Shown here piece by piece: positions 1-64,000 of a DNA stretch of 64,000 nt (the first letter of the stretch is position 1; every line of letters starts with the position of its first letter). The DNA lies in assembly GCA_903907815.1 (NCBI GenBank), contig CAIVPM010000035.1, positions 3,776 to 67,775 on the forward strand, in the 5' to 3' direction. The translations under genes and the position numbers were made by a program. The DNA is from an uncultured Chitinophagaceae bacterium. GTDB lineage: Bacteria > Bacteroidota > Bacteroidia > Chitinophagales > Chitinophagaceae. The notes below the pieces were generated by a model. The model ran no database searches, was not told where the DNA came from, and saw only the letters and a program-made list of their open reading frames with translations.

Positions 1-156
1 ATTGAAGTAGTTTCTGGTAAATTCAAATATGGGTTTGAATTAGAAGTTACGACTGCTACTTATGGTTCTACTACTCAAACTAATGGTAAAGCTGGTGGTA
101 GTATGAGTGAATTTACCAACACAAGAGGCTTGTTTTATACATCGTATTCATTTTAA
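1..156 (+). CDS. 3' end of an upstream gene (partial); probable outer-membrane beta-barrel/porin C-terminus
   Basis: Frame 1 is open from the window edge to TAA at 154-156. The translation ends ...GKFKYGFELEVTTATYGSTTQTNGKAGGSMSEFTNTRGLFYTSYSF. It has an alternating beta-strand pattern and a terminal Phe, as in OM barrels. Confidence 0.35.
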   Translation: MEVVSGKFKYGFELEVTTATYGSTTQTNGKAGGSMSEFTNTRGLFYTSYSF

Positions 157-186
157 TACTTAATTTATCAATTCAAACTTGCTAAT

Positions 187-1725
187 ATGAACAATAACGA
201 AACAAAAGGGATATGGAAAGTTATAGGTGCCTCCTCCCTTGGTACCTTAATAGAATGGTACGATTTTTACATCTTTGGTAGTCTTGCTACAGTTATTGCA
301 AGCCAGTTTTTTCCTAAAACGAACCCAACTGCTGCCTTACTTTCTACCTTGGCAACCTTTGCTGCAGGTTTTATAGTAAGACCTTTTGGTGCGTTGGTTT
401 TTGGTAGACTAGGCGATTTAATTGGAAGAAAACATACCTTCCTGCTTACTTTAGTATTAATGGGAGGCTCTACATTCCTTATAGGTTGTGTGCCTAGTTA
501 TGAAAGTATTGGTTTTCTGGCACCTATCTTAGTATTAATACTCCGTCTTTTACAAGGCCTTGCTTTGGGTGGTGAATATGGAGGTGCGGCTACCTATGTT
601 GCAGAACATTCTCCTAACCATAGAAGAGGGTACTTTACTTCCTGGATTCAAACTACTGCAACACTAGGTTTATTTATTTCTTTGGGTGTAATTCTACTTA
701 CCCGTCATAGTCTTGATGCTGATGCAGCAAAGTCAATCGCTAAGTTCAATGACTGGGGCTGGAGAATTCCTTTCTTATTATCAGCAGTACTGGTAGTGGT
801 TTCCATTTATATCAGATTGAAAATGAAAGAATCTCCAATCTTTTCAAAGTTAAAATCTGAAGGAAAAACATCAACTAATCCACTAAAAGAAAGCTTTGCG
901 CACAAAGCAAATCTAAAGATGGTATTACTGGCATTGTTTGGTGCTACAATGGGTCAAGGTGTTGTATGGTATACAGGACAGTTTTATGCTCAGTCTTTTA
1001 TTGAGAATGTATGTAAAGTTGATTTCGATCAATCCAGAACAATGATTATCTGGGGTATCCTTTTTGCAACACCATTCTTTGTTGTTTGGGGTTCTTTGAG
1101 TGATAAAGTTGGTAGAAAATGGATTATGATTCTTGGTATGTTGATTGCTGTTGTTACTTATAAATATCTATTTACGCAGATACTAAATATTACTGATGCA
1201 AAAGCTAAAGTAGAAATTGTTGATAAAAGAGAGGTAAAACCTACGCTTTCACTAATTAAAAACTCTACAGATTCTTTACGAAAAGTAGTTACTAAAACAT
1301 ACTACGAAGATGGTATGAAGATGGTGGAAACAAAGACCGATACAGTGTACTCTGCTATAGGTAAAAAAACAATCAAACCTGTGGTAGCTGTTGCTAAAAC
1401 TTTAGGAGATAGTGATTACTGGAAAATTGTAGGAATAGTATTTATTCTAATTTTCTATGTAACTATGGTATATGGTCCAATAGCTGCATTCTTAGTAGAA
1501 TTATTCCCTACCAAAATCAGGTATACCTCTATGTCTTTACCTTATCATATAGGTAATGGAGTATTTGGTGGATTAACGCCATTTATTGCTACTTTATTCA
1601 CTACAATTTATACCAATGATAAAACTGTTGGTTTAATGTATCCAATTGTTATTGCTACATTATGTTGTGTGATAGGTGCATTATATATTCGTAACAGAAT
1701 TGATCCTGAAGTAGAGGGCGTTTAA
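187..1725 (+). CDS. MFS transporter, metabolite:H+ symporter (MHS)-like, with a large hydrophilic insertion
   Basis: Multi-TM MFS pattern. Loop motifs GRLGDLIGRKHTF and SDKVGRKW. An approx. 80-aa non-hydrophobic insert lies at aa ~336-412. Confidence 0.8.
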   Translation: MNNNETKGIWKVIGASSLGTLIEWYDFYIFGSLATVIASQFFPKTNPTAALLSTLATFAAGFIVRPFGALVFGRLGDLIGRKHTFLLTLVLMGGSTFLIGCVPSYESIGFLAPILVLILRLLQGLALGGEYGGAATYVAEHSPNHRRGYFTSWIQTTATLGLFISLGVILLTRHSLDADAAKSIAKFNDWGWRIPFLLSAVLVVVSIYIRLKMKESPIFSKLKSEGKTSTNPLKESFAHKANLKMVLLALFGATMGQGVVWYTGQFYAQSFIENVCKVDFDQSRTMIIWGILFATPFFVVWGSLSDKVGRKWIMILGMLIAVVTYKYLFTQILNITDAKAKVEIVDKREVKPTLSLIKNSTDSLRKVVTKTYYEDGMKMVETKTDTVYSAIGKKTIKPVVAVAKTLGDSDYWKIVGIVFILIFYVTMVYGPIAAFLVELFPTKIRYTSMSLPYHIGNGVFGGLTPFIATLFTTIYTNDKTVGLMYPIVIATLCCVIGALYIRNRIDPEVEGV

Positions 1726-1756
1726 TATTTATAACAAACAAAATAAATTCAACTAT

Positions 1757-2020
1757 ATGAATAAGTTAAAGAGATATGCTGGAATTATCTGGATCATTTT
1801 AGGTCCTTTAGCTATACACTATTTGATGGCTACAGCGGAGAGTGAAATTGCTAAAAAACCAGTAATAGATACACAAATACAATGGGGAGTTTTCCTTACC
1901 ATATTCTATCCTATTGTTATTGGTTTTATCCTTTTCGGTTTATATGCTCTGGAAGGAAACTACGATCACATTCCTGAATCAAGTGCAGAAATAGATGATT
2001 ACGATGTAAAACCATTGTAA
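1757..2020 (+). CDS. small membrane protein, unknown function
   Basis: 87 aa with two hydrophobic helices (IIWIILGPLAIHYL, VFLTIFYPIVIGFILFGLYAL). Starts 31 nt after the MFS stop, same strand. Confidence 0.45.
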   Translation: MNKLKRYAGIIWIILGPLAIHYLMATAESEIAKKPVIDTQIQWGVFLTIFYPIVIGFILFGLYALEGNYDHIPESSAEIDDYDVKPL

Positions 2021-2034
2021 GAATAATTGATCAC

Positions 2035-2079
2035 AGGATAGTCTCTTTATATAACATTAATTTATAAAGAGACTATCCT
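2035..2079 (+). terminator. perfect 17-bp stem hairpin (terminator or attenuator candidate)
   Basis: AGGATAGTCTCTTTATA (2035-2051) pairs with TATAAAGAGACTATCCT (2063-2079) around an 11-nt loop. The trailing T tract is weak (TTATTC). Confidence 0.45.
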
Positions 2080-2084
2080 TATTC

Positions 2085-2309
2085 ATGCCATATATGATTA
2101 GTAAGAAGAAAACATCCAAGCTGATTTTTATTGCTGTCTTGTTCTTAATGTTATTCAGTTTTCCTTTTATAAAGATGATGAATAAAGATTCCTTTATTGG
2201 TCATTTCCCCCTACTTTACTTTTATATCTTTTTCATCTGGTTACTAGTTATATTTATTATAGCAGTAGTAGTAGAAAGAAGAAGAAAAATACCGGCTGCT
2301 GATGAGTAA
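2085..2309 (+). CDS. small two-helix membrane protein, translationally coupled to the sensor kinase (CbrX-like arrangement)
   Basis: 74 aa and hydrophobic. Its stop TAA (2307-2309) overlaps the kinase ATG (2302-2304) in the sequence ATGAGTAA. Confidence 0.5.
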   Translation: MPYMISKKKTSKLIFIAVLFLMLFSFPFIKMMNKDSFIGHFPLLYFYIFFIWLLVIFIIAVVVERRRKIPAADE

Positions 2310-5001
2310 TCTGGTCATCATATTAAGTTCCATATTTTATTTAATTTCCCTATTTGCAATAGGGTATTATGCCGAAGTGCGTGCCAGACTTAAGAAGAGC
2401 ATTATCAATAATCCGTATATATATTCTTTGTCATTGGCCGTGTTCTGTACTGCATGGACTTTCTTTGGAAGCGTTGGAAGAGCAACTGTTACTGGCCCTG
2501 AATTTCTGTTTATTTATATAGGCCCTACATTACTTGCTCCTTTATTTATAGTATTGCTGAGAAAAATTATCAGAATATCCAAGACCCAGAGAATTACCAG
2601 TATTGCCGATTTTATTTCTACCCGTTACGGCAAGAATATCTCCTTAGGAATAATAGTTACACTACTATGTGTGCTGGGTATTATTCCTTACATAGCTATT
2701 CAATTAAAAGCTATTAGTAGTAGTATTGAAATATTGAATGGCACTATCAATCAGACAAATAACAACTTCAATATATTGGAGGATACAACATTCTATATAG
2801 CCATGGGGCTTGCGGCTTTTGTAATCCTTTTTGGAACAAGAACTATCGATGCTACCGAAAAGCATGAAGGACTGGTAGCTGCAATAGCTTTCGAATCTAT
2901 TGTAAAGCTTATTGCATTTATATCCGCTGGTCTGTTTGTTACCTATTTTCTCTTTGATGGTTTTGGTGATATTATGCAGAAAGCTGCCGCTGATAATCAC
3001 TTGCAACAACTCTTTACTTTTAAAGGGGGCAATATGTATTTTCAAACGTTTGCCTTAATGTTTTTATCTATGATGGCAGTGCTATTTCTACCCCGTCAGT
3101 TCCACCTTTCAGTAGTAGAAAATATCGAGGAAAGTCACTTGGTAAAAGCTACCTGGCTATTTCCTCTATATCTTTTTGTCATCAATATTTTTGTAATTCC
3201 CATTGCTTTTGGTGGGGCATTAATTTTCCACGGTCAGCATATTAATCCTGATACCTATGTACTGGCATTGCCTATGCATTCGGGTAATAAGTTCCTTGCA
3301 TTGCTGGTGTATATAGGAGGCTTTTCTGCTGCCGGGAGTATGATTATAGTAGAAACAATTGCACTGGGTATTATGATCAGCAATCAGATTGTAATGCCGC
3401 TGTTGCTTGCTTTTAAAAAGTTTAAAATTAATATAGATAAGAATTTCAGTACCATACTTTTATTCAATCGTAGAGCAAGTATTGTAGCTATCATTTTCTT
3501 CGCTTATCTGTATGATAAATTTATTGCAGAAAAATATTCACTGGTTTCCATAGGCCTTATTTCTTTTGCTGCAGTAGCACAGTTTGCTCCTTGTATTATT
3601 GGTGGTATTTACTGGAAACAAGCAAATAAAAAAGGCGCTGTTGCTGGGATACTGTTAGGGTTTACTGTCTGGTTTTATACTTTAATATTTCCTTCTATTA
3701 CCGGACATTTCTTTGATGCAGTAAATCAAAATGGTCTCTTTGGAATTGCTATGCTTAAACCTACTTCCTTGTTTGGTTTAGATGGGTTTGATACTGTTAC
3801 CCACGGATTCTTCTGGAGCATGTTTTTTAATACACTTGCCTTTATCAGTATTTCGCTTACTACTGAAAAGGAAACAGATGAGTTTTATCAGGCCGAAATG
3901 TTTGTAGATGTATTTAAATATTCCCGTCAGTCGGCCGAAGATTCTATTGCCTGGAGGGGTACTGCTTATATACCCGATTTAAAAGTTTTATTAAACAACT
4001 TTATTGGTAAAGAAAGAACCGATACTATACTGAATAATTATGCTAAAAAGAAAAATATCAATATTAATACTACTACAAAAGCTAACCCTGCACTGGTAAA
4101 CTTTTCGGAAAGAATACTGGCAGGTGCTATAGGTTCTGCCTCTGCAAGAATTATGATAAAGAGTGTAGTAAAAGAAGAAGAACTTAGCATGACCGAAGTG
4201 TTGAAAATACTACATGAAAGTCAGATGATGAAGGAGACCAATAAAGAGCTTCGTAAGAAATCGAATGAGTTACAGAAGGCAACCAATCAGTTACAGAAAG
4301 TTAACGAACAGCTGAAGCATATTGATGAAATGAAAGACGAGTTTTTATATACCGTCACACATGAACTTCGTACACCGCTTACTTCTATCAGAGCGCTGAG
4401 CGAGATAGTACACGACAATCCTGATTTGCCCGACGAAATGAAGAACGAATACCTTGGTGCTGTGATAAAAGAAACACAGCGATTAAGTTATTTAATTACA
4501 CAGGTATTAAATCTGGAACGTTATGAAAGCGGTAGAACAAAACTAAACATTTCTAATGTTGATATTGCAGCACTTTTGTATGGTACTGCCGATAGAGTAA
4601 AGTCGCTTATTGCCGAAAAAGGAATTAAGCTGGAGTTTAAAATACCTTTCAATATGTCTGCAGTAAAGGGGGATGATGACTTGTTGAATCAGGTGTTTTA
4701 CAACCTTATTTCCAATGCAGTAAAACATGCTGAAAGTATAATTAATGTATCGGTACATACTTCTGACGATACGGTGCTTATACAAGTAATGGATGATGGA
4801 AAGGGTATTGCAGCAGAAGTACATGAATTGATTTTTGATAAGTTTTTTCAGGCAAAGAATCAGACTTTAAAGAAGCCCGAGGGTAGTGGTCTGGGATTGG
4901 CTATCTGTAAGCGCATTATAGAAATGCACAATGGTAAAATATGGGTGGAAAGTGAAGTTGATAATGGAGCCACTTTTAAAGTAGAAATACCTATAACATA
5001 A
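2302..5001 (+). CDS. sensor histidine kinase with N-terminal sodium:solute symporter (SLC5/SSF) domain, CbrA/CrbS-like
   Basis: About 520 aa of polytopic SSF-like membrane domain, then a STAC-like linker and a coiled coil (ELRKKSNELQKATNQLQKVNEQLK). H-box FLYTVTHELRTPLTSI. ATPase boxes NLISNAVKH, DDGKGI, GSGLGLAICK. No C-terminal receiver. Confidence 0.85.
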   Translation: MSNLVIILSSIFYLISLFAIGYYAEVRARLKKSIINNPYIYSLSLAVFCTAWTFFGSVGRATVTGPEFLFIYIGPTLLAPLFIVLLRKIIRISKTQRITSIADFISTRYGKNISLGIIVTLLCVLGIIPYIAIQLKAISSSIEILNGTINQTNNNFNILEDTTFYIAMGLAAFVILFGTRTIDATEKHEGLVAAIAFESIVKLIAFISAGLFVTYFLFDGFGDIMQKAAADNHLQQLFTFKGGNMYFQTFALMFLSMMAVLFLPRQFHLSVVENIEESHLVKATWLFPLYLFVINIFVIPIAFGGALIFHGQHINPDTYVLALPMHSGNKFLALLVYIGGFSAAGSMIIVETIALGIMISNQIVMPLLLAFKKFKINIDKNFSTILLFNRRASIVAIIFFAYLYDKFIAEKYSLVSIGLISFAAVAQFAPCIIGGIYWKQANKKGAVAGILLGFTVWFYTLIFPSITGHFFDAVNQNGLFGIAMLKPTSLFGLDGFDTVTHGFFWSMFFNTLAFISISLTTEKETDEFYQAEMFVDVFKYSRQSAEDSIAWRGTAYIPDLKVLLNNFIGKERTDTILNNYAKKKNININTTTKANPALVNFSERILAGAIGSASARIMIKSVVKEEELSMTEVLKILHESQMMKETNKELRKKSNELQKATNQLQKVNEQLKHIDEMKDEFLYTVTHELRTPLTSIRALSEIVHDNPDLPDEMKNEYLGAVIKETQRLSYLITQVLNLERYESGRTKLNISNVDIAALLYGTADRVKSLIAEKGIKLEFKIPFNMSAVKGDDDLLNQVFYNLISNAVKHAESIINVSVHTSDDTVLIQVMDDGKGIAAEVHELIFDKFFQAKNQTLKKPEGSGLGLAICKRIIEMHNGKIWVESEVDNGATFKVEIPIT

Positions 5002-5015
5002 CAGTATAAATTTAT

Positions 5016-5194
5016 TCAAATGTATTTATTCAAAATTATAAATTACTGTATCAACCGCTTGCGGTTCTCTGTGTTCACTGTATTTAAAAAATACGTTGTG
5101 TTACTCGGTGCTCTCCGTGTCTCTGTGGTTCAATTGTATTTGTATTATCCTGTCTCCTATCTCCTGTCTCCTCTAAAATATAAAATGTAAAGTC
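5016..5194. repeat. mosaic intergenic repeat (core TGTATTTGTATT plus CTCTGTG-type and TCCTGTCTCC-type word runs)
   Basis: Core at 5135-5146, with degenerate cores at 5018-5031 and 5078-5085. Flanking words include GGTTCTCTGTGTTCAC, GTGCTCTCCGTGTCTCTGTGGTTC and ATCCTGTCTCCTATCTCCTGTCTCCTCT. The same modules recur at the other loci listed under repeat features. Confidence 0.8.
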
Positions 5195-7486
5195 ATGACA
5201 AAGAATCAGCACAAAGTATTGGTAGTGGACGATGATCCATACATATTGATGTCTCTGGAGTTTTTGATGAAAAAGAATGGGTACGATGTGCTCATTGCCC
5301 GTAATGGTACCGAGGCATTAAACATTATTAATGCATCACCTTTACACCTTGTGTTGCTCGATATCATGATGCCCGATGTGGATGGTTATGCTATTTGTAA
5401 ACATATAAAGAATACGCCTGCTTTAGCAGATATTAAAGTAATATTCCTATCTGCAAAAACAAAGGATTCCGACATTAAAAAAGGCTACGAACTGGGGGCC
5501 GATTTATTCATTACCAAACCTTTTAGTACCCGCAATCTTATTCAGCAGGTGGAGGGGGTATTAACCAAAGTAAAAGAAGCGCATCGCAATATTTATCAGG
5601 AAGAATACTTTAAGAGCATTAACAGCTCCGAACTTTTCTGGAGAGAGAAAGCGAAGGAGATAGACTGGTTCGAATTTCCTGAAAACATTTTAACCAAAGA
5701 AGAAAACAATCTGTATCGCTGGTACAAAGGCGGCAAGCTAAATACAGCGCATCTATGTCTGGATTACCATGTAAAGAATGGCAGAGGCAATCAGACGGCT
5801 CTTATTTATGATTCTCCGGTAACAAAAACCATTCGTAAATATTCTTATTCCGAACTGACCGATGAAGTTGCAAGACTGGCTGGTGGATTACAAAAACTTG
5901 GTATTGTAAAAGGCGATACAGTGGTTATTTATATGCCAATGATTCCGCAGGCTTTAATGGCTATGCTGGCCTGTGCCCGTATAGGTGCAGTGCATAGTGT
6001 AGTGTTTGGTGGCTTTGCCCCTCACGAACTTTCTGTGCGTATAGATGATGCAGAACCAAAGGCCATTATCACTGCCACTTATGGTATAGAAGTAGATAAA
6101 AAGATTGCTTACAAACCATTGGTCGATCATGCTATTATGGAGGCTTATCATAAGCCAAACCATGTAATTGTTTATCAGCGCGAAGGCATGATGTGCTATA
6201 TGGATGAAGAGCGCGATGTAGACATGCAACAATTGATGCAGGAATCTGCTCCGGCCAGCTGTGTGCCGGTAGATGCTACCGATCCTTTATACATATTATA
6301 TACTTCTGGTACTACTGGAAAACCTAAAGGAATTGTTCGCGATAATGGTGGCCATGCAGTGGCTTTAAAGTATAGTATGAAGAGTATTTACAACGCCGAT
6401 CCGGGCGATGTATTCTGGGCTGCCAGCGATGTAGGTTGGGTAGTAGGCCATAGCTATATTGTATACGCTCCTTTACTGCAGGGGTGTACAACGGTACTCT
6501 TTGAAGGTAAGCCAGTAAAAACACCCGATGCTGGAGAGTTCTGGAGAGTGGCGGCCGAGCATAAAGTAAAGGTGATGTTTACCGCACCTACTGCCATAAG
6601 AGTAATTAAAAAAGAAGATTCCGATGGACTTTTATTCAAGAATAAAGACCTCTCTGCTTTGCAGTATTTGTTCCTTGCAGGCGAACGCTGCGATCCCGCT
6701 ACCCTTCACTGGGTAAGCGATTTGCTGGGCAAGCCAGTAATAGATCATTGGTGGCAAACCGAAAGTGGATGGCCAATGCTGGGCATTATGCAGGGACTGG
6801 AAAAGATGACTTCCAAATCGGGGTCTGCAGGTAAACCTATCTGCGGTTTCGATGTACAGATAATAGAAGACGATGGCACGATTATTGAAAACGATGAGGA
6901 AGGTTTTGTTACCGTAAAACTTCCTTTACCGCCTGGTTGTCTGCCTACCTTATGGAAGGATGATGATGACTGGTTTAAACAGTCTTATTTATTCAAGTTC
7001 CCAGGCTACTATCTTACCGGCGATGGCGGCTATCGCGACAAGGAAGGGTTCTTCCATATCATGGGTAGGGTAGATGATGTAATTAATGTATCGGGACATA
7101 GATTAAGTACCGGCGAAATGGAGGAAATTATCTCGCATCATCCCGCTATTGCCGAGTGTGCTGTAATAGGTATTGCCGATCCTATTCGCGGTCAGCGCCC
7201 TATAGGTTTGTTTGTAATGAAAGATAATCACCACAATACCGAGGAAGAACTGGAGCATGAATTAGTGTTGTTGATGCGTGATAAAATTGGTGCCGTAGCG
7301 TTCTTTAAAACAGCAGTACTGGTTAAGCGTTTACCCAAAACAAGAAGTGGTAAAATACTGCGTAAAACTATGCGCTTCCTGGCCGATGCTGTACCCTTTA
7401 CCGTACCATCTACTATCGACGATCCAATAATTCTGGACGAGATTAAAGAGGTACTGATCAGAAGAGAAATAATGAAGGCGGTTTAG
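5195..7486 (+). CDS. response-regulator receiver domain fused to PrpE/Acs-type acyl-CoA synthetase (propionate/acetate--CoA ligase-like)
   Basis: aa 1-~125 form a receiver: DD at 13-14, acceptor D56 in VLLDIMMPDVDG, FLSAKT, ITKPF. aa ~130-763 are collinear with E. coli PrpE. Matching motifs are HSVVFGGFA, YTSGTTGKPKG, DVGWVVGHSYIVYAPL, FTAPTAIRV, DVINVSGHRLST, LPKTRSGKILR and IDDP. Confidence 0.85.
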   Translation: MTKNQHKVLVVDDDPYILMSLEFLMKKNGYDVLIARNGTEALNIINASPLHLVLLDIMMPDVDGYAICKHIKNTPALADIKVIFLSAKTKDSDIKKGYELGADLFITKPFSTRNLIQQVEGVLTKVKEAHRNIYQEEYFKSINSSELFWREKAKEIDWFEFPENILTKEENNLYRWYKGGKLNTAHLCLDYHVKNGRGNQTALIYDSPVTKTIRKYSYSELTDEVARLAGGLQKLGIVKGDTVVIYMPMIPQALMAMLACARIGAVHSVVFGGFAPHELSVRIDDAEPKAIITATYGIEVDKKIAYKPLVDHAIMEAYHKPNHVIVYQREGMMCYMDEERDVDMQQLMQESAPASCVPVDATDPLYILYTSGTTGKPKGIVRDNGGHAVALKYSMKSIYNADPGDVFWAASDVGWVVGHSYIVYAPLLQGCTTVLFEGKPVKTPDAGEFWRVAAEHKVKVMFTAPTAIRVIKKEDSDGLLFKNKDLSALQYLFLAGERCDPATLHWVSDLLGKPVIDHWWQTESGWPMLGIMQGLEKMTSKSGSAGKPICGFDVQIIEDDGTIIENDEEGFVTVKLPLPPGCLPTLWKDDDDWFKQSYLFKFPGYYLTGDGGYRDKEGFFHIMGRVDDVINVSGHRLSTGEMEEIISHHPAIAECAVIGIADPIRGQRPIGLFVMKDNHHNTEEELEHELVLLMRDKIGAVAFFKTAVLVKRLPKTRSGKILRKTMRFLADAVPFTVPSTIDDPIILDEIKEVLIRREIMKAV

Positions 7487-7489
7487 GAT

Positions 7490-7560
7490 TAGTGGATTGG
7501 CTGATTGAATACAAATTGATTGTAAATAGATAGGAAAACTAATAGAGAGAAGTGTGCAGA
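7490..7560. repeat. mosaic intergenic repeat module (GGATTAG/GGATTGG words + GAATACAAAT core, reverse orientation)
   Basis: GGATTAGTGGATTGGCTGATTGAATACAAAT starts immediately after the stop of the 5195-7486 gene, followed by AGAGAGAAGTGTGCAGAGAA. It parallels 61297-61358. Confidence 0.6.
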
Positions 7561-7691
7561 GAATAGCTAGCTGTTGAAGCGGATATTAATTACCAGTAGA
7601 TATAATTTAACTTGTTTGGGAAAGCTTGAACTAGCAATCAGAGGCGAAAAAAGTAGCACTTTAAGTGTATTTATTTAAATAATTGAATTTT

Positions 7692-7950
7692 AGAGGGCAT
7701 AAATGTTTTTTTCTTTGGAGTTGACGTTGCTTTTATAGACGTAGGAGTTGCTTTTTCTTAAATTGACGTTGCTCCTGTTGGGATAGACGTTGCTTTTGGA
7801 GACGTAAATGTTTTTTTCGTTGGAATAGACGTTGCTTTTAGGGACGCAGGAGTTGCTTTTTCAAAAATTGATGTTGCTTCTGTTGGGGTAGACGTTGCTA
7901 TTGGAGACGTAAAAGTTGATTTTGTTGGGATAAACGTTGCTTTTTTAGGG
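7692..7950. repeat. non-coding tandem array, 105-bp super-repeat made of five ~21-bp subunits (core GACGTTGCTTTT)
   Basis: GACG-type sites at 7723/7828/7933, 7738/7843, 7765/7870, 7786/7891 and 7801/7906 are each exactly 105 bp apart. No ORF of 60 aa or more. Confidence 0.9.
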
Positions 7951-8024
7951 ATATATCTTTCGATGAAAGCTAACTTTATTATAATTACTCAATAATAAGG
8001 CTCAGATTACTTTGATTGCAAAAG

Positions 8025-8207
8025 GTATGTATTTGCCTTTGCGTTAGTGCCAGCAGGGAATATCCTTTTGCTACCACCCCTGAACATGCTTTAAAATTGC
8101 ACCTAATACCAGTGGTAGCAAAAGATAGGAAAGGCTGGAACGGCCGCTTGCGGAACGCCCAAAAAACTAATTGACAATTGATGATGGATAATTGATAATG
8201 AATACAA
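8025..8207 (+). repeat. approx. 180-bp mosaic element with conserved arms and a variable internal hairpin; inverted copy at 28784-28957
   Basis: GCGTTAGTGCCAGCAGGGAATA (8041-8062) and GATAGGAAAGGCTGGAACGGCCGCTTGCGGAACGCCCAAAA (8124-8164) are matched in reverse complement at 28924-28945 and 28829-28870. The internal 13-bp stem is 8065-8077/8112-8124. The ends are GTATGTATTTG and GAATACAA. Confidence 0.85.
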
Positions 8208-8332
8208 CTTGAAGGTATATATTTATAAATGATTGAACTGCCAGATCGTGTTTTTTAAAAACTTCATATTAAGTTAACCTACCCGTAACATTCAGTTCAC
8301 ATACAATCCGTCCTTTTGCTAAACCTTCAGAT

Positions 8333-9184
8333 ATGGAGAAACGTAAAATAGAGATTGCAGTACTGAGTGATATACACCTTGGAACCTATGGATGTCACGC
8401 AAAAGAACTGGTGCAATACCTAAAATCCATCGACCCCAAAATTCTCATTCTCAACGGCGATATAATTGATATCTGGCAGTTTAATAAAAGATATTTTCCG
8501 GTGCATCACATGGAGGTAATTAAAGAGATTATGAAATTTCTTTCGCGCGGTACAAGGGTGATTTATATTACCGGAAACCACGATGAAGCACTTAGAAGAT
8601 ACAGCGATTTATTTCTGGGAAACCTTCAGTTAACCGATAAGGTAGTGATGGAAATAAATGGCGAGATGACCTGGATTTTTCATGGCGATGTGTTTGATGC
8701 TACCACAAAAGGTGGTGCTAAAATACTGGCTAAACTGGGTGGTCATGGATACGACTTACTGATATACATTAATAGCTTTATCAACTGGTCGTTGAAGCTG
8801 TTTGGGAAAGAGAAAATGAGCTTTAGCAAGAAGGTTAAAAACAGTGTGAAGAAAGCAGTATCCTGGATTGGAGACTTTGAACAAACAGCTGCTGAACTGG
8901 CCATAGCAAAGAATTATAAGTATGTGATTTGCGGACATATTCATCAGCCTCAACACCGAACAATTACTACCGAAAATGGATCTGTTACGTATTTAAATAG
9001 TGGCGACTGGATAGAGAATCTTACCTCGCTGGAATACTACGATGGAGGATGGAAAATTTATCAATACGACGAGAAAGAATTCTCGCAGAAGGGGGCTACC
9101 ATTATTGATTTACAAAAGCGTTTACCTACCTTAAATGTACAGACAGATGAGGTGGCTTATTTTATTAATTCACTGGCAAAATAA
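8333..9184 (+). CDS. LpxH-like metallophosphoesterase (UDP-2,3-diacylglucosamine diphosphatase family)
   Basis: Calcineurin-type motifs LSDIHLG, NGDIIDIW, GNHDE, GHIH. Confidence 0.7.
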   Translation: MEKRKIEIAVLSDIHLGTYGCHAKELVQYLKSIDPKILILNGDIIDIWQFNKRYFPVHHMEVIKEIMKFLSRGTRVIYITGNHDEALRRYSDLFLGNLQLTDKVVMEINGEMTWIFHGDVFDATTKGGAKILAKLGGHGYDLLIYINSFINWSLKLFGKEKMSFSKKVKNSVKKAVSWIGDFEQTAAELAIAKNYKYVICGHIHQPQHRTITTENGSVTYLNSGDWIENLTSLEYYDGGWKIYQYDEKEFSQKGATIIDLQKRLPTLNVQTDEVAYFINSLAK

Positions 9185-9190
9185 TCTATT

Positions 9191-10261
9191 ATGAAAATTC
9201 TTTATGCAGTACAGGCAACCGGTAATGGCCATATCAGCAGGGCGATACAGCTAATGCCTTATCTGGAACAATACGGAACTGTTGATATTTTTCTGAGTGG
9301 AAATAACTGTCACCTAGATGCTGCTTTGCCGGTTAAATATCGCAGCAAAGGATTGAGTTTATTTTATGGTAATAAAGGTGGTTTGGATTACCTGAAAATG
9401 TGGAAGGAACTGAGCATAAAAAGAATATGGAAAGAAGCAAATGAGCTTCCTGTAGATAAGTATGATCTGGTAATAAATGATTTTGAAAGTATTACTTCGC
9501 TGGCATGTAAACTGAAGAAAAAGGAGAGCATACAATTTGGTCATCAGGCAAGTTTTCAAAGCCCGCTTACACCAAGACCAAACAAGAAAGATTTGTTTGG
9601 TGAAATAATTCTGAAGAACTATGCGCCTGCTACTGCTTATTTTGGTTTACACTTTAGTGGATACGATAAGAACATTTATAATCCTATTATTAAATCTGAA
9701 ATAGTGGACTGTACGCCTGCCGATAAAGGGCATATCAGTGTATATCTTTCCCACTATTCTATAGCAGTAATGCAGGCACACTTTTTAAAGGTTAAGGGCA
9801 TACGTTTCGAAGTGTTTTCGAAAGAGGTGAAAGCACCGTATACGGTACAAAATATTTCGTTCTTTCCTATCTCCAACAATGGATTTACCAATAGCGTAAT
9901 AGATAGTTACGGGGTAATAACCGGAGCAGGATTTGAAACACCTGCTGAGGCTATGTATCTTGGTAAAAAGCTTTTATGCTTACCTATAAAAGGTCAGTAC
10001 GAGCAGGCTTGTAATGCAGCAGCGCTGGAGCAACTTGGGGTAACCATAGTACCATCGATAGCGGCTAACTTTTCTTCTACCATAGAAAGCTGGTTGAACA
10101 AAGCAGCTGCACCTGTTTTAACCTTGCAACACAACACTTATGATTTAGTACAGCAGGTAATAGAACAAGGCAGAACTGTGACGCATAATGCCAAAAATGC
10201 TACCACCGATAATAACTTCTGGATGCCAGGAAATATGGATTATTCTCCTGAAATAAAATAA
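9191..10261 (+). CDS. glycosyltransferase (GT-B, MJ1255/GT28-C-like)
   Basis: N-terminus MKILYAVQATGNGHISRA and C-terminal GAGFETPAEAMYLGKK, typical of this GT group. Starts 6 nt after the phosphoesterase gene. Confidence 0.65.
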   Translation: MKILYAVQATGNGHISRAIQLMPYLEQYGTVDIFLSGNNCHLDAALPVKYRSKGLSLFYGNKGGLDYLKMWKELSIKRIWKEANELPVDKYDLVINDFESITSLACKLKKKESIQFGHQASFQSPLTPRPNKKDLFGEIILKNYAPATAYFGLHFSGYDKNIYNPIIKSEIVDCTPADKGHISVYLSHYSIAVMQAHFLKVKGIRFEVFSKEVKAPYTVQNISFFPISNNGFTNSVIDSYGVITGAGFETPAEAMYLGKKLLCLPIKGQYEQACNAAALEQLGVTIVPSIAANFSSTIESWLNKAAAPVLTLQHNTYDLVQQVIEQGRTVTHNAKNATTDNNFWMPGNMDYSPEIK

Positions 10262-10265
10262 AAAT

Positions 10266-10625
10266 ATGAATTGTATTACTGATAGCGAAAAGAATGTTGT
10301 AGCCTATCTACACAATATGATGATTATTGATTTTCAGCAGGAGCGCGTAATTGGGCTGGTATTGGGTAACTGTGTTTTTGGATTACATAAAGAACCGGTA
10401 GGAAAATTGTTCAATAATGTTTTCCGTCATTTAAATGGCGAAATAATAGCCCTTTTGGAAGAAGAGAAAGTAAATAGTCACCCTACAAAACTGAAAGAAA
10501 AAGCCTTCATTATGGAGGCTTGGTTTATTTTAAATAATGTACAGAATCATACCTGTATATGGATTGAGGAAAAGAAAAAGTGGCACAAGAAGGGATTATT
10601 ATTTTTTTTGCAGCAGAATAAATAA
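10266..10625 (+). CDS. hypothetical protein
   Basis: 119-aa ORF tightly packed between the GT and GH1 genes. There is only a faint resemblance to repeated beta-hairpin (beta-flower-like) proteins, so no family is assigned. Confidence 0.4.
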   Translation: MNCITDSEKNVVAYLHNMMIIDFQQERVIGLVLGNCVFGLHKEPVGKLFNNVFRHLNGEIIALLEEEKVNSHPTKLKEKAFIMEAWFILNNVQNHTCIWIEEKKKWHKKGLLFFLQQNK

Positions 10626-10631
10626 TCATTC

Positions 10632-11984
10632 TTGAATACAACAACGATTAGCGCAAAAGATTTTGGTGATAATTTTAAGTGGGGAGTAGCAATGTCTGCT
10701 GCCCAGAACGAAGGGGCTTATCTGGAGGATGGCAGGGGCTTGTCTATATGGGATGTGTTTGCCCGCAAATCAGGAAAAATAAAAGGAAATACTAAACCTA
10801 CCGAATGTTGCGACTTTTATCATCGTTATAAAGATGATTTATTATTAGCTAAAGCCCTTGGTTTTACCACATTTAGGTTCTCCATTTCCTGGAGCCGTAT
10901 ACTACCCGATGGAGTAGGTAAGGTAAATAAAGCTGGCATTGCATTTTACAATAAACTGATAGATGAGTGTCTCATAAATGGACTGGAACCCATGATTACT
11001 ATCTATCATTGGGACCTTCCTTACGAGCTGGAAAAGAAAGGAGGATGGACGAGTCATTTAATGCGCAAATGGTTTGAGCGTTTTACTACTATTTGTGTGA
11101 ATGCTTTTGGTGATAGAGTGCAGCACTGGATAGTGATGAACGAGCCCAGCGGATTTACTACCCTTGGCTATATGGTAGGACAACATGCACCGGGTAAAAT
11201 AGGTTTCGATGGCTATATGTCGGCCATACATAATGCCGCTTTATGTACGGCAGATGGTGGCAGGATTATCCGTAGTCATTCTTCTAAAGCGATAATTGGT
11301 ACAGCCTTTTCCTGTAGTGAAGTAATACCCTATAAAGAAGAATTGTTGCATATAAAAGCAGCTGCCAAAGCGGATGTTATTCTGAACAGAATGTTTATAG
11401 AGCCAGCACTTGGACTGGGCTATCCTGAAGACCCAGACTTCCCTTTTCTGGAGAAATTATACTTTCATTCCAAGGCCTGGAAATATACCAGACAAATGCA
11501 GTTTGACTTTGATTTTATAGGCATTCAAAACTACTTCTCTCTTACTGTAAAGCACAATAGTATTATCCCTTATATCAATGCTTCAGAAGTAAAAGCCTCT
11601 ACCCGAAATGTACCTCATACCGATCTGGGATGGGAGATTAATGCAGATAGTTTTTATAGAATGATAAAGCGTTTCTGGGATTATGGCAATGTAAAAAGTA
11701 TTATAGTAACAGAAGGGGGAGCATGCTTTAAAGACCAGTTGAAAAATGGTGTGGTAAACGATGAGAAAAGGATAGCCTATTATCAGCAATATCTTGCAGC
11801 AGTCTTAAAAGCGAAAAATGAAGGAGTGAACTTAAACGGCTACCTGGCATGGACGCTGACTGATAATTTTGAGTGGGCTTTTGGTTATAATGCCCGCTTT
11901 GGATTGATACATGTAGACTTTGAAACGCAACTAAGAACCATTAAAAATTCGGGTTACTGGTTCAGGAATTTCCTGAAGAAATAG
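10632..11984 (+). CDS. GH1 beta-glucosidase
   Basis: FKWGVAMSAAQNEG, acid/base motif VMNEP, nucleophile region IIVTEGG, C-terminal WTLTDNFEW. TTG start inferred from the ORF track. Confidence 0.85.
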   Translation: MNTTTISAKDFGDNFKWGVAMSAAQNEGAYLEDGRGLSIWDVFARKSGKIKGNTKPTECCDFYHRYKDDLLLAKALGFTTFRFSISWSRILPDGVGKVNKAGIAFYNKLIDECLINGLEPMITIYHWDLPYELEKKGGWTSHLMRKWFERFTTICVNAFGDRVQHWIVMNEPSGFTTLGYMVGQHAPGKIGFDGYMSAIHNAALCTADGGRIIRSHSSKAIIGTAFSCSEVIPYKEELLHIKAAAKADVILNRMFIEPALGLGYPEDPDFPFLEKLYFHSKAWKYTRQMQFDFDFIGIQNYFSLTVKHNSIIPYINASEVKASTRNVPHTDLGWEINADSFYRMIKRFWDYGNVKSIIVTEGGACFKDQLKNGVVNDEKRIAYYQQYLAAVLKAKNEGVNLNGYLAWTLTDNFEWAFGYNARFGLIHVDFETQLRTIKNSGYWFRNFLKK

Positions 11985-12039
11985 TTTAGGGAAACTGCAT
12001 CAGAAAAGTTTATAGTACTTAAAAACCGCCTTCTATTTT

Positions 12040-12076
12040 CAACTCATACCATTTTTTCTACAACTCATACCATTTT
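12040..12076 (+). promoter_or_regulatory. two identical 16-nt direct repeats spaced 21 bp (candidate LytTR-type operator)
   Basis: CAACTCATACCATTTT at 12040-12055 and 12061-12076. The second copy ends 50 nt upstream (12077-12126) of the receptor ATG at 12127. Confidence 0.35.
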
Positions 12077-12126
12077 GTTTTCTCCAGGATCTTCTCAGAC
12101 GTTTCTTTGAATCCAAATTAGAAAAT

Positions 12127-14487
12127 ATGAAAAGATTATTTATACTATTGATCCTACAAAGTATAGCAGCCATCACAATGGCACAAACTTCAGGTTTTAC
12201 TCAAACCATCAGGGGACGAATTATTGATGAACAATCGGGCAATATACTATCGGGCGTAACGGTGAGTATTAATGGGTTAAATATTAATGCAGTAGCAGAC
12301 TCAACAGGTTATTTTAAACTACAACTGGTACCTATAGGCCGTCAATCGGTAAGGGCAAGTATGACTGGATATGAGGAATCGAGTATACAAAATATTGAAG
12401 TAACCTCTTCTAAGGAAGTTGTACTGGAAATTAAGTTGAAAGAAAAAGTAAAGAGACTAAATGATATAGTGCTGGTTAGTAATAGCAAAAAGAATAAAGC
12501 TATCAATGAAATGGCGCTGGTAAGTGCCAGACAATTAAGTATTGATGAAGCAGTCAGATACTCGGGTACCAGAAATGACCCAAGCAGAATGGCACAGAAT
12601 TTTGCCGGAGTAAGTGGTACAAACGATGCCCGAAACGATATTGTTATCAGGGGTAATTCGCCCAGCGGTGTGTTGTGGAGAATGGATGGAATTGATATTC
12701 CTAACCCTAACCATTTTAATACTTTAGGGTCTACCGGAGGGCCAGTAACGATGTTGAATACCAACACTTTAAAAAACTCCGATTTCATGACAAGTGCATT
12801 TCCTGCACAGTATGGTAATGCACTTGCAGGGGTGTTTGATTTAAGAATGAGAAATGGTAATAGCGATAAAAATGAATACCTTGGAGAAATGGGTTTTAAT
12901 GGTTTTGAATTTGCAGCCGAAGGGTCATTGAACAAGAAGAATAAATCATCTTTTCTGGTGGACTATCGTTATTCCATGGTGGCAACAATACAAGCGCTGG
13001 GATTGAGTGTGGGGACAGGTTCTTCCACACCTTATTATCAGGATTTGAACTTTAAATTTCATATCAATACTAAGAAAGCAGGCACTTTTGATATATTTGG
13101 TTTAGGAGGAGAAAGTCATATTGATATGCCTCCCGATACAACCAATAATTTATATACACAAGGCGATGGAATTGTACGTCATGCAAACGATAAATCTTTA
13201 ACTGGGGTAATTGGGATAAGTAATACCTGTTTTTACAACAGCAATACATCGGGTAAGATTGTTGCTGCTATATCAAGTGCTAAAGCACAATATTATTCCA
13301 ATAGAATTATTACTAGAAAGCCAGAAAAAAAGGATTATGATTTTGATAATCTTCAGAACAAGATATCATTGGGATATACTTTCAATAAAAAGTTTACCGC
13401 TAAAAATCAGCTGACTGCTGGATTACTGGGCGATATGTATTTATTAAATCTGCAAGAGCGTTATATATACAAAGGAGACTCTGTAATCAGCACTGCAATT
13501 AATATAAATAGCAACAGTACTTTAGTGAAAGGGTTTGTGAATTTCAGTCATCGTTTTACCAATCAATTATCTTCCAATCTGGGTGTTTATTCCCAATGGT
13601 ATAGTTTGAACAATGCATTTAATGTTGAACCAAGATGGAATTTAAAGTATCAATTACAACCTAATCAATCATTATCTTTTGGTGCAGGATTGCACAGTCA
13701 GATGCAACCGCTGGAAATATATTTTTATGAGACACCAAACTCTTCAGGACAAATGGAGATGACAAATAAAAATCTTGATTTTGTAAAAAGTGTGCATCTG
13801 GTAGCGGGCTATGATATTAGTTTTAATAATCATCTAAGATTTAAGACAGAAATATATGAACAGTTTATTAATAATGCAGCAGTTGAAACAATGCCAACAT
13901 CGTTTAGTATGCTAAATGCGGGAGCAAATTTTGGTTTCCCTGAAAAAGGAAATCTATTGAATAATGGCAAAGGGCATAACTATGGAATAGAACTTACTCT
14001 GGAGAAGTTTTTACATCAGGGTTTTTATTATCTGATTACAGGATCTGCGTTTCAATCGGAGTATAAAGGAAGCGATAATATCTGGCGTAGTACTGCATTC
14101 AATAGCAACTATGTGCTGAATGTGCTGGGTGGAAAAGAGTTTAAAATAAATCAAAAATCATCCTTTAGTATCGATACAAAATTTGCAGTTGCTGGTGGAC
14201 AGCGTTATACTCCATTTAATATAGATTCATCAAAAGCAGTTGGCTATGTGGTGTATAAAGACGATCAGGCATACTCTTTACAAAACAATACTTATTTTCG
14301 TTGGGATCTGAAGTTCTCGTATACACAGAACAGAAAGAAATCGACACAGAAATGGTATATAGATTTTCAGAATGTAACAAATCAAAATAATATATTTTCC
14401 AGACAATTAAATCCAGCTTCTGGTAAGGTAACTGTGGTTAATCAGATTGGATTTTTTCCTAACGTAAATTATCAGATTACGTTTTAG
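12127..14487 (+). CDS. TonB-dependent receptor with N-terminal carboxypeptidase-regulatory-like domain
   Basis: Signal peptide. CarboxypepD_reg-like GRIIDEQSGNILSGVTVSINGLNINAVADSTGYFKL. Plug motifs (VIRGNSPSGVLWRMDGIDI). Terminal ...NYQITF. Confidence 0.75.
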   Translation: MKRLFILLILQSIAAITMAQTSGFTQTIRGRIIDEQSGNILSGVTVSINGLNINAVADSTGYFKLQLVPIGRQSVRASMTGYEESSIQNIEVTSSKEVVLEIKLKEKVKRLNDIVLVSNSKKNKAINEMALVSARQLSIDEAVRYSGTRNDPSRMAQNFAGVSGTNDARNDIVIRGNSPSGVLWRMDGIDIPNPNHFNTLGSTGGPVTMLNTNTLKNSDFMTSAFPAQYGNALAGVFDLRMRNGNSDKNEYLGEMGFNGFEFAAEGSLNKKNKSSFLVDYRYSMVATIQALGLSVGTGSSTPYYQDLNFKFHINTKKAGTFDIFGLGGESHIDMPPDTTNNLYTQGDGIVRHANDKSLTGVIGISNTCFYNSNTSGKIVAAISSAKAQYYSNRIITRKPEKKDYDFDNLQNKISLGYTFNKKFTAKNQLTAGLLGDMYLLNLQERYIYKGDSVISTAININSNSTLVKGFVNFSHRFTNQLSSNLGVYSQWYSLNNAFNVEPRWNLKYQLQPNQSLSFGAGLHSQMQPLEIYFYETPNSSGQMEMTNKNLDFVKSVHLVAGYDISFNNHLRFKTEIYEQFINNAAVETMPTSFSMLNAGANFGFPEKGNLLNNGKGHNYGIELTLEKFLHQGFYYLITGSAFQSEYKGSDNIWRSTAFNSNYVLNVLGGKEFKINQKSSFSIDTKFAVAGGQRYTPFNIDSSKAVGYVVYKDDQAYSLQNNTYFRWDLKFSYTQNRKKSTQKWYIDFQNVTNQNNIFSRQLNPASGKVTVVNQIGFFPNVNYQITF

Positions 14488-14532
14488 TAATTTAATAATG
14501 ATGCAGGCATAACATATTTTAATTGTATTATA

Positions 14533-15582
14533 ATGGTGAACAAAAAAATTGGTTTTAATGATACCTGGGTATTGCTGATTGGTATACCTTTTACGGCATT
14601 TATTATTCCAATTGTTTTTAATGGAGTCCGGTTTACCAGAGAGCCATTATATAGTCCAAGAATATTTTTTATTGCACTGTTTTATACGGTAATACTATGG
14701 GTTGGAAACCGATATATAATGATCTGGGCAAGAAAGAAATATCCGCATTTTGATGATGTGAAGAGAAGGATTATAACGCAGTCTGTAATCATGTTCTTAT
14801 TTACCATAATTGCTTGTAATCTATTGGGGTTTGCAGAATTTCGTATTCTTGAAGTATGGCTACAATATCCCTGTAATAATGCGTCCCCAATAGATAAATT
14901 AATTGATGGCAACAATGCTGCTTTGTTCTGTAGTTTAACCGTTTCGGCTATATACGAATCAAAGTATTTTATGCACGAATTAAAAAGTTCAGTTGAGGAA
15001 AAAGAATTATTAAAAAGGGAAGCGCTACAATCGCAGTTAAATGCTTTAAAAACGCAGATTAATCCTCATTTTTTGTTTAATAACTTAAATACTTTAAGTG
15101 CAATTATTCCAGATAATCCACAACAGGCAGTAGATTTTGTACAACAGTTATCAAAAGTGTATCGCCACATATTAGCAGTGAAAGATGAAGAGCATATACC
15201 ATTAGAAAATGAGCTTGAAGTGCTGGAGTCCTATTCCTTTTTACTGAAAACGAGATTTGAAGACAATATTAATATCACCATTAATGTGCCATCGAAGTAT
15301 TATTCATTTCAAATACCCCCCTTGTGCTTACAACTGTTGATGGAGAACGCTATTAAGCACAATATCATTTCTACAGATAAGCCATTATACATTGAAGTAT
15401 CTGTAGTAAATGATAAATTGGTTTTTAAAAATAACCTTCAAAAGAAAATACAATCTGTTGATTCGACAGGTATAGGGTTGAATAATATAAAAAACAGGAT
15501 GAAGTTGCTTACCGATAAACCTGTTCAGATAACGCAGACAGATACTTATTTTGCAGTAACAATTCCACTATTAAGTATTTAA
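14533..15582 (+). CDS. LytS/YehU-type sensor histidine kinase
   Basis: N-terminal TM helices. His_kinase motif QINPHFLFNNLNTLS. ATPase motifs MENAIKHN and GIGLNNIKNR. Confidence 0.8.
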   Translation: MVNKKIGFNDTWVLLIGIPFTAFIIPIVFNGVRFTREPLYSPRIFFIALFYTVILWVGNRYIMIWARKKYPHFDDVKRRIITQSVIMFLFTIIACNLLGFAEFRILEVWLQYPCNNASPIDKLIDGNNAALFCSLTVSAIYESKYFMHELKSSVEEKELLKREALQSQLNALKTQINPHFLFNNLNTLSAIIPDNPQQAVDFVQQLSKVYRHILAVKDEEHIPLENELEVLESYSFLLKTRFEDNINITINVPSKYYSFQIPPLCLQLLMENAIKHNIISTDKPLYIEVSVVNDKLVFKNNLQKKIQSVDSTGIGLNNIKNRMKLLTDKPVQITQTDTYFAVTIPLLSI

Positions 15583-15586
15583 CTAC

Positions 15587-16348
15587 ATGAAAGTAATTAT
15601 TATTGAAGATGAAATACCAGCTGCAAAAAGGTTTGCAAAACTTATTACTAATGTGGATGAAAGTATAGAGATTGTTGCCAGATTCGATAGCATAGAATCG
15701 TCGGTTAAATACTTGCAGACTCAACCCATAATAGATTTGATATTTATGGATATTCAGTTAGCGGATGGTTTGTGTTTTACCATATTTGAACAAGTAAATA
15801 TTGCTACTCCCGTTATATTCACTACAGCATTTGACAAATACACCTTAAAAGCATTTAAAGTAAATAGTGTAGACTATTTATTGAAACCAATAGATGAAGA
15901 AGAACTATCAGTTGCAATTGAGAAATATAATCAAATTCATAAGAAAGAAATTACTAATCAATTTGATAAGTTTTCTGGTCTGTTAAATGATCTGGGTGTT
16001 GCAAAATACAAAGACCGTCTGATTATTAAAAGAGGGAAACAGATAAGCTTTATAAAGACGGAAGATATTGCCTGTTTTTATGCCAATGGTAAGTTGTGTT
16101 ATATAGTAGACAATAATAATCAAAAATATTTAGCAGAAGATAATCTTAGCAATCTATCAATGAAGCTGAATCCTAAGAACTTTTATCGGATAAACAGAAC
16201 AATGATTATCAATATTGCTGCTATTAAAAATACTGTTATCTGGTTGGGAGGAAGATTGAAAGTTGAATTACAAATTCCTACCAATGAAGAAACTATAGTT
16301 AGTCGCGAAAGGGTAGGTGGATTTAAGGAATGGCTTGATGGCGAATAA
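15587..16348 (+). CDS. LytTR-family response regulator
   Basis: Receiver (IIIEDE, FMDIQLADG, LLKP) plus a C-terminal LytTR domain (FYRINRTMIINI...VSRERV). Starts 4 nt after the kinase. Confidence 0.85.
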   Translation: MKVIIIEDEIPAAKRFAKLITNVDESIEIVARFDSIESSVKYLQTQPIIDLIFMDIQLADGLCFTIFEQVNIATPVIFTTAFDKYTLKAFKVNSVDYLLKPIDEEELSVAIEKYNQIHKKEITNQFDKFSGLLNDLGVAKYKDRLIIKRGKQISFIKTEDIACFYANGKLCYIVDNNNQKYLAEDNLSNLSMKLNPKNFYRINRTMIINIAAIKNTVIWLGGRLKVELQIPTNEETIVSRERVGGFKEWLDGE

Positions 16349-16405
16349 GTACAATATAAGTGCCGATTAAAAAAATTTGTATATTGCACTTGAAAACAAA
16401 AACCA

Positions 16406-17248
16406 GTGAGTAAAAACCTTATTTCAAAAATCAAAAAGCTAGGAATATTATTTACAGTATTAATTTGGCTTACATCCTGTTCCTCCTATAGGTATTTATA
16501 TTATGTTCCAACTCCCAACAATCCTACGTTTCAAAAGAAAGGACAATCGATGCTTAGTGCTGAAGTAGAGGGTACTGCATTTAGTAATACTGAATCTATT
16601 GGAGGAGCTTTTCAGGGAGCGTATGCTATAAATAATCATTGGGCTACTGGGTATCATTTTGATTATAGAGAAGAAAAGAACATTTACCGTAATACTTCCT
16701 TTACAAGCAACAGGAATAATTATTATGACTCTTCATATGTATTAACTAACAGAAACGCCCACGAAATTTCTATTGGTTATTTTACACCTGTTAATAAAAT
16801 AAAAACTGATTTTTTTAGCATCTATTCAGGGTATGGATATGGATTAATTCATATGAGAGAATCTGGGGCTGATTCTTCATTGAATCCATATCAGCGCGAC
16901 TTGCAGGCGACAATTCATAAATTTTTTATTCAACCAGCTTTCTACATTATTCCTAATAAAAATATATCCTTAGCCTTTGTTACAAAATTCTCTGGCTTCT
17001 ACTATTGTTTTAATAATAATAGTTATTCGACAGGAGAAAAAGTGTATTACAAAATGAATATTAATAACAATGATTTTTTTATAGATTTAGAACCCACTAT
17101 TTTCTTTTCTTTTGGAATTAAAAATGCACATTTATTCACTAGCTATACTTTTAGTTCACCGATATATGGTAAACCAATTGATGTAATTAGTTCCTGTTTT
17201 TCTTTTGGAACAAAAGTGGATTTAATAAGTATTTTAAAACACAGATAA
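16406..17248 (+). CDS. hypothetical lipoprotein (possible small OM barrel)
   Basis: Lipobox LTSCSS after a hydrophobic leader. Aromatic-rich beta pattern. GTG start. Confidence 0.45.
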   Translation: MSKNLISKIKKLGILFTVLIWLTSCSSYRYLYYVPTPNNPTFQKKGQSMLSAEVEGTAFSNTESIGGAFQGAYAINNHWATGYHFDYREEKNIYRNTSFTSNRNNYYDSSYVLTNRNAHEISIGYFTPVNKIKTDFFSIYSGYGYGLIHMRESGADSSLNPYQRDLQATIHKFFIQPAFYIIPNKNISLAFVTKFSGFYYCFNNNSYSTGEKVYYKMNINNNDFFIDLEPTIFFSFGIKNAHLFTSYTFSSPIYGKPIDVISSCFSFGTKVDLISILKHR

Positions 17249-17257
17249 GGGTTTGTA

Positions 17258-20152
17258 CTACTTTATTTCTTTATAAATAGCCTCCAGTATTTCTCCTCTT
17301 AAATTCAGTTTATTCAATGCTGTATTTTTCCTATCGGGATAAGTGCGGTTACTCAGAAAAACATACACTAACTGATGTTCGGGATCTGCCCATACACAAG
17401 TGCCTGTAAAGCCTGTATGTCCAAAAGCGGAACTGGCTGCAGAGGCTGCAGGGTAATAGTCTGTACCTTCTGTATGGTGTAATTCTGGTTTATCAAAACC
17501 CAGGCCCCTTCTACTCCTTTTACTGTGATAGCCAGTAAAGTAATCTACTGTTGAAGGGGCTATATATTGTCGACCATTCCAGGAACCTTTGTTCAGCAGC
17601 ATCTGAAATAATATAGCAATATTATCTGCAGAGGAGAATAAGCCAGCATGACCAGCTGCTCCACCCATCATTGCGGCTCCTTCATCGTTTATATTGCCTT
17701 GCAAAACCTGCTTTCTAAACCAGTTATCTTTTTCTGAAGGAACAATATTTCCGACATAAAATTTATTAAGAGGATGATAGCCAATATTGTTGAGTTGCAT
17801 TAGTAAATAAAACTGCTGCAACACATATTCTTCCAGCGATTGATGGGTAATATTTTCCACTACTTTCCCCAGTAGAATAAAGTCGTTATCGCTATACACA
17901 TATTTACCTTTATTAACTAAAGGACTACTCATTATTCTTTGCAGCATAGTATCGCTCCAATCGGTTCTAAGGAATAGCTGATCAGCAACAGGAATACTAA
18001 AATACTTGCTATATTCTTTTCTAAAATAATCAGGTTTTACTGTACCTTTTATGGTATCCGTTATTTCTTTATAAAAAGGAATGAAAGACACTAAGCCAGC
18101 CTGATGTATCATTAAACTTCGTATAGTTAATCCTCCCTTATCTGTCTTGCGGGAAGCGGGTAAATAAACTGCAAGTGAATCATCCATATTAATCTTCTTC
18201 TCATCATACAACTTCATGATAGCAAGGGTTGTAGCGGCAACCTTTGTGATAGAAGCTACATCGTACAACTGATTGTTGCTAACAGGAATCTGATGTTCAT
18301 AATCGGTATAGCCATAGTTTTTCTGCAATACAATATTTCCCTTATGAATAGCCATCACAGTACAACCCGGGAATGCCTTTTCCGATAATCCTTTCTGAAC
18401 TATACTATCTATTATTATTGTATTGATTGGATTAGTAACAGCTTGCAATTCTTTAGCAACAATCCCTGTTCCTGCTTTCAAAGTATCATTAACAGAAACC
18501 GGTAATGTACCCTTCGGTTTTAAATAACCCAGTAATAATTGTCCTGCTACATTTTGTGTTACTTCATCATCTTCATAGCAAGCAATTATATTAGCTGCAT
18601 TACTAAAGTTCTTTATGCAATAAGGATTACCAAAAGCCACCATAATAGTATTGGCTTTTTGCGCCAACAAATGCATGGCATAAAGATTGCCAGATGGAAT
18701 ACTAAAGTTATTCGCAGGCCTTCTGCTATAATGATGTATGCCTGCAATTGTTTTTGTATAACCCAATTTGGAAATACTATCTATTAATTGAAAAGAATGA
18801 ATTGAATCGGTAGAGGTTGCAATATAAAATACATCCATATTAATCTTCGACTGCATGTATTTTGTAATAGCGTTTTCTGCACTTATTCCTACAGCTATAT
18901 AAGCAACTTTATCTTTAGCATTAACAGGCAATATTTCTGCTGTTTCCTGCTTTACTAACGTTATAGCATTGTTTGCTATTAGGGTATTTATATCAGCTGT
19001 GTTTTTATTTATATCTTCTACTAAATGATTGGTATCTATAGGTTCAAAATGATTCAGGTGCAGATTGTATTTAGCTAATAATATCTTCTTTACCCTCGCT
19101 TTAAATTCTTTCTTTTTTATAAGTCTTTTCTTTAGAGCGATCATTGTTTTCTGAATACTCCCTTCTATGTCGCCTGGCAGACAAAGCATATCGTTTCCTG
19201 CAATTAAAGATTGTACAGAAGCCTCTCCAGAAGGATAGAATTTTGTGATGCCTTTCATCTCCAGTCCATCGGTTACAGCAATCCCTTTAAAGCCCAGTTC
19301 ATTCTTCAATAATTCTGTTACATTGTTATAGGATAAAGATGTTGCTCTGTTAGCAGTTGTGTCGATAGAGGGAATGTATAAATGAGCATTCATAACACTG
19401 GCTACTCCTTCTTTAATAATTCTACGGAATGAATATAGCTCCAGAGAATCCAGCTGTGCACGGGTTTTATTAATCACTGGTAAATCCAGATGACTATCGA
19501 CTGCCACATCTCCATGTCCAGGAAAATGTTTAGCGCAAGCCATTACATTTTCATCCTGCAAGCCACGCATATATGCAGTAGCAAAACTGGCTACTTTATA
19601 CTTATTTTCTCCAAAGCTTCTATCGTTAATTACGGGATTGTCGGGATTGTTATTGACGTCGGCAACCGGAGCATAATTAACCTGTATTCCCAGTCTTTTA
19701 CATTGCTTGGCTACAGCCTTACCAAAGGCGTATACAATGTTGCTATCCTGCATAGCGCCGAGCATCATTTGTCGTGGAAAATTAACTACACTATCCAGTC
19801 GCATACCGAGTCCCCATTCTCCATCAATACAAACCATCAAAGGTGTTTTAGCTATCTTTTGATAGTAGTTGGTTAATACAGCTTCTCTAACAGGTCCGCC
19901 CTGAAAAAAGCATAGTCCACCTACATTGTATTTTTGAATAATCTGTGTTAGCTCATCTACATGTTCTTTGCCAAGATTACTATGTGCACGAACTACCATT
20001 AGTTGAGCAATACGTTCTTCTTTACTCAGTGATTTATACACACTATCCACCCAGCGTCGGGCAGGCTTATCATTAGCATAAAAATGCTGTGCGTTTAATG
20101 GTAGGGCAGTTACAATAAATAAGAAGAAAAGAAAACAATATCTATTTCTCAT
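17258..20152 (-). CDS. GH3 beta-N-acetylhexosaminidase (NagZ-like) fused to a beta-lactamase-family serine hydrolase domain
   Basis: Signal peptide. GH3 motifs KHFPGHGD and VTDGLEM. C-terminal half has the SxxK motif ASITK and a class-C/PBP-like fold pattern. Confidence 0.8.
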   Translation of the reverse strand: MRNRYCFLFFLFIVTALPLNAQHFYANDKPARRWVDSVYKSLSKEERIAQLMVVRAHSNLGKEHVDELTQIIQKYNVGGLCFFQGGPVREAVLTNYYQKIAKTPLMVCIDGEWGLGMRLDSVVNFPRQMMLGAMQDSNIVYAFGKAVAKQCKRLGIQVNYAPVADVNNNPDNPVINDRSFGENKYKVASFATAYMRGLQDENVMACAKHFPGHGDVAVDSHLDLPVINKTRAQLDSLELYSFRRIIKEGVASVMNAHLYIPSIDTTANRATSLSYNNVTELLKNELGFKGIAVTDGLEMKGITKFYPSGEASVQSLIAGNDMLCLPGDIEGSIQKTMIALKKRLIKKKEFKARVKKILLAKYNLHLNHFEPIDTNHLVEDINKNTADINTLIANNAITLVKQETAEILPVNAKDKVAYIAVGISAENAITKYMQSKINMDVFYIATSTDSIHSFQLIDSISKLGYTKTIAGIHHYSRRPANNFSIPSGNLYAMHLLAQKANTIMVAFGNPYCIKNFSNAANIIACYEDDEVTQNVAGQLLLGYLKPKGTLPVSVNDTLKAGTGIVAKELQAVTNPINTIIIDSIVQKGLSEKAFPGCTVMAIHKGNIVLQKNYGYTDYEHQIPVSNNQLYDVASITKVAATTLAIMKLYDEKKINMDDSLAVYLPASRKTDKGGLTIRSLMIHQAGLVSFIPFYKEITDTIKGTVKPDYFRKEYSKYFSIPVADQLFLRTDWSDTMLQRIMSSPLVNKGKYVYSDNDFILLGKVVENITHQSLEEYVLQQFYLLMQLNNIGYHPLNKFYVGNIVPSEKDNWFRKQVLQGNINDEGAAMMGGAAGHAGLFSSADNIAILFQMLLNKGSWNGRQYIAPSTVDYFTGYHSKRSRRGLGFDKPELHHTEGTDYYPAASAASSAFGHTGFTGTCVWADPEHQLVYVFLSNRTYPDRKNTALNKLNLRGEILEAIYKEIK

Positions 20153-20232
20153 GTGAGTGATTTATTACAACAAAGTAAAGAAGGAAGCGGTATTTAAATA
20201 AAGATGTGAATAGAAAATAGTAACCCCAAAAC

Positions 20233-22689
20233 CTATTCCTCTATATATACTCTTTTTACCCTTTGACTAATTCCAGTAAGTATTTCGTAGGCAATGGTAT
20301 TACATTCTTTAGCCACCTCTTCTACCCTTATATTTTTACCAAATACTTCTACGGTATCGCCTTCTGCTATATCCGGAACATCGGTAACATCTATCATGGT
20401 CATATCCATACATACATTGCCAATAACAGGTACTTTTTTATTGCGGACTAATACAAATCCAACGCCGTTTCCCATTCTTCTGCTATAGCCATCGGCATAG
20501 CCAATACGAATGGTAGCAATGCGGCTTTCTTTATCTACAGTTCCTCTGCGATTATAGCCAACAGTTTCGCCTGCCTGTATAGTTCTTATTTGTGCAACAG
20601 TGGTCTTCAAGGAGGCCACATTCTCCAGACTTACAGTAGGTAAGGAGGCAGAATCTACTCCATATAAACCTATCCCCAGCCGAACCATATTATACTGATA
20701 TCCCGGATGTCGGAAAATAGCAGCAGAGTTAGCTACATGCTTTATAAAACTATACCCTATAATGTTTTTAAGAGTACTGCAGAAGCCATCAAATAAATAC
20801 GTTTGATGGGCTGTATAGTCATCCATAGATCCATCCTCGCTTGCTGCAAGATGACTAAAGGCGGACTGTACCACCATCGTTTTTCTTTCTACCAATTGTT
20901 TGCCAAACGCTACTGCATCCAGATGTTCGAAACCCAGGCGATTCATACCTGTATTAATCTTTATATGAATAGGATGCTGCTTAATACCCTGTCTTAATAA
21001 ATAAGCATGGAAGGCATTGTATATATTGAAAGAATAGATCTCTGGCTCCAGATTATTTTCTACTATTGCATCAAAGGCTTCTTCGTCTGCATTCATTACC
21101 ATAATGGGTAAACTGATGCCTGCTTTGCGCAATTCTACCCCTTCATCTGCGTAAGCAACTGCCAGATAATCTACCTTATGATATTGCAATACTCTCGCTA
21201 CTTCCGAGCTGCCGCTACCATAGCCATAAGCTTTTACCATAGCCATAAGTTTGGTTGAGGGCAACAAATGTTGCTGGTATATTTTTAAGTTCTTTACTAA
21301 TGCAGATAAGTTTATTTCCAGTACGGTCTGATGTACTTTCTGACTTAGTTTATTGGCTATCCTTTCAAATTCAAAAACCCTTGCTCCTTTCAGCAAGATA
21401 TATTCATCCTTAAAGTGATGGGTTGTTGTTTGACGAAGAAAGTTTTCGGTTGAGGAATATAATTCCACTTTGGGCACAGCTGCCTGAAAAAGGTATAGTG
21501 CTTTATTGATATGTTTTCCTACTGCTACCAGCCTGTCGACACCTCGCTGTTCCAGTGCCGCTGCTACCTGTTTGTACAAGGCCATATCATCCACACCAGA
21601 TTGAAATATATCGGACAGTATTACAGTCGTTTTTGCATTACCAGATTGTTGTTTCAGATAGTCGAGCGCTATGCTTAGCGAAGAGATATCGTTGCTATAA
21701 CTATCATTAATCAGGAAACAATTATTAACCCCCGTCTTCAACTGCAAACGCATTTCAACACTCTTCAGTAACTGCAGTTTAGACTCAATTGTTTTAATAT
21801 CGTAACTCAACAATACCATCAAAGCAATACAGGTTACCGCATTGCTGATAGAGGCATCATCACTAAACGGAATGGTGATATCGAAAGGGTGTTGCTGATA
21901 TACAATTGTCAACCCTGTTTTAGTTGATTTCTTTTCTACTGAAGTAATATATATTTCTGCAGCAGCGTTTGTAAAGCTCCAGGTAAATTGTTTGGAAGTA
22001 ATGGCAGTAACGGGGATAACACCATATTCTGCTACTACATATTCTGCCTCGGAGAAAAGCTTAATTTTTTCTGATAGTTTTTCTTGTTCATCTTTAAAAC
22101 CCTCGCTATGTGCCGATCCTATATTGGTTAATATTCCAATGTTGGGTCTTATTACCGACTCCAGCGTGGCCATTTCGTTTAAAGTTGAAATACCGGCCTC
22201 AAAAATGGCTAATGTATGCTGATGGTTCATCTCCCATACACTTAATGGAACCCCAATTTGAGAGTTGTAACTCCTTGGGCTACGTATTATTTTATAATCT
22301 TCTTCCAGTAATTCGTTCAACCATTCTTTTACAATAGTCTTTCCGTTACTACCGGTAATACCAATTACGGGATAATCAAATTCTGCACGATGATGAGCTG
22401 CCAATTCCTGCAGAGATTCCAATACATCATCAACCAATAGAAAAACCGCTTCTGGAAAGGCTTTGTAGTCAAATCCTTTTTCTACTACAAAACATCTTAC
22501 CCTTCTTTCGTATACTTCTTCTATAAATTCCTGTCCGTTTCTACGGGCACTTTTAAGTGCGAAGAATAAAGAAGATTTTGGTAAGATAATCTTACGGCTA
22601 TCGGTGAGTAAGTGATCGATAATCACCTCACTCTGTGCCGACATTTCAGCACCTGTTATAGCAGCTATTTGTTTAATTGTATAAGACAA
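20233..22689 (-). CDS. bifunctional MurF (UDP-MurNAc-pentapeptide synthetase) / alanine racemase fusion
   Basis: N-terminal Mur ligase (GITGSNGKT). C-terminal Alr (AMVKAYGYGSG PLP-Lys motif, ...GYADGY). Confidence 0.85.
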   Translation of the reverse strand: MSYTIKQIAAITGAEMSAQSEVIIDHLLTDSRKIILPKSSLFFALKSARRNGQEFIEEVYERRVRCFVVEKGFDYKAFPEAVFLLVDDVLESLQELAAHHRAEFDYPVIGITGSNGKTIVKEWLNELLEEDYKIIRSPRSYNSQIGVPLSVWEMNHQHTLAIFEAGISTLNEMATLESVIRPNIGILTNIGSAHSEGFKDEQEKLSEKIKLFSEAEYVVAEYGVIPVTAITSKQFTWSFTNAAAEIYITSVEKKSTKTGLTIVYQQHPFDITIPFSDDASISNAVTCIALMVLLSYDIKTIESKLQLLKSVEMRLQLKTGVNNCFLINDSYSNDISSLSIALDYLKQQSGNAKTTVILSDIFQSGVDDMALYKQVAAALEQRGVDRLVAVGKHINKALYLFQAAVPKVELYSSTENFLRQTTTHHFKDEYILLKGARVFEFERIANKLSQKVHQTVLEINLSALVKNLKIYQQHLLPSTKLMAMVKAYGYGSGSSEVARVLQYHKVDYLAVAYADEGVELRKAGISLPIMVMNADEEAFDAIVENNLEPEIYSFNIYNAFHAYLLRQGIKQHPIHIKINTGMNRLGFEHLDAVAFGKQLVERKTMVVQSAFSHLAASEDGSMDDYTAHQTYLFDGFCSTLKNIIGYSFIKHVANSAAIFRHPGYQYNMVRLGIGLYGVDSASLPTVSLENVASLKTTVAQIRTIQAGETVGYNRRGTVDKESRIATIRIGYADGYSRRMGNGVGFVLVRNKKVPVIGNVCMDMTMIDVTDVPDIAEGDTVEVFGKNIRVEEVAKECNTIAYEILTGISQRVKRVYIEE

Positions 22690-22831
22690 ATCAGTAGTAT
22701 TAATATTTTATGGAGTTGACTATCAACCGGCATCAAAAGTATTATATAACTGAACAAAAAATAAATGCTGTACAATTATCTTTAATAAAATAGTTTAAAC
22801 ATTAGTTTTACAACCTAAATAAGTACCATAA

Positions 22832-24175
22832 ATGTCTTCTATAATCATCAAGAACGCCACTATTGTAAATGAAGGAACTCAATTTCTGGGCGATATTCTT
22901 ATTAAAGACCAGCGGATTGAGAAAATAGGAACAGGATTGCAAACCAAGGGAGCTGCTACCGAAATAGATGCTAATGGTTTATTACTCCTACCGGGTGTGA
23001 TAGACGATCAGGTGCATTTTAGAGAGCCGGGATTAACCCATAAGGCCACAATTTTTACAGAATCCAGGGCTGCGGTGGCGGGTGGTGTTACTTCTTTTAT
23101 GGAAATGCCCAATACCAATCCTCCGGTGTTTACGCAGGCTTTACTGGAAGATAAATATACTATTGGTAAACATACCTCTCTGGCTAATTATTCCTTTTTT
23201 ATGGGTACCTCCAATGATAATTATGACGAGGTAATGCGTACCAATGAAAAGAAGGAAGAGGTGTGTGGGATAAAGATATTTATGGGTTCCTCTACCGGCA
23301 ATTTATTAGTGGACAATGCATTAGTGTTGGAAAGAATATTTGAAGGAAGCGAATTACTGATCGCTACGCACTGTGAGGAAGAGGCTATTATAAAAAGCAA
23401 CTATCAACAACTAAAAGCTAATAAGGAAATACTGGAGCCTTCCGATCATCCAATTATCAGAAACGACGAAGCCTGTTTTGAATCTTCTTTGAAGGCTATA
23501 CAGTTTGCACATAAGTTTGGTACCCGTTTGCATATTCTGCATATTACTAGCGAAAAGGAGTTGCAGTTATTTAGTAATATGTTGCCTTTAAAAGACAAAA
23601 GAATTACTGCCGAAGTGTGTGTGCATCATTTACATTTTACGGCCGATGATTATGCCCTACTTGGTAATCAGATAAAATGTAATCCAGCTATTAAAGCGTC
23701 CCATAACAGAACCGCTTTGTGGACAGCGCTGAATGATGATCGCCTGGATATTATAGCTACCGATCATGCGCCACATACCTGGGAAGAAAAGCAACATGCA
23801 TACGAGCAGGCACATGCAGGGTTGCCGCTGGTACAGCACTCTTTACAGTTGATGTTGCAATATGTAGCGGATGGAAAAATAAGCATCGAAAAAGTAGTTC
23901 ACAAGATGAGTCATGCCGTAGCTACCTGTTTTCAGATAAAGGAACGAGGGTTTATAAGAGAAGGATATTTTGCCGATCTGGTATTGGTTAATCCTAATAA
24001 ACCCTATACCGTAACTAAAGATAATATACTGTATAAATGTGGCTGGAGTCCTTTAGAAAACACGCGGTTTAATGCTTCTATTGAAAAGACTTTTGTAAAC
24101 GGACATATAGTTTATGGAAATAATGTAGTGGATGAATCTAAGAAGGGAGAGAGACTACAATTTGATAGAAGATAA
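22832..24175 (+). CDS. pyrC: dihydroorotase (multifunctional-complex type)
   Basis: Amidohydrolase motifs PGVIDDQVHFREPG and ATDHAPH. Length 447 aa. Confidence 0.75.
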   Translation: MSSIIIKNATIVNEGTQFLGDILIKDQRIEKIGTGLQTKGAATEIDANGLLLLPGVIDDQVHFREPGLTHKATIFTESRAAVAGGVTSFMEMPNTNPPVFTQALLEDKYTIGKHTSLANYSFFMGTSNDNYDEVMRTNEKKEEVCGIKIFMGSSTGNLLVDNALVLERIFEGSELLIATHCEEEAIIKSNYQQLKANKEILEPSDHPIIRNDEACFESSLKAIQFAHKFGTRLHILHITSEKELQLFSNMLPLKDKRITAEVCVHHLHFTADDYALLGNQIKCNPAIKASHNRTALWTALNDDRLDIIATDHAPHTWEEKQHAYEQAHAGLPLVQHSLQLMLQYVADGKISIEKVVHKMSHAVATCFQIKERGFIREGYFADLVLVNPNKPYTVTKDNILYKCGWSPLENTRFNASIEKTFVNGHIVYGNNVVDESKKGERLQFDRR

Positions 24176-24217
24176 TTACCAGTAACACTAAAACGCTTTG
24201 AGATTTAAATGTAAAAA

Positions 24218-25528
24218 ATGCAGATAGACCAAACCACATTATACGACCTTTCTATCTTTCATGCAGATGAAACACAATCTGTATTTCATCATTTAAACCA
24301 TACTCAAACCGTTAATGGTCGTCACTTTCTGGCGCAGATTCTCACCAATCCTTTACAATCTGTAGCGGCAATAAATGATGTGCAGCAAACTATTAAACAC
24401 CTGCAGGAAATAGGACCTAAGCTTCCGGTAACTATTACCAACGGCACCTTAATGGTTATTGAAAAGTTTTACGAAACAGGGCTCGATGCTTTGCCGGATA
24501 ATGCCAACATTATCAATGCTTTTTTCTATAAGCTAATTAGTAAGCCAGATTTTTCTTTAGCAAAATACTCAGTAAATCATTTTATTACCTTCATAAGAGG
24601 GATGAAAGAAATAGAGGAGCTTTTATTGCAATCGGAGGGTACACAACTTCGTACCTGGGGAGATAAAATAAACCTTTTACTAAAGCACCCCAATGTACAG
24701 CAGATGATTGCATCTACCGATATGCTCGCCAGCTGGGAAATATTACATTATGCATTCTTTTTACAGAAAGAGTATAAAAACAAGTGCAAAGAATTAATAG
24801 ATATTTATAGCAGGATAGATGCTTATTTAAGTCTGGCTATTTCCTGTAAAAAGTATGGGTATTATTTCCCCAGTGTTATGGATAGTAATACCCCTAATAT
24901 TACTTTGCAGGGGCTGTATCATCCACTCTTAACATCGCCAGTAGATTATGATACTATGCTGGATGATACGCATAATTTTCTATTTCTTACAGGCGCCAAT
25001 ATGGCGGGTAAAAGCACCTTAATTAAAGCCATTGGTATTGCGGTATATCTGGCACATATTGGCATGGCGGTTCCTGCCCGTTATATGAAAATAAGTTTGC
25101 TGGATGGATTGTTGAGTAACATTCAGGTATCGGATAATATTGTAAAAGGCGAAAGCTATTTTTATAATGAAGTGAAGCGCATCAAACAAACTATTGAGAA
25201 AATAAGTGATGGTAAAAAATGGCTGATTCTGATAGATGAATTATTTAAAGGAACCAACGTACAGGATGCTATGAAGTGCAGCACGGTAGTAATAGAAGGC
25301 TTCTGCAAAATGAGCAAGGCTTTATTTGTGCTCTCTACCCATTTATACGAGATTGGTTATAGCTTACACGAACAAAGCAATATACAGTTTCGCTACTTCG
25401 AAACCTCTATTGAAAACAATGAACTACAATTTAGTTATCAGTTAAAAGAAGGCATTAGCAACGATAGACTTGGCTACCTTATTATGGAAAAAGAAGGCGT
25501 AGTAAAGTTGTTGCAGGAAGCAAAATAG
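24218..25528 (+). CDS. MutS-related protein (ATPase domain V only)
   Basis: Walker A GANMAGKSTLIKAIG and Walker B LILIDELFKGTN. There is no mismatch-binding N-terminal domain. Confidence 0.7.
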   Translation: MQIDQTTLYDLSIFHADETQSVFHHLNHTQTVNGRHFLAQILTNPLQSVAAINDVQQTIKHLQEIGPKLPVTITNGTLMVIEKFYETGLDALPDNANIINAFFYKLISKPDFSLAKYSVNHFITFIRGMKEIEELLLQSEGTQLRTWGDKINLLLKHPNVQQMIASTDMLASWEILHYAFFLQKEYKNKCKELIDIYSRIDAYLSLAISCKKYGYYFPSVMDSNTPNITLQGLYHPLLTSPVDYDTMLDDTHNFLFLTGANMAGKSTLIKAIGIAVYLAHIGMAVPARYMKISLLDGLLSNIQVSDNIVKGESYFYNEVKRIKQTIEKISDGKKWLILIDELFKGTNVQDAMKCSTVVIEGFCKMSKALFVLSTHLYEIGYSLHEQSNIQFRYFETSIENNELQFSYQLKEGISNDRLGYLIMEKEGVVKLLQEAK

Positions 25529-25599
25529 TTATTAACTGACCTTACGCAAGTGTATCAACAATCTACATCAACTATATAACTGAAACAGTTTATATTCAA

Positions 25600-25790
25600 T
25601 GAGTGATGTATTAAACAGCTTGCTGTTCTCTGCGTTCTCTGTATTTGTATTCATTATCACATTATCAAATCATCAATTATCTGATTAGAAAGAATTCTCT
25701 GCGTCCTTTGCGTAACTGTATTTGTATTATAATTTTCTCTGTGTTCCTCAGTGTCGTCAGTGTCTCTGTGGTTCAAATGTATTCAACCAA
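25600..25790. repeat. mosaic intergenic repeat, three same-orientation cores
   Basis: TGTATTTGTATTC at 25640-25652, TGTATTTGTATT at 25717-25728 and AAATGTATTC at 25775-25784. These are interleaved with CTCTGCG/CTCTGTG words and ATTATCA words. Confidence 0.85.
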
Positions 25791-25847
25791 AGTTATTTCA
25801 CCGGAAAACATCAGCCCCTGATTTAATACGCTGCGTAACATCAGTTA

Positions 25848-26996
25848 TTAATTAATACTGCCCATCTTCAAACATACCGGACTACCCACCAGTATATCTT
25901 TACCCGTATTCATCAGTAATCCGCTGTGTTGATCTCTTTTAAATACGGCTATATTATTCGATTGCTGATGTCCTACCAATACATAATTTCCCGAAGGATC
26001 GATGGTAAAGTTTCTGGGCATAATACCGCCGGAAGGCAATACCTGTAATAGTTTAAGCTTTCCGGTATTTTCGCTTACTGCATAGGTGGCAATGGTATTG
26101 TAGCGCCCTCTGTTGGTAGCATATAAAAATTTATTGTCTGCAGATATATGAATATCAGCACAGCCTTTATCTTTATTATCGGTGCTATCGGTACTAATAG
26201 TTTGTATACGTTTTGCAGTATTGCCAGTAAAAGAATAAACATCGATGGTGCCACTTAGCTCATTAATAATGTAGGCGTTTTTGTTGCTGGTATTAAAGGC
26301 AATATGTCTTGGTCCATTCCCTGCTGTGCTTTGCAGTACTATACTGTGGAGCGTATCTAAAGGGTTCTTTTTATTGGTGGCATTAAACGGGTAAGCAATT
26401 ATTTTATCGGTACCTAAATCGGTTGTAAAAAGATATTGTTCATCGGTAGAAAAGATGGCGGTATGAACATGTGGTTCCTGCTGACGATCTTTTACAATGC
26501 TACTGCCAGCGTGTTGTATAAACTGTTGTACCGTATCCATACTACCATCTTTATGTACACCAAAAGCAGAAAGACTACCCCCTTTATAATTAGCCGTAAA
26601 AACCCATTTGTTTTGTTTGTCAACGGTAATATAACATGGTCCAGCCCCTTTAGTTATTTGCGTATTTATCAGAGATAGTTTGCCACTATGTTTATCAAAA
26701 GTATAAGCAGTGGCAGCACTGATATTATTGTCGCCTCCTTCTTTTACAGCGTACACAAACTCTTCTTTATTACTAACGGTTAAATAAGACGGGTTATTTG
26801 TTTTTGCTGCAGCTACCAGTTTTGCGGTACCACTATCTGCATTAAACTGATAACTATAAATTCCTTCACTCGTTCCCTTAGTATAGGTACCTACCAGTAA
26901 ATAATAGCTGTTTTTCTGCGCGCTTACAACAAAAGATATTAAGCAACTAAAAGCAATTAATACTATACGCATAAGTCTGATATTAATGTTATACAA
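25848..26996 (-). CDS. lactonase, 7-bladed beta-propeller (6-phosphogluconolactonase-like)
   Basis: Signal peptide, repeated propeller blades, GNGPRHIAF motif. Confidence 0.7.
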   Translation of the reverse strand: MYNINIRLMRIVLIAFSCLISFVVSAQKNSYYLLVGTYTKGTSEGIYSYQFNADSGTAKLVAAAKTNNPSYLTVSNKEEFVYAVKEGGDNNISAATAYTFDKHSGKLSLINTQITKGAGPCYITVDKQNKWVFTANYKGGSLSAFGVHKDGSMDTVQQFIQHAGSSIVKDRQQEPHVHTAIFSTDEQYLFTTDLGTDKIIAYPFNATNKKNPLDTLHSIVLQSTAGNGPRHIAFNTSNKNAYIINELSGTIDVYSFTGNTAKRIQTISTDSTDNKDKGCADIHISADNKFLYATNRGRYNTIATYAVSENTGKLKLLQVLPSGGIMPRNFTIDPSGNYVLVGHQQSNNIAVFKRDQHSGLLMNTGKDILVGSPVCLKMGSIN

Positions 26997-27510
26997 TAGG
27001 AGTTTCGAAATGCACTTCTGTCTTCAGCGCTTCCATTACATTATATATAATGGGGCATCTATCGTAGTGCATAAAAATAGTAAACAATCTGTCTTGTACT
27101 GCTGGTAAATGAAGCGCAGGAAATTCTCTGCAACCAGCAAAACGATTGTCGTAAATAGTACATTTATTATCCGCTAAAAAATGACAAGGCATAGCACTCA
27201 TCAGCATCTTACCCGACAAGCTTTTTTCTACATAAGCATCATCAAAGTCCTCGCGCGATATTGCCAGAAACCCTGCAGCCGCATCGGCTTCGGCAGTATT
27301 CAATCCTATCATCAACGATTTGCAACAATTACCACATTGGGTACAATCTATAGCGGGGGTAATTTTCAGTTCCAGTCTTTGCACTGCAGCATCCAGCTCC
27401 TGCGAATTCAGCTTTTTCAATAGCGTTATAAAGGCTGCATTCTCCTGTTCTTTTGCAGCAGTATCCTTTGCTATAGTATCTAAGTTTGTTTCCAGAATGG
27501 GTAACTGCAT
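26989..27510 (-). CDS. YkgJ-family cysteine-cluster protein
   Basis: CTQCGNCC motif plus downstream Cys (PCHF, CTIY, CREF, CP). Confidence 0.6.
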   Translation of the reverse strand: MQLPILETNLDTIAKDTAAKEQENAAFITLLKKLNSQELDAAVQRLELKITPAIDCTQCGNCCKSLMIGLNTAEADAAAGFLAISREDFDDAYVEKSLSGKMLMSAMPCHFLADNKCTIYDNRFAGCREFPALHLPAVQDRLFTIFMHYDRCPIIYNVMEALKTEVHFETPIV

Positions 27511-27593
27511 AAAGCTATTTATTCAAAAGTAATGGCAATAATTTCAAATCAAAATATTTATGGTATTATTGTGTCTGTATATAATTCTATTTT

Positions 27594-28130
27594 ATGGCAC
27601 TTATCCTTCCTGTATTAGATAAAAGTCCACAGTTTGGCACCAATTGTTTTGTAGCGCCCAATGCCACTATTGTTGGCGATGTAACCATGGGCAACGATTG
27701 TAGTATCTGGTTTAATGCCGTTGTACGTGGCGATGTAAACTTTATTAAAATTGGCAACAAAGTAAACATTCAGGATGGGGTGGTTATTCATTGTACCTAC
27801 CAGAAGAATGGCACTACTATTGGCAACAATGTATCGCTTGGGCACAATGCCATTGTACATGGCTGCACCATTCACGATAATGTGCTGGTGGGTATGGGTT
27901 CTATTGTTATGGACAGGTGTGTAGTGCACAGCAACTCTATTATTGCTGCTGGTTCGGTAGTGCTGGAAGGGACTATTGTAGAAGCTGGTACTATTTATGC
28001 AGGCATTCCTGCTAAGAAAGTAAAGGATATTTCACAGGAAAAAATTCATGGAGAAATAGATAGAATCGCCAACAATTATCTGCATTATTCTACCTGGTTT
28101 CAGGATAGTAATGCACTATCTACCAAATAA
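27594..28130 (+). CDS. gamma-class carbonic anhydrase family protein (hexapeptide repeat)
   Basis: Left-handed beta-helix repeats. Typical FVAPNATIVGDV...IWFNAVVRGD and HGCTI motifs. Confidence 0.85.
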   Translation: MALILPVLDKSPQFGTNCFVAPNATIVGDVTMGNDCSIWFNAVVRGDVNFIKIGNKVNIQDGVVIHCTYQKNGTTIGNNVSLGHNAIVHGCTIHDNVLVGMGSIVMDRCVVHSNSIIAAGSVVLEGTIVEAGTIYAGIPAKKVKDISQEKIHGEIDRIANNYLHYSTWFQDSNALSTK

Positions 28131-28206
28131 AAAATGCAGTAGTATTGTATACAATAGCCTTTGCTATAATATTAATACTACTGCACTACAATAAGAAAAC
28201 AGCGGA

Positions 28207-28650
28207 CTATTTTCTGGTAAAAGTTCTAATGTAATTAATCAAATCGCCAGGGGTGCCGGTTTTACCAAAGCCTCCTTCTATTACATCATCGTTGCTGGGT
28301 ATTCTTCTTTTAAAAGATGGCATGTCTTTGTGCCCTTCTGTCATTTTATAAAAGATAGCTCCATCCGATTGTTTTTTAAATGCTTCGCTGGTAAAATCTC
28401 CTGGAGTCTGGTTTAGTTTAATAGCCCTTGGGCCATCTCCTTTACCATTTACACCGTGGCAGGATTTACAATAGCGACCATACATTTCCTTTCCAATTTT
28501 AATAGAGGATGAATCTGAAGGAACTGGATTTTTCATCTTTTGATATTTTTCAGGAACTACCCATTTTGTTGGGTCCTGATCAAAAGAGAACATGAATAAT
28601 GCGAAAATTACGACTCCTAAAGAAGCGATAAAAGTTTTCATAATGAACAA
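28207..28650 (-). CDS. c-type cytochrome (membrane-anchored or secreted, monohaem)
   Basis: N-terminal hydrophobic anchor. Haem motif CKSCHG. Distal Met in KDMPSF. Confidence 0.75.
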   Translation of the reverse strand: MFIMKTFIASLGVVIFALFMFSFDQDPTKWVVPEKYQKMKNPVPSDSSSIKIGKEMYGRYCKSCHGVNGKGDGPRAIKLNQTPGDFTSEAFKKQSDGAIFYKMTEGHKDMPSFKRRIPSNDDVIEGGFGKTGTPGDLINYIRTFTRK

Positions 28651-28783
28651 GTTTTAGACCATTCGAAAAACAGTTTCAAATGATTGTCGGCAAGCTACCC
28701 ATCTTTTTCCGAATTAAAAATGACGAAAATCATATTATGGCTAAATAGGTTCTTTTTCTTTGCCCCCACCCCCATATTCTCAC

Positions 28784-28957
28784 TTATTTGTATTCATTAT
28801 CAATTATCCATTTTCCATTATCAATTAATTTTGGGCGTTCCGCAAGCGGCCGTTCCAGCTCTTCCTATCTTTTTTTCACATGTATTTGTATTAAATCCCT
28901 CCTTTGGAGGGTTGGGGAGGCTGTATTCCCTGCTGGCACTAACGCATATACAAATAC
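28784..28957 (-). repeat. inverted copy of the 8025-8207 mosaic element
   Basis: TTATTTGTATTC + ATTATCAATTATCC words; TTTTGGGCGTTCCGCAAGCGGCCGTTCCAGC (28829-28859); internal hairpin CCCTCC-TTT-GGAGGG (28897-28911); TATTCCCTGCTGGCACTAACGC (28924-28945); ATACAAATAC end. Confidence 0.85.
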
Positions 28958-28987
28958 ACCCATGTAATGCTGTATAAAATTTGTTTC

Positions 28988-29148
28988 TACCATATGGTCA
29001 TCCCTCCGGGATTAATTAAACAATCTCGCAACATAACGGCTAAGGAATAAACCCATATATATTTAAAAGTTCCGTAGGGACGAGCTTTTGGTAGAAAGAT
29101 CGTATTGATAAAAGGAGGCTAAAATCCCGTGGGGATGACCTTATGGTA
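28988..29148. repeat. three copies of a ~24-nt motif (TYCCGNRGGGAYGASCWTWTGGTA), one inverted
   Basis: 28988-29011 (reverse), 29070-29093 and 29125-29148. Each contains a mini-palindrome TCCC-NNN-GGGA. Confidence 0.6.
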
Positions 29149-29230
29149 TATGATACTTGTAAACTTTAGTGCATTATAAAGCAAATCAATAAAAAAGCCA
29201 TATTAGCTAAAAATTTGTCAAGGCTCAAGA

Positions 29231-29938
29231 TTATAAACGATTGATGACCCACTTTTTCCATGTAATTCTTTTATCGTAAGAACAAGCATTCCCCCAAACC
29301 CTTGGATGAGCCCCCCTGTATACTTTCTTATTAAGTTGTATCTCTTTATTATTGATGTTATCCATTTTTATAAAACAATCATAAGATTTAGCGCTTGTAA
29401 AAATAATTTTCTGAAATTTGACAGTTTTTAAAATATGCTTTAAAGCTTCATAAGCTACAGAGGAATCTTTATCACATACTTTAATAGTTGAGGCAGCTTT
29501 GTATGATGGTCTTTGGAAATAATTATAGATACCTACATAATCTAAAGGTGAGTTAGTATTGTCTTCTTTCAAATTTAGCCCCTCTCTAACTACTGATGAT
29601 AACTTCCGATAAACACTTTTCCCCTTAGCTAACGTCATGTCATCGCTTTCTGAATTTGTTATTATCTGCCGTGTATTTAAGCATTCTTTGAAATTGCTTG
29701 TAAGTCCATTTGCTTTTATATTGTAAAAAAGCTCAGGTGCATCAATTTTTAGATTGTGCTTATCATATTGATATTTAAATACGTCAGGGTTGATGTAATG
29801 ACTTTCCATAATAAAAAGCACTCCATCAGAAACTATTTTATTACCAATGTGTGGCAGTAGGAAAGGACGCAAATTAAACCCTTCGAATTCACAAAGTATA
29901 TTATCAAAATCGACAGAACTTTTTGATTGGCTCTTCAT
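29231..29938 (-). CDS. hypothetical protein, possible divergent uracil-DNA-glycosylase-superfamily fold
   Basis: The order of short motifs resembles family-4 UDGs. LFIMESHY sits at the GEAPG position, VGIYNYFQRPS at the vYitNvvkcRP position, IIFTSAKS at the vaLG position, and GAHPRVW at the HPS position. Very AT-rich. Confidence 0.4.
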   Translation of the reverse strand: MKSQSKSSVDFDNILCEFEGFNLRPFLLPHIGNKIVSDGVLFIMESHYINPDVFKYQYDKHNLKIDAPELFYNIKANGLTSNFKECLNTRQIITNSESDDMTLAKGKSVYRKLSSVVREGLNLKEDNTNSPLDYVGIYNYFQRPSYKAASTIKVCDKDSSVAYEALKHILKTVKFQKIIFTSAKSYDCFIKMDNINNKEIQLNKKVYRGAHPRVWGNACSYDKRITWKKWVINRL

Positions 29939-29961
29939 TTATAACTTTTAAATGTATTAAT

Positions 29962-30195
29962 TTACATTGATGGAGAATGGTAATCACCATTTGGATTTCT
30001 TCTGCAAATATCAGAAGTTAAGTCTGCTATTGAAGAACGTTCAGCGCCACAATATTTACAAGAATACTTTGATTTTATACTGCCCTCATAAGGAACGTGA
30101 TAATCTCCATTAGGGTTTCTTCTGCAAAATGAAGAAGTTAAATCTGAAATCGAGGAACGTTCAGCGCCACAATAAACACATGCTACTTTTGACAT
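29962..30195 (-). CDS. small protein with two tandem CCCH (CxxC-x14-C-x8-H) modules
   Basis: A 40-aa internal duplication: C6/C9/C24/H33 and C46/C49/C64/H73, each with YCGAERSSIxDLTSxxCRRNPNGDYH. The duplication is also visible at the DNA level. Confidence 0.6.
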   Translation of the reverse strand: MSKVACVYCGAERSSISDLTSSFCRRNPNGDYHVPYEGSIKSKYSCKYCGAERSSIADLTSDICRRNPNGDYHSPSM

Positions 30196-30271
30196 AATAT
30201 ATATTTTTTATTAATGCCTACTTTTTTAGATTTCGGCTGCTCTTATTATAAAGCTGCTATTTGAATTTTAA

Positions 30272-31366
30272 CTAATTTTCTTTACCGCCTTTATATTTGG
30301 GAAAAGGGTATCGTTTCCACATGTTTCTATTTGGATCATGTGCCATATCTCCTGCATATGGAACCATGGAGATTGTTTCAATCTTTTGAAAATATTTGTC
30401 GTCATTGATTAAATTTTTAGAAAGATATTTCTTCATTACCCAACCCATAATACCATTGCCATCTAATCCACAATTGTTTTCTTTATAAAGAATTTTTACA
30501 TAAATATAATTTTTGGATTTAGTCTTATTTTCTCTATCATCTACACTTCTAACTATAGCACCTTTATGTAAAAAACCTTGAATATAAAAGCTATTGCCTG
30601 GGTTGTCTAATATAAGTAAGTTATCAGTTTGACAATAAAATGTCTGCTCTTCAAAAGCTACTACTTCGTCTTTTTTTACTGTTAACTTTTCTGTTAATTT
30701 ATTATCATTTTTTAGCGGTATAGTTTGTTTATTTGATGTAGGATTTGCAATAGCGTCTTTTAATTTATTTTCGTATTCTAATACATTTTTTATTGTGTTA
30801 TTAACTATTGAAATAGTACCTGTCCCATTAGCACTTATTTGACTTAGTGTTATTTTATCTTGCCAAAATGAATTGTATGCAATTTTATTTTTAGAAGTTT
30901 CAATGTTTATATTGGTGTTCCAAAAATTTACATAAAAATTTACTAATAGTCTATAATCTCCATAAATTTTACAACCATCAATAATCATATTTTTCTCGTT
31001 ATTAAAAAAATAATGAAATTTAAAATGTAATGTTTTGTTTTTAGACCCTTGAATATTATAGGTAGGAGAATAACTGAATGATACAGTTTTATTTTTATCA
31101 TCAAACTCAGAACCACCATTGGCAGCAAGGCCCAATTGATTTACAAAAGCTTGTAATCTTTCTATTACAAAATTAAAATCAAAGTATGTTATTTGAGTGG
31201 TATAGTTATTATTTACTAAGTTGATTAACAATGTTGATTTATCATAGCCATATGGAGTCCAATCTTTTCTGTTCTTTTCATATAATTTTATGCTATCAAT
31301 GTTATTAGATTGAGAATAACATTTTATAAAAGCAAATACTAAAACAAAGAATAAAAAATTTTTCAT
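30272..31366 (-). CDS. secreted hypothetical protein with C-terminal SH3b-like segment
   Basis: Signal peptide MKNFLFFVLVFAFIKCYSQ. C-terminal ...GFLHKGAIVRSVDD...GIMGWVMKKYLS resembles a bacterial SH3. Extremely AT-rich. Confidence 0.55.
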   Translation of the reverse strand: MKNFLFFVLVFAFIKCYSQSNNIDSIKLYEKNRKDWTPYGYDKSTLLINLVNNNYTTQITYFDFNFVIERLQAFVNQLGLAANGGSEFDDKNKTVSFSYSPTYNIQGSKNKTLHFKFHYFFNNEKNMIIDGCKIYGDYRLLVNFYVNFWNTNINIETSKNKIAYNSFWQDKITLSQISANGTGTISIVNNTIKNVLEYENKLKDAIANPTSNKQTIPLKNDNKLTEKLTVKKDEVVAFEEQTFYCQTDNLLILDNPGNSFYIQGFLHKGAIVRSVDDRENKTKSKNYIYVKILYKENNCGLDGNGIMGWVMKKYLSKNLINDDKYFQKIETISMVPYAGDMAHDPNRNMWKRYPFPKYKGGKEN

Positions 31367-31734
31367 AATTATTATTTTATACGAGTATTATAATCAAATT
31401 AATACCTTAGGGGTTACTGTCTCACCAGCAATAATCCTACCCCTTCTTTCCCTTCTTCTTTTTCTCATCCCCTCTCGAAATAGCTTACAAAAAAGAAACG
31501 GAGTAATCCTCTGAACATGCTGCACTTGTTTCGAAATCTATTGCAGCTTAAAGCTGCATTTCTCCATTCTTCTCAGTATCTCCTTCCATGCAGCAGTCTC
31601 TTTAAATTATTCATCTCCTATTCAGAATAGAATCAAAGAAAAAGTATTCTGCGTTCTTAGGCGTTCCAAATATAACCAATCACCTAATACCCCAAAAAGA
31701 AAGCCCGCAGAAAAATCCGCAGGCTCTATATCAA

Positions 31735-31846
31735 AACAGTTTAGTTTTTATATCTTTAGTGTTTAGTTTTTTGTATCCTCCTTACTCAATGTATTCATTA
31801 GCATATTATCACATCAGATAATTATCAAATTAATATCCTCCCTGTA
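31735..31846. repeat. mosaic intergenic repeat module abutting the stop of the 31847-32734 gene
   Basis: TTTAGTTTTTATATCTTTAGTGTTTAGTTTTTTGTATCCTCCTTACTCAATGTATTCATTAGCATATTATCACATCAGATAATTATCAAAT. Confidence 0.7.
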
Positions 31847-32734
31847 TTAATTAATACGCTTAAGTTTCACAACTACAATAGTAGTAGTACTTCTAACAAT
31901 CCTAACAGGAAATATCTGTGCTACAAATCCAGGTGCCTCTGCCTTAAAACTACCCTTACCAGTTTTTACACTAACTATAGTAGCCACATTATCATCTGCA
32001 TTAGCCATTTTGTCAGAGTTTTCGTCTTGCACCACTCCGCCTGTTATTGGCTTTCCAGCTTCATCAAATAAATGTACTTCCAGTATATTGTGTCTTCCAT
32101 GCTTAATAAGCTTACTTGTAAGATCAAAATTCGAAGCCATCACAGTCTCAGGAAAATAGGAATGTACCAAATCACCAATACTTTCTATAGCATCATCAAG
32201 TTTCAGTTTCAATGGTTCCATTAAATCTGTACCCGTACTCTTTTTTTCCTTGGCAAAACTGGTAGGCAAATCCTTCGAACCATTAAAATTAAGAATATTG
32301 GTTTCCATTTCCGTTATTTGAAGGGCATCCAGTACGGATAATAACGTAAGATTATTTTTCATCAAATCTTTTACGGCATTTGCCCTGCTCATTATAATAT
32401 CAGCAGAACCTCTGTAATAAGTATCTGGATGACTCAACCCATCCAGCAACAATTTATTTTTCAATCCTTTCGCCTCCGTCTTAGCCCTAAGGCTATACTT
32501 CATCAAACTGGCAATCATAATGCTGGCCAAATCAGTCTTGTCACCTGCAATTCCAGTATTATCTTTCTGTTGTGTCTTTGCCGCTACTTCTATTGCTAAA
32601 AGTACAGCACTCAGTTTTACTTCCCAGCTTGGGTAATCTGGTATAGTATTTAAAGCAGTTTTATATGCTTCACTCTTGCCAAAAATCTGAACTCTTTTGC
32701 CCGAATCGTAATGGGCTTGATCGTCTTCATTCAT
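31847..32734 (-). CDS. orphan protein: helical N-terminal region + C-terminal carboxypeptidase-regulatory-like beta-sandwich (paralog of 62817-63683)
   Basis: No signal peptide. C-terminus HNILEVHLFDEAGKPITGGVV...GSFKAEAPGFVAQIFPVRIVRSTTTIVVVKL. Same length and layout as the 288-aa ORF at 62817. Confidence 0.6.
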   Translation of the reverse strand: MNEDDQAHYDSGKRVQIFGKSEAYKTALNTIPDYPSWEVKLSAVLLAIEVAAKTQQKDNTGIAGDKTDLASIMIASLMKYSLRAKTEAKGLKNKLLLDGLSHPDTYYRGSADIIMSRANAVKDLMKNNLTLLSVLDALQITEMETNILNFNGSKDLPTSFAKEKKSTGTDLMEPLKLKLDDAIESIGDLVHSYFPETVMASNFDLTSKLIKHGRHNILEVHLFDEAGKPITGGVVQDENSDKMANADDNVATIVSVKTGKGSFKAEAPGFVAQIFPVRIVRSTTTIVVVKLKRIN

Positions 32735-32956
32735 ATGTGTGTTTTTTGTAACAATGTAAACCTACATCTATTAACCTGCCTTAAATCATTTACCCAATAA
32801 GGTTGATAACCAATTACGCACATCTCAATGCACATTTCAATATAATCAACCTTTACAGTATTTACAGAATAGCTTTAATCTAAAATTTAAAATCAATAAT
32901 GTATATACATCATCAATTTCGATGCAAACAATAATACCAGAATAAGTATTATAGTT

Positions 32957-33064
32957 CGTTATGAAGGTTACAAATGAAATAAAGACGGGTGTTTGAAGTA
33001 TTTGAAAACTGTAATAGAATACTAATTCGTAATCTGGGATAAAGCTAACAATAGATATTGTATG
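32957..33064 (+). repeat. duplicate of the region immediately upstream of yebC (46162-46337), including the ATG context
   Basis: CGTTATGAAGGTTACAAATGAAATAAAGACGGGTGTTTGAAGTATTTGAAAACTGTAATAGAATACTAATTCGTAATCTGGGATAAAG...ATG aligns with 46162-46204 plus 46264-46337. Confidence 0.75.
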
Positions 33065-33087
33065 CTAATAAAGTACTTTTCGTACGG

Positions 33088-33360
33088 GCATAGTCTGTAC
33101 ACTACAAAGCATAGTCTATTCACTGCATAGCATAGTCTGTTTACAAAGGAGCATGTTCTTTACAGAACCACAATGGTCTTGTTATGTAAGCTGATGATGC
33201 TTTTTGCTAAGTAGCATAGCCTATACAGTACTAAGATGGACTTGTTCTTTAAACGGATAGTGCTTTTCAATAAGCAGCATAGTCTTTACAGTACTTTAAT
33301 GGTCTTATTCTTTACATCGATGTAATTGTTCACTTAAGAGCATGTTAATAAATTAAATAG
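33088..33360. repeat. non-coding tandem array, strict 21-bp phase (unit GCATAGTCTnTnCAnnnnAAA, 63-bp A-B-C super-repeat in the second half)
   Basis: Unit starts at 33088, 33109, 33130, 33151, 33172, 33214, 33235, 33256, 33277, 33298 and 33340. All differ by multiples of 21. Confidence 0.85.
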
Positions 33361-33377
33361 CCAATCAGCCGCAACCT

Positions 33378-35705
33378 TTATTTCATGATCAATAACTTTT
33401 GTGAATACGATTCATCTGTCAGTATCATCTTAAGAAAATAAGTACCCGTTTTTAAAGCAGCGGTATTCACTTTTACTATTCCGTTGATGATGGGTAATTC
33501 CTGTTTAAAAACCATCCGGCCTGTAATGTCTGCAATCTCAATACCGGTTGTTTTATGGTTGCTATTATTAATGAATAGCTGTACATAATCGGTAGCAGGA
33601 TTGGGCACAATGCTAAAGCCTGCATTTAGTAAAGGAACATGAATGGTACATATTTTGCTATAGGTATAAGCTCCGTTTTTGTTGATTATTTTTAATCGGT
33701 AATAAAGGTTGGCACCTCGCCATGCTGTTATATTATCGTTGAAAAGATAGTTGGTTTTACTGGTAGCAATTGTTTCGCCAATGCTATTAAATTCAACGCC
33801 ATTGAGGCTTCTTTCTACCACATATTTATCTACATTTATTTCGGCATCTACCTGCCAGTTCAGCAGTACAGTATTATCCAGTGAACGTCCGGTAAAGGAA
33901 ATGATATTGACAGGCAAGGACACGATACAGCTGCTATTCCATAGCTGACTATCCATCCAGGTTAAACGATGTTTTATCCAGCTTTTAAGGGTATCTACTT
34001 CCTGCTGAAAAGTAGGCGGCCAATAAGCATTTGGCCAGGTGTAATGTCCCAGTACAGGCCAGCGTTTATAGGTGTTTACCTGATCCTGCTGCACTATGTT
34101 CTGCATAGAATCGATGAGGCTGTTTATATTGCTCCAGGATAATACATTCTGTCTGAAACTGGTGTAGCGGCATTTGTATAAATTACTATAAACAGTATCG
34201 TTGTAAAACAACCTGCTCCACCATACCGGATTGCCCGGACAAACGGTACTCCATTGCCATACATTCCAGTATTGTGCAAGGCCGTAATTGCCGTTTCCAA
34301 ACGATAAGTTGTAATCCCATATTGGACCGGCTTTTATGTGCGGATCTTTACTGTCTTTATCTTTATGATAATAACTACTGAGCCTGTACCCATCGATATT
34401 ACGGGCCAGTTCGACCATCATTGAATGATCGACAAATGTTTTTAAGCTTACATATTTCTTATAGCCATTTACGGTATCGTAAAGAGAATAGCTTAAGAAA
34501 GCTGTTTCGAATTTACCAACATAGTTTGCCAGATAAGCCGCTTGTTTGGGATTAATACTATCGGGACTTGGATAGTCGTATAAATAGTTGATTCTTTCGG
34601 TAGTATAACTGGCTGTATCGCAAAGCATGTAAGTACCTGTCCATCCAGCATTCTGAGCGCCGGTGGTTTTATCTATTTTAAAAATATAGCCACCGGTTAA
34701 ATCATTGCCGGTAGTATCTTTTGCTTTAAGGTTTGCAATGTTTACCCTGTTTTTATCACGTTTAATTTTTTCCATTAATACATAAATACCTTCATACATT
34801 CCATTGACATATAGTATAAAATATTTAGTACGGCTGGCATAGTGCCCCATTTGATTACTGATGTTATAAATGACGGTATTACGCATTAAACTTTTATCGT
34901 CGTAAGGGGGATAGAAAATCCATTCGTGTTGTGAGGGCATTCCTAAAAGAGTAGTATCTAAATCGTTGCCTGTACTATCCCAGGTCTGCAATCCATAAGG
35001 TTTTTGTGGAAAGTATTGCGAAGAACTTCCTCTGTATTCTATACCTATGGTTCCTTTAAAACTGGGCGTATCGGCGTAATGATTTAGTTTACCACCACCA
35101 TTATCTATTATGTTCATCTGTGCTTTAATTTTAGGTTCATCTAAAATGGTTTGTCCATTGGTAAACACTTCTATAATAGGCAGATGAGTAGTATCGGGCA
35201 TGATGGGTGCGGGGGTAGTACCAAAAGTAATACTCCAGTTATATAGTGTACCAATATTATACTGGCAGCAGTCTTTTACTTTCAAGATCCATTTTCCATT
35301 GGGATTCTGACCATTGTTTAAAGTGCCTAACCAGCTCTGTGGTTGAAAGTTTCCTGTATAAGGTGGGCCATTTAAATAGACGGCAGTAGTGCCTGCTCTA
35401 TAATTAAAATGTGTGTTGGAATAATTGGATCCACCCCAGCCATTATTTTGTGTCAATAGAATTATGGTACCATTGGGAGAAATAAGGGAGGCGGTAATAT
35501 CGCCAGCGCTGGGATGGTTGATATTAATCATAACATCCTGTATGCCGAAAGTAGTATTGAGAGAAGTGCCTAAGCCAGTTACCGTTAAAGTATCCTGTAA
35601 GGTAGCAGTATCGGGGATTAATCTGTAGCTGCTTTTACTGAAAGTCTGGGAGAAAGAATGGATTGAAATAAAACAAGCAAGGATAAACAGTAGTTTTTTG
35701 TTCAT
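33378..35705 (-). CDS. secreted CotH-family protein with N-terminal proprotein-convertase P-domain and T9SS C-terminal sorting tail
   Basis: Signal peptide. P-domain motif ININHPSAGDITASLISPNGT. CotH-like core (NGMYEGIYVLMEKIKRDKNRV). C-terminal ...GTYFLKMILTDESYSQKLLIMK. Confidence 0.7.
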   Translation of the reverse strand: MNKKLLFILACFISIHSFSQTFSKSSYRLIPDTATLQDTLTVTGLGTSLNTTFGIQDVMININHPSAGDITASLISPNGTIILLTQNNGWGGSNYSNTHFNYRAGTTAVYLNGPPYTGNFQPQSWLGTLNNGQNPNGKWILKVKDCCQYNIGTLYNWSITFGTTPAPIMPDTTHLPIIEVFTNGQTILDEPKIKAQMNIIDNGGGKLNHYADTPSFKGTIGIEYRGSSSQYFPQKPYGLQTWDSTGNDLDTTLLGMPSQHEWIFYPPYDDKSLMRNTVIYNISNQMGHYASRTKYFILYVNGMYEGIYVLMEKIKRDKNRVNIANLKAKDTTGNDLTGGYIFKIDKTTGAQNAGWTGTYMLCDTASYTTERINYLYDYPSPDSINPKQAAYLANYVGKFETAFLSYSLYDTVNGYKKYVSLKTFVDHSMMVELARNIDGYRLSSYYHKDKDSKDPHIKAGPIWDYNLSFGNGNYGLAQYWNVWQWSTVCPGNPVWWSRLFYNDTVYSNLYKCRYTSFRQNVLSWSNINSLIDSMQNIVQQDQVNTYKRWPVLGHYTWPNAYWPPTFQQEVDTLKSWIKHRLTWMDSQLWNSSCIVSLPVNIISFTGRSLDNTVLLNWQVDAEINVDKYVVERSLNGVEFNSIGETIATSKTNYLFNDNITAWRGANLYYRLKIINKNGAYTYSKICTIHVPLLNAGFSIVPNPATDYVQLFINNSNHKTTGIEIADITGRMVFKQELPIINGIVKVNTAALKTGTYFLKMILTDESYSQKLLIMK

Positions 35706-35978
35706 AAAAAACCGTGGATAGTTTTTTGATGTTTATAGAATTTTATAAACATACGTTTTACTAAACGGCATAAAAGTAGTTAAATACTGCAATAAATTTA
35801 TAAAGTATAGTCCTTAGCGGGTAGAATTAATTTGAGTTAAGGCTGTATAGCAATACTATATTGTATACCTTTAAAGTAGTAGTAGAAGATTTTTGTTGTG
35901 ATTGCATTCATAGATTTGCAGGCGAAGAATGTAGTACTATTGTAGACTACTATTTTACCATTTAATAGCAATAAGTTT

Positions 35979-36218
35979 ATGAACAATAGAACATTGAATA
36001 TACTGGAGGGAATAGGTGTAGGAATGAGGATACTATCTTTTACTGCATTGAGTATTATGGGAAAATCAACTCCCTTTTTAGCTTTATGGTTAATTAATAC
36101 TTTTGATGCAATCTTACTTACCTACTGTGCTGTGGTAAGGAAAAATAATTCCTATATTGTACTGAATTTATTCTGGATACTGGTTGGATTAATTGGTATT
36201 TATAACAGTTTGAAATAA
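35979..36218 (+). CDS. small membrane protein (hypothetical)
   Basis: 79 aa, three hydrophobic helices. No family recognised. Confidence 0.3.
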   Translation: MNNRTLNILEGIGVGMRILSFTALSIMGKSTPFLALWLINTFDAILLTYCAVVRKNNSYIVLNLFWILVGLIGIYNSLK

Positions 36219-36268
36219 GGAGAAGATTATATTTGTAACAACGTATAAAACATTATAAATAAAGCAGT

Positions 36269-36685
36269 ATGACTATAGCAGAATTTATTGCATTGCAACC
36301 AGCAGAGCGACAAGGGTTATTAGCGGAACTACATGAGCTTATACTTCAGAAAGATAAAACGGTAACGGCTGAAATTGCCCCAATGATGGGAAAGGATATG
36401 ATTATTTATAATGCTCCGGGAACATTTAAATATGGACTTGCAAGTGTAAAAAAACATATGTCGCTGCATGTTTTACCTATGTATATGAATCCTGCTATAT
36501 ACGATAAGTATAAAGGATTGTTGACAGCTGCAAACTTTCAGAAAGGCTGTATTAATTTCAACAGCAAAGAAGAAATGCCGCTGAAAATAGTAAAGGAGTT
36601 AATAGCTGAATGTGCTACAATTGATCTTAGGGCGTTAAGAGAAAAGCAACTTAATTCAAAAGCAAAGAAGTCGAAAAAGGAGTAG
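36269..36685 (+). CDS. DUF1801 (YdhG-like) domain protein
   Basis: Typical N-terminus FIALQPAERQGLLAELHELI and C-terminal GCINF...LIKELI pattern. Confidence 0.55.
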   Translation: MTIAEFIALQPAERQGLLAELHELILQKDKTVTAEIAPMMGKDMIIYNAPGTFKYGLASVKKHMSLHVLPMYMNPAIYDKYKGLLTAANFQKGCINFNSKEEMPLKIVKELIAECATIDLRALREKQLNSKAKKSKKE

Positions 36686-36807
36686 TCGATGAAAGTAGGT
36701 AATATTGATTTATTTTGTGGCTAGTTAATTGATTTAAATGGGATACTTTTATTTGGAAAATAATATTTATCTGGCAATTAATGAGTATTTAGATCTTTCA
36801 ATCAAAA

Positions 36808-37227
36808 ATGTATGCAGTGAAAACGTTTAATACAAAAATTGGAGTTGAATTTTTAGTCCCTTTATTATTAATATTAGGCTATTTGCTGTATGAATTAATG
36901 ATTAAATTTAGTATCTCTGGTCTATTAATTTTACTGCTGTTATTTTCTTTTTTTGCCTATATCTTTTTGTCTACTAAATATATTATTCGGGATAAGACAT
37001 TAGAAGTTAAATGTGGTTTCTTTTTAAACCAGTTAATTAATATTGATACTATACAAAAAGTAAAGGATGTGACAGATTTATTTGCTGCACCTGCAACCTC
37101 TATATTTAGAATAGAGATAAAGTATAATGATAATGAAAGCATTGTGATTTCGCCGAAAAATAAGCATGACTTTATTCAATTATTGCTGAATATTAATCCA
37201 AGAATAGAAATAGAAAAAAGTAAGTAA
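36808..37227 (+). CDS. membrane-anchored bacterial PH-domain protein (YdbS/YdbT-like)
   Basis: Two N-terminal TM helices followed by LEVKCGFFLNQLINIDTIQKVKD...FRIEIKYN. Confidence 0.5.
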   Translation: MYAVKTFNTKIGVEFLVPLLLILGYLLYELMIKFSISGLLILLLLFSFFAYIFLSTKYIIRDKTLEVKCGFFLNQLINIDTIQKVKDVTDLFAAPATSIFRIEIKYNDNESIVISPKNKHDFIQLLLNINPRIEIEKSK

Positions 37228-37250
37228 GGCTGTTATCAAAATATACTTGT

Positions 37251-37808
37251 ATGAATTTTGTAACAATAGAAACCAGCAGACTGTTATTAAAAGGCATTTC
37301 TTCGGAGGTGATGCATAATATTTTTAGTACGCTTTCAAAACCAGCCATTAAAGAACTTTTAGGACATAGAACTGAAGAAGACTATTTGCAGGAAGAGCAT
37401 AAATTTAAAAATGGATATTCCAGTTATAATAGAAGATTCTTACTTTTTTTATTGATTGATAAAGAGCTCAACGTCATAATTGGCAGATGTGGAATTCATA
37501 ACTGGAATGCAGATCATAAGAGAGCAGAGATTGGCTATAATATGCTGGATGAAAGTTATAAAAGAAAGGGTTTAATGACGGAAGCTGTGAGTAGTATAAT
37601 TGACTATGGATTTAACCAGCTTAAACTGCATAGACTGGAAGCGCTGGTAGGTATTAATAATATTGCCTCTTTAAAAATAATGGTAAGGTTTGATTTTGTA
37701 AATGAGGGCTTATTAAGACAACATTATTATATTGATGGCAAATATGAAGATTCTATAATGTTTTCTATAATTAGTGATGAGTATAAAAAGAAGAAGAGAA
37801 ATAGCTGA
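37251..37808 (+). CDS. GNAT N-acetyltransferase (RimJ/RimL-like)
   Basis: ETSRLLLK start. Motif A region KRKGLMTEAVSSIIDYGFNQLKLHRLEALV. NIASLKIM..GF..EGLLR. Confidence 0.8.
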   Translation: MNFVTIETSRLLLKGISSEVMHNIFSTLSKPAIKELLGHRTEEDYLQEEHKFKNGYSSYNRRFLLFLLIDKELNVIIGRCGIHNWNADHKRAEIGYNMLDESYKRKGLMTEAVSSIIDYGFNQLKLHRLEALVGINNIASLKIMVRFDFVNEGLLRQHYYIDGKYEDSIMFSIISDEYKKKKRNS

Positions 37809-37940
37809 AATACCTGACTCTTTAGTATTTAACTTTGAGTAAATCTCCTTTTATTAAATCAGTGCATTTTAATATCTTTCTGTAAGGGGTACTTATAATC
37901 TGGTATTATTTTTGTAGTTGCAATACGATAAAAACAACAC

Positions 37941-38558
37941 ATGTATTTAATTCATTTTCTATTTATTATTTTATGTTGGTTTAGCCATCCAAATACCAGC
38001 ATCCTTAATAATAAACTAAGCGACCCGCCAACATTTTATAATAAAGACAGTATTAATCAATTTATTATTAATTATTATCGTCAAGAGTTTGCTACACAAG
38101 AGCAGGATTATCCTGACGCGCTGATTAAAGTAGATACTATAGATGGGCTGATTAATATTAAGCATCAACTATATAAGGAACCTGATTATGGACCTATCAG
38201 GATTATTCCTGCACCCAGTGGATTTATTACCGGATATTTAAATGATGATCATAAAAAAGATTTAATAGTTTCTGTCTACTCAACCGAAGGTGGTCAATCG
38301 AGCTGGTTAGAAATTTTTGTTTTTATCAGTAAAAATAATCAGCTACAATTTTTTAGGAAATATACATCTTACGATTTAGGGTATTGCAAACGCGTAAAGG
38401 GTAAGGGAAAGTTTTATCCTGCTGCTATTATCAATAAAACCCTGGTGGGAGAAACAAGATGTTTTACGCCTAAAGATCCAGGATGTTGTCCGTCTGGTAT
38501 TGTAAAAACTAAATTTAAGTTCAGCAACGGTCTTCAATTAGTTAGTCAGTTGAAGTAA
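37941..38558 (+). CDS. hypothetical protein
   Basis: 205-aa ORF with a hydrophobic N-terminus. No motifs recognised. Confidence 0.4.
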   Translation: MYLIHFLFIILCWFSHPNTSILNNKLSDPPTFYNKDSINQFIINYYRQEFATQEQDYPDALIKVDTIDGLINIKHQLYKEPDYGPIRIIPAPSGFITGYLNDDHKKDLIVSVYSTEGGQSSWLEIFVFISKNNQLQFFRKYTSYDLGYCKRVKGKGKFYPAAIINKTLVGETRCFTPKDPGCCPSGIVKTKFKFSNGLQLVSQLK

Positions 38559-38608
38559 AGATGTTATTTAATTCTTGCTGGTAGTTGACAATAATATTGT
38601 ATTTAAAC

Positions 38609-39619
38609 TTATTGCATATTTAGCTCCATACGTTCCTGTATAATACTCAAAGGAGAAGCTAAAGCATTTACATACTGAAAGTTTCCTTCTCTGTTGTTAT
38701 TAATAGAAAGTTGAATAGGACAGGCTTCGCTTTGTACTGCATTTACTATAAACTCATTGCTGTCGTTATCATAATAAACATAAGGAGCGCCAGAGGAACC
38801 GAAACGGAAATAGCCTTTGATAAGGTATCTTAATCCTTCGAAAATATAGTTGCCTCCAAAGCGATCTTCGAAGCTACCATGATGGTCGAGAAAGCCTTCT
38901 ATCTGCGCCTTGTTTATCAGTCGTCCAAGAAAACCACCTGGAGAACTTTGCAGACAATAGTAATTGCGTTGATCGTCGTCGAGTACCTCATAATTGACCC
39001 CTATAGAAGGCAAAGCATCTATAATATCCTGATTGGTATTGACTATTTTATACAAGGCAATATCGGCGGAATAAAAAGCTTCTACCAGTTTTAGTTCAAT
39101 GAGGTATGTATGTCTGTTAAGTTGTGCTTCCTGTAAGTATGTGGTAGCATCAAATTGATTGGTTAAAGTCTGACTACCATAAAACTGTGGCTCTTTAAAC
39201 TGCGCAATAAGATATGGGGTGCAGATATTACGTTCGGTAAATGTTACCCAACGAGTATCGAAAGGAATGCTTTTAATAGTGTTGGCAATTGTTTGTACAT
39301 CGGGCTGATTTACAATATTGATATAGCGCTTTTGTGTAGCATTATCCAACAGGTAACATTGATTAAATAATTGTGCTTGAACCGGATTCAGTAAAGGCAT
39401 TAACTCTTGCTGAAAAATACTTTCTGGTATCGACTTTATCAGCACTGCTTCGGATCGAAGATTGTGTGCTACAGATAAAACATAACCATTGCCAATATGA
39501 AAAGCAGAGATGTTATTATCAAACTGACGACGATGAGGTTCGGCAGGATTGTGAATCCACATTATTCTGAATAAAGGAGAAGTCTGCTCGTTGGTTAAAG
39601 CCAGTTTCTTGCTAATCAT
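38609..39619 (-). CDS. trypsin-like serine protease fold protein, apparently cytoplasmic
   Basis: Candidate triad in canonical order: SVAHNL (His), SADIALYKI (Asp), RFGSSGAPYVY (Ser). No signal peptide. Confidence 0.5.
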   Translation of the reverse strand: MISKKLALTNEQTSPLFRIMWIHNPAEPHRRQFDNNISAFHIGNGYVLSVAHNLRSEAVLIKSIPESIFQQELMPLLNPVQAQLFNQCYLLDNATQKRYINIVNQPDVQTIANTIKSIPFDTRWVTFTERNICTPYLIAQFKEPQFYGSQTLTNQFDATTYLQEAQLNRHTYLIELKLVEAFYSADIALYKIVNTNQDIIDALPSIGVNYEVLDDDQRNYYCLQSSPGGFLGRLINKAQIEGFLDHHGSFEDRFGGNYIFEGLRYLIKGYFRFGSSGAPYVYYDNDSNEFIVNAVQSEACPIQLSINNNREGNFQYVNALASPLSIIQERMELNMQ

Positions 39620-39664
39620 GTTACTATATTTAAGAAGTTCGAAAGGTTTAAGGGGTTCAATAAG

Positions 39665-39765
39665 TTGAATACAAGTGCTAATTGTTTAATGGCTAAATTG
39701 TCAAATTACTAATCTGTGTTTGTATTCATTAGCACATTTGCTAATTATCAAATTAGCTAATTAGA
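39665..39765. repeat. mosaic intergenic repeat (back-to-back cores with ATTAGC/CTAATT words)
   Basis: GAATACAAGTGCTAATTG (39667-) and GTGTTTGTATTCATTAGCACATTTGCTAATTATCAAATTAGCTAATTAG (39716-39764). The latter runs into the stop codon of the 39761-40321 gene. Confidence 0.8.
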
Positions 39766-40321
39766 TTCTTGCTTTCCATGGAATTTCTTCCACTCTTTGC
39801 TGATGTCCAATATATCTTGCCAGCACAAAAAGGTAATCGCTTAAACGGTTTAAATACTTAATTACCAAAGGTTCTACAAAAGTATCCTGATGGTATAATA
39901 GCACTACATTACGTTCGGCTCTTCTGCAAATACAACGAGCAATATGCGCATTGGAAACAGCTATACTACCTCCAGGAATAATGAAGCTTTTCATTTCTGG
40001 AAGCACTTCATTCATGGTATCTATTTCTTTTTCCAGCAGAACAATATCTTCTTCTTTCAAATCGGGAATCTTCATGGATGTTTCCTTATCCGGATCACAG
40101 GCAAGAGATGCTCCTACTGTAAATAGTCTATCCTGCACTTCTCTTAATAGTGTAATGGTATGCGCATCTGCAAAGCTATCGGCCACCAAGCCAATATAGC
40201 TATTCAGTTCATCTACTGTGCCGTAGCTTTCTATACGTATATGACTCTTAGGAACTTTAGTACCGCCAATAAGCGATGTGTTGCCGGCATCACCGGTCTT
40301 TGTGTAGATTTTAAATGACAT
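39761..40321 (-). CDS. PduO-type ATP:cob(I)alamin adenosyltransferase
   Basis: N-terminus KIYTKTGDAGNTSL, then DELNSYIG and RAERN motifs. Confidence 0.85.
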   Translation of the reverse strand: MSFKIYTKTGDAGNTSLIGGTKVPKSHIRIESYGTVDELNSYIGLVADSFADAHTITLLREVQDRLFTVGASLACDPDKETSMKIPDLKEEDIVLLEKEIDTMNEVLPEMKSFIIPGGSIAVSNAHIARCICRRAERNVVLLYHQDTFVEPLVIKYLNRLSDYLFVLARYIGHQQRVEEIPWKARI

Positions 40322-41005
40322 TTAGTTCTTGTTATCGCTTTCTATGTGACCGTCTCTAAGACGAATAATTCTTTTTGCGTATCTTGCTATATCTTCTTCG
40401 TGCGTTACCAGTACTACGGTATTGCCAGCATCATGCAGTTTACTAAATATCTCCATTACTTCTATCGAAGTTTTACTATCCAGATTACCGGTTGGTTCAT
40501 CTGCCAGTAATATAGAAGGATTATTTACCAGCGCACGGGCAATAGCTACTCTCTGAATTTGTCCACCACTAAGCTCATTGGATTTATGATGACTTCTATC
40601 TTGTAAACCTACTTGTCTTAAGGCCTCTTCAGCTCTCTCGTTGCGTTCTTTTTTACCAACGCCAGCATATACCAATGGAAGCGCTACATTCTCGGCAGCA
40701 TTCAAACGAGGTAATAGATTAAACTGTTGAAACACGAAGCCGATTTCTTTATTTCTTACGGTAGCAAGATCGTCGTCGGGCATCCTGCTCACATCTTTAC
40801 TATTTAGAATATATCGGCCTCCTGTTGGCGAATCAAGACAGCCCAGAATGTTCATCAGTGTACTCTTGCCGCTACCCGATGGTCCCATTAGCGCCACATA
40901 TTCGTTCTTCTCTATCTGTAAAGAAATTCCTTTCAATACTTTTAGTGCCTCACCCCCCATGAAGTAACTTTTCTCGATATTTTCCAACACAATTAATGCT
41001 GACAT
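40322..41005 (-). CDS. ABC transporter ATP-binding protein (MacB/LolD-type)
   Basis: Walker [10 protein letters not shown], signature LSGGQIQRV, Walker [13 protein letters not shown]-loop and H-loop present. Confidence 0.9.
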
Positions 41006-41023
41006 ATAGTAAAGTTTTAGCGG

Positions 41024-41314
41024 TTATTTCTTAATTACCTTCGGCACTTTAAAGAAAGTGTCATCTTTAATGGGAGAATTCTTTAATGCCTCCGTTCTGT
41101 TGATACTACCTTGAATTTCATCTTCTCTCAGCACATTTACTGCATCGCCCATATGTTGCAATGGTTGAATACCTGTAGTATCTACTTCCTGTAATTTTTC
41201 AACAAAAGCTATCATACCCTGTAAATCATTTTTGAACGCTTTTGTTTCCTCATCCGAGAAGCTAAGCCTCGAAAGGTTAGCCAGATGTTGTATCATTTGT
41301 TCTGTAACTTCCAT
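41024..41314 (-). CDS. gatC: Asp/Glu-tRNA amidotransferase subunit C
   Basis: 96 aa. ...IQHLANLSRLSFSDEE... and C-terminal FFKVPKVI pattern. Confidence 0.8.
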   Translation of the reverse strand: MEVTEQMIQHLANLSRLSFSDEETKAFKNDLQGMIAFVEKLQEVDTTGIQPLQHMGDAVNVLREDEIQGSINRTEALKNSPIKDDTFFKVPKVIKK

Positions 41315-41423
41315 AACAACAAAAATATGTGTTTGATGTTTAGCAGGGTGGAAAAAATGATAAAGCAGTTGAAAAGTGTTTTCAACGGTTGTTTAGTATA
41401 ATAGAAATAAGTGAAGAAGATGC

Positions 41424-42332
41424 TTAAGATTGTGCAGGTACTATCAACTTAAATGCTTTAGGCATTATGGATGCGGTAATTACCTCTTCTGTTTCTATTG
41501 GCTCTCCATCAATATGCAGCCTTGCAAGTTTTGTATTATGAATAGTAATAGAAGGAGTCTGGAAATATAGAATATTGTTTTTACTCACTTTATTCACCAC
41601 ATCTTCTACCAGATTGTTTCCTTTAATCTGTTTTAAAATTGCAAACGGCAGCTTTGACTTGTGCATTTTTTGTACAATAACAATATCCAGCAACCCATCA
41701 TTCAAACTGGCCTTTGGCGCAATGGTAAAGTTGTTTCCAAACTGATTACTATTGGCAATGCTGATAAAGAAAGCATCGGTAAAGAAAGAAAAGTCGGGCA
41801 ACTTTATCTCGAATAAATATGGATGGGCTTTAAAGAAGTTAACAATACTTTGCTGTGTATAGGTTAATAATCCTCTGGATGTTTTTTGCGCAAAATCGAA
41901 AGCAACCTGAGCGTCTAAGCCTACTCCACTTAACATACAGGAGTAGTGGTTATTTACCATAAAAGCATCCACATCTATTGTATTACCAATAAAAATTGTT
42001 TTAAGTGCTTTAAGAAAGTTAGGTGGAATATTAGCTGCAAAGGCCAGCCCATTTCCCGAACCCATAGGTATAATACCAAAAGGCAATTGAAGGTGTTTAA
42101 AGGTTTTGGTTAATTGATTTACAGTACCATCTCCACCTACAATAATTAAATCAGTAAAATGTTCATCTATTATTTTATGTTCTACCTCATTGTATTTCCC
42201 TTCAGAATTGGTATAAACCACATCAAAATCTATCTCATTTTTTATACACTTCTTTCGAATGATTGATTCAATGTTTTTCTTATTCCTGGTACCGGAAATA
42301 GGGTTTATAAAAAACAGTAGCTTTCTTTTCAT
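41424..42332 (-). CDS. diacylglycerol-kinase-family lipid kinase (YegS-like)
   Basis: FINPISG, GGDGTVN and PMGSGNGLA motifs. Confidence 0.8.
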   Translation of the reverse strand: MKRKLLFFINPISGTRNKKNIESIIRKKCIKNEIDFDVVYTNSEGKYNEVEHKIIDEHFTDLIIVGGDGTVNQLTKTFKHLQLPFGIIPMGSGNGLAFAANIPPNFLKALKTIFIGNTIDVDAFMVNNHYSCMLSGVGLDAQVAFDFAQKTSRGLLTYTQQSIVNFFKAHPYLFEIKLPDFSFFTDAFFISIANSNQFGNNFTIAPKASLNDGLLDIVIVQKMHKSKLPFAILKQIKGNNLVEDVVNKVSKNNILYFQTPSITIHNTKLARLHIDGEPIETEEVITASIMPKAFKLIVPAQS

Positions 42333-42341
42333 ACTATATAT

Positions 42342-42767
42342 CTATTGCCAGGAAACATTGGTTAGCAAAACGGGTGCAATTCTCATGGTCATTGCCATAA
42401 CAGAATCTTTAGGAGTGCTTATTGTATAAATACAGAAAGGTTGAGAACGGGTAAGCTCTTTTAATTTACTGATTGGAATAATAGTATAATTATTATTGCC
42501 AGAGGCATTTACCCTTAGCAGTTCTTTTCTGTTTACATCCATAACAATAAAACTTCTAAAGAAGCTGTCTGCATGGTTATTGCAATTATAAACCAGCTTT
42601 ATCTTTCCTTGTTTAGCAAGTGGCAATACTGTATTGGCTGTTTTCTGGAAAGTTTTTTTGGCAATGGTTTTATTATTCAACATAATATACCAGCAATAGG
42701 GTTGCTTTTTCTGAGCAGTTCCTATGCCAATAATCAATAAAGCAATTAATAACAATCTTGTTTTCAT
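42342..42767 (-). CDS. secreted hypothetical protein
   Basis: Signal peptide MKTRLLLIALLIIGIGTAQ. 141 aa, no family recognised. Confidence 0.45.
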   Translation of the reverse strand: MKTRLLLIALLIIGIGTAQKKQPYCWYIMLNNKTIAKKTFQKTANTVLPLAKQGKIKLVYNCNNHADSFFRSFIVMDVNRKELLRVNASGNNNYTIIPISKLKELTRSQPFCIYTISTPKDSVMAMTMRIAPVLLTNVSWQ

Positions 42768-42821
42768 AATTCAGGCTGCAAATTAAAGGTAGTTATGGTA
42801 AGTAATTGATAAAACAAAAAA

Positions 42822-42840
42822 GGTCGGCATAAAGCCGACC
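42822..42840. terminator. bidirectional intrinsic terminator hairpin
   Basis: GGTCGGC-ATAAA-GCCGACC, flanked by an A-run (42816-42821) and a T-run (42841-42845). Lies just downstream of the 42863-45979 gene on the minus strand. Confidence 0.65.
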
Positions 42841-42862
42841 TTTTTAACACTATTTAAAAGAG

Positions 42863-45800
42863 TTATTCTTTAATAACTTTCATCGTGGTAGAACCTTCGT
42901 TGGAATTGAATTTAATAATATAAATTCCTTTACTCCAGGTAGCTGTTTCTACATCTAAAGTACTGCTTAAGGTAGAATTGTTTTGATAAACAACTTTACC
43001 ACTGGCATCTGTAATTACAATACTTGTATTGGTATAAGAACCATTTTGTCTTTGAATAAACAAATTGTCCTTAACAGGATTTGGATAAACATTTACCCAG
43101 TTTTTACCTCCTAAATAAGCAACTATAACAACAGAACTGTAAGTAAACTTACCATCGTTATCTACTTGTTTTAAACGGTAATAGTATTTATTCCCTTTAA
43201 CGATATTAAGATCATTAAAAGAGTAGGTATTTAAACCATTAGTTCCAATACTTTTTACCCAGCCAATGCTACCATAGTTTTCACCATCGGTACTTCTTTG
43301 AACATCAAAACCATTGGTATTATATTCGTTAGCGGTAGTCCAGTCTAATACAACTGTATTTTCTCTTAAACCTCCTTTGAAATTCAACATTTTTAAAGGA
43401 AGTGTTGTTGTAGGATCTACCAGCATAAACGAACCCATTCCTTTGGTAAATACTTTGAAAGTATAAACACTATCTGTAATAAAACGGGAAGTATCAACAA
43501 CAGGAGTAAGTAATACTGCGTTACTTCCGTTTAAAGTCGAAGTAATGCTTACACCATCAAAAACTTGTAAAACTTTTAAAGTAGGAATTTTTGCACCCCA
43601 TACAGCTAACTCAGCTGTAGTGTAGTAAAATGTAATACTATCCAAAGAAGCGTTGTCTACATTTGCCTGAGCAAGTTTAAATACTTTTTTAGCTCTATTG
43701 TAAGATCCTGAAGCAGTAGTTACCGTAGTTTGCGTAGTACCTGCATCAATTAAGGAAACATTCAAACCAGGAATAGCACTTGGTCCGTTTTTAAATACGC
43801 AATATGCTTTATTGTTTAAGCTTCTGAATACATTGGTACTTAAAGCAGGAGCAGAAGAAGTGAAACTACTACTTAAATTTGTTTCAACTTTAAAAGGCAT
43901 ACCTCTTACAACCACTGAATCTATATTAAGACCAGGCGCTTTACCCGTCGTCATACCACCAGTTTCGAAGTAGAAAATCTGAACTATTTTCTTTCTTACT
44001 AAATCATAATCTGGAATCAATGAAATTCTTTTTGCAGTTGTCTGACCTACGTAAGGACCATAACCAGTATTTGCAGTACCACCAATAGTACCATAATATG
44101 GCCAGTTTTTTAATGTATCGCGATAGTCGTAATAAAGTGAGTAAGCATCATCGCCAGGTGCACCTGTAGTAGTGTTTGCAGCTAAGCCAGCAATTTTATA
44201 AGTAAATGCGAAAGTATCTAAGGTCTGCATACTTAAACCATTTACAACGCCAAACTCTAATACACAAACACCGCCTGTTTTAGTATAGGTATTTGCTTTA
44301 GTCGAAGTAGGAGTATTAGATACATATGCATACGAACCAGTCATGCCTGCAGAAGCTACGTTACCTATCACAAATGCATTAGGGTATCCTGTTGATGCAG
44401 CAGTATACCAGCCAGAAGGTAAAGCAGTTACGCTTCCAAAATTCTGACTAACTAAATTAGTTCTGTTTTGACCAATTTTAATGTTATCATCATCCAGAAT
44501 ATATACTCTTAATGATTGGGCATTAGTATCTTTTGTAACACCTGTTCCAGACACTGAGTAACTTAAATCTACATAACGATCTCCATCAATTATAGCATTA
44601 TCTAAAATTCTTAATTGAATGTTTTTTAGGTTATCTCCTTTAGCAAAAGTAATAGAAGGGTTCATTATCTGAAAGTCAACACCAGCAATCGCTGTACCAA
44701 TGGTACTTACAGTTAGTACAGAAGAATTATCAGTAGCAGCTTTTTCAATATTCAAAGGAATATTTACATCATGATAGTAAGTAGTTGTACCAGTATTGCC
44801 TGTTTCAACAGTAGTGATAGCACCGCTACATTCTACAAATTTAATTTTGTTGCTTCCTACCACATCCACCATCGCAACTGCATTGTTTAGTGTTTTTCTC
44901 CATGGGCTATTCAGCATAACAGTTTGCATTCTGTCCACCTGATTTTGAGTAAAGGTGTTCATAATATGATCGTCTGAATAGTCCATGTAATCTTCAAACA
45001 TTTCATCTTTAGTCCCACATACATTTGGTTTTGGGTGAGTAGGAGTACCATAGTTTGCAACCAAAGAAGGGGGAGTGTCATTTGCATAGTCTGTAGCACA
45101 GGTAGTAGCTGATGTACCATCACCCCAGATATGTCTAAGACCAAAGAAATGTCCTAATTCATGTGTTGCAGTTTTACCCATAGAGTAAACATTCGAACCA
45201 CACTGATTCTTGCTGTTTAAACTATTAGGATTAGTAACATTTACACTACCTACAGAAGTGAAATCTACAATTACACCGGCATTTTTAGCAGTTTCTGTAG
45301 CAGGGGTTAAGCCTGTTAAGGTAGAAGCAGTTGGGAATGTAGCAATACCTAATAAACTAGCATACGACATATCACAAACCCATACGTTTACATATTTTGT
45401 AGGATCCCAGATGGTAGATGCTTTAATAGTTGTCCAAAAATATCCTGAAGAATTTCCACAATCAAAAGTGGAAGAATCGGTCCAGCCATGAGAAGCTAAA
45501 TCCTGACGATCAATACCTGGCTCTGCTAATGTTGCTCCTGTTGGGCTTACTGCCGCCAAACCAAATTGAATTCCAGTATTTGCAGCAACTGCATAAGGAC
45601 TATTAGAAAGGTTAGCGTAGTCTTTATTCAATTGTAAAACCTCTTGTTGAACAAGGGTTTGAGAAATATTAGTTCTTACACCAACTGGCTCTCCATTATT
45701 AATAATATGAAATACAATCGGCACTTTATAAGAAACAGTGGTTCCGTTCTGAGCGCCAGCATTCTGATTCTTTTTAAATTGGTAAATAAGCGGTTGCAAC

Positions 45801-45979
45801 CAAGCTTCGAAGTCCTGATTACTCATTACTGATGGATTTTTTGTTCTTAAATCCTGTAAGTACTCGTCAGTATAGCACCTTACTCTTTTTTTAGGCAACT
45901 TAAATTCCTGTGCGGTTACTTGTCCAGCAAACAATAGGATTATTGTTATTGGCAGCAATAATTTGTGCAATTGTTTCAT
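42863..45979 (-). CDS. secreted zinc metalloprotease (M43/pappalysin-like) with Calx-beta-like region and T9SS C-terminal sorting tail
   Basis: Signal peptide. HELGHFFGLRHIWGD zinc motif. C-terminal ...GIYIIKFNSNEGSTTMKVIKE. Confidence 0.8.
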   Translation of the reverse strand: MKQLHKLLLPITIILLFAGQVTAQEFKLPKKRVRCYTDEYLQDLRTKNPSVMSNQDFEAWLQPLIYQFKKNQNAGAQNGTTVSYKVPIVFHIINNGEPVGVRTNISQTLVQQEVLQLNKDYANLSNSPYAVAANTGIQFGLAAVSPTGATLAEPGIDRQDLASHGWTDSSTFDCGNSSGYFWTTIKASTIWDPTKYVNVWVCDMSYASLLGIATFPTASTLTGLTPATETAKNAGVIVDFTSVGSVNVTNPNSLNSKNQCGSNVYSMGKTATHELGHFFGLRHIWGDGTSATTCATDYANDTPPSLVANYGTPTHPKPNVCGTKDEMFEDYMDYSDDHIMNTFTQNQVDRMQTVMLNSPWRKTLNNAVAMVDVVGSNKIKFVECSGAITTVETGNTGTTTYYHDVNIPLNIEKAATDNSSVLTVSTIGTAIAGVDFQIMNPSITFAKGDNLKNIQLRILDNAIIDGDRYVDLSYSVSGTGVTKDTNAQSLRVYILDDDNIKIGQNRTNLVSQNFGSVTALPSGWYTAASTGYPNAFVIGNVASAGMTGSYAYVSNTPTSTKANTYTKTGGVCVLEFGVVNGLSMQTLDTFAFTYKIAGLAANTTTGAPGDDAYSLYYDYRDTLKNWPYYGTIGGTANTGYGPYVGQTTAKRISLIPDYDLVRKKIVQIFYFETGGMTTGKAPGLNIDSVVVRGMPFKVETNLSSSFTSSAPALSTNVFRSLNNKAYCVFKNGPSAIPGLNVSLIDAGTTQTTVTTASGSYNRAKKVFKLAQANVDNASLDSITFYYTTAELAVWGAKIPTLKVLQVFDGVSITSTLNGSNAVLLTPVVDTSRFITDSVYTFKVFTKGMGSFMLVDPTTTLPLKMLNFKGGLRENTVVLDWTTANEYNTNGFDVQRSTDGENYGSIGWVKSIGTNGLNTYSFNDLNIVKGNKYYYRLKQVDNDGKFTYSSVVIVAYLGGKNWVNVYPNPVKDNLFIQRQNGSYTNTSIVITDASGKVVYQNNSTLSSTLDVETATWSKGIYIIKFNSNEGSTTMKVIKE

Positions 45980-46204
45980 ACATTAAAATGTTTTGTAAAC
46001 GATAAAAGTAATAGAATTTATCATATTGAATAATTAAATCGGCACTTTAAGAAACTTTTAATGGAGTTTAAAGTTTCTTTTTTTAATAATTTCTAAAAAA
46101 GTAGGAACAGTAAGTAATACATTTGCAACTGTTTTTTAAACCCGGATTTTGAAGTAGGAATCGTTATGAAAGCTACAAATGCAATAAAGACAAGTGTTTA
46201 AGCA

Positions 46205-46263
46205 GATTTTTTGTTTGCAGGCATAGTAAACTATGGCAATAACAAAAAATCAAGCAAATACTG
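46205..46263 (+). repeat. 59-nt hairpin-forming insertion flanked by an 11/12-nt direct duplication inside the yebC upstream region
   Basis: GTGTTTAAGCA (46194-46204) and GTGTTTGAAGCA (46264-46275) flank ATTTTTTGTTTGC-AGG-CATAGT-AA-ACTATG-GCAATAACAAAAAAT. The insert is absent from the copy at 32957-33064. Confidence 0.6.
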
Positions 46264-46334
46264 GTGTTTGAAGCATTTGGAGTTTGTAATAGAATCTCTA
46301 CTGCAAATTCTGGATAAAATAGATAAATACAATT

Positions 46335-47057
46335 ATGGGAAGAATATTTGAAGTACGTAAAGCTACCATGTTTGCTCGCTGGGATAAAATGGCTAAGCAA
46401 TTTACACGTATCGGAAAAGAGATAGCAATTGCTTGTAAAGCTGGTGGTACAGATCCTGCAACCAATCCTGCTTTAAGAAGGTGTTTTCAGAATGCACGAA
46501 GTGTTGGTATGCCAAAGGATCGTGTAGAAGCGGCTATTAAAAGAGCTTCAGGAAAGGAAATGATTGATTTTGAGGAAATTCTGTACGAAGGATATGGCCC
46601 TCACGGAGTAGCTATTCTGGTAGAAACAGCTACCGATAATCATGTAAGAACCGTGGCCAACGTAAAAAGCTATTTTAATAAAGGGAATGGCTCATTAGGC
46701 AATAGTGGAAGCGTTAGTTTTCAGTTTAATAAAATGGGTGTATTTAAGCTTAAGAACGAAGGACTTGATCATGATGAACTGGAACTGGAATTAATTGATT
46801 TTGGTTTGGATGAAATGGGAGAAAGTACCGACGATGATGGTAATACTATATTGGTTTTACGTTCTGCATTTCAGGATTTTGGAAAATTGCAAAAAGCATT
46901 GGAGGATAAGAATATTACACCAATTAGTGCCGAACTGGAATGGATTCCAACTACAACTGTTCCTGTAACCGACGAACAGGCAGAAGATATCAGTAAACTA
47001 ATTGATAAGCTGGAACAGGATGATGATGTAAGTAAGGTGTTTCACAATATGGCTTAA
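46335..47057 (+). CDS. YebC/PmpR-family DNA-binding transcriptional regulator
   Basis: [30 protein letters not shown]..., [14 protein letters not shown]. Length 240 aa. Confidence 0.9.
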
Positions 47058-47130
47058 TACTTATTGTAAATATTTAATATTAATAATGTTGGAAGTGAAA
47101 CACTTTCCAACATTATTTCTTTATAAGTAT

Positions 47131-47205
47131 GGTCTCGTAGTACAATGGATAGTATAAGAGTTTCCGAAGCTCCAGATACAAGTTCGATTCTTGTCGAGAC
47201 CACCA
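47131..47205 (+). tRNA. tRNA-Arg (anticodon CCG), encoded CCA end
   Basis: Hand-folded cloverleaf. Acceptor GGTCTCG/CGAGACC, D stem GTAC/GTAT, anticodon loop TTCCGAA (CCG at 47164-47166), T arm ACAAG-TTCGATT-CTTGT, discriminator A + CCA. There is one A-C mismatch at the top of the anticodon stem. Confidence 0.8.
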
Positions 47206-47329
47206 TATAGATGACAGACTTCAAATTTATTGACTATTTGTATTCTTTTTTACTTGATTTTGGTCGGTCACTAACGTAAATAAATTCCAAATGTTAAAGA
47301 ACCACTTTATTTTAACAATAAACTAATCT

Positions 47330-47625
47330 GTAGTTTTAGAAGCTGTTTGCTTACACACTTATTAGGATAATACCTGCAAACAATATTGGTAAAATAACAA
47401 ATGATAGGCAGAATATGATAAACGATCGGTTCAATACTCAAAAGACCAGCTCCAATACAACAAATGATAGGCAGAATACGATAAACAATCGGGTCAACAC
47501 ACAAAAGACCAACTCAAACACAACAAAGGATAAGCAGAATACGATAAATGATCGGTCTAATACGTAAAAGACCAGTGCAAACACAACAAAGGATAGGATA
47601 AATACACAAAAGACTATATCCAGAT
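47330..47625. repeat. non-coding tandem array, 63-bp unit (3 x 21) in about 4 copies plus a degenerate leading copy
   Basis: AACAAATGATAGGCAGAATA... begins at 47396, 47459, 47522 and 47585, exactly 63 bp apart. The last copy is internally shortened. Confidence 0.9.
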
Positions 47626-47698
47626 TAACACCGATAATTCTTCATTGAATAAGTTTCATTAAATTAAAACTACACTCAGTATTTTAATTACATCTCCT

Positions 47699-48799
47699 TT
47701 AAAACAACTTCAACTGTTCTCCTGGTCGTTTAAAAATAGTGGTATCCAGATCCCAGGCATCTGCGGTAAGATTGTATAATGCAGTATACTTTTTAAACTG
47801 TACCCTAACCAGTTCGCTTATAGGCCCTTCGCCACGCATTCTTCTACCAAACTGACTATCGTTTACCTGACCGCCATGTGCCGATTCTATCATGTGCCAT
47901 ACTTTATCGGCCCTATCGGGAAAGTTCTTATATAACCAGTCGTGAAACATGAGCTTTACCGATCCATTCAGTCGCACAAAAGTGTAAGCGCTAAAACTTG
48001 CTCCATTATCGGCAGCAGCTTTCAATATTTTTGGTATCTCATGCTCATTTAAACCTGGAATCATTGGGCCCAGCATTACCCCCGTTCTTACCCCTGCATT
48101 GCTTAGCTCATTAATTACTTTCAACCGTTGAATAGCGGTAGTAGTTCTTGGCTCCATCACCCTACGCAAATCCTCGTTTAAAGTATTGATGGTAATGAGT
48201 ATGCTAATGAGATTTTTACTGGCCATCTCCTGAATAAGATCTTTATCCATGAGCATACCGGCATTCTTGGTGATCATTCCTACGGGCTGATTAAACTCGT
48301 TGCAAACTTCGAGTAACTGTCGGGTAATTCTAAACTTCTTTTCGGCAGGCTGATAACAGTCGGTATTGCCGCTGATGCTGATAGGCGTACCATCCCATTT
48401 TGGATGCATGAGAAACTTACGCAACAACTGAGGTGCATTCTTCTTGACCATTATCTTCTGCTCGAAATCTATGCCGGCACTATAGCCCCAGTATTCATGG
48501 GCATTGCGGGCATAGCAATATATGCAGCCATGCTCGCATCCCTGATAAGGATTCATGCTATAAAACATGCCCACATCGGGACTATCTACTTTATTTACAA
48601 TGGACTTTGCATGATCTTCGAGATAAATGGTTTTCTTATTTGCTTCTTCCCAGTCGTCGATACCCTCGACATGCTCTTTTACGGTAGTATTGGTGAGGAA
48701 TCTGTTGGGGGTATTTATCTGCGCACCCCTGCCTTTCTTATATTGCTCCGTGGCCTGTGGTGAAGGCTTTGAATTGGGATTATTTGACAGATCCTGCAT
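47699..48799 (-). CDS. radical SAM protein (PA0069/SplB-like family)
   Basis: CEHGCIYCYA cluster motif, 366 aa. Confidence 0.75.
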   Translation of the reverse strand: MQDLSNNPNSKPSPQATEQYKKGRGAQINTPNRFLTNTTVKEHVEGIDDWEEANKKTIYLEDHAKSIVNKVDSPDVGMFYSMNPYQGCEHGCIYCYARNAHEYWGYSAGIDFEQKIMVKKNAPQLLRKFLMHPKWDGTPISISGNTDCYQPAEKKFRITRQLLEVCNEFNQPVGMITKNAGMLMDKDLIQEMASKNLISILITINTLNEDLRRVMEPRTTTAIQRLKVINELSNAGVRTGVMLGPMIPGLNEHEIPKILKAAADNGASFSAYTFVRLNGSVKLMFHDWLYKNFPDRADKVWHMIESAHGGQVNDSQFGRRMRGEGPISELVRVQFKKYTALYNLTADAWDLDTTIFKRPGEQLKLF

Positions 48800-48847
48800 A
48801 TACTATTGTTCTTATTGTAGCGAAAATACTAAATATTTTAGCACAAC

Positions 48848-48925
48848 AGATACAGAATACAAAAACTAAAGACTAAAAAAAGAAAAACAAAATAAAATAC
48901 AAGGCAAAGAGGGAATACAATTACA
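48848..48925. repeat. mosaic intergenic repeat module (GAATACAAAAACTAAAGACTAAA type)
   Basis: CAGAATACAAAAACTAAAGACTAAAAAAAG and GGAATACAATTACA. The word type matches the reverse complement of 31740-31775. Confidence 0.55.
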
Positions 48926-48954
48926 GGAAGTTGAGCAATCATTATTTAGTTACT

Positions 48955-49713
48955 TTAGGCTTTGCCTGTTACTTTATACATCATAATGCCTATCCATTCT
49001 TTAATAACGAGACCCCAATCGTTTAACAGCTTAGGGTTTGGAAGAATATATTGCTCGGGGGACATTGTTTTATCTACGACAATATAATGAGAAGTTACTG
49101 GCACAACATTTATATGCTGTTTCTGAAAGACCTTTAAAGACCTTGGCATATGAAAGGCAGACGTAACTATGGCAAAGGGCGGCTTCAGGTGTAAAGAATC
49201 GGTTAGTCTTTTGGTAAACAAAGCGTTTTCGTAAGTACTTCTGGAGGCTGGATCTATAATAATATCCTGTTCTTTTACCCCACTCTGTATGAATTCTTTC
49301 TTCAAAGAATCTGCCTCGGAAGGTTCTTTTGTAAGTATAGCTGCTGAGCCTCCGCTAATAATAATCTTTTTGATAATGCCCGATTGATACAATTTATTCG
49401 TCTGTATAAAACGATCGCAGGCATCATTAAAATACCCTTGATTATCATCATCAAAAGTATACATGCCACCTAACAGTATACCAGCTTCGAACTGTGTACC
49501 CTTTTTAATTTCTTGTCTGGGTGTTTGCCACCAAAGCATTGTTTTCTTATAAATTATATTGTTGGTCAATATAAATGTCAGCAATAGTGTAGCAATTAAA
49601 ATACCTTTCTTTCGCTTAGGCTTCTTGGTAAAAAAGTACAAGATTACTCCTATATATATCCAGTAGGCCGGACATAACAGAAACGCTAAAATCTTTGATA
49701 TAATAAAAAACAT
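48955..49713 (-). CDS. YdcF/DUF218-family protein (ElyC/SanA-like), membrane-anchored
   Basis: Two N-terminal TM helices. IIISGG and VTSAFHMPRS motifs. Confidence 0.7.
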   Translation of the reverse strand: MFFIISKILAFLLCPAYWIYIGVILYFFTKKPKRKKGILIATLLLTFILTNNIIYKKTMLWWQTPRQEIKKGTQFEAGILLGGMYTFDDDNQGYFNDACDRFIQTNKLYQSGIIKKIIISGGSAAILTKEPSEADSLKKEFIQSGVKEQDIIIDPASRSTYENALFTKRLTDSLHLKPPFAIVTSAFHMPRSLKVFQKQHINVVPVTSHYIVVDKTMSPEQYILPNPKLLNDWGLVIKEWIGIMMYKVTGKA

Positions 49714-49720
49714 GTTGCGG

Positions 49721-50611
49721 TTACTTATTAAATTGCTTGCTGACTATTAGTTCTTTTGAGCCCGCAATATAAGTGTAAAAACCTTCTCCGCTTTTAACGC
49801 CCAGTCTGCCAGCGGTAACCATATTGATGAGTAAAGGACAAGGAGCATATTTAGGATTTCCTAAACCATCATGCAACACTCTAAGGATGCTTAAACAAAC
49901 ATCGAGCCCTATAAAATCAGCTAATTGTAATGGTCCCATAGGATGCGCCATACCCAGCTTCATGATGGTATCAATTTCGTTTACGCCAGCCACTCCTTCG
50001 TACAGACTAATGATTGCCTCATTAATCATTGGCATTAGAATTCTATTGGCAATAAAACCAGGATAATCATTCACAACAGAAGGTATTTTGCCCAACTGTT
50101 TACTTAGCTCGACAATAGAATCTGAAACAGCTTTATCGGTAGTATAACCATTAATAATTTCTACCAGTTTCATTACTGGAACAGGGTTCATAAAGTGCAT
50201 ACCAATTACCTGCGAAGGTCGTTTGGTAACAGCCGCTATCTGCGTAATAGAAATGGAAGAAGTGTTGCTTGCCAATATAGCAGCAGCAGGTGCGTAGGCA
50301 TCTATTTCTTTAAATATATTTAGTTTAAGCGTAGTGTTTTCGGTTGCAGCTTCTACTACTAAGTCGGCATTACTTACCCCTTCGGCAACTGTGTTACAGG
50401 TGCTAATATTAGCAAGCGTTTCTGCCTTTTGTGCTTCTGTAATTACTTCTTTAGCAACTTGTCTGTCGAGGTTCTTTGCAATAGTAGCAAGTGCTTTCTC
50501 TAACTGAGGCGAACTAACATCAATCAAGGTAACCTTAAATCCTTTTTGTGCAAACACGTGTGCAATACCGTTGCCCATTGTACCTGCACCAATTACTGAA
50601 ATATTCTTCAT
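49721..50611 (-). CDS. hbd: 3-hydroxybutyryl-CoA dehydrogenase
   Basis: Rossmann motif VIGAGTMGNGIAHV, HFMNPVP, C-terminal 3HCDH domain. Confidence 0.85.
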   Translation of the reverse strand: MKNISVIGAGTMGNGIAHVFAQKGFKVTLIDVSSPQLEKALATIAKNLDRQVAKEVITEAQKAETLANISTCNTVAEGVSNADLVVEAATENTTLKLNIFKEIDAYAPAAAILASNTSSISITQIAAVTKRPSQVIGMHFMNPVPVMKLVEIINGYTTDKAVSDSIVELSKQLGKIPSVVNDYPGFIANRILMPMINEAIISLYEGVAGVNEIDTIMKLGMAHPMGPLQLADFIGLDVCLSILRVLHDGLGNPKYAPCPLLINMVTAGRLGVKSGEGFYTYIAGSKELIVSKQFNK

Positions 50612-50633
50612 ATAAATTAATTATCTAATTAAA

Positions 50634-50683
50634 TGTATTTGTATTCATTAGCACATTATCCCATCAGCTAATTAGCTAATTAG
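50634..50683. repeat. mosaic intergenic repeat whose word run supplies the last codons and stop of the 50676-51944 gene
   Basis: TGTATTTGTATTCATTAGCACATTATCCCATCAGCTAATTAGCTAATTAG. The CTA at 50676-50678 is the TAG stop of the minus-strand gene. Confidence 0.8.
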
Positions 50684-51944
50684 AAACCCATCCATCTCTA
50701 TCGTCGGGAGAGAATTTCCATGGAGCAAAGTTGTTTTCTATATTACCAAACACACCATTCCATTCCTGTGGTGCACTGCTCTCTTCCATAATTAAATACC
50801 TACGCATCTGTACGATGATATCTAATGGAGATATACTAACAGGACAAGCTTCTACACAAGCATTACAAGTAGTGCAAGCTCTAAGCTCTTCTTCTGTAAT
50901 ATAGTCTCTCAACAATGATTTATTATCCTCTACAAAAGTCTTATTGGTATTGATGTTTTTACCCACTTCTTCCAGACGGTCACGGGTCTTCATCATAATT
51001 GCTCTGGGACTTAACAGTTTGCCTGTAATATTTGCCGGACAAGCGCTGGTACAACGGCCACACTCTGTACAGCTATAAGCATCCATCAGACTCTTTCTGC
51101 CTAGATCAAATACATCTTTAGCACCAAATCTTTTAGGATCACCAACCTCTCCAGTAGGGGCAAGTTCGGGTTGCATAGCATACAATACTTCCTGCTGAAT
51201 TTCGGGCATATTCTGAAACATACCTACTTCGCTCAATCGGGCATAATAAGCATTCGGAAATGCCAGCATTATATGTAAATGCTTGGAATAAGGCAAGTAG
51301 TTCAGGAAGGCAAATATGCCTATAATGTGCAACCACCAGCAAGCTTTTTCCAGCATTTCTACATGTGCTTCGGAATGATGCTGCAACAATGGTTTCAAGA
51401 AATCTGAGAGCAGAAAAGAATGATTATAGTCGCAGGCATCCATTATCAGGAATAAGCTCATTAATACGATTTCTGTAAACAGAATATAATTAGCATCGCT
51501 GCGTGGCCATCCATTTAAATCACTGGAGGCAAAGCGCTTTAAATTGATAATATTTCTACGGATTAAAAAGATTGCACAAACAACAATAACCAATGCAGCC
51601 AGGATCTCGAAGGAGTCTATCAGAAAAGTATAAAAACCACCCAAAGGGTTAGCAAACAAACGATGGGTGCCCATTAAACCGTCCAGCACTATTTCTATTA
51701 CTTCAATATTGATGATGATAAACCCGGCATAAACTACCAGGTGCATAACCGCTACCAATGGATTTTTAAACATCTTCTTTTGACCAAGCGCCAACATAAA
51801 AAGATTGTTCCATCTTAAAGACGATTGATCGTTTAGCAAATCATCTTTTCCAAGGAATATATTGCGTTTAATTTCAGTAGCTTTCTTAGCAAAGAGGTAA
51901 ACGGAAAGAGCCGTTAACAGCAGGAATAATACTTGAGCAATCAT
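50676..51944 (-). CDS. membrane-bound (Fe-S)-binding protein (HdrD/GlpC N-terminal-half-like, two 4Fe-4S motifs)
   Basis: About 5 N-terminal TM helices. CTECGRCTSACP and CTTCNACVEACP motifs. No CCG domain in this ORF. Confidence 0.7.
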   Translation of the reverse strand: MIAQVLFLLLTALSVYLFAKKATEIKRNIFLGKDDLLNDQSSLRWNNLFMLALGQKKMFKNPLVAVMHLVVYAGFIIINIEVIEIVLDGLMGTHRLFANPLGGFYTFLIDSFEILAALVIVVCAIFLIRRNIINLKRFASSDLNGWPRSDANYILFTEIVLMSLFLIMDACDYNHSFLLSDFLKPLLQHHSEAHVEMLEKACWWLHIIGIFAFLNYLPYSKHLHIMLAFPNAYYARLSEVGMFQNMPEIQQEVLYAMQPELAPTGEVGDPKRFGAKDVFDLGRKSLMDAYSCTECGRCTSACPANITGKLLSPRAIMMKTRDRLEEVGKNINTNKTFVEDNKSLLRDYITEEELRACTTCNACVEACPVSISPLDIIVQMRRYLIMEESSAPQEWNGVFGNIENNFAPWKFSPDDRDGWVSN

Positions 51945-52100
51945 AAGCCAGTGCGATTGTTAGGTTGCTAAGGTATGAGTTTTAGTTTTTGTAGTGAAAA
52001 ACTTGATAGTTACTCTTCATATAATCTAATTAATAAGACCCATTTATTAAGCAAACCAAAAAGTATTCAGGTACTCTATATTTGTAAATAATTACAACTT

Positions 52101-52523
52101 ATGATTAAAACAATTTACCCTTGTCTATGGTTTAATGGACAAGCAAAAGAAGCCGCAGAATTTTATTGTTCTGTATTCGACAATTCAAAGATTCTGGCAG
52201 ACACACCAATGGTAGTTACTTGTGAATTACAAGGTAAAAAGTTTATGTGTTTAAATGGTGGACCAGCATTCCATTTTAGTGAAGCCGTTTCCTTTGTAAT
52301 AGAGTGTGAAACACAGGAAGAGATAGACTATTTCTGGGATACTTTTACAAAAGAAGGCAAAGAAAGTTCTTGTGGATGGTTGAAAGACAAGTTTGGTGTT
52401 TCTTGGCAAATTGTACCCTCTATATTAGGACAATTAATGCAAGACAGGGAAAAAGCACCAAGGGTGATGGCCGCGTTTATGAAGATGAAAAAGTTTAATA
52501 TAGAGGCGCTGATGAACGCCTGA
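52101..52523 (+). CDS. VOC-superfamily protein (PhnB/3-demethylubiquinone methyltransferase-like domain)
   Basis: IYPCLWFNGQAKEAAEFY..., CGWLKDKFGVSWQIVP. Confidence 0.65.
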   Translation: MIKTIYPCLWFNGQAKEAAEFYCSVFDNSKILADTPMVVTCELQGKKFMCLNGGPAFHFSEAVSFVIECETQEEIDYFWDTFTKEGKESSCGWLKDKFGVSWQIVPSILGQLMQDREKAPRVMAAFMKMKKFNIEALMNA

Positions 52524-52569
52524 TAGGAACTACTAAAAAACGCCCGTTTACTGGCTAACAAAAAACATA

Positions 52570-53253
52570 ATGACCAACACAATAAAGGAGTTACTGGCCG
52601 CAGAAGAAAAAGCTATAGGATTATTTAAAGCAATAGAGAACCGTAAACTAATTGTTGCTGGCAAATCGGAGAAACAATTAAATAATGAAGTATTTGAATT
52701 AGCCGAAGAACTTTATAGTATTAAAAAATACTGGCACAAGAGAATTATTAGGGCTGGCAGTAACACCTTATTACCCTATCGCAACAATCCACCTAACCAT
52801 ATTATACAGAAAGAAGATATTCTGTTTTTTGATTTCGGGCCTGTCTTTGAAAAGTGGGAGGCAGATATTGGCAGAACCTACGTGCTGGGAAATGATGAAA
52901 GCAGACTAAAACTACAAAAGGATGTAGAAGAAGCCTGGAAGGAAGGGCTGGCATTTTATCTTCAGCATAAAGAGCATTTAACGGGAGCTGACTTTTATGC
53001 TTATAGCCAGAAACTTGCAGATAAATATGGCTGGGAGTATGGGAATATTCATTGTGGTCATTTAATAGGCAACTTCCCCCACGAGCGGATTTCCGGGGAA
53101 GAGGTTAACAACTATATACATCCCGACAATCATCAGAAAATGAGTGAAAAGAATAAACGCGGAAATGAAAGACACTGGATTCTGGAGATTCATTTTATTG
53201 ATAGAGAAAAGCAAATTGGAGGGTTCTTTGAACAGCTTCTTATTGAAAAATAA
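52570..53253 (+). CDS. M24-family metallopeptidase catalytic domain protein
   Basis: Pita-bread metal ligand pattern DFGPVFEKWEADIGRT, HCGHLIG, ILEIHF. Lacks an N-terminal domain. Confidence 0.6.
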   Translation: MTNTIKELLAAEEKAIGLFKAIENRKLIVAGKSEKQLNNEVFELAEELYSIKKYWHKRIIRAGSNTLLPYRNNPPNHIIQKEDILFFDFGPVFEKWEADIGRTYVLGNDESRLKLQKDVEEAWKEGLAFYLQHKEHLTGADFYAYSQKLADKYGWEYGNIHCGHLIGNFPHERISGEEVNNYIHPDNHQKMSEKNKRGNERHWILEIHFIDREKQIGGFFEQLLIEK

Positions 53254-53299
53254 TATTTCAAAACCATCACTAATTATATAAACCAACAGCAAGGATTAA

Positions 53300-54391
53300 T
53301 TGAAAATGTACAATAAATCAGCACAACGTTTTGATGCTTTAACAGGGTTAAGAGCCATTGCTGCTATCATGGTTTTTCTTTATCATAATAGAAAATACTG
53401 GAGGGGTTGGCTTCCGGATTTTGTTATCAATAACCTGAACGAATATCACTGTGGTGTGACCTTATTCTTTGTATTAAGTGGCTTTTTAATAGCGTATACC
53501 TATCAGGAGAATCCATTACAATCCAGAAAAGAATATGTAAAATATATTCTGATACGATTCATCCGGATATTCCCCGTATACCTGATAATACTCACTTTGA
53601 ATTATATAGATAACGGGTTTCCTCCTTTCAACAATGCAGTATACAATTATACTTTATTAAAAGGCTTCTCCGATAAGTTTAATCTGGATGGTATACCTCA
53701 ATCCTGGTCGCTAACGGTAGAGCTTTCTTTTTATGTGTTTGCACCACTCATCTACCAATACTTAAAAACAAAATTTACTAAAGCTGTTTTCTTTCAACTA
53801 ATGCTATTACTCCTAACGTTTATCATTGGATATAGCTGGCATTTTATAAACAAGAATCCAAACAGGTGGTTATATGATTGGCTCTTTATTTTTGATAGCA
53901 CTTTCTTTGGTAGATTCATAGAATTCTTTGCTGGAATGATGCTGGCCTATTTTGTAAAAACTGAGCACAATCTGTTGAATAATCTGCCTAAAAAGAATCT
54001 TACCTTAATAAGCGCTGTTCTTTCGTTAAGCACCATTTATTGTATCAGTCTTTTCGAGAAAGACACTTACGATCAGGGTATTCTTCATATACCCGGATTG
54101 CTTCTCAGAAACTGTTTATTGCCAGTATTTATTAGCTTCTTATTGTATGGGTTAATGACTGAGAAAACCTGGTTCTGCAAAATACTTTCTACCCGTTTTG
54201 CTATGCTATTGGGTAATGCTTCTTTTATATTTTATCTGGTACATATTGGCTATGTAAATTCTAAGCTTTATAAGGTTCATTATACCAACGATCGCAACTT
54301 TATATTGCTATGGTTAATATCTATATCGGGATATTTATTGTTAGAAAAACCTATCTACAATTTTATGCGTGCGAGAATAAAGATGTTGTAG
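53300..54391 (+). CDS. acyltransferase family 3 membrane protein
   Basis: RFDALTGLRAIAAIMVFLYH start and about 10 TM helices. TTG start per the track; the ATG at 53306 is equally possible. Confidence 0.75.
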   Translation: MKMYNKSAQRFDALTGLRAIAAIMVFLYHNRKYWRGWLPDFVINNLNEYHCGVTLFFVLSGFLIAYTYQENPLQSRKEYVKYILIRFIRIFPVYLIILTLNYIDNGFPPFNNAVYNYTLLKGFSDKFNLDGIPQSWSLTVELSFYVFAPLIYQYLKTKFTKAVFFQLMLLLLTFIIGYSWHFINKNPNRWLYDWLFIFDSTFFGRFIEFFAGMMLAYFVKTEHNLLNNLPKKNLTLISAVLSLSTIYCISLFEKDTYDQGILHIPGLLLRNCLLPVFISFLLYGLMTEKTWFCKILSTRFAMLLGNASFIFYLVHIGYVNSKLYKVHYTNDRNFILLWLISISGYLLLEKPIYNFMRARIKML

Positions 54392-54405
54392 TTACTTACT
54401 GTTTA

Positions 54406-56439
54406 TTAATTCTTGATAAACTTAACTGAAGATATCATTCCATCATTTATAAAACTCAGAATATACGCTCCGGGATTAAGCTTTGAAACATCCAGCACTT
54501 CTTGTTGTGAATTGTAAGGCGAAAAATGTTTTAATACAGTTTTACCTGCCATATTACTAATCAATATCTCTGCATAATTACCAGCCTGATCATGCGAAAT
54601 ATTCATGCTGCTACCAACAGGATTAATGAGAATAGTCAATTTATTAATAGCGTCTTTCTTTATTGCTAATATATTGCTATAAGTATATTCTCCATTCTTA
54701 TCCAGCATCTTTAATCGATAATATAAAACCTTAGATTCTGATGGATTAGCCGAACTAATATCCGTAAAATGGTACCCCTTTTCAATTACCGATTGTTCAG
54801 ATGCATTTACAGTTCCAATGGTATTAAAACTTAGTCCATCAATACTCTTTTCTATCAAAAACTTAGCAGTATTTATTTCATAGGCTGTAGTCCAGTTCAA
54901 TACTACTTGCTGCTCTTCATTTCTGGAAGCATTAAATCTTATAAGACTTAAAGGCAAAGTGTTTGGAACCAATCCATTCAGGTATTCTTCCAGCATAGTA
55001 TAACCACTGCTGGCAACATTATTTTTATCAGTAGAATCATTAGGATTCAATCCCATAGAAGCTTCCCAGCTATCGGGCATTCCATCATGATCAGTATCTA
55101 ATGGAGCCAATGCGGTAGTATCGTAATTTGGCCATCCCCCTACAGAATCCTGTGTATCTATTATGCCCAGGTTTCCTTTGCCATAATAGGAGCATGTAGT
55201 TACTGTGCTATGTTGAGAAGCCGTTCCTGTAAGTGTTTCATTCACTATTCTTCTATCCAGTGTATCTCGCTTTGGAAATATATCACCAGCTCCTGCCAAC
55301 ACTGAATTGTAAGCATCTAAAGCGGTCTGCATTACAATTGGTTCGTTCTGTGTGGGTGCTGCCAGCTTAAAGGAATCGGTATAGGTTGCTGGATAATATT
55401 TAGGCTTCAATCCCAGCCAGTTATTAGCCGTTATGGCTGTTTGTCCGTGCACATAATTACCATCAATATATACTTTGCCTTTTAGTCTGTTTGTCCAGGC
55501 AATTACATAGGTGTCATAAGCATTCAGAATAACCTTTGCTTTAGTAGAAGACGTTGCAGGACCTGGCTTATAATAGTTATTCATAATGTTCAGCTCTGCT
55601 TTTCTTAAAGCAAAAACAGGCTTGCCGGTATCGGCTATTTCTATCTCATTGCCATAACTGTTGTCACTATTTCCATAATTGTAAATAACATTATTTCTAT
55701 AATCTAAATAAGCTAAAGTATCGTGGGTTCTGGAACCATTAAAACGAATGGTACGACTATGATGGTGCGCAATAAGATTGTGATGATAGGTGGCAAACTG
55801 TCCTCCCCAAACACCTGCATATCCATGTTCTCCCTTACCATTATAAGAGGCATTTAAACTCTCACTTATCAGACACCACTGTACTGTAGAATACTTGTTA
55901 TCGTAAAAGGTAGCCGCCTCTTCCATAGACCAGCTCATGGAACAATGATCTACAATAAAGTTGGTGGAATTTTCTACATCTAATCCATATACTGCAGGGT
56001 TGTTGGTTTTAGCTACATCTCCTGGTCTGAAGTGCATATAACGGATAATCAGATTGGTGCCATAAATCTTCACCATCGAACGTTTGGTACAGATACCATC
56101 ACCTGGAGTAGTTTGCCCGGCAATAGTCATATTGTTTCTTTGAACCTTTATCGGGGTCAGTAAATCTATAATACCACCAACCCTGAAAACAATTGTAAGA
56201 GGATCTCCCGGATAAGCACTAAAAGCTTGTCTGAAGCTTCCCGGACCATCATCGGCAAGGGTAGTTACTTCATATACTTTTCCGCCTCGGCCACCCAGAG
56301 AATATTTACCATATCCCTCTGCTCCAGGAAAAGCAAGTTGCTGTGCATTTATGCTAATAAAACAACTAATAGTTAACAGGAAAAATAAACACGCCTTTTT
56401 AATTAAAGCGTTTGAGTATATATATACGGCAGCGTTCAT
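54406..56439 (-). CDS. secreted pectate lyase (PL1-like) with T9SS C-terminal sorting tail
   Basis: Signal peptide. AFPGAEGYGKYSLGGRGGKVYEVT, VDHCSMSW, HHSRTIRFNG. C-terminal ...GAYILSFINDGMISSVKFIKN. Confidence 0.7.
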   Translation of the reverse strand: MNAAVYIYSNALIKKACLFFLLTISCFISINAQQLAFPGAEGYGKYSLGGRGGKVYEVTTLADDGPGSFRQAFSAYPGDPLTIVFRVGGIIDLLTPIKVQRNNMTIAGQTTPGDGICTKRSMVKIYGTNLIIRYMHFRPGDVAKTNNPAVYGLDVENSTNFIVDHCSMSWSMEEAATFYDNKYSTVQWCLISESLNASYNGKGEHGYAGVWGGQFATYHHNLIAHHHSRTIRFNGSRTHDTLAYLDYRNNVIYNYGNSDNSYGNEIEIADTGKPVFALRKAELNIMNNYYKPGPATSSTKAKVILNAYDTYVIAWTNRLKGKVYIDGNYVHGQTAITANNWLGLKPKYYPATYTDSFKLAAPTQNEPIVMQTALDAYNSVLAGAGDIFPKRDTLDRRIVNETLTGTASQHSTVTTCSYYGKGNLGIIDTQDSVGGWPNYDTTALAPLDTDHDGMPDSWEASMGLNPNDSTDKNNVASSGYTMLEEYLNGLVPNTLPLSLIRFNASRNEEQQVVLNWTTAYEINTAKFLIEKSIDGLSFNTIGTVNASEQSVIEKGYHFTDISSANPSESKVLYYRLKMLDKNGEYTYSNILAIKKDAINKLTILINPVGSSMNISHDQAGNYAEILISNMAGKTVLKHFSPYNSQQEVLDVSKLNPGAYILSFINDGMISSVKFIKN

Positions 56440-56542
56440 AAACGGTTGGTTTGTGTTATAATGTTGGACGCTAAAGTAATAAATTTAAAATTACAACACC
56501 AATACTATTCAATACACTATTTACAAATACACTGAAACGTAC

Positions 56543-57271
56543 TTACCCTCTCTTACTTCCAGAAGCTTTTCCCAGCTGTGTAAGCAGTGCTCTTATTTCT
56601 TTAGGTACTGGCGCTTCCAGGTAATAGTCAACATCTCCAAGTCTGAATTTCAACTCAGAAGAGTGTAGACCAAGCCTTGCCAGCATAGGCTTTTCCTCCT
56701 CGTATTTTGAAGCCTTATATTTCTTCTTAAAAGACGACAACATAATAGGAGCGGGGTTGCCATACAATTCATCACATACAATGGTATGTTGAATATGTTG
56801 CATGTGTACCCTTATCTGATGCGTTCTACCCGTATGTATTCTGAATTTTAACCAGCTATATCCCTTAAAGCTTGCCAGTAATTCGTAGTCTGTGTGAGAA
56901 GGTTTTCCTTTAGCATGAATAAGCATCGTGCCTCTCTTGGCTGGGTTTTCCATAATGGAAGCTTCAACACTTCCTGACGGATTTTCCATGCTGCCATATA
57001 CCAGCCCTACATAATATTTCTCAATATCGCGACCCTCAAATAACATAGACAATTCTCTATGAGCTTCAGCAGTTTTTGCAAATACTATTACCCCGCTGGT
57101 ATCTTTATCTAAACGGTGTACCACAAACACTTTTCCCAGATGAGCCTGTAGTTGATTCTTTAAAGAATCTTCTACTCCCAATCTATCGGGAATGGATAGT
57201 AAACCCGAAGGTTTATTGATAGCTATAAAGTGTGGATTATCTTCCAGAATATCAAAGTGCTTAGTCAACAT
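56543..57271 (-). CDS. RluA-family pseudouridine synthase
   Basis: HRLDKDTSG catalytic motif, HTGRTHQIRVH. Confidence 0.85.
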   Translation of the reverse strand: MLTKHFDILEDNPHFIAINKPSGLLSIPDRLGVEDSLKNQLQAHLGKVFVVHRLDKDTSGVIVFAKTAEAHRELSMLFEGRDIEKYYVGLVYGSMENPSGSVEASIMENPAKRGTMLIHAKGKPSHTDYELLASFKGYSWLKFRIHTGRTHQIRVHMQHIQHTIVCDELYGNPAPIMLSSFKKKYKASKYEEEKPMLARLGLHSSELKFRLGDVDYYLEAPVPKEIRALLTQLGKASGSKRG

Positions 57272-58322
57272 TTTTCTCTCTCGTTTTTCTTACGTAGCTC
57301 TGGTTCATAAATTTCAACAGACGAACTTCTTTCTCATTCAGAAAACGCCAGTGACTTCTTTCTACATTCTTTTTGGTAAGGTTGCCAAACATTACTCTGT
57401 CCAGTCCTTTTACATCGTAGCCCATATGTTCAAAAATACGACGAACAATACGGTTTCTACCACTATGAATTTCAATACCAATAACCGATTTATCCTTAGG
57501 ATCCACATAGCCAATACTGTCTACATGTACCGGCCCATCTTCTAATGTAATACCTGCAGAGATTGCTTCAGCATCTGCTTTCAACAATGGTTTGTCCAGT
57601 TTTACTTCGTATATTTTCTTTACCTCAAATGATGGGTGCGTAAGCTTTTGGGTAAGCTCTCCATCATTAGTCAACAATAAAACACCCGTAGTATTTCTAT
57701 CCAGACGTCCTACCGAAAACACTCTTTCCGGAGTGGCTCCTTTTATCAATTCAAATACTGTTTTACGACCTTGAGGATCTTTAGCAGTAGTAATAAAATC
57801 TTTTGGTTTGTTTAGCAGAATATATACCATGTTCTTCTGACTGAACAATGTTTTGCCATGGTATTTCACTACCTCTTTACCGGTTACTTTAAAGCCCGGT
57901 TCGGTAATTACAACGTTATCTACCATAACATTGCCAAGCTTTATAATATCTGCAGCTTCTCTTCTTCCACATACGCCGGAATGAGCCAGATATTTGTTCA
58001 GTGGCATTATTTGTGCAGCATTGGCAGCAGCTCTTTTCTCTATAGAAATGCCTTCTCTGCCTACTTTATCATTCTTGTCAAAATGGAGTTTCTTTCTACC
58101 ACCCGGTCCTTTTACAGGAGGGCCGTAACTTCTTTTTACTTTCTCTTCTTCAGGAGGTTTAACGTATGTGCCCATGCGTTTTTCGTACAACTCTTTTCTT
58201 CTTCTATCACCCTCAGCGCGGGCTTCTTTTTTCATCTTCTTTTTATCCTGGCGGATAGCTTCTTTCTTGGCAGCGCCCTTAGGCCTGTTATCCATAAATT
58301 TTCCAAATGGACTCGTACTCAT
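57261..58322 (-). CDS. RsuA/RluB-family pseudouridine synthase with Lys/Arg-rich N-terminal extension and S4 domain
   Basis: S4 motif LNKYLAHSGVCGRREA, catalytic GRLDRNTTG, about 95 aa of basic low-complexity N-terminus. Overlaps the downstream rluA-like gene by 11 nt. Confidence 0.85.
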   Translation of the reverse strand: MSTSPFGKFMDNRPKGAAKKEAIRQDKKKMKKEARAEGDRRRKELYEKRMGTYVKPPEEEKVKRSYGPPVKGPGGRKKLHFDKNDKVGREGISIEKRAAANAAQIMPLNKYLAHSGVCGRREAADIIKLGNVMVDNVVITEPGFKVTGKEVVKYHGKTLFSQKNMVYILLNKPKDFITTAKDPQGRKTVFELIKGATPERVFSVGRLDRNTTGVLLLTNDGELTQKLTHPSFEVKKIYEVKLDKPLLKADAEAISAGITLEDGPVHVDSIGYVDPKDKSVIGIEIHSGRNRIVRRIFEHMGYDVKGLDRVMFGNLTKKNVERSHWRFLNEKEVRLLKFMNQSYVRKTREKNVD

Positions 58323-58372
58323 ATACTAATTATTTAATGCTGTTTTTACAACAGGTGAGCGGCGAAAGTAGT

Positions 58373-59062
58373 TTATTTTATTTTAATGCCTATTCTCATG
58401 CCAAAAGTCAAGCTTACTTTCCATCCATTATTCTCGGTTAAATTAGCTTTCTCTACTGGCGACATTACATAATCTACGGTTATATATAAGCTATCGGTAG
58501 CACTATTGTATTCTCTGTTATGGTTTACAGAAGTTCTATTCATTATACCTAATCCAACATAACTATCAATTACAATGCCCGGTGTTATCCTTCCCTGATA
58601 TCCAAGCACCACATTGCTTCCATATATATTTCTGGAAGCCCACAAACAATCCTTTTTAGTATTCCCTCCATTGGAATTGGGGTAATAACTAAGCTCCAGA
58701 TTATTCTCATTGGAACGATAAAAGAAATTAATTCCCAGATACCCTCCGGTAAGCGTATTTATTTTCCGAACGTCATTCGTAAACAAATGATAAAACCTAC
58801 ACTCAATGTTTGCCTTATATCCATTAGGTGTAATAAAAGCAGTATCTACTTTTCTTACACCATAAAACTGATACCCAAATTCTCCAGCAATGGATACATT
58901 ATGAGCAACCCTCTTTTCGGCAGAAATATTAATGGTAGGAAAAGAAAAAGCATCTATAGGAGAAGTAAGGTTTGTTTTAATTATAAAGCTATTCGGTTTT
59001 ACATACTCCTGCGATATTCCCATCAGCGGCAAAAGAAATAAAACTATGTATAAAGGTTTCAT
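58373..59062 (-). CDS. putative outer-membrane beta-barrel protein (hypothetical)
   Basis: Signal peptide MKPLYIVLFLLPLMGISQ and aromatic-rich alternating strands. Ends ...GIKIK. Confidence 0.4.
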   Translation of the reverse strand: MKPLYIVLFLLPLMGISQEYVKPNSFIIKTNLTSPIDAFSFPTINISAEKRVAHNVSIAGEFGYQFYGVRKVDTAFITPNGYKANIECRFYHLFTNDVRKINTLTGGYLGINFFYRSNENNLELSYYPNSNGGNTKKDCLWASRNIYGSNVVLGYQGRITPGIVIDSYVGLGIMNRTSVNHNREYNSATDSLYITVDYVMSPVEKANLTENNGWKVSLTFGMRIGIKIK

Positions 59063-59160
59063 ATAACTAAACTAGCTGCAAAAATAGCGTTTGTTATAGA
59101 ATTAATATAGCGTAATTTTTTGCTTATATAAAAGAGTTATACTCTTTAGCGCAAATAGAA

Positions 59161-59194
59161 AAAGGGCACAGAACCATCAAGTTCCATGCCCTTT
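59161..59194 (-). terminator. intrinsic terminator candidate downstream of fumC
   Basis: AAAGGGCA-CA-GAAC-CATCAA-GTTC-CA-TGCCCTTT extended hairpin. On the minus strand it is followed by TTTTCTATTT. Confidence 0.5.
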
Positions 59195-59241
59195 GTATTT
59201 GTATTCTCCTTACTCCTATCTCCTCACTCCTGTCTCCTCTA
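59193..59241. repeat. mosaic intergenic repeat module abutting the fumC stop
   Basis: TTGTATTTGTATTCTCCTTACTCCTATCTCCTCACTCCTGTCTCCTCT. Same word type as 5147-5174 and, in reverse, 63945-63975. Confidence 0.8.
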
Positions 59242-60645
59242 TTACAGCTTCAACTCACCCACCATGTTTCCTGGTACTACCCATTCGTCAAATTGTTCCG
59301 GGGTAACATAGCCAAGCGCAACAGCAGTCTCTTTTAAAGTACTACCATTCTTATGAGCTGTCTGTGCAATTTCAGCAGCTTTATAATAACCAATCTTGGT
59401 ATTTAAAGCCGTTACCAGCATCAGACTATTGTTTACGTGTTTATTGATATTATCTACCAATGGCGCTAAACCAATAGCACATTTATCGTTGAAAGATACA
59501 CAACCTTCGCCTATCAGTCTTGCACTGTGCAGGAAGTTGAAGATCATTACTGGTTTAAATACATTCAGTTCAAAATGACCTGTAGCGCCACCAATATTTA
59601 TAGCCACATCGTTGCCCATAACCTGAGCAGCAATCATGGTTAAAGCTTCGCACTGTGTAGGATTTACTTTACCTGGCATGATAGAAGAACCTGGCTCATT
59701 ATCTGGAATAAATATTTCGCCAATACCACTACGAGGGCCAGAAGAAAGCATACGAACGTCGTTGGCAATCTTCATTAAACTAACAGCAACAGTCTTTAAA
59801 GCACCATGCGATTCTACAATAGCATCGTGAGCAGCTAATGCTTCAAACTTGTTTTCAGCAGTTACAAAAGGAAGACCAGTAAGTTGCGCAATATGTTTAG
59901 CAACCACTACATCATAGCCTTTAGGTGTGTTGATACCTGTACCAACGGCTGTACCACCCAAAGCAAGTTCGCTAAGGTGTTCCAAAGTATTCTTGATAGC
60001 CTTTAAGCCATGGTTTAACTGCGATACATAACCACTGAATTCCTGTCCTACGGTAATAGGAGTAGCATCCATAAAGTGAGTACGACCAATTTTTACCACC
60101 TGCATATATTCTTTGCTCTTGGCAGCAAGGGTATCTCTAAGTTTTTCTATTCCAGGAATAGTTACTTCTGTCAGTATTTTATAAGCTGCAATGTGCATTG
60201 CTGTAGGGAAAGTATCATTGCTGGATTGCGATTTGTTTACATCATCATTAGGATGAATAAACTTGTCTTTATCAGTCAAAGCACCACCATTTATTACATG
60301 CGCACGGTAAGCAACCACTTCATTTACGTTCATATTGCTTTGGGTACCGCTACCAGTTTGCCATACTACTAAAGGAAACTGATCATCGAGCTTTCTGTCC
60401 AGTATTTCGTCGCAAACATTGCCAATAGCCTTTGTCTTTTCGTCCGACAATACGCCTAATTCATTGTTGGCCAGAGCAGCTGCCTTTTTCAGATAAGCAA
60501 ACGCTTCAATAATCTGTTTAGGCATCTTATTGATGTCCTGTGCAATTTTGAAGTTCTCGATACTACGTTGGGTTTGTGCACCCCAATAAACATGAGAAGG
60601 TACCTTTACCTCACCCATAGTGTCTTTTTCTATCCTGAATTCCAT
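59242..60645 (-). CDS. fumC: class II fumarate hydratase
   Basis: [11 protein letters not shown] signature, [16 protein letters not shown] start, 467 aa. Confidence 0.95.
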
Positions 60646-60786
60646 AAATTATTTTTTAGTGCCGCAAAAGTATAGCAGATTATGTAGCAGAAAAATGATA
60701 TTAAGCAGTTTTTATACTCAAACGATTTAGAAAAGCAGCCTTTATGGAATTTACTATTCAATTCATCTCTATTAAAACGAATTACC

Positions 60787-61296
60787 ATGGCAGAAATCAG
60801 CAGCAATAATGCAGCAAAAGGAAAGCATAAAAGAAAAGTCCTTTCTACCAGGGTCGACCTTACCCCAATGGTCGACCTTGGTTTTCTACTCATCACCTTT
60901 TTCATTATCACCACCACCTTGTCTCAGCAGCATGCTATGAAACTGAATCTACCGGTAGATGGTTCCCCTACTACCACCGCTGTTAGTAAAACAGTAACGC
61001 TGATATTAAAGGATAATAATAGCGTAGACTATTACAACGGCAACGAGGTAGACAAGGTTGCTACCATTTCCTTTAAGGATAATGGCCTGAGAAATATGTT
61101 GATGAATAAAAAGAAAGCCATCAAACAATCCTGCGGTTCCGATACGGGCACCACCGTTATCATCAAGCCTACCAGCCTGTCTACTTACAACAATGTGGTA
61201 GCCGCGCTAAACGAGATGCCGGTAAATAACATAAGGAAATATGTACTCACCGATCTTACCAAAGAAGAAGTAAAGCTGCATCCGGAGTATCAGTAA
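60787..61296 (+). CDS. exbD: ExbD/TolR-family biopolymer transport protein
   Basis: VDLTPMVDLGFLLITFFI TM segment and a periplasmic domain. Confidence 0.8.
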   Translation: MAEISSNNAAKGKHKRKVLSTRVDLTPMVDLGFLLITFFIITTTLSQQHAMKLNLPVDGSPTTTAVSKTVTLILKDNNSVDYYNGNEVDKVATISFKDNGLRNMLMNKKKAIKQSCGSDTGTTVIIKPTSLSTYNNVVAALNEMPVNNIRKYVLTDLTKEEVKLHPEYQ

Positions 61297-61500
61297 TTAA
61301 CGGATTAGCGGATTGGCGGATTGGCGAATTAATACAGCTTAACGCTAATACAAATACAATCACCGCAGAGAAAAGAGGGAAGGAGAAACTGGTAATCTGA
61401 AACGGGCAATCCATCAAGTAGCTTATTTATTATTGTATTGGTATTCATTAGCACATCAGCTAATTAGCACATTAGCTAATTACTGCATTTTCCCTTTACT
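61297..61500. repeat. two mosaic repeat modules facing away from each other
   Basis: CGGATTAGCGGATTGGCGGATTGGCGAATTAATACAG...AATACAAATACA (core 61347-61358) + CACCGCAGAGAA. Then TGTATTGGTATTCATTAGCACATCAGCTAATTAGCACATTAGCTAATTAC (61434-61486). Confidence 0.85.
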
Positions 61501-61521
61501 TTGCAGCCCTAAAAATGGAGT

Positions 61522-61938
61522 ATGGAATATAGCAAATTAATATCAGTAGTTGGCATGCCAGGATTGTTCGAGTTTGTGGCTAGTAAAACCGATGGCGCCA
61601 TCGTTCGTTCTTTGGATGATAAACAAACTAAGTTTGTAAGCAACCGTCAACATCAGTTTACGCAGGTGGTGAATATTGAAGTGTTTACCCAAAGAGAAAA
61701 TGTAAATCTTATCGAGGTGTTTCAGGCAATGAAGGCAAGTGTTGAGGTAGTTCCTTCCGAGAAAGATCCTAAAGCAGTAAAAGCATATTTCGAGAAAGTA
61801 TACCCTACCATGGATTTCGATAGAGTATATGCCAGCGATATGAAGAAGATGGTAAAGTGGTTTGTACAGTTACAGGCTGCCGAAATATCTTTAGATATTC
61901 CTACCGAAGAAGAAGTTGCTACTAAAGAAGCAGAATAA
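61522..61938 (+). CDS. DUF5606-like protein
   Basis: N-terminus KLISVVGMPGLFEFVASKTDGAIVRSLDD, typical of this Bacteroidota family as recalled. Confidence 0.5.
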   Translation: MEYSKLISVVGMPGLFEFVASKTDGAIVRSLDDKQTKFVSNRQHQFTQVVNIEVFTQRENVNLIEVFQAMKASVEVVPSEKDPKAVKAYFEKVYPTMDFDRVYASDMKKMVKWFVQLQAAEISLDIPTEEEVATKEAE

Positions 61939-61965
61939 TTTATTGAGTTTTAAGGTATAATAAAA

Positions 61966-61996
61966 GCCCCTGTAAGTTGTCTTACAGGGGCTTTTT
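61966..61996 (+). terminator. intrinsic terminator
   Basis: GCCCCTGTAAG-TTGT-CTTACAGGGGC (11-bp stem) followed by TTTTT. Confidence 0.8.
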
Positions 61997-62061
61997 GTTT
62001 TGTATACATTACTATTATTGTAAAAGTTGTGTGTTATTGAATGTAAATGAACTAACATTTA

Positions 62062-62360
62062 GGGGGAGTAAATAGTGTTTTAATGGGAATGGTCTAAGAT
62101 TTCCTGGGAATAATCAGAGTTTGGTTGGGAATGAACTAAGTTTACTTGGGAATGATCTAAGTTTAGTTGGGGGGACATAGTGTTGGGGTGGGAATGGCAT
62201 ACGTTTTATTGTTTTGAGTGAAAGATTACTTGGGAATAATCAAAGTTTGGTTGGGAACTGTATAAGATTTATTGTCGGTAGCATGAGTTTTCCTGGGAGG
62301 CGAAAGTGTTTGATTGGGAGCGGTATAAGATTTATAATTGGGCGTGTATGATTTTTTTGA
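62062..62360. repeat. non-coding tandem array, 14 units with strict 21-bp phase (consensus GGGAATnnnnTAAGwTTnnTT)
   Basis: Unit starts at 62085, 62106, 62127, 62148, 62169, 62190, 62211, 62232, 62253, 62274, 62295 and 62316 are exactly 21 apart; the next is at 62340. No ORF of 60 aa or more. Confidence 0.9.
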
Positions 62361-62465
62361 GAAGGATATTGTTTTTAAGTTCAGCAAGTATTAAGTAATA
62401 GGTTGTAAGTATTAAGTAAACAGCCAATACAAATTCTTCATAAATAGGGACGTTATTTTGTAAAC

Positions 62466-62526
62466 CGATACAAGCGAATGGGCTTCACCCATTGCTAGTA
62501 TCGTTCGCCCTTTCAGGGCTTTTTTT
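62466..62526 (+). promoter_or_regulatory. long hairpin followed by a short GC stem and T7 run in the leader of the 62817 gene (attenuator or small-RNA 3' end candidate)
   Basis: CGATAC-A-AGC-G-AATGGG-CTTCA-CCCATT-GCT-A-GTATCG (62466-62503), then GCCCT-TTC-AGGGC (62507-62519) + TTTTTTT (62520-62526). Confidence 0.35.
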
Positions 62527-62816
62527 AAAAGCTGCGAATAATGTGCGAAAGATTTAGGAGAGCGGTATTCTGTAAATGCTTCTCTTTGCATGAGATAACC
62601 GAGAATTGAGTATTATCCTGTTGAGATAAAAGTCTGCGTGACTCTCTTGTGAAAAGTTTCTTACTCTTTATTTCTTTATTCTTCTTGTATCTTGATGAGG
62701 GTGATTAACCTTCTCATTACCTACTTAACAAGCAAGGATTGACTTATTAATTAACTTAATGGTAATTGCGAACAAGGCTGTAACAGGCTGCCGTTGCCTG
62801 CTTAAATTTTTTAGTT

Positions 62817-63683
62817 ATGACAAAGAAAGAAGGAAAGAAAGTAGACATGTACTCCTTGATAGTACTGTTTTTTTTGAAGTTTGATGGCACTATTAATGGG
62901 TTTCAGCCATTGGTAGACCAAGTGTTGCTAATGGTGGCAAAAGAGAAAGCTATTAGAAAGTTGCTGGATGAGCAAGGGTACGGTAGCAAAGGTAAAACGC
63001 TTACTAAAGCCGCATTGAGACAATTGATGATTAAAGAGCTTTTGAAACTGGTGAAAAAGGGGTATGCCTGGGCTTTGACTACAGAAGATGTAGAGATGCT
63101 AAAAACATTTGGGGTAGTGGAAAGAGATTTTAAACTGAGCCAAGACAGATTGATTGTTTTAGTAGATGAAATTTTGAAAGTACTGACCGATAATGTAGTT
63201 GTTCTTACTCCGTATAAAGTAACGCTTGTAAATATTGGTGTAGTTAAAACTATTGAGGCTGATTATGAAGCTGCGAAGGATATACCAAAGCAGAAACAAG
63301 GTCTTAAAAAGGCAATTACTACTACTTTGAAAAAGGAAATAAAAGTAGCAGATAAAATTCTGGAGATTTGTGATAATTTAATTAATGCTGAGTATGAAGA
63401 TAGTAATGCTGCTATGGTGCTGGAATATAATAATGACCGTGTGGTGGTGGATGGTGTAAACAGACATACGATTATACGTGCTCATGTATATAGTGCAGAA
63501 GACCATAGTGAAGTAATTGCGGGGGCTTTTATGGGTATTGAAAGTTTGAACAGACATGATACCACCGATATAGATGGTATGGGCGAGATAGTACAATTTA
63601 AGGGTGGTGATTTTCTATTGCATTTTAAGGCGAAGGGTTTTGTAGATATTGAGGTTCCGTTTAGTATTAAACAAGGAAAATAA
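62817..63683 (+). CDS. orphan protein, paralog of 31847-32734 (helical region + beta-sandwich truncated by TAA)
   Basis: Same layout as the 295-aa paralog. C-terminus HTIIRAHVYSAEDHSEVIAGAFMGIESL...GGDFLLHFKAKGFVDIEVPFSIKQGK stops one strand short of the domain end. Confidence 0.55.
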   Translation: MTKKEGKKVDMYSLIVLFFLKFDGTINGFQPLVDQVLLMVAKEKAIRKLLDEQGYGSKGKTLTKAALRQLMIKELLKLVKKGYAWALTTEDVEMLKTFGVVERDFKLSQDRLIVLVDEILKVLTDNVVVLTPYKVTLVNIGVVKTIEADYEAAKDIPKQKQGLKKAITTTLKKEIKVADKILEICDNLINAEYEDSNAAMVLEYNNDRVVVDGVNRHTIIRAHVYSAEDHSEVIAGAFMGIESLNRHDTTDIDGMGEIVQFKGGDFLLHFKAKGFVDIEVPFSIKQGK

Positions 63684-63695
63684 GTAGAAATAGAT

Positions 63696-63941
63696 GTGGA
63701 AATGAAGCCTAATAAAGTAACCGGCTACAGTGGACGATTAGGTAAGCCTTCGGTTGAAAACAATGTAAGTATAGTGGATACAAATTTTAATACCATGACT
63801 GATGCTTTTGGTAACTATAGTTTTGAGGGTGTACCAGAAGGAATTTGGGTAATAGAAATAAGTAACCCTAGTGGGGATAGTGATAGAAAAACTTTTACCA
63901 TGGTGATGGGACATGATTTGAAGATTGATTTTGAATTCTAA
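63696..63941 (+). CDS. carboxypeptidase-regulatory-like beta-sandwich domain ORF, in frame with the preceding gene
   Basis: VTGYSGRLGKPSVENNVSIVDTNFNTMTDAFGNYSFEGVPEGIWVIEISNPSG matches the CarboxypepD_reg pattern (TDxxGxYxFxxVPxG). GTG start, same frame as 62817-63683. Confidence 0.45.
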   Translation: MEMKPNKVTGYSGRLGKPSVENNVSIVDTNFNTMTDAFGNYSFEGVPEGIWVIEISNPSGDSDRKTFTMVMGHDLKIDFEF

Positions 63942-63944
63942 TAC

Positions 63945-64000
63945 GGGAGGTAGGAGACAGGAGTGAGGAGAATACAAAAAAATGCACTAATGAATAGATT
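63945..64000. repeat. mosaic intergenic repeat module (reverse orientation) after the stop at 63941
   Basis: GGGAGGTAGGAGACAGGAGTGAGGAGAATACAAAAAAATGCACTAATGAATAG. This is the reverse complement of the TGTATTC + TCCTCACTCCTGTCTCC and CATTAGTGC modules. Confidence 0.75.

What the first reader, a model, noticed from the sequence alone, without database searches (positions are those of the whole stretch)
2302..7486. Two-component pair whose visible output is an enzyme: SLC5-type sensor kinase followed by a receiver::PrpE-type acyl-CoA synthetase fusion
Seen: the 899-aa kinase has a polytopic sodium:solute-symporter-like N-terminal half, a STAC-like linker, a coiled coil, the H-box HELRTPL and a complete ATPase domain, but no receiver of its own.

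The next gene on the same strand, 193 nt downstream, opens with a complete receiver. It has DD13-14, acceptor D56 in LLDIMMPDVDG, FLSAKT and ITKPF. From about aa 130 it continues without interruption into a full-length adenylate-forming acyl-CoA synthetase that is collinear with E. coli PrpE. Shared motifs are YTSGTTGKPKG, DVGWVVGHSYIVYAPL, DVINVSGHRLST, and LPKTRSGKILR containing the acetylation-regulated Lys. No DNA-binding output domain is encoded in or beside the pair.

Established: SLC5-domain kinases CrbS and CbrA signal to DNA-binding regulators. CrbS/CrbR switches on acs transcription for the acetate switch in Vibrio and Pseudomonas.

Inference: the transcriptional step may be short-circuited here, with carboxylate sensing or transport by the SLC5 domain gating CoA-ligase activity directly by phosphorylation of the fused receiver.
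Basis: partly seen in the sequence, partly recalled or inferred. Interest (0 to 1): 0.72.

Follow-up and report, generated by a model that had tools for sequence, protein, structure and literature searches.

The report
Signal receiver fused to propionyl-CoA synthetase
A transporter-like membrane sensor kinase sits next to a gene in which the kinase's phosphate-receiving domain is joined to a fatty-acid-activating enzyme instead of a DNA-binding domain, which suggests, without proving, that the signal controls the enzyme directly rather than through gene expression.

Summary
The kinase (2302..5001) is an SLC5-STAC-DHp-CA sensor kinase homologous to CbrA. It has no PAS domain and no receiver of its own. 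The next gene (5195..7486) is one frame encoding a canonical receiver, a roughly 10-residue flexible linker and a full PrpE-type acyl-CoA synthetase.

The fusion is not an artefact. It recurs in at least 18 protein clusters and at least 10 independent assemblies. Both halves are under strong purifying selection. It arose at least twice.

The wider context changes the picture. The pair is the tail of a conserved Bacteroidota cassette that runs off the window's left edge. In most relatives the receiver is a separate 118-134 aa single-domain protein encoded between the kinase and a PrpE-like or Acs-like synthetase gene. The kinase family occurs in more than 590 species, and no DNA-binding regulator was found next to it in the 80 loci examined.

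A conserved Zn-ribbon/HTH gene heads the cassette outside the window. Outside Bacteroidota the same receiver sits beside a PAS/exonuclease protein.

Direct phospho-control of the ligase is the best-supported reading (about 0.5) but is untested. I found no publication describing this system.

The parts
1..156 (+). 3' end of a roughly 450-aa cassette gene with no Pfam family (porin-like, ending ...YSF), cut by the window edge
   Evidence: The frame-1 translation aligns with the C-termini of the ORFs upstream of the MFS gene in L012 and L013. The full-length relatives have no Pfam or NCBIfam match.
187..1725 (+). MFS metabolite/H+ symporter, a conserved cassette member
   Evidence: Sugar_tr and MFS_1 hits, and TIGR00883 at 366 bits. 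It holds the same position in most Bacteroidota loci.
1757..2020 (+). DUF6814 small membrane protein, always found after the MFS gene
   Evidence: PF20664 at E=3e-26. Synteny shown.
2085..2309 (+). 74-aa two-helix membrane ORF overlapping the kinase start by 8 nt. It is analogous to CbrX in position and predicted topology.
   Evidence: conserved across phyla, with an 8-nt overlap in 22 loci and a 4-nt overlap in 6. The role of CbrX is described in PMC13022988. No sequence hit to the CbrX chain.
2302..5001 (+). SLC5-STAC-coil-DHp-CA sensor histidine kinase, 899 aa, without PAS or receiver
2317..3900 (+). SLC5/SSS-like polytopic domain (aa 6-533)
   Evidence: phmmer against 10ed_A gives E=1.2e-72. 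Some homologues carry a precomputed PF00474 hit.
3919..4161 (+). STAC-like cytoplasmic domain (about aa 540-620)
   Evidence: The family profile aligns without a break through chain residues 496-589 of 10ED. The single sequence gives no hit.
4330..4533 (+). HisKA/DHp domain, with the phospho-acceptor H687 at nt 4360-4362
   Evidence: PF00512 at E=7e-16. H687 is invariant in alignment A2.
4669..4995 (+). HATPase_c catalytic domain
   Evidence: PF02518 at E=9e-30.
5002..5194 (.). 193-nt intergenic spacer. About 155 nt of it are absent from the closest relative, L009, where the gap is 24 nt.
   Evidence: No Rfam family matches.
5195..7486 (+). Receiver::PrpE-type acyl-CoA synthetase fusion, 763 aa
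5216..5551 (+). Receiver domain (aa 8-119), with D56 at nt 5360-5362
   Evidence: PF00072 at E=1e-27, conserved key residues and the (beta/alpha)5 model.
5561..5593 (+). Variable linker (aa 123-133)
   Evidence: pLDDT<50 at residues 126-131, no sequence conservation and dN/dS of 0.20 against 0.02-0.03 in the flanking domains.
5594..7354 (+). ACAS_N, AMP-binding and AMP-binding_C domains (aa 134-720), with the A10 lysine K720 at nt 7352-7354

Best explanation
Proposed mechanism:
- The 899-aa protein is a transporter-like (SLC5-STAC) histidine kinase. It probably works together with the small two-helix membrane peptide encoded just upstream.
- Its cognate partner is the receiver domain at the N-terminus of the next protein.
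- Phosphorylation of D56 changes the receiver's alpha4-beta5-alpha5 face. Through a short flexible tether, this switches the attached PrpE-type short-chain acyl-CoA synthetase, most likely by relieving or imposing a docking interaction, as in CheB-type receiver-enzyme fusions.
- Activation of imported carboxylate to its CoA ester would then be matched to what the membrane sensor or transporter sees, without a transcriptional step.
- In most relatives the same control would act in trans, from a stand-alone receiver encoded between the kinase and the synthetase gene. The fusion fixes the 1:1 pairing.

Shown here: the domain architecture, homology, conservation, synteny and recurrence of the fusion.

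Inferred: phosphotransfer from this kinase, the sign and mechanism of the effect on the ligase, and the identity of the ligand (a short-chain carboxylate).
For: - The fused frame recurs in at least 18 clusters at 55-90% identity from ENA, JGI, NCBI and Logan and in loci L005-L014 and L019.
- In fused loci the fused receiver is the only receiver near the kinase.
- Across the 80 GTDB species loci, 71 hold an orthologous single-domain receiver. In 38 of them it is directly followed by, or fused to, a PrpE-like or Acs-like gene. No locus has an adjacent receiver with a DNA-binding domain.
- In Desulfobacterales the gene order is reversed (PrpE-like then REC), yet the adjacency is kept.
- There are at least two independent fusions. 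The main fused clade has bootstrap 94-99. The fused L007/P0098 is sister, with bootstrap 100, to the unfused L028, whose REC stop and PrpE start overlap as ATGA. The linkers differ between lineages.
- dN/dS is 0.017 for the receiver and 0.034 for the synthetase part.
- All phospho-chemistry residues of the receiver are conserved, and the model shows a canonical fold with a flexible tether.
- Established knowledge, from memory: known N-terminal REC-enzyme fusions such as CheB, PleD and RpfG all use the receiver to control the attached catalytic domain. Unregulated Acs or PrpE activity is harmful, and elsewhere it is restrained post-translationally by acylation of the A10 lysine.
Against: - There is no biochemical evidence of any kind.
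- Receivers 67-77% identical to this one are stand-alone in more than 100 clusters.
- In several Bacteroidota loci the receiver is the last gene of the operon, with no synthetase gene following it (L015-17, L020-21, L024).
- Outside Bacteroidota the receiver's constant neighbour is a roughly 720-aa PAS/DHp-like/DEDD-exonuclease protein. The receiver therefore probably has another, older partner.
- A conserved Zn-ribbon/HTH protein heads the cassette in fused lineages as well.
- Neighbouring genes in this cassette fuse readily: PrpE-like::Acs-like tandems of 1272-1287 aa also occur. A fusion can therefore arise from adjacency alone.
- The AlphaFold output gave no inter-domain error estimate, so no receiver-enzyme interface could be assessed.
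Confidence: 0.5

Rival explanations
1. The receiver is a relay or connector, and the fusion is incidental. The kinase phosphorylates the receiver, which then passes the signal to a DNA-binding protein. That protein could be the cassette's Zn-ribbon/HTH protein or a remote response regulator reached through an Hpt, as with Spo0F. The outcome would be transcriptional control of the transporter and synthetase cassette. Joining the receiver to PrpE is then a tolerated by-product of two translationally coupled neighbouring genes.
For: - The Zn-ribbon/HTH gene is 65-70% identical across loci whose kinases are only 52-60% identical. It is present in nearly all Bacteroidota loci with enough flanking sequence, including fused ones.
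- The receiver occurs at operon ends without a synthetase gene.
- Outside Bacteroidota it sits beside a different partner.
- A 4-nt ATGA overlap between REC and PrpE in L028 makes fusion a one-step event.
- Other neighbour fusions occur in the same cassette.
Against: - In fused lineages no free receiver copy remains near the kinase. The relay would have to work while a 635-aa enzyme is tethered by about 10 residues next to the alpha4-beta5-alpha5 face.
- The fusion persists down to 55-68% identity under strong purifying selection and arose at least twice.
- The Zn-ribbon/HTH gene is absent from non-Bacteroidota loci that have the same kinase-receiver pair.
Confidence: 0.25
2. Information flows the other way. 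The synthetase acylates lysines of the tethered receiver through its acyl-adenylate or acyl-CoA product, as E. coli Acs acetylates CheY. The receiver would then integrate enzyme flux with the kinase signal, or the modification would feed back on kinase-receiver signalling.
For: - Acs-mediated acetylation of CheY at K91, K92, K109, K119, K122 and K126, on the alpha4-beta5-alpha5 surface, is documented in PMC2883070.
- The receiver here has the conserved DIKKGY motif (K95, K96) and K108 at what appear by eye to be the corresponding positions. No alignment to CheY was made.
- Receiver and synthetase genes are adjacent across phyla.
Against: - Conserved lysines at these positions are common in receivers, and K108 is needed for phospho-chemistry in any case.
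- CheY acetylation in vivo is reported to be mostly autoacetylation.
- This reading does not explain what the modified receiver would then act on.
Confidence: 0.1
3. The receiver is a phosphate sink or a structural appendage with no regulatory effect on the ligase. The kinase's real output is elsewhere in the genome.
For: - Single-domain receivers acting as sinks are known (general knowledge).
- Only 64 kb of this genome is visible. The one other response regulator seen in the window is a LytTR type at 15587..16348, and it has its own kinase.
Against: - The phospho-chemistry residues and the alpha4 surface are conserved across phyla.
- Pairing with this kinase family is nearly universal (71 of 80 loci).
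- Recurrent 1:1 fusion is more than a sink would require.
Confidence: 0.1

Closest known systems
CrbS/CrbR (MxtR/ErdR) acetate-switch two-component system of Vibrio and Pseudomonas
   Same: Both have an SLC5-STAC sensor kinase genetically tied to short-chain acyl-CoA synthetase genes (PMC5715377, PMC5436829).
   Different: CrbS has a PAS domain and a C-terminal receiver (a hybrid kinase), and CrbR is a LuxR-type DNA-binding activator of acs. Here there is no PAS and no receiver on the kinase, and the partner has no DNA-binding domain and is fused to the synthetase itself.
CbrX/CbrA/CbrB of Pseudomonas (structure 10ED)
   Same: This is the closest solved relative of the sensor half, at E=4.8e-87 through the SLC5 and STAC domains. 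Both have a small two-helix ORF translationally coupled upstream of the kinase.
   Different: CbrA has a PAS domain, transports and senses histidine, and signals to the NtrC-type regulator CbrB. The small ORF here has no detectable sequence similarity to CbrX.
Receiver-enzyme response regulators (CheB, PleD/WspR, RpfG)
   Same: All have an N-terminal canonical receiver joined by a flexible linker to a catalytic domain. This is the general logic proposed here.
   Different: Those outputs are signalling enzymes (a methylesterase, and c-di-GMP synthesis or hydrolysis). Here the output is an adenylate-forming enzyme of central carbon metabolism. I found no paper describing this architecture.
PrpE and Acs controlled by lysine acylation (Pat/CobB, AcuA/AcuC)
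   Same: The enzyme class is the same: the closest solved relative is PrpE 5GXD at 54% identity. The target A10 lysine (K720) is retained. Control is post-translational in both cases.
   Different: The regulator would be a phospho-receiver tethered to the N-terminus, not an acyltransferase/deacylase pair.
Acs-dependent acetylation of CheY in E. coli
   Same: This is the only documented functional contact between a CheY-like receiver and an acetyl-CoA synthetase (PMC2883070).
   Different: There the enzyme modifies the receiver in trans, and the physiological role is debated. The proteins are not fused or encoded together.

Membership tests
SLC5/STAC sensor histidine kinases (CbrA, CrbS, RpuS) | N-terminal SLC5/SSS-like polytopic domain | tested here: met
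   10ed_A matches at E=1.2e-72 over aa 6-533 and at E=4.8e-87 with the family profile. Pfam SSF itself is not hit.
SLC5/STAC sensor histidine kinases (CbrA, CrbS, RpuS) | STAC domain between the transporter and kinase modules | tested here: met
   The profile alignment continues through chain residues 496-589 of 10ED, which include CbrA's STAC domain. The single-sequence search of this region was negative.
SLC5/STAC sensor histidine kinases (CbrA, CrbS, RpuS) | PAS domain before the DHp domain, as in CbrA and CrbS | tested here: not met
   There is no PAS hit at E<=10 over aa 1-680. Only about 55 residues of coil lie between the STAC-like region and HisKA.
SLC5/STAC sensor histidine kinases (CbrA, CrbS, RpuS) | DHp domain with a phospho-acceptor His, plus a CA domain | tested here: met
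   HisKA 677-744 with H687, and HATPase_c 790-898.
CrbS/CrbR system specifically | Hybrid kinase with a C-terminal receiver, and a LuxR-type DNA-binding partner that activates acs | tested here: not met
   The kinase has no receiver. The adjacent partner lacks any DNA-binding domain here and in the 80 related loci.
CheY-like receiver domains | Acidic pair, phospho-acceptor Asp, Ser/Thr and Lys in a (beta/alpha)5 fold | tested here: met
   D12, D13, D56, S86 and K108-P109 are present, and all but S86 (Ser or Thr among the relatives) are at least 95% conserved in 77 orthologues. PF00072 hits at E=1e-27. The model's secondary-structure order is b1a1...b5a5.
Propionate--CoA ligase PrpE (NCBIfam NF007815 / TIGR02316) | Score above the curated equivalog cut-off | tested here: not met
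   735 bits against a cut-off of 955, and 687 bits against 827. The Acs subfamily model also falls short, at 651 bits against 657. PrpE is the best match, but equivalence is not certified.
Propionate--CoA ligase PrpE (NCBIfam NF007815 / TIGR02316) | Full-length collinearity and the adenylate-forming core motifs, including the A10 Lys | tested here: met
   Profile positions 4-627 of 629 are aligned. 5GXD is 54% identical with TM 0.95. The motifs at aa 369-379, 412-427, 628-639 and 713-723 are present.
Propionate--CoA ligase PrpE (NCBIfam NF007815 / TIGR02316) | Propionate as the preferred substrate | not testable with these tools
   This needs enzyme assays. The solved relative 5GXD carries the entry title 'acryloyl-CoA lyase PrpE'.
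Receiver-enzyme response regulators | Catalytic activity changes on phosphorylation of the receiver | not testable with these tools
   Only the architecture, conservation and synteny could be examined.

The most novel reading that the evidence does not exclude
A very widespread family of transporter-like (SLC5-STAC) kinases, found in more than 590 species across Bacteroidota, Desulfobacterota, Chloroflexota, Proteobacteria and others, never signals to a DNA-binding regulator. It acts through one orthologous single-domain receiver that works post-translationally. In Bacteroidota that receiver switches short-chain acyl-CoA synthetases, and the fusion in this window is the hard-wired form. In other phyla it controls a PAS/DHp-like/DEDD-exonuclease protein. 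This would be a two-component pathway that sets metabolic flux directly.
Probability: 0.3. Interest if true: 0.85.

Novelty: new variant of a known kind. Interest (0 to 1): 0.64.

Why it matters
- **A new kind of output.** Two-component systems are understood almost entirely as transcriptional switches or as controllers of signalling enzymes. A receiver wired to an acyl-CoA synthetase would be direct phospho-control of entry into central carbon metabolism.
- **An alternative to acylation control.** It would do the job that the Pat/CobB lysine-acylation system does for Acs and PrpE.
- **A tractable test system.** The fused protein contains regulator and target in one soluble polypeptide. This makes an open question testable: what do SLC5-STAC 'transceptor' kinases sense, and how do their single-domain partners act?
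- **Scope.** The cassette is common in freshwater and soil Bacteroidota that consume short-chain fatty acids, and I found no publication describing it.

Tried and rejected
- **Assembly or frameshift artefact: rejected.** The same frame is found in many independent assemblies and is under purifying selection.
- **Degenerate pseudo-receiver: rejected**.
- **Whole-library HMMER search with aa 1-200, to count fusions at 50% clustering: uninformative.** The top 150 hits were multi-receiver proteins. The fused proteins are probably clustered under unfused PrpE representatives.
- **Third word-indexed search with aa 1-200: little gained.** It gave only four truncated fused fragments, plus more than 100 stand-alone receiver clusters.
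- **Pfam SSF on the kinase: negative**. The STAC-like region searched against the PDB as a single sequence was also negative. Both questions were settled only by the family profile.
- **Small ORF against the CbrX chain: no hit**. The CbrX analogy rests on position, overlap with the kinase start and predicted topology.
- **Trp-based acetate/propionate pocket discrimination: dropped.** The WWQTE motif is shared by Acs and PrpE in the alignments.
- **Rfam, repeat and promoter/terminator scans of the 193-nt spacer: nothing above background**.
- **Zn-ribbon/HTH gene inside the window: none found**. It is expected to lie beyond the left edge.
- **Literature searches: no description found** for the fusion, the cassette, DUF6814, or single-domain receivers with Acs.
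- **Deep nodes of the PrpE tree: unsupported.** More than two fusion events cannot be claimed.
Full report
**1. What is in the window**

Two same-strand ORFs lie at the stated coordinates, 2302..5001 (899 aa) and 5195..7486 (763 aa), with 193 nt between them.

Pfam places HisKA (aa 677-744) and HATPase_c (aa 790-898) in the first protein and finds no receiver there. In the second it places Response_reg (8-119), ACAS_N (134-188), AMP-binding (196-575) and AMP-binding_C (641-720).

The kinase's N-terminal half is not recognised by Pfam SSF, even at E<=10. It does match the solved structure 10ED at E=1.2e-72. 10ED is the cryo-EM structure of the SLC5-STAC part of Pseudomonas putida CbrA together with the peptide CbrX (PMC13022988). 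A profile of 12 family members matches 10ED at E=4.8e-87 in one stretch, profile positions 5-620 against chain residues 9-589. That stretch runs through the STAC domain.

About 55 residues of heptad-like sequence link the STAC-like region to the H-box (H687). There is no PAS domain. The kinase therefore belongs to the SLC5/STAC class, but it is neither CbrA-like (which has PAS) nor CrbS-like (which has PAS and a C-terminal receiver).

**2. The fusion protein**

The receiver has D12, D13, D56, S86 and K108-P109-F110. All of these except S86 (Ser or Thr among the relatives) are at least 95% conserved across 77 orthologous receivers, whether fused or free.

An AlphaFold2 model built from a 41-sequence alignment has mean pLDDT 84.8 and pTM 0.72. 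It shows a regular (beta/alpha)5 receiver at pLDDT about 88, a low-confidence linker at residues 126-131, and a complete two-domain adenylate-forming enzyme.

The enzyme part is collinear with NCBIfam's PrpE models but scores below their equivalog cut-offs (735 bits against 955). It also falls just below the Acs subfamily cut-off. Its best solved relative is PrpE of Dinoroseobacter shibae, 5GXD: E=6e-230, 54% identity, TM 0.95. Salmonella Acs is about 39% identical. 'PrpE-type' is a fair description, but substrate preference is untested. The A10 lysine (K720), which is the acylation target in Acs and PrpE (from memory), is invariant.

**3. The fusion is not an artefact**

Proteins with the same architecture form at least 18 clusters at 55-90% identity, drawn from ENA, JGI, NCBI and Logan assemblies. 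The fused frame is present in loci L005-L014 and L019.

Against the closest relative, L009, dN/dS is 0.017 for the receiver, 0.034 for the enzyme and 0.20 for the linker.

**4. The wider cassette**

At least 593 stretches encode a full-length relative. They come from Bacteroidota, Desulfobacterales, Chloroflexota, Proteobacteria, Nitrospirota and Spirochaetia. I scanned all ORFs of the 80 retained loci with the window's proteins.

In Bacteroidota the conserved gene order is:
- a divergent acs gene;
- a 140-aa Zn-ribbon + HTH protein;
- a roughly 450-aa protein with no family;
- an MFS metabolite/H+ symporter;
- DUF6814;
- a roughly 70-aa two-helix ORF that overlaps the kinase start;
- the SLC5-STAC kinase;
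- a receiver;
- one or two acyl-CoA synthetase genes.

The window begins inside the roughly 450-aa gene. Frame 1 of nt 1-156 matches its C-terminus. The Zn-ribbon/HTH gene and the divergent acs gene are therefore expected just beyond the left edge, and no copy of the HTH gene lies inside the window.

The small ORF (2085..2309) overlaps the kinase start by 8 nt. The overlap is 8 nt in 22 loci and 4 nt in 6, and the ORF is conserved across phyla. It is analogous in position and predicted topology to CbrX, which binds the SLC5 domain of CbrA. No sequence similarity to CbrX was detectable.

**5. The receiver is normally a separate protein**

The 80 loci fall into these classes:

| Arrangement | Loci |
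|---|---|
| Receiver fused to a PrpE-like enzyme | 7 |
| Free 117-142 aa receiver directly followed by a PrpE-like gene | 13 |
| Free receiver directly followed by an Acs-like gene | 18 |
| Receiver after the kinase, then something else or the operon end | 20 |
| Receiver elsewhere within 10 kb | 13 |
| No receiver found (mostly short contigs) | 9 |

No locus has an adjacent receiver carrying a DNA-binding domain. Free receivers 67-77% identical to the window's receiver fill more than 100 clusters.

**6. The fusion arose more than once**

In neighbour-joining trees of the enzyme part, the window belongs to a fused clade with bootstrap 94-99. The fused L007/P0098 is sister, with bootstrap 100, to the unfused L028. 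In L028 the receiver's stop codon and the PrpE start codon overlap as ATGA.

The linkers are 8-11 residues long and unrelated in sequence between lineages. Other fused sequences (P0040-P0043) fall elsewhere in the tree, but those deep nodes are unsupported. I therefore claim at least two events and no more.

In three Desulfobacterales loci the order is reversed (PrpE-like then REC), on the strand opposite the kinase. Receiver-synthetase adjacency thus survives rearrangement across phyla.

**7. What limits the direct-gating reading**

- The Zn-ribbon/HTH protein resembles the IS1 InsA N-terminus (NF033558, E=4e-21). It is 65-70% identical between loci whose kinases are only 52-60% identical, and fused lineages keep it. 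It is an obvious candidate DNA-binding partner or an independent cassette regulator.
- In some Bacteroidota the receiver ends the operon, with no synthetase gene after it.
- Outside Bacteroidota the receiver's constant neighbour is a 700-740 aa protein with a PAS domain, weak similarity to histidine-kinase sensor/DHp regions, and a C-terminal DEDD exonuclease domain. Cytophagales keep a short exonuclease-only gene a few kb downstream.
- Neighbour fusions are frequent in this cassette. PrpE-like::Acs-like tandems of 1272-1287 aa also occur.

These points mean the synthetase is unlikely to be the receiver's sole or ancestral target. Adjacency alone can also generate fusions.

**8. Weighing the evidence**

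In fused lineages no free receiver copy remains near the kinase. Whatever the receiver does, it does while tethered by about 10 residues to a 635-aa enzyme, next to its usual output face. The arrangement has been kept under strong selection and arose at least twice. Every well-studied N-terminal receiver-enzyme fusion uses the receiver to control the attached catalytic domain (general knowledge). Translational coupling and fusion both enforce 1:1 stoichiometry, which suits a stoichiometric regulator better than a catalytic relay (inference).

I therefore rank the explanations as follows:
- Direct phospho-control of the PrpE-type ligase: about 0.5.
- Relay or connector to a DNA-binding protein, with an incidental fusion: 0.25.
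- Reverse flow, in which the enzyme acylates the receiver as E. coli Acs does to CheY (PMC2883070): 0.1. The receiver has K95/K96 and K108 at what appear by eye to be the corresponding positions; no alignment to CheY was made.
- Phosphate sink or no regulatory role: 0.1.

The sign of regulation, the docking mode and the sensed ligand are all inferences. The carboxylate idea rests only on the MFS/SSF and synthetase gene context.

**9. Comparison with known systems, and novelty**

The closest known systems are CrbS/CrbR and CbrX/CbrA/CbrB. The kinase shares their SLC5-STAC sensor and the link to acs, but not the PAS domain, the hybrid receiver or the DNA-binding partner. According to the 2021 review of the family (PMC7918813) and the abstract of the 2022 RpuS/R paper (PMC9100948), only a handful of SLC5 kinases have been characterised: CbrA, CrbS/MxtR, PrlS and RpuS. 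The review notes Bacteroidetes only in its account of how widely the domain is distributed.

Six literature searches found no description of a receiver::acyl-CoA synthetase protein, of this cassette, or of DUF6814. Automated JGI names such as 'acyl-CoA synthetase/.../response regulator' show that the architecture is present in databases.

I class it as a new variant of a known kind: a two-component system with an enzyme-output regulator, where the output is a central metabolic ligase.

**10. Verdict**

Interest is 0.64.

Noticed in passing
L087:3525-5684 (-), L081:3760-5949, L085:4441-6669, L053:13362-15470, L062:13234-15384 and others: Outside Bacteroidota the orthologous single-domain receiver is almost always next to a 700-740 aa protein. 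That protein has a PAS domain, weak similarity to histidine-kinase sensor/DHp regions, and a C-terminal DEDD (RNase_T/DnaQ-like) exonuclease domain. Cytophagales loci keep a 222-232 aa exonuclease-only ORF 4-6 kb downstream of the kinase. This may be a second, uncharacterised output of the same kinase-receiver pair.
   Followed up: partly
L002:3910-4338, L005:2152-2574, L007:615-1040 (left of the window's edge in relatives): A 140-aa protein with a Zn-ribbon and HTH, like the IS1 InsA N-terminus, plus a conserved roughly 50-aa C-terminal part. It heads the cassette in nearly all Bacteroidota loci and is 65-70% identical between distant loci. It looks like a domesticated transposase DNA-binding module, and it may be the cassette's transcription factor.
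   Followed up: partly
window 2085..2309 (+): A 74-aa ORF predicted to form two membrane helices. Its stop codon lies 8 nt inside the kinase gene, and it is conserved across phyla with the pattern ...NFP.L..F...G.P.LY.Y.... In position it is equivalent to CbrX of Pseudomonas.
   Followed up: yes
L027:13137-16988; proteins P0006, P0010, P0012-P0038: Tandem PrpE-like::Acs-like fusion proteins of 1272-1287 aa occur in Pontibacter litorisediminis, Lutibacter, Psychroflexus and other Flavobacteriia. In sister genomes the two synthetase genes are separate neighbours.
   Followed up: partly
window 5002..5194: The kinase-to-fusion spacer is 193 nt. The closest relative (L009) has 24 nt, and other relatives have short gaps of about 10 nt or overlaps. 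The extra roughly 155 nt contain short direct repeats (TCCTGTCTCCT twice). Pieces of the spacer recur at window positions about 25640-25783, 28881-28958 and 59193-59241. This may be a small repeated intergenic element or an internal promoter.
   Followed up: partly
window 7487..8332: An 846-nt stretch downstream of the fusion gene has no ORF of 60 aa or more. It holds a tandem array at 7700-7944 (period 105 nt, 2.3 copies, with a 21-nt sub-repeat containing GACGTTGCT). The segment 8028-8207 is 76% identical to 28788-28958 on the other strand.
   Followed up: partly
L007:7592-8830 (-): In the independently fused lineage an AAA_14/DUF4143 ATPase gene is inserted on the opposite strand between the kinase and the fusion gene. 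The pair is therefore not co-transcribed there.
   Followed up: no
window 14533..16348 (+): A separate LytS-type histidine kinase (PF06580) and LytTR response regulator pair. This is the only other response regulator found in the window.
   Followed up: yes
window 1..156 (+): The window starts inside a roughly 450-aa conserved gene with no known family. The protein ends in ...YSF, a C-terminal aromatic residue typical of outer-membrane beta-barrels. It lies between the HTH gene and the MFS transporter in relatives.
   Followed up: partly

Follow-up and report, generated by a model that had tools for sequence, protein, structure and literature searches.

Array 1, a run of 21-bp direct repeats in the 64,000-nucleotide stretch of DNA analysed here (the window), is probably (we put the chance at roughly 0.6) a fast-evolving non-coding minisatellite that forms the 5' module of a mosaic intergenic region and changes by whole 21-bp units. 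The source genome (G000) is a fragmented MAG of 3.93 Mb in 511 contigs, with 35% GC, and its close relatives are MAGs from freshwater lakes.

Array 1 is built of 21-bp units within a 105-bp repeat

TRF, the sequence itself and autocorrelation place array 1 at 7700-7953 on the + strand, as about 12 units of 21 bp carrying a 105-bp (5-unit) higher-order repeat. Between 7700 and 7944, TRF reports a period of 105 in 2.3 copies with 87% matches, 0% indels and a score of 364, in agreement with the 105-bp super-repeat of about 2.4 copies described in an earlier, sequence-only reading of this DNA, and the sub-periods of 21 and 42 bp extend to 7953. When the array is laid out in rows of 21, 12 of 12 units are in register, and the 300 bp upstream of position 8027 match themselves at 0.50, 0.53 and 0.54 at lags of 21, 42 and 63, compared with 0.28 +/- 0.04 at other lags. 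The earlier reading had taken a GACG-type word for the 21-bp periodic core. Sites of this type do lie at 7723, 7738, 7765, 7786, 7801, 7828, 7843, 7891 and 7906, but not at the two remaining listed positions, 7870 (GATG) and 7933 (AACG), and their spacings alternate 15/27/21; the word that truly holds the 21-bp step is GTTGCTTTT instead (7726, 7747, 7768, 7789, and so on). Every unit includes a T4-7 tract, and most contain ACGTTGCT.

On the + strand, array 1 has more G than C and more T than A, as its earlier description as T/G-rich implied. The same description spoke of no ORF of at least 60 aa; none of even 30 aa or more overlaps 7692-7950 on either strand, and all six frames contain stops. 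Array 1 is thus a head-to-tail, non-coding repeat with a unit inside the 10-100 bp range of minisatellites (VNTRs). Its sequence is single-copy in the genome (a singleton in an all-against-all BLAST of 199 arrays) and has no match in Rfam. We also considered a CRISPR array and rejected it, given that the variable positions recur with the 105-bp period and that the unit is merely 21 bp.

The gene upstream of array 1 (5195-7486) encodes a 763-aa fusion of a receiver domain with an acyl-CoA synthetase, and the other flanking gene encodes an LpxH-type metallophosphoesterase. Right after the stop codon of the former, a run of short words read from the sequence, GATTAGTG GATTGGCT GATTGAAT, ends in the core-like GAATACAAAT (7487-7516, + strand); word-run-plus-core modules of this type follow a dispersed element, E, genome-wide. 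The next gene starts 380-630 bp from array 1, and a copy of E of about 180 bp intervenes. This copy, E1 (8027-8207, + strand; BLAST, nhmmer and covariance model), is located 83 bp 3' of the array, so that the order around array 1 reads word run and core after the upstream stop, array, E1, and word run and core again.

The 21-bp period is shared by unrelated arrays across the genome

The sequence-only reading was to fail if repeat periods showed no genome-wide excess at multiples of 21, and the excess is strong: among 695 tandem arrays detected by TRF in the whole genome, sharp peaks stand at periods 21, 42, 63 and 84 (101, 57, 22 and 23 arrays), with further arrays at 105, 126 and 147. The off-peak periods 20, 22, 41, 43, 62 and 64 account for 17, 5, 9, 2, 2 and 0 arrays. 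The same scan returned no arrays at periods 28, 35 and 49, so the period rule is not simply one of multiples of 7. Besides the 17 arrays of period 20, there are 7 isolated young two-copy duplications of that period.

The three further arrays with a 21-bp phase that had been noted in the window (33088-33360, 47330-47625 and 62062-62360) were all recovered by TRF, with periods of 21/63, 63 and 21/42, respectively. Array 2 (33088-33332, no strand assigned) has period 21 at 33088-33140 and then 63 at 33161-33332, and belongs to a four-member sequence family that includes C91:7709-8189 and C214:8404-8637. Array 3 (47396-47597, likewise unstranded; period 63 = 3 x 21, 3.2 copies) lies 193 bp from a tRNA gene (47131-47202) and has a paralogous array at C451:13860-14124. 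Array 4 (62084-62340, + strand) has periods 21 and 42 (TRF 62084-62171) and the unit TGGGAATGATCTAAGTTTACT, and is followed by a 7-bp word run at 62386-62418.

The window holds further runs of 7- or 8-bp words at 8168-8204, 28791-28827, 39728-39764, 61296-61331 and 61447-61482. These runs use TAATTGA, ATTAGCAA and similar words, and are usually the 3' tail of an E element ending in the core GAATACAAATACA; with TRF periods of 7, 14, 8 and 16, they represent a second period class of about 240 arrays genome-wide, distinct from the 21-bp class. At 46132-46326 (G000:C35:49907-50101) the window also contains a distinct palindromic MITE about 185 bp long, whose ends read TTTAACCCAGATTACGC...GCGTAATCTGGGTTAAA. 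Some of its roughly 30 copies adjoin 21-bp arrays.

In total, about 199 non-coding arrays at multiples of 21 make up about 33 kb, or 0.85% of the DNA. A contig end is found within 450 bp of 76 of these arrays, and 19 abut one, indicating that the true array load is higher and that 21-bp arrays break short-read assemblies. All-against-all BLAST placed 106 of the 199 in 34 sequence families and left 93 as singletons, giving 127 sequence components, a number that makes a single amplified family an unlikely source of the 21-bp peak. A cryptic common origin of the whole class was likewise rejected, as the best circular matches between unit consensuses outside the obvious families equal those of shuffled units.

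In three genomes of the genus, array density is 15-19 per 100 kb, with 26-32% of arrays at multiples of 21; five sister genera have 1.5-9 arrays per 100 kb without a peak at 21, relatives having been sampled rather than scanned whole for tandem-repeat density. Among the genera sampled, the 21-bp arrays are confined to this one.

The arrays have little in common beyond their length. No 4-mer is shared among them, GACG-type words are not enriched, and TTTG, GACG-type words and A/T-tracts all occur at or below the expectation for random intergenic 21-mers; an A/T-tract is present once per unit in 31% of arrays, versus 45% of random 21-mers. By our own ORF-heuristic gene calls, the share of intergenic gaps with an array is 4.5% for convergent, 4.9% for divergent and 4.0% for tandem gene pairs, and this equal frequency indicates that they do not track promoters. 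A reading of the units as arrayed promoters was rejected as well: TTTG is found in 4/4 arrays of the window, but once per unit in only 14% of the class, below background, and the Bacteroidota -7 box TAnnTTTG is scarcer in arrays (0.18 vs 1.07 per kb).

Arrays change by whole units

Within a sequence family, higher-order periods vary (e.g., 42, 63, 84 and 126 in a 12-member family), which shows that the 21-bp register is ancestral and that the larger blocks arose locally in whole units. Array 1 has such a hierarchy: a 21-bp unit diverged into five variants, and the block of five, 105 bp long, was duplicated afterwards.

Neither of the two congeneric genomes (G001 and G002) has a counterpart of array 1. 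No syntenic locus was found there or in other MAGs, where its flanking genes are not adjacent, and metagenome scans yielded no orthologue. At a sister locus, however, the register is kept. In G000:C354 and the congeneric G002:C330, gene end, array and E are all retained at the orthologous position; the two arrays are about 75% identical and in register, and their sole internal length difference is one 21-column gap. This array behaves as a minisatellite, changing by whole units. In G001, a different 21/42-bp array (G001:C235:1-460) stands before the lpxH-like gene, whose protein is 99% identical. That array again lies 5' of an E element, of another subfamily and in the opposite orientation, and homology to the window stops 78 bp before the lpxH-like start codon.

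Columns conserved within units are not significantly clustered (mean z 0.4, with 7% of arrays at p < 0.05 by permutation; array 1, z = 1.71, p = 0.10). Differences scattered in this way would be expected from drift followed by block duplication, and not from a row of binding sites. An iteron-like layout of conserved core and variable spacer was convincing by eye when arrays were set in 21 columns, yet was rejected, its clustering not exceeding permutation. Indels are modestly depleted in 21-bp arrays (1.2%, vs 2.2% in other repeats). We also looked to the birth spectrum of repeats as evidence for a ruler and set it aside, as isolated young two-copy duplications are too few (7 at period 20, 8 at 21 and 28 at 16).

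Element E resembles the Flavo-1 motif

The segment 8027-8207 was recognised as a dispersed repeat when relatives were searched with the 1-kb region. E1 comprises a 5' core ATGTATTTGCC; the closing helix P1, formed by GCGTT (8041-8045) with AACGC (8154-8158); P2 and P3; a long variable hairpin CTTTTGCTACCAC...GTGGTAGCAAAAG; a CUUG-loop hairpin; and, at its 3' end, a 7-bp word run (8168-8204) with the 3' core GAATACAA (8200-8207). BLAST detects about 65 close copies in the genome, and iterated nhmmer 120 in several subfamilies; a covariance model matches the window at 8039-8163 with 119 bits. A second copy in the window (28788-28958, - strand) has arms 76% identical to those of E1 and a swapped internal hairpin, and carries no 21-bp array upstream.

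The helices of E are conserved through compensatory change. The closing helix covaries (GCGTT/AACGC, GCGC/GCGC, GCGCG/CGCGC, GGGTG/CACCC), the second helix is wholly different between subfamilies (TGCCAGC/GCTGG-A, TTGCAGC/GCTGCAA, GGGCTAT/ATAGCCC), and copies have in common an ATCC-T-run/A-run-GAT helix continuing into the variable hairpin, and a small 3' hairpin with CUUG, UUCG or GAA-type loops. In an 18-sequence alignment, 86.9% of positions in the four helices (30 pairs) are paired, versus 72% in shuffles and 41-49% with slid partners; 19 pairs changed on both sides, a number reached in 0 of 500 shuffles. Between the orthologous E copies of the C354 and C330 loci (L192 and L178), the apical hairpin is wholly swapped and P2 has changed in a compensatory manner (GTGCCAGC/GCTGGA vs GTTGCTGC/GCAGCA; alignment A4, columns 800-900), so that the tip is replaceable and the arms are kept.

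Such conserved secondary structure with covariation is what marks the Flavo-1 RNA motif, Rfam RF01705 (Weinberg et al. 2010, PMC2864571). Using a covariance model (R1), E was found in 20 of 121 genera of the family, mostly as a single copy of 84-92 nt; it is multi-copy in few genera, with 9-17 copies in three genera besides this one, and in one of the other genomes (G068) the expanded hairpin is the 3' one instead of the central one. The R1 E-values are rough, and its seed included one sequence from another genus, although the link to that genus was first made by an nhmmer profile built from this genome alone. Nine single-copy homologues from other genera, reached with that profile and with R1, score 46-64 bits against the RF01705 gathering cut-off of 42, and the homologues from other genera share with Flavo-1 the P1 closing helix, the ATCC-U-run/A-run-GAU helix and the small 3' hairpin. 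The window copy stays below the RF01705 cut-off, with no Rfam match even at E <= 10. It differs from RF01705 in a 50-60-nt hairpin insertion, and the element also in its 13-bp inverted cores, word-run tail and about 120 copies. Judged by structure and scores, E is thus a divergent, hairpin-expanded relative of Flavo-1, not a model-level member. Beside the single-copy Flavo-1 homologues of two other genomes (G039 and G075; loci L148 and L150, ~1700-3084) there is a long stretch without a plausible ORF, in which an Rfam search at gathering cut-offs over these loci matched no family except Flavo-1 itself.

Many E copies are bracketed by the 13-bp inverted cores, with TGTATTTGTATTC on the 5' side in 40 and GAATACAAATACA in about 19, 20-80 bp past the 3' end, and runs of 7- or 8-bp words follow. 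Inverted cores and word-run tail together make E MITE-like in this genus. A link to a transposase was rejected: Y1/RAYT transposases are absent from this genome yet common in array-free relatives, and TnpB is present as a single copy.

Arrays lie on the 5' side of element E

In G000, a non-coding array with a period that is a multiple of 21 occurs within 400 bp of 29 out of 120 E copies: 28 on the 5' side, none on the 3' side and one overlapping E. In G002, 11 of the 18 copies for which upstream DNA is available have a 5' array and none a 3' one, and the 3' side carries only word runs of 7, 8, 14 or 16 bp. Combining the two congeneric genomes, 39 arrays lie 5' of E and 0 lie 3' (one-sided binomial, ~2e-12). 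In line with this polarity, the 300 bp before E match themselves most strongly at lags of 21, 42 and 63 (mean 0.347 vs 0.285), and no such peak is present downstream. Moreover, 22 of 28 E-adjacent arrays are richer in G than in C on the E strand (p = 0.004).

E-adjacent arrays belong to many sequence families, with 7 to 290 bp separating array from E. Arrays and E share intergenic gaps beyond the expectation for length-matched gaps (odds ratio 2.9, p = 0.002), though the link is not obligatory: E lies within 400 bp of only about 20% of arrays, and an array is found at about 27% of E copies. Furthermore, 20 E copies in two other genera have no arrays at all, leading us to reject arrays as an intrinsic part of Flavo-1-like elements. 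The modules face either way relative to neighbouring genes, and their order is 21-bp array, spacer, E with 13-bp inverted cores, and 7/8-bp word run. This fixed polar order identifies array 1 as one module of a mosaic intergenic repeat region.

Explanations for the 21-bp rule

Under the minisatellite reading, units would be gained and lost via slipped-strand mispairing or unequal recombination, and the two-helical-turn period may be held since a structural DNA reader tolerates or favours only a 21-bp step. This reader could be a protein that coats DNA or belongs to the nucleoid, or else the helix itself through its bend or phase; the array would then not be a set of sequence-specific regulator sites. 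The reading has its difficulties. Simple slippage accounts for a kept period, but not for why about 93 unrelated arrays all have 21 bp. Shared descent would predict drift of the period by indels, but few arrays have period 20 or 22, and indels are depleted only modestly. Finally, a neutral minisatellite model does not predict the 39:0 polarity relative to E.

We next weigh the other explanations, in descending order of credence. The arrays could be architectural DNA, in which a two-turn unit sums small bends within a single plane or presents the same face throughout to a nucleoid protein indifferent to sequence, and the resulting curved or coated tracts organise the chromosome or insulate neighbouring genes. 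A-tracts spaced in phase with the helix bend DNA, and the T4-T7 tract in each unit of array 1 would be expected to do so; the period is locked while sequence is free, arrays are indifferent to gene orientation, and the C354/C330 array held its register through species divergence. Nevertheless, we consider this explanation unlikely. A-tract curvature as a class-wide property was rejected on the A/T-tract counts given above, no candidate protein was identified, and the polarity with E is left unexplained; confinement of the arrays to one sampled genus makes a general nucleoid protein an improbable reader.

A more speculative proposal, which we hold to be quite unlikely, is that E acts as a polar nucleation point, from which a filament, nick or recombination tract would run 5' in two-turn steps, making and maintaining 21-bp arrays of arbitrary sequence. 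In a related version, E, or a protein or nick at E, would trigger 5' repair or recombination tracts that duplicate DNA in 21-bp quanta, akin to the polarity shown by human minisatellites beside a recombination hotspot. The strict orientation in two genomes, the G > C polarity of arrays relative to E, the many unrelated families that E adjoins and the co-occurrence in gaps all speak for this version. Even so, we regard it as improbable: most arrays have no E within 400 bp and most E copies no array, genera with 9-17 E copies have no arrays, the spacers vary, and no enzyme candidate emerged, the Y1 transposase being absent and TnpB single-copy.

Alternatively, array (5', 21-nt modules) and E (3' structured domain) may form one non-coding transcript, a sponge or scaffold. 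The order and strand polarity of array and E are fixed, and E has RNA-like UUCG, CUUG and GNRA-type loops on covarying stems. Yet the Bacteroidota promoter motif is not enriched upstream of arrays or E, G-U versus A-C mismatches in the E helices have no strand preference, and arrays are as common between convergent genes as elsewhere. In Flavobacterium psychrophilum, moreover, Flavo-1 matches are found in sense or antisense orientation to transcripts, and many have no transcription (PMC9723704). We therefore give a repeat RNA very little credence.

The sequence-only reading had put forward the arrays as possible landing pads or titration sinks for proteins such as LytTR regulators, each 21-bp unit providing a 9-bp half-site for a LytTR or other oligomerising protein, with dimers stacked on one face of the helix. 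Known LytTR sites (AgrA, ComE, PlnC/D), which are pairs of conserved 9-bp direct repeats 12-13 bp apart, do share the 21-bp centre-to-centre spacing, ACGTTGCT occurs in most units of array 1, and of the 15 LytTR genes in the genome one lies in the window (16040-16336). Against this, there is no motif common to the arrays, no clustered conserved block across the class (nor significant clustering in array 1), and no tracking of promoters, arrays being as frequent in convergent gaps, where no promoter is expected. Array 1 is not kept in congeneric genomes and is not promoter-proximal, ending 380 bp before the start codon with E between. Nor do LytTR gene counts track array presence: the 15 genes here compare with 27, 32, 32, 14 and 17 in sister genera, and in the genera sampled for tandem repeats, which include the ones with 14 and 17 LytTR genes, arrays are sparse and period 21 shows no peak. 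The landing-pad reading is thereby removed as an explanation of the class, is without specific support at array 1, and in our estimate is highly improbable.

Lastly, decayed coding repeats (pseudogenes of a protein with 7-residue repeats) can be dismissed: 21 is divisible by 3 and about half of the 21-multiple arrays lie in open frames of at least 90 aa, but these frames (90-215 aa) coincide with the repeat itself, as is the chance expectation for short units, real long genes hold only about 20 arrays, array 1 has no ORF, and some 200 independent pseudogenes of unrelated sequence are implausible.

Relation to known repeats and significance

Bacterial minisatellite or VNTR loci, such as mycobacterial MIRU, are intergenic head-to-tail repeats of tens of bp. 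The arrays described here are likewise non-coding and intergenic, change by whole units at the C354/C330 locus and form higher-order repeats in place. However, VNTR units vary in length by locus or belong to one sequence family, whereas here about 127 sequence groups share an exact length. Plasmid origin iterons (R6K, P1, RK2) are direct repeats of about 19-22 bp, similarly spaced two helical turns apart. Unlike iterons, the arrays have no rep gene or origin context (array 1 is flanked by the receiver::acyl-CoA synthetase fusion and the LpxH-type metallophosphoesterase), number about 200 per chromosome, are unrelated in sequence and have no conserved binding core.

BOX elements of Streptococcus pneumoniae and BIMEs of E. 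coli are mosaic intergenic repeats, in which boxB is tandemly iterated and REP forms hairpins. A fixed module order, here array - E - word run - core, is common to all of these, but boxB and REP modules are homologous among copies, whereas the iterated module here shares only its length. Within the same phylum, BrickBuilt and 464/PgRS of Porphyromonas gingivalis are minisatellite-bearing MITEs with a tandem repeat of 23 nt or 41 nt (PMC4596501). They resemble the present system in being intergenic and in joining a tandem repeat to MITE-like ends; there, the repeat lies inside the terminal inverted repeats and has one sequence in all copies (PMC4596501). Here, by contrast, the 13-bp inverted cores bracket E and leave the array outside, the sequence differs per copy (that of array 1 being unique in the genome), and the period is 21 bp. 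None of the VNTRs, Porphyromonas gingivalis MITEs, BOX or BIME elements has a shared unit length without a shared unit sequence, and a full-text literature search found no description of a 21-bp length rule or of an array-E orientation rule. What is new is that E is recognised as a Flavo-1 relative, that arrays and E obey a 39:0 orientation rule, and that an orthologous locus differs by a single unit; new too are the negative results for the LytTR, promoter, core-spacer and A-tract ideas.

Bacterial tandem repeats are usually explained locus by locus, and in this genome about 200 arrays come under one two-turn length rule. That one rule spans unrelated arrays suggests a cause that reads length and ignores sequence. 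The strict orientation beside an amplified Flavo-1 relative offers a concrete handle on the period rule. Flavo-1 is a widespread Bacteroidota motif that has been without known function since 2010; if the proposed polar nucleation at E were true, it would give this orphan motif a function at the level of DNA, and would amount to a sequence-blind 'molecular ruler' for the formation of bacterial repeats.
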